A stretch of DNA of 63,972 bases, the filler included, from Reclinomonas americana ATCC 50394 (Eukaryota), in assembly GCA_048213135.1 (NCBI GenBank). It is 22 parts of 22 records of this genome, joined end to end, with 100 filler letters (N's around TTAATTAATTAA, not from the genome) between each part and the next. Parts side by side here need not be neighbours in the genome. Positions count along the whole stretch, not along the records: positions 17,714 to 20,617 come from AFZH01021723.1; positions 20,718 to 22,143 come from AFZH01021724.1; 20 more parts are not named here. One strand, given 5' to 3'. The notes under the pieces were generated by a model. That model was not told the DNA's origin, searched no databases, and was given only the letters and a program-made list of their open reading frames with translations. Both the position numbers and the translations under genes were made by a program. Below are positions 1-63,972 of this stretch, piece after piece. Each line of letters begins with the position of its first letter. Positions within the stretch are counted from its first letter, which is position 1.

Positions 1-11369: not shown

Positions 11370-14300
11370 GTTGACGGCGGAGGCGGACGATGACACGGTA
11401 AACACGGCGCGCGGTGTGCAGCTGGCGCTCACGCACAAGCAGCTGAGCCAGCGAGCTCTGTTGCGCTTGTCGGCCACCTCGTCGTCGCCCAACTTCCTGC
11501 AGCATGCGCGGAGTGCGTCGCAGCGCAGTCTCGACAGTCTGCCGGGTCGGTCGGCGCCGCCTGCGGTGGTGGCGTTGAGCGTGTCCAGTCCGCTGCAGCG
11601 CAAGGACTCGGGCTTTGCCAGTTGCGTACTGCGGTGTCCGACTCGTGTCTCCCTGCCTGCTGTGCACTCATTGCATGTCGGGCGTGCACGCACACAGGTG
11701 GGAGTCGGCCCACGCGCATCACGGTGGACGAGGCACAGCTCTCGACGGGACAGCCGACGCCATTCACCGCGCGTGTGCACGGAGACGGAGCGCACTTTAC
11801 GGTCAGTCTTTTTGCTGCCGGCAATTCCACCCTGCGTCTTGATCATGTGACCTCACCCACCAATGCAGATGGATGTGTTGATGACGGAACCGGCGGTGCC
11901 GGGTGTCATCAAGGAGGTGCTGTCGACCACCACGTTTGGTTTCGATCGGCGATTCTTGGTGAACACTGTCCGCCGCAACGTGTGGTCCAGTGCGGTCGAC
12001 CACTTTACCGTTGCGTCCCACGTCGCTGCCATTGTTTTTGTTTCGACTTGTGCGCCACCTTACCTGCATGAAAACAGCGACCAAGCGAGGCTCCGATGCA
12101 CGAGCGCCTCGACGAGTGGCACCGCCTGGAGCTCGGCCCGTTCATGGAGTACGATTTCGAGTTCCGCACTCGCCGAAGCCTGTGGAGCAATCGAGCCAAC
12201 CAGTCGTATGGTCCACGATGGTGGAGCGCGGTGTGGACCACGCTCGTCGTGTTCTTCAACTTGATCGACTTTCTGTTGTTCCACATTCCATTCAACATCC
12301 TCCGCTTCGGGCGTGCACTCGTGCGCACCTTTGCTTCGCGTCACCCCGGCGAGCCGCGTGAGGGATTGCATCGTTGCGTGTGCACGACAATGCTCTCTCT
12401 TTCCCTCCCTTTGGTCGCTCACAAGTACAACAGGCAAAGCACGGCGATTGTGGCGAGAGGAAGGGCGGCGAAAGTGTGCGCTGGCCGACGGCACTCCGAA
12501 CCACCCGCACTACCTGCCATCACCAAATTTTTCCATTTCTTGTTGCGTTGCAGTGGCGTCGTGTGTTGTTGGTTGATCTGCATGCGCTCGACTCACCACA
12601 CTCGACGGGGCGGTAGCGGTGCGCGATCTCGATGCTGACGAGGCCGAGGTGCAGTTGGCGGTACATCGTGTGCGTGAGATCCTTCTCATGCGCCTGCTGC
12701 AAGTGGCCGTGGGGCCGTTCGTGTCGGCCGGTTACGGACTCTTTCGCTTCCTGTACGTGCACGTACGCCAGCAATGGCTGCGTGGTCACTTGTCCGAAAT
12801 CAATGTGGCGCCGTATGTGCAACGCCATGTGGCGCTGTTCCATGTTGCGCAACATGCTCCCTCTACTCCTGCGTGTGTGTTGTTGCCGCACTGACACAGA
12901 AGCACATGCAGAACATGATCTCCGAGGTCAAGTACTGGCGCGAAATGACACGCTCGCGCCTGGACTACGTGGTGCCGACGCACCAGCAGCTGCTCTACCA
13001 AGACATTTCGGATCTGTTCTTCGAGGAGGACTTTTTGTTCAAGCGTCGTTCGTTCAGCGACGGCCAGGGACTCGGTTGCGTGTGGGACGACGGCGTTGAG
13101 AAGTTCGACGACATTGTTCAGCTGCTGCGCCCGAGTAATGCACTTCCGCGTCCGGGTGATCCGGCTGCTGAGAGTGCACCTGAGGGACGCGAGCAGCGCA
13201 TCAAGGAGTGCTGGGCCTGGGCGGCTCACATGCCGGCTCGGACGGCGCCACTCAAGACATTCCGCGAACGGTCCTCTGACGTGTGGTGGAAACCAGGTGC
13301 GTATGAATATGCATGCTGCACTCTAGAGTGACGCTTACTCACGTTGAGTGTGCAGGCTTTTTCACGGTGATCTCCAACGTGTTCCCGATGCTGAATTTTG
13401 GCTCGGTGTTCGTTTTCCTGCAAGTCTGGCTCGTGCACTACGATCGCCTCGGTCCCATCGAGGCTGCCTATGCGTACGCCGCGTTGCGCGTCATCTTTTT
13501 CGGACTTGGGGTAAGTTCTGGTCTTGCCATTCTGCGTGCACGCCGAGAATTCGCTATAACGATACACTCTGCAGTACTTGGCCGACGCGTGGACGTGGAC
13601 GCCGCACAATCCAGTAACACCCGACCAGTCGGCGTCGCTGAAAATGTCGCGACGGCAGTGGCACCAGGTGGGCATGCGTGTCCTGGTGGTGACCATGTCG
13701 GTGCTTGGCACGCTGGCCATGGACACGGTGTTGCTGCTGCGCGGCGAGAAGCAGCTGTGGGATACGACACTGGATACGAACTCGCCACGGCAGGTTTGTC
13801 GCTACGTGGTCATCGTGTGTGGCTCCTCCTCCTCCTTCTCCTCCTCACGCGTGACCGCGCAGATTGCTGTGCTGGTCATCACCCGCTGCATTGTGATGCT
13901 GCTGACCATGACCGTGACAGGAAGCATTGCGTTTATCTTTTCGCTCTCGCTTCTGTCGTTGATCAAGGGCTGGTGGATCGGCTTCTCCAGTAACCGGACG
14001 TGGAACCAGGTGCGGCCACTGACCATGAAGCATGCAAACCAGAGTTCGTCTATTTGTCTCACGCGCTTCACCACAGATGGCCAACATTGTGGCCCCCAAG
14101 AAATCCGCCATCCGGAAGCCGATCAAGCCAGTGGAGCCGTCGGGTGGATGGACTGCTGTGGGTGCGGATTGTCACTTCTTGTTTCTTTGCTCTATTGCTC
14201 GCGACTGACTCCTCGCATGTAGGCCTCAAGTCGCCCACCAATGCCGCTGCTATTCGTATCAGTGCCGCCCTGCCGTCGTCTCGACGTACGGCGAGCTTGG

Positions 14301-17300
14301 CCAGCGACGCGGACGATGTAAACAAACTGCATGTGGACCGCGAGCTGGCCGGCGTACCGAACAAGGAGTGGAACAAGCGCGAGCGTCTACCGGCCAACCT
14401 GTCGATGAAGGATTGGGATGTGGAGTCGGTGCCGAGTTCGTTGGCGCCAACCGTCACCATTGCTGGCGGCGATCGGCTGACGGCCATGAGCTACGGCGAT
14501 CACGTACTCACCATCAGCACCAAGATCGAGGTCAAGTTTGCACGCATCTTCATTCCCCTGGAGCACGACCCGATGCGCATTCGCGTGGCGTGGGCGCGCT
14601 ATCTCAACCTGATCTTCAACGACTTTTTCAAGCGCTCGTTGCTGCTGGAGCAAGAGTACAACATGTACAAGCGTGCTCTCGCCATCCGACACACCTCGCG
14701 CACCGACTTTTTGGCCGGCACCTGCAACCTGCGACATTTCGTGTCGCTGCTTCGCCGGCGTCCGCCAAAGAACCAGGAGGCACGACGTCGCTTGTCGACC
14801 AATTTTGACGGCCTCCTCAGCAACAGCATCCCCACTGTCGATCCGGTCACCTGCATGCCGTCGTTCTGCATCATGATTCCGAGTGGTGCGTGGGTTGTGC
14901 ACTCAAATCTTCTGTATTGATTGACTGACTCACTTTTGTGCAAGTGCAGGTGACGAGCCGTTCTTGTACACCATGGATCAACTGCTGGAGGTCACCACGA
15001 ATCGCGCACCGATTTTGCTTCACATGATAGAGCGGTACCCGAATGACTGGAAGAACTTTGCCGATCGAGTGCTGTCGGACCCCACCTTTGCCGACGAGGA
15101 TGGCGACGCCATTGACATTATTTTTACGCGCGGCGCACAACGGTCCAACGTGCTCGAGCTGATGGAGCAAGGCGACTATCCACTTGTGTACCACTCGTTC
15201 CGCAGCTTCAGCGTGCCTCTTCAGCGCAAGATTCGCGAGTGGGCCTGCGGACGGTGCGTGTGTAGATGGGGATGATGATGATGCTCGTCTGCGGTACTTT
15301 AAATGACTCCGTTTTCACCACAGCTTCCAACCACTGTTTCGGTGTCTGGAGGGCGTGGCCGGCCAGCGCGATGCCCTTATCTTCCTGCACCGGCTGCAGA
15401 ACCCGCGAGACCCCATGAGCCGAGCCATCGAGGTCGTCGACCAGAAGCTGCAAGTGGTGTTTGGCTACCAGTCGTACGGCAAGGTACCTGGAGCCTCGCT
15501 GAGAATCGCCTTCTTCTCTCACTTGCTCACTCGTTGCCGATTACAGCTCAAGCAAGCTGCTGACGGCGATGCATCTGAACGCGGAGGCCTCCTGAGCGAC
15601 ATTAACACGACGCTGGCCAAACTACCGTTCATCGATCTGGTGACCGTGGAGGCCACCACGTTTGAGGGCCAGACCGTGTACGATTCGGTGTGTTACAAGT
15701 TCGATCAGCGACCCGACGGTACCGTGTTGCGTGTCGAAAAGGCTCGCGTGCGAGTTGCGTGCCATGAGAAGTGCAGTCTCGTCGAACACCAGGCTCCACA
15801 CACGCTCACTTTCCCCACATTTTGCAGTTGCCCGGCAATCCGTTCTTGTGTAGCGGCAAGGCAGAGAATCAGCATCAGATGTTTGTGCACGTCCGCACTG
15901 AAATCGTACAGGCTGTGGACTGCAACCAGGACTCGTACTTTGAAGAAATGCTCAAGGTGATTGATCTCCGTACATGTCGCCAGTTCTTTTGATGCGCTGA
16001 CGCGGCTGATTTTGTGGCAGGCCCCCTGCGCGTTGCGTGAGTTTGCTTTGAATCCGGAGGTGCGAGTCGTCGGATTCTCGGAGACCGTAATCACCGAGAG
16101 ATGGAACTTTGTCGGTCGGCTGGCGGCCTTGGCCGAGCGAGCGTTCAACACCACCGTGCAACGCGGTCTCGGTATCATTGGTCTTCGCGCCCACTACGGC
16201 CACCCCGACTTCATCGATGCACGATTCGCTCGCTCCTGTGGTGGTCTCTCGAACAACGCCTATGTCAGTGAGGACATTTTCCTCGGTCTCAACTTGTGGA
16301 TTCACGGCTACGAGTCGACGCATGTCGACTACCTGCAGTACGGCAAGGCTCGTGACACAAGCATGCTCACCACGGCCAAATTCGAGTCGAAAGTGGCTGG
16401 TGGCTCTGCGCAGGCTGTTGCGTTGAGATTTTTTGATTTTGAGCACACAAGCGCATCCTCACGTGCTGTGCCATCACGCAGTGCATGTCGCGTGAGGTGC
16501 ATCGCTTGTACCGATCGCGTCTGTTTGGTCCGCTGCAGCGGTACTGCTTGTATCACTCCAACATGGGCTTCTACTTGAACCACTACATTGTGCGCAACGT
16601 TGTCATTTTCTGGGTCCTCACCCACATTTGCATCAACATGGCCAATCACGTTGCGTCTCGAGCGTACCGTACTCTTCCTCTCTTCACTGCACTCGCATCT
16701 CACCAATAACCTCCCCGCGTCGCAGTGGATCGAATCCAAGTTCTTTGTGGCCACCAGCAACGATCCCTGGTTCCTGGCTGTTGGCATGTTCCTCTCCCTG
16801 CCCGCCATTTTCACCATGTGGATTGATCGCGGTTTACTGGGCGGCACTTGGTACTTTATCAAATACGTCGTGCCCATGGCTGGCTATCAATTATTCCACG
16901 TCAGTACCAAGGCCTACGGGTGGGGCATCGGCATCTCCTCGGACGCCAAGTTGCGCCTTCAGAGGGGGGATGCACACGTTTTTTTATGTGGCGGGTGACG
17001 GCACGGTAGTAGATGTTTGCAATCTCTCTCCCGCACGCATGCACATACAGAGCACTTTGTCTGTGTCTGTCACTCTCTTCTCTGTCCCCACCGGTGACGT
17101 GCTTCCAATCACACACGCTCCCTGTCCAGCTCTTTGTATCCGCCTAACTGGACCGGCATCACTGACGAACCTGCGTCTCCTGACACGGTGCGTCTGCTGG
17201 ATCACGACAGATACATTCAGACGGGGCGTACGTTTGGTCTCGAGCACACGCGGTTCCGCGACATTTTGCTGCAATTCAACGACTCGCACTTCAAGTACTG

Positions 17301-17613
17301 CTTCAAGCTGCTCGTGCTGCTGCAAGTCAATGCCATTGCACTTGGTACGGGTGTCGCTGCATCTACAAGCATGCGTGACTGCCTGTGCCTGACCACGCAC
17401 GCGCACATGTCGCAGGCGACCAGAGCATCATGTGGAGTGGCTGGCTCATGCTGGGCGTGACGCTGATTGCCCTCAATTTCTTCAATCCCAGCACGCTGCC
17501 AATCCGCACGCCAGCCAAGTTCACCACGGTGCGTTATTGTTGCATGTGTGTATGCGATTTGAGTGTGTCTCGCTCACTGCTCACTGAATTGTGCTTCACA
17601 GAAATTCATGCAA
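11370..17613 (+). CDS. 1,3-beta-glucan synthase / callose synthase (GT48, FKS/GSL family), multi-exon, open at both contig ends
   Basis: Motifs YQDISDLF and KTFRERS (FKS1 domain 1), PKNQEARRRL, MPSFCIMIP, YPNDWKNF, LPGNP..GKAENQ, DCNQDSYFEE, HYGHPDF (about 16192-16212), SEDIF (16267-16281), GKARD, KVAGG, SREVHRL, AKYIQTGR and FNPS, plus multiple TM helices. Confidence 0.95.
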
Positions 17614-17713
17614 NNNNNNNNNNNNNNNNNNNNNNNNNNNNNNNNNNNNNNNNNNNNTTAATTAATTAANNNNNNNNNNNNNNNNNNNNNNNNNNNNNNN
17701 NNNNNNNNNNNNN

Positions 17714-20617
17714 GTGAGCAGAATCACATTGAGAAGGCGGTGACGGAGAACGAGGGACTGGTGATGGAGTTGGTGAAGGACATTAATGATGCTTTCAACG
17801 GCTTCTGGTTCTTCAATCCAGAGGAGCGACCAGAGGCCACCTCGGCGGTGGTGCGTTGTGGCGCGATCTTACATTCTCTGCTTGAGTGAGTTTTGGAGGA
17901 CTTATCTTTGTGATTGTTGTTGGCTGCAGACGGCGCGCATCTGGGACATTGAGGACGACGAGGCCGACGATGATGAGGTGATGGCATACGACGATTACGT
18001 GCAGCTGGCGGTGAATGTCACCAAGAAAATCAAGGTGTGCGGTGGTCGCAGTTTTTGTGGAGTTGATTATTCTTCTGAATACGCTGACACATACACGCAG
18101 AAATACCAATACCGCTTGCGCTCGTCGCACGTGTCGTTCCCGGCACTCGTGCGCCGCATCCTCAACATCGAGTGGCCACAAGAACGACTCGACTTTTTGC
18201 TCATGTTTGGCAGCTTTGGTGGTGCCGTCAGCAAGGCCATTGACCAGTGCAACGACGACACTCTGTCTGGCCAGGAGCGTCGCCATCGTGCTGTCTTGCG
18301 CGTGGTCTGGGCCCTCAACACGTACGTCGAAAACACGTACGACCTCATGCGACGGACTGTACTGTCGCTGCACATGCGCGAGTTCCGCGCGAATCCGCTG
18401 TGCGTTGACCTGGTACAGGCGGCGTTCTTGAGCATTCAAGAAGGTCTCTTTGGTTTCCATTGCCATGACTGTTGATAGGCAGACTACTCACTGGCTGTGA
18501 TATCTCGCTTGCGCAGGCTACCAAATTTTGCTCGGCGAAGGCGTGCGACAATTTGCGGAAGAGGTGGCGCCGCAGTTCGCAGCTGCGGCCGTACTCGCCA
18601 ACGACATGGCGTCGATGGATCCAGACACGATGCTGGCGCGCGCACAGGAGATCAAGTCGTTGTGGAAGACGGTGCAGAAACTGTCGGCTCACCTCGCCGT
18701 CACCTCGCAAGAAGTACTGCAGCTGTCGCGAGCGTTCGAGGTATCCATTGCACCGTTATTTATTTTGTTGCCTGCACCCACCGACTCACTTGTTTATCGA
18801 CGCTCGCAGGAGGGTGAGGCGCCGCACTACTTTTTCGATTCGCGCATGTTGCAGATGAACGGTGTACTGGACGACAGCCCAGCCATTCAAAGCAAGTTGG
18901 AGCTGGTGACGAGCACACTCATGCAACTGCAGCAGATGGAAGCGCGACTGGAGAAGGATTGCATTCGATTGGTGCGCATGAAGCAAGGTCTCGACCCCGA
19001 CGACGACAGTACGATCATGCCTCTCGATCTGCCGACCATGGCCGAGAGCGTGCACTCAGTGTCCAGCTATCGCGGCGGTCTCGGCAGCTCAATTGCTGGC
19101 ACCCCACACGCTGCCCTGGAGATGGTCGCCACTCCGCGCACCGTGATTGAGGAGGCCGGCAAGCAGATGAAGATCACTGTCGTTGGTGCGTACCCGCGTC
19201 ACTCCTTGTTAGTGCCCATGTCCATGACTCACTCTCTTCTTTTGTGAATGTGTGCGTGTGCAGCACCACCACCACTGGCTCCATCGAGCGCCGCCGGATC
19301 GTCGACGTACAACGAGGACGAGATGCGCAAGGCTTCGAATCGCCGTCAGAGTCAGGACCTCGGCTCCGACATTATGACGGTGGACTCGGAGATTGTCGAG
19401 TACGGCGACCTGGAGAAGTCGTCGTCGCAGAGCTCCATCACCCACACACATCGAGTGGTCACGAAACGCATCACGCGCTCCGTGTCGCCCACTGGCAAGC
19501 CCGTGCGACGAAGTGCAAGTGGCAAGGCAGCGGACAAGACCAAGTCTGCCAATACCGCCGCCACTGCCGCAGCCGACGGCGCGCCAGCAGCGGCCTCGTT
19601 TGACCTCGGCGGCTCCACACCACTGCCACCGCCAATCCTCACGCCGGTCACGGCGCGGGCGATCTCGCGACGTGGTGGCGGTGGTGGTGGTTCCATGCTG
19701 ACCACTGTGTCGATGCCTCCGGACGATGCCGACAACACTCCGCGCGACTCGTTGGTGTATCTGCAGGCCGGCGTGGTGAACTCGTACCCGTCGTCGCCGT
19801 CGTCGCAGGCGTCGGAGCTTGCCGTCGAACTGGCCACCGATCAGAGTGTTACACCGAACCGCTCGCCCAACACCACACCGATCCGCATGGACGACGGTAC
19901 AGCTGTTGACGACAGCGAGCAGTCGATTGATGTGCTCGACGTGGACGAGATTCGCCGCGACTCGCGACTTGTGCGTGAGGTGTCGGCGCGCATCGAGATC
20001 CCGTTCATCATGCGCCATCCAACCTATCGCTTCTCGGTGGACGAGCACGTGGCGTTGGCGTACAAGCGGCAGGAGGGCGTCATTCGGTACATTGGACCCA
20101 CGGATCTCGGTCCCGGCACGTGGCTCGGCGTCGAGCTCAAGCTGCCAGAGGGCAACAGCGACGGCATGCTCAACGGTACTCGCTACTTCCGATGCCGGCA
20201 CAACTACGGCGTGTTTGTCAGGCCGGAGAATGTGCTGCGTTGCAAGGTACTGTGGGCAATGATGTCCTTTTTGTGTTTTCTTCTTTCCTCCACTGAATTC
20301 TTGTGACACAGATCTACACCGTGGAGGCACAAATGGGTGGCGATCAGATGCAAGAAACAGTGGACATGCGTCGCCGTGCATTGTCGCCGAGTGCGCGGAC
20401 GGAGGAGTTGACGGCGCGCGAGAAAGTTGCACTTGCGCAGCACGAGTCGCGCACGCGAGGAATGGCTGCCTCGCCAACAGACATGGTGATGAATGCGGCG
20501 TCGCCGGATGTGGCTCCACGCCTGCAACGTCGACAGTCGCTCCTCGGCAACGACAGCGAGTCCAGCAGCAACAGCAGCGGGCGAGGGCGTCCGGTGTGTG
20601 TTGACAAATTCATTCAC
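17714..20617 (+). CDS. Multi-exon helical/coiled-coil and low-complexity segment with a CAP-Gly domain; probable continuation of the glucan synthase gene
   Basis: CAP-Gly at about 20031-20235: GVIRYIGPTDLGPGTWLGVELKLPEGNSDGMLNGTRYFRCRHNYGVFVRPENV. The reading frame is open at the contig start and enters an intron at the contig end. Confidence 0.85.
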
Positions 20618-20717
20618 NNNNNNNNNNNNNNNNNNNNNNNNNNNNNNNNNNNNNNNNNNNNTTAATTAATTAANNNNNNNNNNNNNNNNNNNNNNNNNNN
20701 NNNNNNNNNNNNNNNNN

Positions 20718-21944
20718 GCTCATGTAGCTGTGCAGTCGTCGTTCCTCGCTCACCGCAACCTGTGTGTACGTGCAGCGTCGCAACAGTCGGAGCAGTTTTG
20801 ACGGCAACAGTGCGCCGGCGGGAGGCGCCACACGTCCCGGCGCTGTCAATCCCGGTCGCCGACTGTCGCACTCGCGTCGACCGTCGATCTCCGACACGAC
20901 ACCGCCGGTCGAGCAGTTGTCGGTGATTCCGCCGACTCCGCCCGTGGGTGCGCTGCTGCCGCCACTCCTGCCGCTGGCCGACTCTCCAGTGCCACCCGGA
21001 GGCGCGTCGCCGCCGGTGCGAGCGTTGGCGTCGGTCGACCGACCGCGCAGTTTCAGCTCGGTTCGTATGAGCTTCCAGGCGACGCGGCGGCGCGGTATGC
21101 CCGTCAGTGCCACCGACTCGAGCGAAGCCGCAGACATGGAAATAGTCGCGGCATCAGCTGCGGCAGCACCTGTAGCATCTCCGGCGCCCGCAAAGGGCTC
21201 ACCGGGAACGCTACGTCGCAATCACTCGCCCGACATTGCGTCGAAATTCGGCCAGTTGCCGGCGCCGACCTTCCTTGGACCCGACGGCCTTTTGCGACAC
21301 AAGAACACACTCAGCCAGCCTTCGCTGCACGGAACAGGCACATTGTTGCGCTCGTCGGGCAACAGCGAAGCGACGCTGTCGGTGACCTCGCTGTCGTCGA
21401 CATCGCTGGTGCATGAACTTGGCGAGTTGCCGCCAGTGCCCTCTGATCACGTCTCGTCGGCGTCGTCGCTGGCCTCTGCGGTGGCCGGCGGAAGTGTGCC
21501 GATTGGCAGTGGCTCCGAGGGGCACGTGACGCATCTGTGGATGCATCGCTTCCGACCCAATGGCGTCGACGGCCCACTGGCCGACTTTATTGCCGATCGG
21601 CTGGCCACGGAGCTCTCGCGTGGCCGCTACCCACTGCACGCGCCTAATGACGACGAGCTGCGCTACATGGCAGAGAGCGCCAGTGCCAATGGGTTTTCGC
21701 GATCCGAGTCACTCATTCCCGGCTCCGGCATCATCGTGTCGGTGTGCCTGGTCGACGGTGGACGCGTCTCCAAGGACGGCATTCAGCGCATTGCATTCTC
21801 GGTCAATGGTGAGTCCCGTGTAGCTCCCCTCCCTCTGCGATTGCATGATTACTCACTTGCACGCGACATGCAGGCCCCGATGCAGACATCACGCGCTTTG
21901 TGGCTGGGCGGCCAGCAGATCGCTTCCAGGCGCTGGGAGACTAA
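20718..21944 (+). CDS. Ser/Pro-rich tail and small terminal globular region; 3' end of a gene (probably the CAP-Gly gene)
   Basis: Long ORF of similar low-complexity composition. The last intron (GTGAGT...ATGCAG) gives GPDADITRFVAGRPADRFQALGD-stop at 21942-21944, followed by AATAAA at 21949. Confidence 0.6.
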
Positions 21945-22356
21945 AGATAATAAATTATGGTGTGTGTATGTTGCATGCAAGAGAGGGTCGATGTAGCCGT
22001 GCAGGCCGCAGTGATACTTGTAAGTCGGCCGAAACTGAGCAACCCCACTTTCAGACAAGACCGTTTTGTTTGATTGTGCGAGAGGAGCGGAGGCTTGATC
22101 TGTTTCGTGTCATGTCCGTGTTGTCTCAAGCTCAGTGTGTCCCNNNNNNNNNNNNNNNNNNNNNNNNNNNNNNNNNNNNNNNNNNNNTTAATTAATTAAN
22201 NNNNNNNNNNNNNNNNNNNNNNNNNNNNNNNNNNNNNNNNNNNAACACTGACTCACTGTGTCCTTTGCTTTGCGTGCGTGTGTCTCTGCAGTGACTGCTC
22301 CTTCTTTTCACTTGCCACCTCGCTCGTTCTTGCACATAACGATTTTTCACCACAAG

Positions 22357-22455
22357 ATGCGCGACCGCCATTCGCCGTCGCTCTTAATCGCATGTGTCGC
22401 CACTCTCTTCCTGTTGGCGGCCGTATGTGCCCCACTGCACGCTGAAGCCAGTTGC

Positions 22456-22490
<35 letters not shown>

Positions 22491-25400
22491 TTATGAGAGA
22501 AAGCTCATGAGTGTGCATTTGGCCGTTACAGTCACTGTGACCGAGGCTTCGTTGTTTCTGGTGGCGCAGAGTGACAGTTGCCCGTCTGTGCCAGAGCAGC
22601 AGCAGGTGTCACTGACGGGCACTGCTCTGCCGCTTACCTCGGCCGATCCGGCGGGCCTTGCGCTCTTTATCGACACTGCCTGCACTGTCGCGTTTCCTCG
22701 TGTCGTCATGACATCGTCGATTACCGCTGCCACCGCCGCCAGCCTCACCTTCGACACCACCAACATGAACAGCGCTCTGGCCACGAGGTTGCGCTTGCAC
22801 TGATCTCTCCTTCTTTCTCCCTCTCGCTCTCCTTGCTCACGGTATGTGTCATGTGCAGTGGCTTCCTGTGCGGTCGTGCAACTCCGACGACCGCCTACAG
22901 CAACCTCGTGTCTGTGTTTTTCAGCGCGCCGTGCATTCGAACTCCGCGCGCCATTCGCTACGCCCTCGACTGCGCAGCAGTGACTCCTACCACTGCGACA
23001 ACGATTCCGGCAACGCAGTCAGTGCCGATCACGGGCAGCAATCTGGCTGCCACCCTCATTTTCGGCTTGGCTGCGTCGAATGATTGCCAGGGCACTGTTG
23101 ATACCACCACTGTGCCACTGGCTTACACGGCAGCGGGCTCCACCCTCGACTACACCACTCAAACGGCAACTGCCAGCACCGTGACATCCCAGTACTTGTG
23201 TGCGCGCAGGGTTGCCACTGGCACGTGGGCCTACACTGGCGCGCAGATTACGGTGAAGCAGTTGTGCGTGGCTGGTCGCACCCAAACCGCCGGCGACAAG
23301 AGCATTATGCTGCACCCGGGCTCGTGCACCACGATTACCCAGGCACAGGTCGTTCCCAACCTGACCGTAACCGCAAACGCCGCCAATGCCGCCTTCTTGC
23401 CGTCGTCGTCGTCGGATTACTTGGTGTTGTCCAACGACCCGGCCGGTAATTGCCAGCCCCAGTTCCATGTCAGCACTGTGACGGCCCTTTTTGAGTCGGA
23501 CACAAGCATTGCGGTGCGTTTTCCTGTCGATCGCCGGCACTTCTCTGCGCGTACTCACTCCTCGCATGCAGTTTGACACCACAAAGCAACTGACGCCGAT
23601 CTCTGCTCCACTCACTCTGTGCACGCGCGCTGTCTTTGAGGACAACTGGGTGCCAACGGCGGCCACGATCACCATCAACAGTGGCTGCTGGTCGGTGGCG
23701 TCGCTGTCGATCCCACCGGGCGCCTGCAACATCGACTCCCTGGGCAACGTCGGCAACCTCGACCGTACCATTACTGGCGTCAACATGCCGAGTTGCGTAC
23801 CACGCGCTTACCTTTTTGTGAATTGACTCTGCACTCACTCTTTGGCTGCAGCTGCTGCCGGCTTCGTGATTGACATTTTCGCCCCGGGCACTTGCGTCCC
23901 TGGAGGAGCCGGTGGCGATACTGTCCCGACCGCGGAGTCTGCGCAGCCCAATCAGGGGCTGTTGATTTCTCCAGACGGATTGACGGCAACCAGCCAAGTA
24001 GTCAGCTTCATGACACTCCTGCACGTTGCGCGCCAGTCTCAAACCGTGGGAGCACTGCCATACTATGAGATCTGCTACTCCACCGATGCCGGCAACCAAG
24101 TTTATGTTCGTACCTTCGAGGAGAATAGACGTATGCACGTGTTCTTACGTTGTTTGTATGCCTCCCACAGTACTTCTCCGGCACGACCCTGACCATTGAC
24201 GGACCGTGTGTGTCGTCGCCGTCGCAGCCATTCACCTTTGCCATCAACGACGGTGTCGTACAGAACCTGATATTGCAAGGCGTTCCTGTACCTGCACTGG
24301 CGACGCGTTACACGTCTGGCTGGGCCGCCGCAGACACAGCAATCATCACTTCCGATTCCTCGTGCGACCCGACCACTGTTGCGCTTCGCCTTCATTATCG
24401 TCGTTTGCTGCAAAACAAATAATAGCTCACTCTCTTGAGGGAAAATCGCCAACATAGGCTCTTATCGACTCGGTCGCAGCAACGACGTTCACGTTGTCTC
24501 TTAACAACTATGACGACGCGAGTGTGTCCGTGGACTCGGCGCTGTTGGCGGCATTGCCGGCCGGGCGAAAGCCAACTGATTTGAGCCTGTGCATCAATCT
24601 CGATGGTGCCGGCGTCTCGTATGTGCGCTTGGCGACCATCAATTTCGGTGCGTGGAAGAAGCACATCACGTGCTTCATTAGCTGAAGCCTGCATGCTAAC
24701 TGAAATCTGTGCGTGTCTTTCACAGTGTCCATGTCGGTCGTGCGAGACACGTACGCCACAGGCATCTTCAACGCGCAGCTGCAGCTTGATGGGTTCCCCC
24801 TGCCCGCACCATCCACATTCGACGCGGCATCCACGGCAGCCACGACCGGAAACCCATTCGTGTTTATCACGGACACGGCCACCACATGCCTGGATGGCGT
24901 GGTGCCAGGTGCCGCAGCAGTACTGGGAGCAGGCATCACCAACCTGTCGCTGACGATGCTGACCGGCACGATCGGCTTTCAGACCACGGCCGAGCACTAC
25001 GCATTCCAGCTGTCGACTCGTTCGGCGCTGGCGGCGTGTGCGACCACCAATTTTGTGGCTGCGGGCGACTACCTGCTGTGCGTGCGTCTGGGTGACGGAC
25101 AGGGTTACATGACGGCAGCCACGTTGCACGTCACTGGTACGCCTCAATAATCAGTTCCCTTTTTGCATGCACGCGCACACAGACCTACCTGCTGACCAGC
25201 ATGTTTTGCGCAGCCGACACTACGGCAGTTTCCCCGGGCACATCGATTTCGGCCGCCTTCAACAAGCGCTTCAATTTGACGTTGTCGGGCACCTTTAACG
25301 ACTGCTCTACCTTCTCGATTGTCAACTACGATCCGTCGGTGGTCAGCTGCGGTGCGTCGCTTAGCGACACCGTGACAGGACGGCTGTCGTTCTCGCTCGA

Positions 25401-26894
25401 CGTGACCCTCGGCCTCGGACGCTACAATGCTGCGTCTGGACTGTACTCGTCGTACACTCTTTCGCTGCAACCCAACTCGACCGTGCGCCGTCCGCTCATG
25501 GTTCGTGCTGCTCACTTACTTCCGTTTTTATCGTGTTGCATCTTGTGCACTCACCTCTGCCCTTCGCTTGTTGCCTTGCCGCAGCTGTGCTTCCAAGCCA
25601 ACTCGAACGGTGCTTTCCTGGCGATTCCGTCCGCGTTCCCCAACACCGGTACCGGCGTGATCAACATTGGCGCACGTGAGTGCCAGAGTGCGCTTTCTTT
25701 ACCTTGACCGTGGTAGATTTCTCATTCGATACCGCTTGGGTGACACAGACATTCAAGCCGGTACCATTGTGGGTGACAACAGCGATGCGTTGTATGCCGC
25801 TTCCCAGTTTGACGGTGGTGCTGGCACACGCACGTGGCAGATTACCACGCAGTTTACGGAGGAATTCAGTTTCGTGGCGGAGCAACGCTCCTCCTTTTTC
25901 GTCGCCAAAAGCCTTTCGCTGTGCTGATCCACTCTTCTCTCGCCTCAGCTTCGGTGCCGAAGGTGTTCTTCGCGTTGCAGGGCCTTAACATTGGTGCCAG
26001 CGACACTCGTTTCTACTGCTCCACCAAGTTGCGTGTTGTTGCGTGCTTTCTGCTTGCGACATACCAGCGTCCTCATTCGTTCCTTGTCTTGGCGAGTGCA
26101 GTCGTGTGACCACGCAGCAACTGCTGCTCCGTTGCATCACGTACACCAACGTTGACATCAACAAGTTCGTGTTTGTGTGTGTATTATTGCGTCATCGCTG
26201 CTGCAACGCTTGATACTGAAAAGAGTTACTCTCCCCTATTGATTCGTGCAGCCTGTCGCTTGGATGGATGGCGGTCAACATGCCGAGCGCTTCGTCGAAC
26301 GACTTGCGCGTCGGCAGCATCAACTACGTCGCCGATCGCCACCGCTCGTGGTGGACGCCGACGACAACCTCGTCCACGCGCGCACAGTCGTCCTCGATTA
26401 CCATTGGCAACTATGTGCAGTTCCCGGCGGTGCTCACTGCGCTGCGCCACGGCTACATTAGCGGATCGTACGACGCGGACTTTGTCGGCGGCGACGTGGA
26501 GGCATCGATTACCAAGTTCAACTTCCGCCACCAGGCGTCGGTGCAGACCACGTGCCGTGTGTCACGCCTCGCGTTTTCGTACTTGTCATACGTGCCGCGT
26601 GGTGCGAGTGGATGGGGCCTCCTGGCTGGCGAAGGCAGCCTTACGGCGCCTTTCGCCGACGCCGTTCACGACATTTCCACGGACGATTTGACGGCTGACA
26701 ACACCACGTTTGTGGCCTACCTGCGTGGATGGGCGTTTGCTTCCGCGGGCGCAGACGGATCGCTGGCGGTGCAGCTGTCAGTGGGTGGATCGTTCCCTTC
26801 ATTCACCGTATCCGTCAGCACGACTGGATCGGCGTCCACTCCGTCACGCATCGATTACTCCTGGGCCGCGCTTGGCATGGCTGCAACTGTGTAA
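22357..26894 (+). CDS. Large secreted Thr/Ser/Cys-rich protein with C-terminal tandem H-type lectin-like domains
   Basis: Signal peptide MRDRHSPSLLIACVATLFLLAAVCAPLHA and many short introns. The C-terminus reads QFTEEF..SVPKVFFALQGLNIGASDTRF..RVTTQQLLL..LSLGWMAV, then two similar units ending LAFSYLSY and IDYSWAAL. Stop at 26894. Confidence 0.7.
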
Positions 26895-27293
26895 GCGCTG
26901 AGACCGGAAGCCTGGGGGTTTTGATGTTTTCAATATTTTGCCTGTGTCTGTGTTTTGATTTCATTTTGCTGTTTTGCTCGTGTCTCGCCGACACCAGAAA
27001 TGAATGCTCTCGAAGCTTCGCTGTTGTTATTAGTCACCATAAAGCACATGCAGATTTTACTGCTGTGAGAGACCTCAGCGCGGCGTGGATCGCTGTCGTC
27101 GTTGAGTCGACGATGCTGAGCCACTGGTCGCACAAGGACAATGAGGCGTGTCAGCGAATTGGGGAGGTGGGGGGAGTAGAACGCATGAAGAAANNNNNNN
27201 NNNNNNNNNNNNNNNNNNNNNNNNNNNNNNNNNNNNNTTAATTAATTAANNNNNNNNNNNNNNNNNNNNNNNNNNNNNNNNNNNNNNNNNNNN

Positions 27294-28990
27294 GCTCCGG
27301 CGCCTGTGTGTTGACGAGCACACCCTTGGCCAACTGAAGCACATCGAGACAGCGTCAGTGACCGCCAACACGAGACAGACACATTTCTGTCGTAACCTCT
27401 GCTCGGATGCTCTTGGCCTGCACGTACAGCCGGACAGCCGCCGAGTACTTGCGTTGCGCAAGAAGAATGTGCGCCATGTTAGCCAGTGCCGTGGCAGTCC
27501 TACAGGCGAAGCATTCGTTAGAGAGGGAGAGAGAGGGAGCGACAAGGACGGCAAGGCACTCACGTGGCATGGTTCAGGCCGTAGGCGTGCTCAAAGATGG
27601 AGCGCGCTTTTTCGTACATTTCCAGTGCCTCTCCGAGGCGTCCCTGCTGCCGTAGCACGTTGCCGATGTTGTTGTAAATCGTGCCGAGAGAGGGATGATG
27701 CTGTGCGCACGCGTCAGCATGGAAGAGATGCAATGGGCACGGCAATCTCAACCAAACGCACCTGTCCAAGTGTGTCTAGTCTCAGTCGCGCAAGGCGAAG
27801 GAAAATGGCCAGCGCCTCGTGGGTGGCGCCACTGAGCAAGTACACATTGGCAATGTCACACTCGCGCTGTTGTGCTTCGGGGTGGTCGTCGCCAAAAATC
27901 TATACAGCAGGATAGGTAAGGACGTGGACGCACAACAACACAGAATACAGGCACGATACAGAACGCCTGTCACCTCTCGACAAATGCGATGAGCCGTCTC
28001 AAACACGGCCAACGCCGGCTCCCACAACTCGCCATGAATAAACACCTCTCCAATCGCCTGCGAGGAAGTCAACGAGAATTAGAACCACAAGTTGTCGGCT
28101 GGCTGACTGACTGGTGCGTACACACCGTGTAGCACGCGGCCGTCTCCACGTGGTACGGGCCGTGAACTTTTAGCCGAATGTCCAGCGCCTTTTCGAAATT
28201 CAGCGTCGCCTCCTCCGGCTGGTTCGCGGCCAAGTACGTGTTGCCGAGAAGAATGTAGCACGCCGCCACCGCCGTGTCGTTGTGTCCATGCAGCCGAATG
28301 CGCAAATCGAGTGCCTTGCGCTGCATCTCCAGCGCCTCGTCGTACATGCGCATGTGCTTGTACACAGTTCCCATGTTGTTGTAGCAGGTGGCCAGATCGG
28401 GGTGCTCCGTGTAGCCAGCGCACTCCAACAAACTGGCGCCGTGCTGGTAATGCTGCAGCGCCTTCTCCAACTCGCCCTGTTGCAGCAGACTGCCGGCGCG
28501 AGTGCACGATCAGCACGCGGAGGGGGGTGAAATGAGGGAGGCGAGGGGGGGAGGCGACGCAACATATTGCCGACATTGTTGTACAGAGTGGCCTGATCGA
28601 GATCGTTCAGCTCGTTTGTGGCCTGACTGGCCTCCAGGGAGCGCTCAAAAGAGCGCAATGATCGCTGGTATAGACCCAAGCTACCGCACACCATGCCTGC
28701 CGAAATAGGAAATGGTGAATCACCCAATTTTTATGGCGTGTGACTGGGAGCACGCACCTAGATTGTTGAGGGCAGCAGCCGACTGCACGGAATCTTCACC
28801 AAATGCCCGCGTGCTGACCTCCACCAGTTTCTCGTACTCGGTGCGCGCTTGGTCGAGATTGCCGAGCAGTCGATGCAGGTACCCCGAATCGTTGTAGTAC
28901 ACCGACCACAGTGTCTCCCGCTCCGTGCACTGCGGACTGCGCTCGAGAATCACCTTGGCAGCGGCCAGCTGCGACTCTCTATTGACCAGG
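27294..28990 (-). CDS. TPR-repeat protein (kinesin light chain/NPHP3-type repeats), partial
   Basis: Repeated motifs HPDLATCYNNMGTVY..YDEALEM, HPSLGTIYNNIGNVLRQQGRLGEALEMYEKA and SAAALNNLG over several exons. Confidence 0.9.
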
Positions 28991-29298
28991 GGGTGTGAGC
29001 AAGGCACAGCAGAAGCAGCAGCAGCTACTGCATACAAGGACGCAACGCTTCACCCAGCTGACCCATANNNNNNNNNNNNNNNNNNNNNNNNNNNNNNNNN
29101 NNNNNNNNNNNTTAATTAATTAANNNNNNNNNNNNNNNNNNNNNNNNNNNNNNNNNNNNNNNNNNNNAGAGGAGGAGGAGAAGGAGGAGGAGGAGGGCGT
29201 TGCGGGCGTGCGGTGGTAGAGTGGGAGCGAGGCGGATGAGCCGCTGCGTGACTGTGTGGTGGAGGGAGAGAGTGAGTGAGAGTGGGAGTGCAGGCTCT

Positions 29299-29329
<31 letters not shown>

Positions 29330-29572
29330 ACATGCAGGAGAGTGGGCCCGTCGGATTTGGGCGCGAGGCTCCACCCGCTACCGCCGCCTTCGCTCATTGG
29401 ACACAAATAACAAGCACGAAATGCACGCGCCCGCGCGATGCTGAATGAATTTTTGATGCATTTGTCGTGCAATCGGGGACAGCGACAAGGCGAAGAGATG
29501 AAGGAAACGAGAGACGCGAGAGAGGCGCGCTCTGTTTTGGTTGTTGTTGTTGTTGTTGGCCAACCGTGAGGG

Positions 29573-31884
29573 TTATTGTGCGCTGTTGTATGCATCCATC
29601 TCGGCATCGAGCGCCTCCGATGTGACAAAGCCGAACAGCGGACCGCCGAGACGACTGCAGTGAGTGAGGGGTGGTGAGTCGTGTGGGTGGGGAGGGAAGG
29701 AGGGAGGGAGGTGAGTGGGTGGGTGACTCACGCTGCAGCTCCTCCGCGGCTGTGTGGAAGCATTCATTGTGTGAGAGTAAGCATAGACATTTCGTGCAGT
29801 CGAAGGGAAAACAGTGCTCACCCGCCGCCACGAGAACCTCCACGAGAGCCTCCACGCGAGCCTCCCCGCGAGCCGCCAGCACCGCCCGCAGCAGCACCAC
29901 CGTGCTTCTTCAACTTGACCACCACTCGATCGCGTGAGCCTGCGCAAATAAATGAAAACCACAGCGAGGTGGGTGGGCATGCGACGAGCAGCATGCCAGG
30001 GGTTGACTGCCATTGCGCGTACCAGCTCCATTCCTGCGGCCACCGGCCTCCTCCTCCTCCTCGTCGTCGTCGCCACCGACCAGTGTCACAGTCACCTCCT
30101 TGTCATTGATTTCGGCGTGGTTGAGCTCGTTGGCGGCGGCCGCTGCGGCCTTGCCCGTCATGAACTCAGCGGTGGCGTGGCCAGTGGAGCGGCCTGCGCG
30201 GTGGAAGAGATGTAAGGGGAAAGGGAGGGAGGGAAAGGGAGAGAGGGAGGAAAGGGAGGGAGACAGGAAAAGGGGGGAGAGTGAGAGAGAGAGAGAGAGA
30301 GAAAGAGAGAAGAGAGAGAGAGGGAGGGAGGGAGGAAGGAAAGGACNNNNNNNNNNNNNNNNNNNNNNNNNNNNNNNNNNNNNNNNNNNNTTAATTAATT
30401 AANNNNNNNNNNNNNNNNNNNNNNNNNNNNNNNNNNNNNNNNNNNNGGGAGGGGGGGGGTGAGCAGAAATTGAAAAGGAGGCGCGGAGAATGAAGGCTAT
30501 TGGGAAAGAGCGATCGTTCTTCGGGAGAGGATGAAGAAAGGAAGCGAGGGGGAAAGAGTCAAGTCATCCAGGCAGGATGTACGGTGACACGACGCGGCAC
30601 AACATGAAGAGTGAGCGATTCAAAGAGAGAATATAAGCCGAGCAATTCAGTCAGCGAATGAGAACAACAACAGGATGCACGGTGACTCGATATGGCACAA
30701 CAAGAAGAGAGCATCTTGGAGAAGCACGCGAGAACCGAGCCGCTCAGGAAGGCAAACGAACACTACAACAGGATGCGCAGTGAAACGACACGACATTACA
30801 TGAAGAGTGAGACTCGAAGCAGCAACAACAATCGAGCCGCTCAGTCAGCGAATGAGAAACACAACAGGATGTCCAATGAAACAAGGTGGAACGAAGAGAG
30901 CGACTCGACGAGGGAACAAGTCACTCAGTCAGCGAATGAGAAGCACAACAGGATACACGGTGACAAGACGCGCAACACACGAAGAGTGAGCGACTCGACG
31001 AGGGAACAATAACCGAGCCACTCAGGCAGCCGAATGAGGATGCATGGCGACACAACGCGTAGTGCAATTTAAACATCAACACGACGTGACACAAATGAAG
31101 AACACCACTCGCAGCGAAGCATCCCAACAAGTCACGACACCAAAGAACAACGATCGCAGTGCAACACAACAAGGCGTGCACAACAACGAAAAGACATGGT
31201 CCATGAGCTGTGAGGCCCGCCACACGCATTCGTGCCTCCACCCAATAGACACGAACAGCATTCTCCTCCCTGTGCTTCTCACCGGTCGTGGCGGTGGCGG
31301 GCTGTACTGCTCCTGCTCCCGCATCGACGCTTTCCGAATGGTCGTGGTGCGCTGTGCACGTCCACCACGCTGCTCAGAGGGCGATGACGCAGCACGCGGT
31401 GTCCTCTTCGCACGATCGCCACCATCGCGATTGCCGCCTGCGTGTGATGCAGACGAACCACCTGCTCTCCCACTATGCAATGCACGCACACAATGCATGC
31501 ACAACAAAATTGAGAAATCACACGTGCGACAATGCAGAGAGAGAGACACACACACACACGCTCTATTGCACACAGAGACAGAGAGAGAGAGAGGCGCACG
31601 TGCGTGAGTGAGATGTCCAGACTACTCACCCGCGACCAAGACGGCTTCCGCCTCGACCGCCACCGCGACTGCTGCCACCACTGCCTCCACCGCGCTTCTC
31701 GCCACTGCCGCGCTTCACCAGCTCTGCATGCGCGTGTGTGTGCGAGTGAGAGAGTGAGTGGAAATGGGCATGGCCACAAAGCAAACGAGAGGTGCGCAGA
31801 GAGAGAGTGCGTGCGTGTGTGGATGCATGCAGCGTGCAGCGAAGGAGCTGACTGACCATCGAGAGGCACGTCCAACTTGTCCAT
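29573..31884 (-). CDS. ALYREF: ALY/REF (THOC4/Yra1-like) mRNA export adaptor, split by the 30347-30446 gap
   Basis: N-terminal MDKLDVPLD|ELVK (ATG 31884), RGG-rich segments, RRM C-half RSTGHATAEF..AANELNHAEINDKEVTVTL, RGGS repeats, and C-terminal SEALDAEMDAY before the stop at 29573. Confidence 0.85.
30580..31130. repeat. Degenerate minisatellite inside an ALYREF intron
   Basis: Recurrent TCAGTCAGCGAATGAGAA..ACAACAGGAT at about 30646, 30841 and 30925, and GAGCGACTCGACGAGGGAACAA twice. Confidence 0.55.
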
Positions 31885-32370
31885 GACTGTGTGTGGTAAA
31901 TGAGAAGTGATCGAAATGGCGGGAATCGAGGGGGGGACATGCAATATGCGTTATCGAAGTGCCCGGCAGCACATCGTTCAGCGAAGAGCGCCTACGTCGT
32001 CTGCTAATCATGAGGAGATACTGTGAAACGAGACATTTTGGCTTCGCAGCGACTCGAGAGCGATAACAATTGCAAACTTCAGAAACCCCGATCGACGCTG
32101 CACTCAAGTGGTTTCTCTGTCGGTGCTCTGGATATGGTTGAACTTGGCCGTCAAGGCAGCTGTTGCAACTCGACGTGCTCCCTTGCACTGAGTACGGCCA
32201 CGTGCTTCTCTGTTTTTTATTCAATTGCAATACCGGGAGGGGGCACAGTGGGATATACCACGCAGCGACANNNNNNNNNNNNNNNNNNNNNNNNNNNNNN
32301 NNNNNNNNNNNNNNTTAATTAATTAANNNNNNNNNNNNNNNNNNNNNNNNNNNNNNNNNNNNNNNNNNNN

Positions 32371-32544
32371 TCTCACAAATCATGAATCACACAAACACAC
32401 ACACAGTCAACTCACACTTGGAGCTGGCAAAGAGCGCGAGGAAGAGCAGTGTGTTAAGAATGACCAGCATCACCACACACGTGATCAGCAAGCCCACTGC
32501 ACGCAATGAGAGACACACACACACGGAATCAGCGCACATTCGCA

Positions 32545-32575
<31 letters not shown>

Positions 32576-32795
32576 CCAAGCAGCCGAGTCTCCTCTTGAC
32601 TGGATCCTTTGGTCGCTTGCCCAACAACACGTCGGTCTCATAGTAGGAGGAGGGTGAGTGTGAGATGCGCGGAGGTGCGCCTCCTCCGTTGACAGAGGTG
32701 GCGGCGACAGGTGGAGGCACGCCACTGCCGCCGTTGAGCGCGCCACTGCTCGCGTTGCGAATGTGGAAGCGCGTCACTGGCGCGTCGTCGCTCAT
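32371..32795 (-). CDS. 5' part of a type II membrane protein of unknown function
   Basis: ATG 32795 MSDDAPVTRF...KRPKDPVKRRLGCL, an intron, then hydrophobic VGLLITCVVMLVILNTLLFLALF. Truncated by the gap. Confidence 0.5.
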
Positions 32796-33694
32796 GGTGG
32801 GAGTGAATGATGGGACGCACGCAATGGAGCGACGGATTTGGATTGATGAGTGTTTCATGCAATGGGGCAGCATGGAATTCCCATGTGGAACAATTACCAT
32901 CAAGGCATGTACACGGGGGATCAGAGGGCTGAAGGCTTTTTCATTTGCCTCTGACCTGTATCTCACGAAACTGCGCGCGATATCAATCGATATCGAATTA
33001 TATCGGGCAAAAGCCAGCAACAACGACAATCAAAACACAACCCTGTCAATCCACACATCGATGCAGGTGCACGATGATCTCCATCCTGAGCGAGCGCCAG
33101 GAACGGAAATATCTGTGGAAAACTGAATTCGAAATTCGCAACGTCGCGATCGGCAACTGGCGTTCTTGAGGGAGAAAGTACGGCTGCAGATTGGTGCGAT
33201 AGCACGTCGGCTGCTGCATGGGAAGAGAAAGACAGAGTTTGCTTCCCTGCAGGTCTCGGTGATATCCGCCTCGGTTGAAGGCAGCAAAGAATACAACAGA
33301 CAGCTGCAGGGTCAAAATGCACAGTGCCCGGCCTCTGCAGCCGTTCTCGGCAGTGCTCAACACAAGCAGAATGCGGTAACGGACGAAGCGGAAACTTGAA
33401 TAAGCTCGTCGGATCCGGACCCGCTTTCCTGACATGTCCCATGCATGGCCAATCTGGATTTGCGGAACTTGGAAGGTGGCATGATAGTCACGACATCTGA
33501 CATATTGTCTGTCTTGTCTGCGTTGTCGGTCGCAGATGCCTGCCTTTTGACGACTTGCGCTGGCGTCCGGCGTGAATTAATTCGAACACACTGGCGATCA
33601 ATTTTATTTTTTCCGATTTCGTGGCGAGAGAAGGCAAGGTGAATGGCTACAGCCCTAGGCCTGATCATCTTGACACATCATCTCTCCCTCCCTT

Positions 33695-33731
<37 letters not shown>

Positions 33732-34041
33732 TCTGCGTGTCTGCCTCTCTCCGTCGCATCTTTGCATCGCATCCAGACAATGCATGTGTGCATTCACTCC
33801 CTCTCTTCTCGCTCTCGCTCTCATCGCTCTCATCGCATATTCTCACTGCATTACCCATCCGCGACGAGCATACTCCTCTGACACGATCCTGCAGTGGGTC
33901 GCATTTCTGTCATCTGCCTCTCCCCATCTCTCTCCCTCCNNNNNNNNNNNNNNNNNNNNNNNNNNNNNNNNNNNNNNNNNNNNTTAATTAATTAANNNNN
34001 NNNNNNNNNNNNNNNNNNNNNNNNNNNNNNNNNNNNNNNCG

Positions 34042-46700: not shown

Positions 46701-46976
46701 TGAGCACACCCGCCACACAACGAAGAGCACGTAGGAATCACACACCAGCGACAGCGTAAGCCGTGCAAATTGGTCCTCGTAGAACACCAGCGTGATATGC
46801 GGTGCATGCAGTTGAGCGGGGTCGAAGTCGCTCTCCGCCTCGATGAACCCGGCGGGTTCACCGCGCGCCTGCGAGCGGCGCAACTGGCGATCGTACTCAT
46901 GTCGTACGGCAGTCGACACTCGAGACAATGCGTAACCGCTGAGCTCGTCTCCCCCATGCAGCGTAATGCTCGGCAT
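39133..46976 (-). CDS. Very large multi-exon protein ending in a Fanzor/TnpB-type RuvC domain (3' end lost in gap; 5' limit uncertain)
   Basis: RuvC-I FSGIDQGVRT (Asp codon 40114-40116), basic helix RERIKRKMSKITRQIR, then ALCLPHF..MAGMV..RVIRAKTVVRML. Upstream exons splice in phase through 40797, 41190 and across the 43584-43683 gap. Confidence 0.75.
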
Positions 46977-47439
46977 ACTGCAATGACCATGGAGGATTAG
47001 TGAGAGGGAGACAAAGTTGTGAAGTCAGTGTCCCATACGCACACTCGCTTTCCGTCTTTGCCTTCCACCACATCGGGCGAGATGAGGAGGAACCTCCCCA
47101 TAGTCGCCTGCGCGGCGAGTACGGCTGCCTTCTCATCGCCACGCAGAATCACAGACGAAGATGCTTCGCGGCCAAACTTGATGCTGCACGACCACGCAGA
47201 TATATATATAGCAGTTGAGCACANNNNNNNNNNNNNNNNNNNNNNNNNNNNNNNNNNNNNNNNNNNNTTAATTAATTAANNNNNNNNNNNNNNNNNNNNN
47301 NNNNNNNNNNNNNNNNNNNNNNNTGACGGACAGAGTACTGAGTGACCATATGCATGGTGGCCAGTGTGGCAGGCGCCACGCTGTCGTCCATGGATTTAGC
47401 GTATTACATCCATGGCGTTAACGGCGTGGCCGCTGCCAC

Positions 47440-48525
47440 CTGATCAAGGTGAACGAGCAGATGGCCACAGACTGCACGCCACCAATTGCAACCATCGTCA
47501 CACTGCCGCCGCCAGGTGAACGAGCACACGGTCACAGTCTGCATGCCACCAACCATCGTCACACTGCCGCCGCCAGGTAAACGAGCACCCGGTCACAGAC
47601 TCCATGCCACCAACCATCGTCACACTGCCGCCGCCAGGTGAACGAACAGACGGTGCCAGACTGCATACCACTAACCATCGTCACACTGCCGCCGCCAGCT
47701 GATCAAGGTGAACGAGCAGACGGTCACAGACTGCACGCCACCAACTATCGTCATACTGCCGCCGCCAGGTGAACGAGCACACGGTCACAGACTACATGCA
47801 TATGCCACCAACCGTCGTTACACTGCCGCCGCAAGCTGATCAAGGTGAACGAGCAGATGGTCACATACTGCACGCCACCAACCATCGTCACACTGCCGGT
47901 ACCAGCTGACCACGGTGCCAGACTGCATGCCGCCAACCGTCGTCACACTGCCGCCGCCAGGTGAACGTTAACGAGCACACGGTCACATGTACAGACTGCA
48001 CGCCACCAACAATCGTCACACTGCCGCCGCCAGGTACCGGTGAACGAGCACACGGTCACAGACTGCACGCCACCAACCATCGTCACACAGCCGCCGACAG
48101 GTGAACGAGCAGACGCTCACAGACTGCATGCCACCAACCATCGTCATACTGCCGCCGCCAGGTGAACGAGCAGACGGTCACAGACTGCACGCCACCAACC
48201 ATCGTCACACAGCCGCCGCCAGCTGATCAAGGTGAACGAGCAGACGGTCACAGACTGCACGCCACTAACCGTCGTCACACTGCCGCCGCCAGCTGATCAA
48301 GGTGAACGAGCAGATGGTCAAAGACTGCACGCCACCAACCATCGTCACACTAGTACTGCCGCCGCCGGGTGAACGAGCACACGGTCACAGACTGCATGCC
48401 ACCAACCATTGTCACACTGCCACCGCCAGGTGAACGAGCACACGGTCACAGACTGCATGCCACCAACCATCGTCACACTGCCGCCGCCAGGTGAACGAGC
48501 AGACGGTCACAGACTGCATGCCACC
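47440..48525. repeat. 61-bp minisatellite array (roughly 16-17 degenerate copies)
   Basis: Unit GTGAACGAGCA(C/G)ACGGTCACAGACTGCA(T/C)GCCACCAACCATCGTCACACTGCCGCCGCCAG, for example starting at 48430 and 48491. Confidence 0.92.
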
Positions 48526-51129
48526 CTTCCGCATGCGCACGAGTTGAGTCTCGCACACTGCGCGGAGACGGCGGCGTGAGGATGTCCTCAATTGTGCGCG
48601 CGTTGGCATATGCATTGGTGCAATCCATCGAACCTGATCATGACTTCTCCATGGTGTCGAGGCTGACTGGCGCACCAAGTATTATCACCTGGCCCTCGGC
48701 CAGCATTGTTTCGCAAAGCGCGCGGATCACAGAGCAACAGCAAACTCTGCGAGAAGGGCGATCAATGTGAGTGGTTGATGAACGCGTACGCGTGAGTACC
48801 TTGGCGCTTGCGCTTGCTTGCGTGTGCGAGTGCAAGAAACGCAGGGAAGAGAGAGAGAGGGAGGGAGACGGGAGAGAGAGAGCGAGTGGGAATGTGCACT
48901 CGAGACAGTGAGAATGTGTGTGTGTGTGCATCACGTGTGTGCTGCACGTGCACGTGCTGTGCACGTGTCTTGGGAACACGCGAGCTTCCACTCTCGTGTT
49001 CCTCTTGTGCACGCGCACCTGAGCTCGAGACGGCAATGGTGTCACTTACATGCGGAGTCACTCCCGCGAGAAACCATGGCCAGGCCACGCACAACGAAAC
49101 AAAGTTACCCGCGCCGTGGGGGTGGAAGGAGAAGCAACGAATGCGCGCAGCAACACAAAGACCGCGGTACCGGGGTATACAGTGAATGCAGTGTCGGAAA
49201 CGGTCTTCTTTCCGTGACAGGATGACCTTCCAAACAATAGATCTAGAAGTTCACTGGTCCATACACAACCATGAGCATCTACCAATGATCGCCAACAAGT
49301 CTCGTGCGCTTTCCTTCGACAACTAAAACTGTCCAAAACGAGAGGCGACAGGAGAAAAGGGACAAGAAAAACATCGACAATATTAGCACAGCGATAAGAG
49401 AGAGAGAGAGAGAGTGTGTGTGTGTGTGTGTGTGTGTTATCAATGTCACACAGCCTCCAGGCCAGGAAGAAGACTTCGTCAGCAGTGACCACCAGAAGAC
49501 GTCCATCGCAGCAACTACGAAGAAGACAAAAAGAAATTGATCATATCAAGAAGAACAGTGGGGCAAGCATTGGGAAACTGTTACTTCTCTCACACCACNN
49601 NNNNNNNNNNNNNNNNNNNNNNNNNNNNNNNNNNNNNNNNNNTTAATTAATTAANNNNNNNNNNNNNNNNNNNNNNNNNNNNNNNNNNNNNNNNNNNNGC
49701 AGTATCAGGACCAGATCGTCCTTTCACTGAGTGGAAATGTGACCATAGGTACATCACTAGTTGAAGTCATGTGGTCATCAAGGCAGGCATCTGAGTGCAT
49801 GGCTGTGTAGGGGACACTCACAGCACCTGCCACGTGTGCTCAGAGCAGCAAACACACACTCCAGTGTGGAGAAAAACGCGTTTGATCGCGCGTGCGACGC
49901 CAACGGCCATTGGCGGCGAGGGTCATATCAGGGTGAGCGCGCGGCACATCTGGCCACCGGGCCACGGAGGAGGACCATAATGGATAGGGGAGACACACAG
50001 AGAGGGCTCTGCGACGGTGTCTGTGTGTCTGATTGGCTCAACGTCGAGCTGTCAGTCCCAATCAGTCGGCGTGGTGCCGGTGCCGGCTGCCTTCATGCTA
50101 AAGCGCCGGACTGCGGGGCGCATCGAAGGAGAGCCATCGTACGTCAGAGATCCACGAAGAGAGCGCTGCCAGCGTGGACAGAGGCAGAGTTGGAGGGTCA
50201 CTCACTGAAATGTGGCCATAGGTACATGGGTTTGAACAGATCCGCGGCAAGAGGCGACATAGCTGCGGGAGGCGTCCTCCGCCACTCTGCGTGTAGGCCA
50301 AGACGTGAGGAACAATATGGGCCTTCAGCTGCGGCTACCGCCATCGTGGTTATCACGTTTCGCGTGTCGGAAGCGAGGTGGGGAAATGTGGCTATGGGTA
50401 CATGATCAGGCACGTGATGGTGCTGCATGCCGTCGGGCATCCAACGGTGCGCGACCCATGCTCCTATGATATCATGCACGTATCCACTCGCATGGGGGCA
50501 ACGGACGAACGGTTGTCTGTGCAGGCGCCTTGGATGGCCTGCATTTCACACATCCAGCAGTGGCTCATAGTGACATGGTGCGAGGCAGCAACATTGACAT
50601 GAACGAGCGGCTAGATTGACTTGATGACACCACGCTTGTCGGAGAGAGGCGCCCGAGGCTCAAACACAATAAACAGCCCTTCCTTTATTATTGACACCCC
50701 ACTCTGCCGAGGCTTCATCGTCATCATTACGCAGAGGTTGGCGTCTGACCGGCGTGTCTGCGCACGTGACACTATGCAAGTGCACTTCGCCTTGATGTGC
50801 ACGCGTACGCACGACGATAGTGACAGCAGCTGCTGCATGGCCGAGCTGGTTGACGATGACATGGCGAGCCAGTGATCTGGCACCCCATCGACGGGCCAGC
50901 GAAGCCAGCATGCGCAGACACTGTACACCTGGCGGCCGGCATCGAGCAAGTGCATATACCAGGCGGGTGAGCGTCTCTCACCGCGATCAGAAGAAGCGAG
51001 ACAAGGAGTGTGCACATGGAGACAGCGACCGGCTGGGCAAGAGAGCGCAGCAGAAATTAGCGGGCGAGATGGAATGCAATGGAGAGAGCGGGTGGGAAGA
51101 AGGGCTAAAGAGGAAGAGAGAGGGAGGAG

Positions 51130-51856
51130 GGAGGAGGGAGAGGGAGAGGGAGAGGGAGAGGGAGAGGGAGAGGGAGAGGGAGAGGGAGAGGGAGAGGGAT
51201 AGGGATAGGGTGCAGATAAGGGCTCACTCACTCACTCACACACTGACTCGCACACTCACTCACACACTGACTCGCACACTCACTCACACACTGACTCGCA
51301 CACTCACTCACACACTGACTCGCACACTCACTCACACACTGACTCGCACACTCACGCACACACTCACTCAGCTCACGCACTCACTCTCCCATCCACTCAC
51401 TCACTCACTCGGTTCAGCTTAGCTCAGCTCAGATCAGCTCAGCTCAGCTGCAGGTCACTCAGCTCAGGTCACTCAGCGCAGGTCACTCACTCAGGTCACT
51501 CACTCAGGTCACTCACTCAGGTCACTCAGCTCAGGTCACTCAGCTCAGGTCACTCAGCTCAGGTCACTCAGCTCAGCTCAGCCAAGCCCAGCTCAGGTCA
51601 CTCACTCAGGTCACTCACTCAGGTCACTCAGCTCAGGTCACTCAGCTCAGCTCAGCCAAGCCCAGCTCAGGTCACTCACTCAGGTCACTCAGCTCAGGTC
51701 ACTCAGCTCAGGTCACTCAGCTCAGGTCACTCAGCTCAGGTCACTCAGCTCAGCTCAGCCAAGCCCAGCTCAGGTCACTCAGCTCAGGTCACTCAGCTCA
51801 GGTCACTCAGCTCAGCTCAGCCAAGCCCAGCTCACTCACTACTCACTCACTCACTC
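51130..51856. repeat. Composite tandem repeat: (GGAGAG)n, 24-bp CTCACACACTGACTCGCACACTCA units, then 13/14-bp AGGTCACTCA(CTC/GCTC) units
   Basis: Directly visible. An AGCTCAGCCAAGCCCAGCTC variant punctuates the last block four times. Confidence 0.9.
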
Positions 51857-52664
51857 CTGCACTCTACTCTCCCTCTGACGTCATCTCACGCCACCTTTCC
51901 GAAAGCTACGTCCCCAGATCACACGTACCGTCCCTTCCTGTGGCACTCACCTCCCACTCTCACGACGTACATCTGGGAGCTTCGACGTCTGATGTTAATC
52001 GCGCACTCGTCGACAGCAAAATCTCAATCGCTCTGTGGAGATGGCCTGTCGAAGTCATGCATTCGGCAGTCACATCGTCGCCCATGAGTCGCTGTTAAGT
52101 ACACTGGCGCAGCCGGTAACGGGGCGAGTGGTCCGCGTGCGGTTCAGATGTCTCATGTGTCGGCTGCGATCCACTCGATCTTTCGCGATTCGCCGCGCGC
52201 TCTGCACTCGCACACACTCAACACTCACTCAGATTAATTTTGCACCTTCGATTCACGCGCTCAGCAATGCCACAATCTAGTGCACTCACTCCGCTCTCTG
52301 TTCTTCCAGCTACTCACTCTTCCACCACATCCGTACTCACGCAAGCCTCTTGCAATTGCGTTCCTCACCCACAGAGTTGATCACATTCCCCCAGTTCACC
52401 GAGTGCTCATCATCGATATCCACTCATCAATCTGCACAATTGCTCATCGGCCCACACTCACTCACCAATACACTCAGCCTCTCACTCACTGACTTAGTTC
52501 GACTGAGCTCATGATCAGCAAGTTTGCAAGTTTACGTACAATTCACTCACTCACACTCNNNNNNNNNNNNNNNNNNNNNNNNNNNNNNNNNNNNNNNNNN
52601 NNTTAATTAATTAANNNNNNNNNNNNNNNNNNNNNNNNNNNNNNNNNNNNNNNNNNNNAGAGAG

Positions 52665-52710
<46 letters not shown>

Positions 52711-54038
52711 TACTGGTCACAGCAAGTACAAGAAAGGCCGAGAGTGGCAAAGGTGATCAAGGAGACCAGAGGTGGACACTCAGCTGAGGATACGGAAGAA
52801 GCAATTCTCAAGGAGAGTGCACGACTGAGTAAATACATATCCGCGTAAAGGCAATAGCGACTCGCTGAACGACATGCGATGAACAAAGATAGTGATTGAG
52901 TGAGTCCAACAGAAACGGAGCACATGAAGCCAACCCAATAGTGTGCGCAACTAATCGGTCGATGACTAACGACGGATGATCACAACCTGCAGTGCCAACG
53001 GTGCAAAAGTACGGGGACTGCGAGGACACAAAGTGAGTTCGCAAGTGAGACACGGACAAAGTAGCACGACAGCAACATACCTGCGTGCGTACGGTTGTCA
53101 ATGGCTTCCTGGCGGATGACTTGCGGCGCACGTGGCAAGATGGAGGCTCGGCTCATCACGAGTTCGCTTCCTCTGGAGAGTCCGGAGTCAGAAAGCAGCC
53201 TCGGTCCATGGCTGTATGGCGGTCTGCAGGCAACACACATCCACCAACTGCGTGACGCGCGATGAGACGAGTGAGTGACGGACTCCAAATCCATGCATCA
53301 TCACCTTGTCGCACGAATCACAGCCTTTCTACTCCCAGGCGGTGCCAGGGACTGCACAGTCCACGGACGGAAAGACACTAAAGATGTAGGCCTACATGTA
53401 CAAACAGTGTGCACAGTGGCTCGTGCGCCTGACAGCACTCCATGCACACCTGCCGCACCAGAGAAATGCGGTTACTTGGCGCGAAAAAAGAGACGCAGAC
53501 AACAACCCGCTCCATACTTACCTCACGGAAGAGCGACGACTCTCACGTAGAGTGGACCACCTGCATCTGCACGCAGGGAGTGCAAAGCATGCGGCCTGCA
53601 CACTTGACTGTGTGCATGCATGTGATTGTGCGTGTGATTGAGCGAGCACACGCGAGGATGCACGCCGATGTCGCACGCATTGCTGACTAAACGGTGTTTG
53701 TTCAGAGAGGAGTAACTGCGGGTTTGCACACATGCACGGTGCGCAGAGACAGAGAGAGCTCACACACCTGTCATGAGTAGCCTGCGAAAGTGCGGAGTCT
53801 CCCGTACGTGTCTCCACTCACGAGACACAGTCGGGGTGTGCGGGTGGTCGGTGACAGAGAGAGAGCAACATAGCAGAGCGGCATCATACGCAGGGATCAC
53901 TCGCTCACGCCTTGTTTGATAACTAGATAAGACCCGCCCATACAAGTCGATCGACTGGTCGGAGTGACCGTGGAATGCTAGTGCACCTTTCCGTGAAGGA
54001 GACTCGCACTTGGACTTTTCTGAGCGGATTCTGAGAGC

Positions 54039-57000
54039 CTATAGTGTGTACAACACTCTACCATCATGGGCGGCAAGCAGAGGTGACGTATGGCCCATGT
54101 ACTGCCCTCGCAAGTATGAGAGCCTGACTTGTCTCGGTTTTGGCTGTCGTCCAGTCGCCTGCGTACGGTTTGGAGCTGGGATTTCTCGGTAGCGATGGGT
54201 CCAGAGGACCCCCGACGGGAACACAGCTTCTGAGGGCTCTTCCGTGCACTTGGGTGCCTCTGGATGCCACATGATAAGTGGCACTGCGTGTGGGAGCGAA
54301 TTCGCCATGTTTTTCCTATTCCAGTATTTATTGCAATTTGAACACACTCACTGCCGGTACTGGCTCTTCACGTGCTCGAAGAAGCTGTGCATGAAGCAGT
54401 AAGCGTGCAGGATAAGGCACTGTCATCTTTGCTGCACATCGTACCTCCTGTATGCCTCCACTTCCACCATGCAAGCTGGCAGCCTGACGTCTTCTTTGGC
54501 ACGCAACCGAGTGAGAATGTGGGTGCGGAGATGGTCGAAGTTGATTAGCTCAATGCGATAGCGCAGGTGGAAGAAGAAGGACTCATCAACCATCTTGTTC
54601 AATGACCTGCTCATGAAGTGGCGTCAGTGACTAAAGAGAGCGGGGGTATGAGAGAGGCGATTGCTACCACTCACGATCGCCATCGACTGATGACAGAGTT
54701 ATTCTGCTCCGCAGCTTGCGAGTTGATAGCACGAAACGATTCAGAGTTGCGCAAGCGTCTCAGGTCCGCGTACTCGTCAGCGTGGTTCTCCTCGTGAAGC
54801 CGATCAAAACAAAAGAATCTCACGTTGAGGCCTGCGCGACAACACGACGACGAAATCGGTTATGACCGCACAGCGTTGTTGCCTGTTTCCTTCATCTATG
54901 CAAGAACGAACCGTTATGACGACTGAGCGTTGTGTATGGTCGATGCTCGTCCACAGGCCTGGTCATCACATTGCGCAGAGACTCCTCCGGCGTCCACAGA
55001 TTCGGCAACTCGACGCGCAACTGGCCGCTGGCGGCGTAGCTAGCTTCATGTATGTTCTTTCGCCCAAACATCCCCAGCTCAAACGTAGGTTGGCTGTAGT
55101 GCGTGTACAAGGGGGAAGGGGGGGGGGAGTTTGCGGGAGTCGATCAGTATGACTGCATGTTCACACACAAGGCACGTATGAGAGCGAGGTATCGACTCAC
55201 TGTGCAAAAAACCCTCTCATCGATTGTCGAGCATCCACAGAACCAGCCACCGAGCCGGCAATGTCGCAGACAACCTGCGGCATGCGCAGGTGAGATTCGC
55301 AGCGCCTATCACGATGGACATCCACCTCTCTGCAGAAGCGACTCACCAAATTGGGGAGCCAGTCAAACTTGAGCGAGTCCAGCATGTCTCCATAGTCACC
55401 TTCACCTTCTGATCGGTTGCAGACAGAAAACGCTATAATGGTTCCGTGTGGGCACTGTGCAGTGAGGATGTGTGCTGCATGATCGGACGTGAACGATGCA
55501 CCTTGTCAGCGGACTGCTACTTGAATGCGACATCTCACGTAAACACACGCAAACACACACACACACACACACTTACATGTGGTCGGTTGATACACTGCGT
55601 TAAAGCTCTTGGTGTCCACTTCAAGTCCATGTTTGATGCAGCAGTAATTAACCGCTTGCCTGCGCAACGTGTCGCGCAGAGCGTTCGGATCAAACGCGAC
55701 CCTCTCCACCGCCAGATAGGCTTTCAACACTGCTTTCTGTGACACAATCAGTGGGTGAGAACAGCAACAGCACGTGTCGGCGTCGGACGATGACATGTAC
55801 AGAATGGAGTATATACCTTCGAGTGTTGCAGCTTCCGACGCAGCTCATACCCCATGCTCTCGACGTCAAGACCCTCTATGAGCTTCTCATACTCGGCCTC
55901 GTCACCGTCTTGGAGAGGGCCAACAAGTTCGGCACCTTGCTGCTCTGCACGATGCAGCTTCCGGCTCTCCGTGTTGACGGCGGCAGTGCCATTCTCCTTA
56001 ATCATGTCGCGGTTGGCGTGCATGGGGAATTCACCAGCAATGTAGTTCTCAAGAGGCTTGAGCTCTGTGTATCGACGACAGTAGTCAGATTATCACGTAA
56101 ACTAAGGCACGGAAGGCTCACTGATAGGCACGTAACTCTTGCGAATTGACGGTTCCAGGAAGGGTTGTAGGTGCACCATCTTGTCAATGTTCGACCACCG
56201 CTTGACGAGATTCATCGGTTGCTGGGCGCTGCGCTGGAGAATGCGCTCTTCCTCTTCGGTTGTCTGGAACTTGGCAGCCTCCTCTACAGCATCCGATAAG
56301 CGCGTGCACAATTCATGGTGCTGCCAAACGCTCACACCCATCCTAATACCCACACAGAACGCAACTCGGCACTCGCATCACCACTCCCTCGATACCTGCG
56401 AGTGGACAGCTCACAGTTTGCGCAGATGCCAGAGAGACAGCAAAAGAGAAACACCACTGCAAACTAACCATCCATTACGACTGCTACGAACTTGTCACCA
56501 CCACAATCCAGGCAGAGCGGCTTGTATGGCCACGGGGTGAAGCTGATGAATGCTTCACAGCAGTCTCGCACCTGCTGCATGGTCTTGATACCAGGAGGTT
56601 CGCCGTAGTGATACGGGAACAGCTCCAACATACTCTTCTTGATGCTTTGTCCAAACTATGTGAGACGATAATGTACACCATCAGTCAACACAGACAAGAG
56701 AAAGTGCGATGAAGATCACGCAGACTCACTCGGGGCATGTGCCAGGTGAGCTTGATGAGCACATTGAAACTGCACGCAAAGCCATCGTCCNNNNNNNNNN
56801 NNNNNNNNNNNNNNNNNNNNNNNNNNNNNNNNNNTTAATTAATTAANNNNNNNNNNNNNNNNNNNNNNNNNNNNNNNNNNNNNNNNNNNNGATGTTGCAC
56901 TCCTTGTTTGTACATCGACCGGAAGTGAAGTAGAGGCCTACATCAACAGAATCGCACAGAGATGTCAAAGCCTACTCAGAAAGCATGCAACTGAGATCAC

Positions 57001-59283
57001 TGACCTTGAGCAACACCATGAGTCGTCAGGCACACGGCTGACCGGCGCTCCGGATTGGTACTCACATAATACCCACAGGCGGGACACGTCGCCGCTGGCA
57101 TGTAGCGCCTGCTTGCTAACACCTCGGGATCCTCGGCACGCTCGAGGTCGCCTGGCTTGTACATCCATGGGAACTGGTATGATGTGTGCTTGTGATCCTC
57201 CTCTGCAACAATAGGGCATACCATGCACCACGGTTAGCCTGTGCACATGACACTCGCTCTAACCCAGACAGCTCAACGCACCTACACTCCGTATAATACG
57301 CATCACGTCGTGATCAGCAAGCTCATCGTCCGACAATTGGCTCAGATCGAACCAAAACTTGTCACAATGACGCTCTGCCGACAGTCGTGGTCGTACCTCC
57401 TCCTGAGCAGGAGGCTCCTGGAGGACTGCGGCTGGCGCGACATCCTCAGCAGCACCGTGCGCCGCCGGTATTGGTACCTCGGCAGCTGGGGGCTGAGGTC
57501 GGAGTAGACGCTTGACGACGAAGCGCGCAATCATCACATGCGCACACTCTGTATGGGCCGCGTTGCAGTCGCACTTGGAGATTATCGAATCGACAGCCCA
57601 ATCGGCGTTGAGCTTCACGACTGCAATCGTGAGACTCGAACCAAGATGTGGTACTCCCCGCGCTGCGCATATGAGGCGTAATGAGCCACACACAGATGCA
57701 CGCCATCGCTCCAACGCCACTGAGTGTACCAACCTGGCATCACCGCAACGGGCATGCGGATCACAAGTCGTATTGCCTGCATCTTCTGTCGAGAGCGATG
57801 TGGCTTGAAGGAGCACGATGCAATGTCCTCGACAACTGGCGTATTGCCTGGTTCGCCAAGCACTGTGGCAAACGGCACGCGATACTTGTTGGAGTCGCTG
57901 ATGGCGTCCACCATCTGTGGAGGTGGATGGAGTGAGACATCGCGTCGACGATAAGCTTAAGTACTCAGCCATCTCCCGCTCTCTGCCTCACGCATGCATA
58001 AATGTGACGCACCTGAGCCTTGATGTCAATCGTCGCTTCATCGGCATCGCCAGCTCGTTTCCGTGACGACCTCTTCTTGTGCAAAGACCGAACGTTGGGG
58101 GGTAGCGCAAGTGCCTCTTGTACAAGACCGTCGTCTCCGACAAACTCAAGCGTGCGACCATTGACAGCACCAACACCAACACCAGCATTGTGTGCCACTT
58201 GAACGTGGGCACACACCGCAGCCGCGAAGCGTCCACTGCAGCGAGAGCACCGCCACAATTGGTCCATGGGCAACGGCTCAGGCCCTGCCGGTGGCCGAGG
58301 CAATATAGGGCTGACGATGGCCAAGCCATCCACATAGCTCTGCTTCGAGTTAGTGGCGACAAACACGGGTGGTGTGCCTGGAGCAGCGGCCGCAGTGCCA
58401 TCGATCTGCCAGACAGTCAATTTTTGTCGCTGCAATCCGATAGGCTTCAGCAAGAGTCCAGCCTCTGCGAGAGGCACAGCACTGCGTTGCAGTTCCAGAA
58501 CCGCTTCCTGGTCAGCCACTGCCTCTGCTTCTGCTCCTAGCAGTGAGTGAAACAAGGACGAACAGAGGCGCAGACACAGACGAAGACACACACGCAAATG
58601 AGCAGACAAGTAAGAACCTTCACTTTCCACAAACGCCTGTACCTTCGCTTCGAGCTGATCCTTTCGCACTGCCGAGCCGCACGGAGCATGGAAGTGTTGC
58701 TCTGTGATACTCATTGAGCAGGGGCGTGAGCGCTTGCACACGAGACTGACGCACCACTCATGAACTGCGGCACTCCATCCTCATCAACGCACTGCGCAGT
58801 GTGGTCAGCGTCTGAGAGCGTACGGTTCGCGCGGACTCTCCTGCCGCCTAGTTGTGGATGTTGAATGTAGCAAGGGTGGCAGTGATACTCGTACACTCGC
58901 CGAGTGCAGTTCCCCACCACTTTCATCACAGTCAGATCTCTCCATCACACACTAGTTCTCCACGCGTGCGCACACTGACCTTTCACGACGGTGGGCCTCA
59001 TACTCAACGCACACGCTCGGGTTGCGCGTCGTGCCGGGCGGCTCGCGTAGGTGCCGCTGCGTTGAAGCAGGCGGTGATGGACACCGCTCTCCTCTTGCAA
59101 ACAGAAGAGACGATCGTAGGCGTCCATAGTCTCCTCTGTGATTGCCACCTGACTGTCAGCTGACTCGAGAAGCGCGAGGAGAGCGAGGCACGGTGACGAT
59201 GTCGGTGCCATGCAGTACAACTGTGTGGTCGCCGGTGGCAGACGCACGAAGCGCACCACATCCGCAGCCATCTGACGCAACAC
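54039..59283 (-). mobile_element. Intron-containing KDZ (Zisupton/HMGXB3-like) transposase gene spanning the 56791-56890 gap
   Basis: Two SWIM-like fingers (CSRC..CAH at about 58205-58255; CDC..CAH at about 57538-57576), CPACG, CLDCG..VVMDG (about 56470-56510), CPHG...SE...GD (about 55390-55454), VCDIAG, FDRLHEENH (about 54780-54810), INSQAAEQNN (about 54695-54727) and LNKM. No TIR or TSD identified. Confidence 0.8.
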
Positions 59284-59698
59284 AAGGAGTCAGAGACAAT
59301 GCGGTGCTTCCACATAGACAGACGCGCAGGCGCGCGGAGCGCGCCTGCAAGTCACCTTCTCTCTCAACAGTGCGAAAACTTTGTAACGTTAACGACTTGT
59401 CCCGCGCAGTGTATCGCGTTTTGTTCTGCCTATAAGCATCTCCTTGAGAGGCTGCCGGCACCACCTTGCTCCCCACACGACGGCGCACACGCACATATAT
59501 AGCACGGCCCATGGAGACACATAATGGACTCTGTATCCTCATGTACCTATGGACACATTTCCCCTCATATAATCTGACAGACCGACCAGATAGTGCTCNN
59601 NNNNNNNNNNNNNNNNNNNNNNNNNNNNNNNNNNNNNNNNNNTTAATTAATTAANNNNNNNNNNNNNNNNNNNNNNNNNNNNNNNNNNNNNNNNNNNN

Positions 59699-60790
59699 TA
59701 CACGCAACAAGCAGTCTGTCCAGCACGATTCGGTCGTCAATGCTCAAATCCGCATTGAATGCATAGCGACCGCACTTGACGCGCTGCAAATACGCACTCC
59801 ATGAGACATCAACTATCAACACAACTGTTTCCCAAGCGACAACGTCGTACCTTGCTCGTCTTTGTTTCTCCACCATCATCACTTCCAACATCCTCCTGTG
59901 AACGCAGCGCATCAGCGCGTGACCGAGTCCACGAAGACACACCCAGTCTTCGTCATTCATGAACTGCTGATGCTCACCTTGGTGTTATCGTCTTCATGCT
60001 TGATGTCATCGTCGTCTTTCTTCACCACCATTTTCACATCGCCAGATTCTGCGTAATGCTGGTCAACACCGATGCAAGCAACAACAACAGCCACACGAAG
60101 TTGCAGACCTTTCGCATGGCACCACGTGACGGCGTGCGCAATCTCGGCCTCAGAGAGGTGGTTGTCTCGAAGCAAAGCAGCCATCAGACCATCGCACTCG
60201 CGCAGCGCATCCATGAACCGCTTGACAAACGGCAGTCGATGGTCTCTCTGGGTCCTGTTTGCTGGAGGCATTCTCTTCCACGATTTCTATCTCGAACAAG
60301 CCGAGAGAAAAACGTCAGTCGGCATGATCACAACCAACACAAGATCGAGTAACATAAGCACACCTCTGAATGCCCGCGCTCATCCACCACAATCAGTGGC
60401 CTCTCTACAGCATCCACCAGAGCCGCGCCACTGAGCTGGCTCACCTGCATTGTGCAATCATCTGCATGTTGGTTCAATATGCCACGGCCGTCACAACGCA
60501 CATGCTTGCTCACCTCGACGTACTTGCTCACGCTTCGGAGTACACCCTCAACTGATTTGGGTGTTTCATGGCGTGAGTGCATGGCAATTCCGCCGAGACT
60601 CTTGCCAAATGCACTCTTGACTGCAGAAGACGAGCAACCCCGCTCCGACAATGGAATTCTGCAGTCGTCACAGGCAACGTCGAAGAGAACACTCTGATGG
60701 TGGATGACTGCGGACCCATGAACAACGGGTGCCATCAGGCCAAACGCCTTCACCATAATCCTCTTCCGGTTGCATCGCTGTGAGTGATAC
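59699..60790 (-). CDS. Hypothetical multi-exon protein, Cys/His-rich, function unknown
   Basis: Successive minus-strand ORF segments (VACDDC...KHVRC...HADDC; RDHRLPFVKRFMDALREC; DEDWVCLRGLGHAL) separated by apparent short introns. No family recognised. Confidence 0.35.
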
Positions 60791-61656
60791 AAGAAGAATA
60801 ATGAGTGCGACGAGGAGAAGGAGGAGACTGAAGGGGTTGCAACGATGTCAGAGAGAGCATACACACGCAACAAGCAGCTTGTTCAGCAGCAGCTTCTCGT
60901 TTGCGCACTACTCCACTGGTTTCGCAGCTCGAGTCTTGCCGAGCTGTGAATTCACAACATGCGTCATTGACACACCAGAGAACCCAAATGCAGATCGATG
61001 AACAAGAATATGACAGTGACAAAGAATCCACACCTTCTTCTTCTTCGTTGGCGGTGCAAGCTCGTCGTCGCTGGGTGCATCCACCTGCAGTGAATGAACA
61101 ACACGTTAGGTGCCAACTGCCATGCACGATCGAGATGCAAGCGATGCGCATGCCTCATCGGAGTTCACCTCCAGAGATCGCTTGCGGGACGATGTCTCCA
61201 CTGAGTCACGTGCAGGCAAGTTCTCACTGTGATCAACCAGAGGCGAGTCGACTCGCTGTCTCCTTGCATGTTGCTGTGCAATCGTGCCAAGAGAGAGAAA
61301 AAGAGAGAGAGAGAGTTCAGTGAGAGACATGTTAATCTTGGGATGACACACAATCACTGAACCTCGACGACGCCTTCCATTGCTCCGTGTTCCACGTGCT
61401 CCTGGTGAGCAGCTGTGTGCATGTATCGCCCAGGTGAGACATCACGTGACGCGAGAACGCCAATGACTGCAGGAGAGAGAGAGAGACGCACCCCTCTCAG
61501 TGCTATTCTCCGCGTCACTTTGGGCAGCGGCAATGGCGGCCGTGCTCTCGTCGGCGNNNNNNNNNNNNNNNNNNNNNNNNNNNNNNNNNNNNNNNNNNNN
61601 TTAATTAATTAANNNNNNNNNNNNNNNNNNNNNNNNNNNNNNNNNNNNNNNNNNNN

Positions 61657-61703
<47 letters not shown>

Positions 61704-61759
61704 GGGAGAGAGAGAGAAAATAGACATTCGCAAACAGAAACCAACACAGACAGACGTGG

Positions 61760-62845
61760 AAGATTGAGAGAGTTGTAGACAGTGACCAACCCTTCTGGCG
61801 ATTGAAAATGAACGCCTTTGGCTCCGTATTCTGCATCAGGTTGGTGCGCGCCCCGTCTGTCGGCGGCAGGATTGTGTTGTCGTTGAACTTGTTGATTTGC
61901 GCATCTGTGCATCAAAAAGTGTTTGTAAGCAAGAGCGCCTTTCTCGAAGCACAATGGCGGAGCTGCTCCACCGACCAATGACAGTATCGTCGTCGGTGTC
62001 AATGTCGAAGATCATGATCACGGCGCCGGTTTTCAGGTTGTCGTTGTGGATCTGCAAGAAGGATTGTGAGGAGTGGAGCAAAAACCTGGGTCCAACATCG
62101 ATGGGAACGCAACGGCATGCTGACGAGCGCGCACACGAGCGAGCACGGTCTTGATGAAGGATGCAGCGGCGAGTGGCCGCTGACCACCATCTGCGCAATG
62201 AGACACGCAGGTGAGGATCGACAATGCAGTCAGGATGCACGACACTCTCATTCAGCTCACCAGTCTCGGAGCCAAACATAAAGTCAGAGAGGGCGCGGTT
62301 GTACTGCGTGCCGGCAATGTTGTACGGAACGCGAGTGGCCAGGCTACGAGTGAATTCCACCATGGAGATGGTGTTCAAGCGGAACCTACACCGCGAGGAT
62401 AGTAAGTCATCGTGTCGGCAGCGCACGGCAGAAGAGCGTCGTCACGCAACTTGAGGTGCACGATCTCGTCGGGGTATGCCGTGAGGAAGCGCATGACATC
62501 CTTCTTCACGTCGTTCCAGTTCTGACCACCAAAGCCACCGAGACCGACCGAAAAGTGCTCAAACAGCCACTCCTGATTCTTGGGTTTCAGACGCACATCA
62601 AACCAGCGCCAGCCAGCACACATTTCTGCGCAGTCTTGGGTGTGAGCGGGTGAGTTGAGAGAGGAAAGAGAGCAAAGAGACGCAACGCTGTACAATCTTG
62701 AGTGCGTGCGTGCGCGCTGAGCTGTCCTCGGCTGTGGTCTTGCCGGCCTTGGGCTTGATTGGAGGGTACAAGCCGGCGTCGTGGCTGCCGGGGATGATGA
62801 CCTCGTTCAGGCGCAGTTCCTTGAACGAGTGGCCGAGCTTGCCCT
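61760..62845 (-). CDS. PI-specific phospholipase C X-domain protein (PLCXD/bacterial-type PI-PLC), partial
   Basis: LRLNEVIIPGSHDAG, RTHALKIVQ|QMCAGWRWFDVR and FLTAYPDEIVHLK. Confidence 0.85.
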
Positions 62846-62962
62846 GCGGAGAGGGGAGGGAGNNNNNNNNNNNNNNNNNNNNNNNNNNNNNNNNNNNNNN
62901 NNNNNNTTAATTAATTAANNNNNNNNNNNNNNNNNNNNNNNNNNNNNNNNNNNNNNNNNNNN

Positions 62963-63420
62963 CCGGATGCCCGTCACGGCGCAGCATTCCGACAATATCC
63001 GGACGCAGTTGGGCATACCCGGACCCAAACGGTAGCCAATCTTGAGGGACGACGGAGTCGATCAACATGTCGTTGACGCCATTCGCAACCTGGTTGTTCT
63101 TGATTTCTTGTTCCAGTATTCGCAAAAGCTCGTCGTGCCTCTTGGTGTACCGTTTGTCCGCAGGGATTCCAGCCAGGACCGCCGGTGCATTCATTGGCAT
63201 GCCACCCTCGCCATTAGCACCATTGCCGAGACCGTGTTCTTGTGCAGGGCAAGAGTGAAGAACATGAAGGTTGCTCTCCGCTGTCGCACCACACAGTCGA
63301 CACTTCGTGTTGTTGACGAATTGTCGATAGAACTGCCCAAGCCTGGTAGCTGTCGGCAACCATGCATGTGGGAGACTCGTGGTACCCGTAGTCGATATCT
63401 GACTACCGTGCATGCCGCCG
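62963..63420 (-). mobile_element. Fragment of a restriction-like-endonuclease (R2/R4/NeSL/CRE-type) non-LTR retrotransposon
   Basis: LPT...CRLCG..ESNLHVLHSC zinc knuckle, then RHD and LRPDIV (start of the PD-(D/E)xK motif). No RT motifs upstream. Confidence 0.8.
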
Positions 63421-63972
63421 AAGGGCGCGGGGTGCAATCGAGAGCAGTGGCAAACTTCTCGCAGTGCTGCCTTTTCAGGTGTCGCAGTCGTCATGTCCAT
63501 TGTCGTGTTGCTTGTTGTTCCGGGTGGGGGACGCTGGCTTTTATTGATTTGCGTTCAACACGCGCGCAATGGCCGCCGCCGCGGATTCGAATTCAGAACG
63601 CACACGCCTGCTGCAGGACTCGCCGCGATCGCGATCGGTCGACATCGCGAGTGCACGAACGAGACCGCATGAATCAGACGATGACGGTGGCGGTGTCAAT
63701 AACGAAGGAGGCACTGAAGGTCCTTCTTCAGCGTCTTCGAATCTGGATGTGCGATCGCCACTGCTAGCGCCTGCATTGCATGGATCCGGAGCTGCAGCTG
63801 TCCACGGTACCGGTGCCGATCTTGTGCTTGCCTCAGCCGCAGCGCCAGCAGCAGGCGACCCTGCCCCAGCCCCCGCAGCAGCTGGCCATGACGCAGTCGA
63901 GCGCAAGAAGCGCCGCCACGCGGCCAATGGCTGCATCAACATCGTTGGCATGCTTATTGACAAGGCTCAAGC

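Follow-up and report, generated by a model that had tools for sequence, protein, structure and literature searches.

A glucan synthase gene and a CAP-Gly protein gene on successive contigs of Reclinomonas americana, most likely separate genes with a boundary hidden by the assembly

Results

The whole stretch of DNA analysed here (the window; 63,972 nucleotides from Reclinomonas americana) carries a truncated FKS-type glucan synthase gene which is followed, on the same strand and across an artificial junction, by a truncated gene for a large protein with a CAP-Gly domain. On a modest balance of probability these are two separate genes, most likely with their boundary hidden by the assembly. The preliminary description had read the CAP-Gly domain as part of the C-terminal tail of the synthase; the domain calls held, but the single polypeptide was not confirmed and rests on contig adjacency across the spacer. 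The analysis established the presence of a divergent FKS-like synthase in a poorly sampled eukaryote with many introns, and, on the next contig in the record, of a large orphan protein whose CAP-Gly domain resembles that of KIF13B but has an unusual binding loop, GNSDG.

Contig order and artificial spacers

The window consists of 22 contigs, each of 1,010–6,244 bases, with 21 artificial spacers between them. Each spacer comprises 100 bases (44 N, TTAATTAATTAA and 44 N) and includes an engineered six-frame stop, a pattern typical of concatenation. The spacer between contigs 4 and 5 (17614–17713) hides the real distance and content, and a second one separates contigs 5 and 6 (20618–20717).

Contigs 4, 5 and 6 might not be genomic neighbours, in which case their order would be that of the file or the product of a scaffolding error, and the genes would be positionally unrelated. 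The engineered stops in the spacers are consistent with this reading, as is the overlap score of 0 at ends 4|5 and at ends 5|6. However, contigs 2 and 3 share an overlap of about 36 nt at their ends, with a few indels and at a score of 24 which was reached by 1.1% of 441 non-adjacent contig pairs. Because of this overlap, the contig order probably reflects real genomic adjacency, with some of the gaps being tiny. Exactly 100 bases is the usual scaffold-gap convention for gaps of unknown size, and the spacers fit it. Open Ser-rich frames of similar composition, in compatible phases, also face each other across 5|6. We regard positional independence of the three contigs as very improbable.

A further point for positional independence, and a practical warning, came from the spacer between contigs 12 and 13. 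Here, contig 13 ends within a glutathione-reductase-like gene, at about residue 221–235 of about 450–490, and a papain-like protease domain starts at the facing end of contig 12 on the same strand. Because two unrelated truncated genes abut head to tail on one strand at this junction, a single spacer in the window can conceal a gene boundary together with about 0.7 kb or more of coding DNA. The TTAATTAATTAA spacers should be read as contig joins.

Short identities between contig termini were also recorded. The word AAATTCAT occurs at the ends of both contig 4 and contig 5, and GTGAGCAGAA at the starts of both contig 5 and contig 10; for a shared 10-mer at the termini, about 0.09 sharing pairs are expected by hand arithmetic. 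We considered whether the gaps hold a repeat or an introner-like element and set this aside; the 8-mers shared among contig termini are at chance level (2.0 sharing pairs on average in random controls). An 11-nt identity, TTCTTCAATCC, encodes FFNP both in the last synthase exon and in the first contig 5 exon. It was treated as chance, the flanking protein being dissimilar; hand arithmetic puts its chance at about 0.005 for a single junction and at about 0.1 for all 21.

The glucan synthase gene

The conserved part of an FKS/GT48-type 1,3-beta-glucan synthase was located at 14765–17613 on the forward strand of contig 4 (11370–17613), as identified by PF02364, FKS1 and tblastn from related synthases. 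The gene is intron-rich, with short introns, and is cut off by the end of the contig; the N-terminal part is encoded upstream of this stretch, on contig 4 and perhaps also on contig 3. Matches to PF02364 were found in the ORFs 13994–14920, 15961–16575 and 17098–17460. The match in ORF 15961–16575 reached 96.3 bits (E 1.9e-27), above the curated cut-off of 37.2 bits, and was accompanied by weaker, collinear matches in three other ORFs. The matched profile positions were 3–40, 336–459, 459–512 and 612–655 of 819. The synthase core further aligned with residues 1140–1275 of yeast FKS1 (7xe4_F) at an E value of 5.8e-20. A variant genetic code was considered and rejected; the in-frame TGA stops that interrupt several frames sit inside short GT..AG introns (about 64–80 nt, and one of about 135 nt), which makes reassignment unnecessary.

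The last complete exon of the synthase (17416–17528, forward strand) encodes a transmembrane helix and an FFNPS motif (17478–17492); its end is in phase 0. The relatives have NPGSLPS, FNHGSLSS and FNRGSFSS where the motif aligns. The contig ends at 17613, 121 nt past the motif, in agreement with the earlier observation that the synthase is cut just after FNPS, although the gap named there is an artificial spacer. Between motif and contig end lie a probable 73-nt intron, GTGCGT...CACAG (17529–17601, forward strand), and 12 nt of a probable next exon with a neutral coding score, which runs into the spacer (17602–17613, forward strand). The length of the intron fits that of eight other short introns read by eye in the sequence, about 64–80 nt with one longer at about 135 nt (counts approximate). 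Because this intron is followed by a probable exon, the synthase coding sequence probably carries on into the spacer.

The missing C-terminal region of the synthase

The C-terminal region of the synthase was compared with that of 20 related synthase loci, 17 of which were usable for the length beyond the conserved core, the other three being cut by introns or contig ends. The related synthases extend 401–1,075 residues past the core match in these 17 loci. Because the R. americana synthase reaches about 255 residues past the core at the contig end, in an exon model built by eye, at least about 145 residues are unaccounted for. In the relatives, this missing part has no fewer than two additional transmembrane helices, which form a hairpin, as seen in five lineages (L001–L004, L005, L006/L007, L008 and the fungal one). 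The closest relatives, L001–L004, show 41–44% identity and have long uninterrupted ORFs; the ORF of L001 ends 17 nt short of its contig end, about 107 residues past the last transmembrane helix. The L006/L007 lineage possesses a soluble C-terminal tail of about 740 residues, which is helical and Ser/Pro-ended.

None of this region was recovered from the following contigs. PF02364 was absent from the five contig 5/6 ORFs even at E ≤ 10. The contig 5/6 product contained no hydrophobic segment, the maximum 19-residue Kyte-Doolittle means being 1.07 and 1.45, against a threshold of 1.6 that recovers the helices of the relatives. A profile of the relatives' C-terminal regions matched 17098–17457 alone (E 1.7e-7), with the next best of 1,853 six-frame pieces at E 2.5; this test is of low power, as it missed the synthase's own FFNPS exon. 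By Pfam, hydropathy and profile, the missing C-terminal membrane region was thus not found in contigs 5 and 6 or elsewhere in the window. Its absence is an assembly truncation and is not evidence of a protein that lacks the region.

The CAP-Gly protein gene

The spliced open frame on contigs 5 and 6 encodes at least about 1,244 residues on the strand of the synthase. In its first visible exon (17716–17850, forward strand), the frame is already open and looks coding at the contig edge; 17721/17722 is a possible 3' splice site. The contig 5 frame thus starts open at base one, in line with the start-less frame described earlier, and the only early in-frame ATG lies at 17764. The 16 codons upstream of this ATG scored as coding (LLR 4.5); among 5,777 stop-free off-frame windows 0.9% reached this value, and among 1,319 intron or flank windows none did. 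Because the frame is coding-like to the first base of contig 5, the start of the CAP-Gly gene sits upstream of this contig.

The exons that follow (17930–19185, forward strand) encode a region of about 450 residues for which no search found sequence relatives. A single-sequence AlphaFold (AF2) model predicted this region to be helical at low confidence, with a mean pLDDT of 48.0 (37.5 for the C-terminal region of the protein), values too low to support fold searches. The helical character proposed earlier is therefore matched by the model, but only at that confidence. The introns of contig 5 were placed at 17851–17929, 18444–18516 and probably 18741–18809, with a possible in-frame one at 18035–18100. 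After the intron 19186–19263, an exon (19264–20246, forward strand) encodes a Ser/Pro/Arg-rich linker with several RRxS-type sites and then the CAP-Gly domain. The intron 20247–20311 is followed by a Ser-rich exon (20312–20617, forward strand), which is open to the end of contig 5 and has a possible 5' splice site at 20595. On contig 6, a probable last exon (20776–21996, forward strand) follows a 3' splice site at 20775 and encodes a Ser/Pro-rich region and an alpha/beta C-terminal region of about 170 residues. It closes with the terminal stop of the preliminary description, TAG at 21994–21996. Because strand, open frames, composition and compatible phases agree, we infer that contig 6 continues the contig 5 gene.

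The CAP-Gly domain (20058–20234) matched PF01302 with 77.8 bits (E 6.1e-22) over profile positions 7–65 of 65, where the curated cut-off is 26.5 bits. A total of 34 PDB CAP-Gly sequences matched at E ≤ 0.001, the best being KIF13B (2cow_A, 9.1e-19). The clear CAP-Gly assignment made earlier was thereby upheld, including its altered loop: the tail-binding loop at 20151–20165 reads GNSDG instead of GKNDG, and aligns to the GKNDG of KIF13B, a RIKEN mouse protein and CLIP4. According to a paper on T. brucei TBC-B (PMC3806363), GKNDG is "almost always" conserved, its Asn can hydrogen-bond EE[Y/F] tails, and a natural GKGDG variant still binds a tail, though in a shifted pose. As judged from the sequence, the GNSDG loop lowers confidence in canonical EEY/F binding, not in CAP-Gly membership.

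Apart from the CAP-Gly domain, no part of the protein yielded a relative in any sequence search. An exhaustive search with the region 17777–18472 alone against 1.84 billion representatives returned no matches, and a metagenome scan with the helical region of contig 5 returned no relatives. The Atlas gave nothing usable for 17777–18472, while the best score for the C-terminal region, 0.76, was below the lead threshold. Word-based homologue searches with 17777–18472, the synthase core and the CAP-Gly region were blank, which is weak evidence; they covered proteins of up to 2,000 residues, and a longer fused form falls outside this range. Pfam assigned no family to the C-terminal region of contig 6, and around the CAP-Gly domain it detected neither a motor nor a coiled-coil stalk family, nor a Ubl or LRR domain.

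Discussion

As separate genes, which is the reading we favour, contig 4 would represent a GT48/FKS-type beta-1,3-glucan synthase that lacks its last ∼150–250 codons owing to the contig end. Judging by the relatives, these codons would encode a loop on the cytosolic side, then a membrane hairpin of two helices and a short tail. The bulk of a separate, lineage-specific gene would lie on contigs 5 and 6, with one or more first exons likewise missing, and the stop, an intergenic stretch and the start would lie in the unsequenced interval. Because the contig 5 frame is coding-like to the edge, the 5' end of the CAP-Gly gene would share this interval with the 3' end of the synthase. Against two genes, neither a synthase stop nor a CAP-Gly gene start is visible, and about 1.1 kb or more would be needed in the interval.

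The two open edges could also belong to one fused gene, in which the synthase would cross the interval and end in a tail of 1,244 residues or more on the cytosolic side, with the CAP-Gly domain in it. We consider this a tentative reading of lower, though appreciable, probability. The interval would then hold the loop and the last membrane hairpin, in ∼100–150 codons with one to three short introns, and ∼0.4–0.6 kb would suffice, less than for two genes. The strands agree, and neither a stop in the synthase frame nor a start in that of contig 5 is seen. The exon phases are compatible as well, with phase 0 both at the exon end 17528 and at the exon start 17722, and a direct splice would be in phase. 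The probably genomic contig order favours the fusion too, and the tail of L006/L007 is a precedent within the clade for a long extension on the same kind of enzyme. In the relatives, Lys and Arg are abundant both in the loop that follows the FNP-type motif and in the tail beyond the last hairpin. Under the positive-inside rule, Lys/Arg-rich segments of membrane proteins are cytosolic; a fused tail would therefore be cytosolic, with the CAP-Gly domain facing the cytoskeleton. There, it could link microtubules or EB1-type proteins to the synthase in the plasma or vacuolar membrane, or to the vesicles that deliver the enzyme.

However, contig 5 holds none of the missing synthase region, and the proposed tail would be nearly twice the longest tail of the relatives. 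Pfam detected PF02364 in all eight related ORFs and CAP-Gly in none (0/8). A CAP-Gly or contig 5/6-like protein was found at none of the 20 related loci, and tblastn of four contig 5/6 protein pieces against these loci and flanks of up to 10 kb gave nothing at E ≤ 1. A likeness of the contig 5 start to the acidic post-helix tails of the relatives was rejected as not significant, given that 326–861 of 1,000 shuffles reached the local alignment scores. Spacer 12|13 produces the same appearance from two unrelated genes, and no CAP-Gly glucan synthase was described in the titles and abstract openings returned by a full-text search.

With the genes taken as separate, the CAP-Gly protein would be a soluble linker or adaptor under the control of phosphorylation. 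Its CAP-Gly groove would be expected to dock onto acidic-aromatic C-terminal tails of the alpha-tubulin or EB1 type; with the altered loop, it might dock onto another tail instead.

Comparison with known systems

The CAP-Gly domain clearly belongs with those of KIF13B (2cow) and other CAP-Gly proteins such as CLIP-170/Restin, CLIPR-59, TBCB and p150Glued, and its GxW.GVEL, DG, YF.C and G..VRP positions are conserved in the alignments to PDB sequences. As in KIF13B, it lies far from the N-terminus of a long protein; unlike KIF13B, its tail-binding loop is GNSDG and not GKNDG. The synthase shares its conserved catalytic core with fungal FKS1/GSC2 (GT48) and the non-fungal metagenome loci L001–L008. 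Its PF02364 match ends at about 655–700 of 819, as in six non-fungal ORFs (L001, L003 and L005–L008), and an FNP-type motif follows a transmembrane helix as in the relatives. Unlike in the fungal locus L009, FKS1_dom1 and FKS1_dom2 were not detected by Pfam in the R. americana gene, which is truncated; for the same reason, the last hairpin and tail of the relatives are not seen here.

Fungal and mollusc chitin synthases carry a myosin motor, an actin motor domain at the N-terminus, and plant cellulose synthase is guided along microtubules via a separate linker, CSI1/POM2. If the fusion is real, the same logic would apply, with a membrane glycosyltransferase tied to a cytoskeletal track. Unlike in the myosin-chitin synthases and CSI1, the CAP-Gly domain would sit on a GT48 enzyme, and the single polypeptide is a candidate only. 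A GT48 synthase, or its delivery vesicles, positioned by microtubules or EB1 through a CAP-Gly tail of more than 1,200 residues after the last hairpin is a conceivable, though less likely, counterpart of the myosin-chitin synthases. Should one protein be involved, it would be the first glucan synthase wired straight to microtubules, and would give simple access to the way in which protists pattern the deposition of wall or storage glucan.

Assembly structure of the window

The 63,972-base window contained 42 runs of 44 N, which resolved into 21 identical 100-base spacers, each consisting of 44 N, TTAATTAATTAA and 44 N; it therefore comprises 22 separate contigs. These measured 1,010-6,244 bases with a G+C content of 57%, and the spacer linker places stops in all six frames. 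The CAP-Gly finding covers contigs 5 and 6 (17714-20617 and 20718-22143), and the synthase was located on contig 4 (11370-17613).

The end of contig 2 (6946-6981) and the start of contig 3 (7082-7118) presented the same ∼36 nt apart from a few indels, with an overlap score of 24 that was equalled or beaten by 1.1% of 441 non-adjacent end pairs. The pattern resembles an overlap left unmerged, possibly owing to haplotype or read-error differences, and the contig order is therefore probably genomic, with some gaps being tiny. It is accordingly very improbable that contigs 4, 5 and 6 are not neighbours at all. An overlap was sought between the facing ends of contigs 4 and 5, and of 5 and 6, and none was found.

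The spacer between contigs 12 and 13 (37685-37784) provided an internal control, as two truncated, unrelated genes face it on the minus strand (37372-39030). A gene for a flavoenzyme resembling glutathione or trypanothione reductase (Pyr_redox_2 / Pyr_redox) is cut by the left boundary of contig 13 near residues 221-235, enzymes of the glutathione-reductase-like type being roughly 450-490 residues in full, and a papain-family cysteine protease domain starts on the same strand at the right edge of contig 12. This gap must conceal at least ∼0.7 kb of coding sequence and a gene boundary. The arrangement mimics exactly the picture from which the preliminary description had read the CAP-Gly domain as the C-terminal tail of the synthase, and demonstrates that distinct genes can meet at a junction of this kind, which counts against a fusion.

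Frames on the plus strand switched every few hundred bases, several with in-frame TGA. As read from the sequence, these TGAs fell inside short GT..AG introns, often GTGCGT...GCAG, with by-eye lengths of ∼64-80 nt and one of ∼135 nt; a variant genetic code is therefore unneeded. The source eukaryote is rich in introns. Of 103 ORFs with 150 or more residues on the other contigs, only 5 had a Pfam match at E ≤ 1e-4, indicating a lineage poorly represented in databases. One uninterrupted 698-residue ORF, open at its contig start (34042-36135, plus strand), showed an unusual pairing of a dioxygenase domain of the TauD/TfdA type (E 2.5e-16) with an AMP-binding (adenylating) enzyme domain, C-terminal part (E 9.9e-11), and spanned 2.1 kb without introns in this otherwise intron-rich genome.

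The glucan synthase and its truncation

The PF02364 profile (819 positions) matched ORFs in a collinear manner along contig 4, with 96.3 bits (E 1.9e-27) at positions 336-459 and weak matches at 3-40, 459-512 and 612-655. The synthase core aligned with residues 1140-1275 of the 1,876 in yeast FKS1. The last complete exon (∼17416-17528, plus strand) carries FFNPS (17478-17492) as well as a hydrophobic helix, and its phase-0 end at 17528 is followed by a 73-nt intron of typical form (17529-17601, plus strand). Contig 4 ends soon afterwards, in agreement with the earlier reading that the synthase is cut just after FNPS. The final 12 nt, whose coding score was neutral, probably open a further synthase exon, and the synthase coding sequence itself runs on into the spacer between contigs 4 and 5.

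Open plus-strand frames also flank the spacer between contigs 3 and 4 (10953-11269 and 11371-11850), and the one on contig 3 includes a transmembrane helix. The start of the synthase gene may therefore be on contig 3, although no homology points that way. Separately, 11 nt encoding FFNP were common to the last synthase exon (17478-17488) and the first contig 5 exon (17809-17819), both ∼40-50 nt upstream of a GTGCGT splice donor. This was put down to chance, being at about chance level over 21 junctions and flanked by dissimilar protein.

The CAP-Gly gene

The spliced model of contig 5 was open for 838 codons, with plus-strand introns at 17851-17929, 18444-18516, 18741-18809, 19186-19263 and 20247-20311, and contig 6 contributed 406 codons before a TAG stop at 21994-21996. 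The CAP-Gly domain is genuine, as shown by a PF01302 match at 20058-20234 (77.8 bits, E 6.1e-22) and by 34 matching PDB CAP-Gly sequences at E ≤ 0.001, led by KIF13B (2cow_A, 9.1e-19). Alignments to KIF13B and others of these set GNSDG opposite GKNDG, the substitution originally noticed. According to PMC3806363, conservation of GKNDG is nearly universal, the Asn of this motif can form hydrogen bonds with EE[Y/F] tails, and in a natural GKGDG variant a tail is still bound, although its pose is shifted; for the GNSDG loop, tail binding of the canonical kind is therefore plausible, not assured.

An in-frame ATG was present at 17764. The 16 codons ahead of it, extending back to the contig's first base, were coding-like (LLR 4.5 vs an in-frame mean of 3.6). 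Among stop-free windows, 0.9% of 5,777 off-frame or antisense ones reached this value, compared with none of 1,319 from introns or flanks. The gene therefore starts upstream of contig 5, which bears out the missing start of the preliminary description.

Outside the CAP-Gly domain, no Pfam family was found in the contig 5/6 protein, nor was any hydrophobic segment found in it. The predicted helical piece at 17777-18472 had no relatives among 1.84 billion representatives, Atlas searches with this piece and with the C-terminal region gave no usable neighbour, and single-sequence structure models were of low confidence (pLDDT 48.0 and 37.5). The linkers around the domain (19270-19990 and 20330-21400, plus strand) carried basic-Ser motifs (RRxS type) in repeated copies, which would point to control by basophilic kinases, a feature shared by many microtubule-associated proteins.

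Comparison with related synthases

Scanning metagenomes with the synthase core identified 20 loci, the nearest of which (L001-L004) shared 41-44% identity and lay in long uninterrupted ORFs. In 17 of the 20, the ORF continued for 401-1,075 residues beyond the core match, the other three being cut short. As the synthase reaches ∼255 residues past the core at the contig end, by an exon model drawn by eye and not computed, at least ∼145 residues are missing here. In five related lineages, the FNP-type motif (NPGSLPS, FNHGSLSS, FNRGSFSS, FCPQP or FNPHQF) was followed by a Lys/Arg-rich loop, at least two further transmembrane helices and a tail of ∼107 residues in L001, ∼60 in L005 and ∼741 in L006/L007 (L006:301-4026, L007:1041-4766). 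The L006/L007 tail, after the last transmembrane hairpin, was soluble and helical with a Ser/Pro-rich end, and had no Pfam family. This shows that long cytosolic extensions can be gained within the synthase clade, a precedent for a fusion, although the CAP-Gly tail would far exceed any seen in relatives.

PF02364 was detected in all eight related ORFs scanned with Pfam and CAP-Gly in none; the fused architecture was seen in none of the relatives examined. The contig 5/6 protein, searched by tblastn as four pieces against all 20 loci and their flanks, gave nothing at E ≤ 1, and related synthase ORFs, among the matches listed (6 of 13 ORFs), matched the window significantly only on contig 4. A C-terminal profile of eight relatives matched only 17098-17457 among 1,853 six-frame pieces, with low power, missing the synthase's own FFNPS exon. 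A likeness of the contig 5 start to the relatives' acidic tails was not significant and was discarded.

One gene or two

We lean towards separate neighbouring genes. A true synthase and CAP-Gly fusion in one gene is a lesser, yet serious, possibility: the frames share a strand, neither a synthase stop nor a CAP-Gly start is visible, the splice phases are compatible, and the gap needed is smaller (∼0.4-0.6 kb vs at least 1.1 kb for two genes). The tail would also be cytosolic by the positive-inside rule. Against this, the hairpin missing from the synthase is absent from contig 5. The original observation was largely right, while two adjacent genes are somewhat more likely than a CAP-Gly domain forming the synthase's tail.

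A full-text literature search for 'CAP-Gly' and 'glucan synthase' returned, in its titles and opening abstract lines, no fused protein, but yeast Bik1/Rho1 trafficking and unrelated topics. For coupling between a synthase and the cytoskeleton, the systems for comparison are the myosin-chitin synthases and CSI1/POM2.
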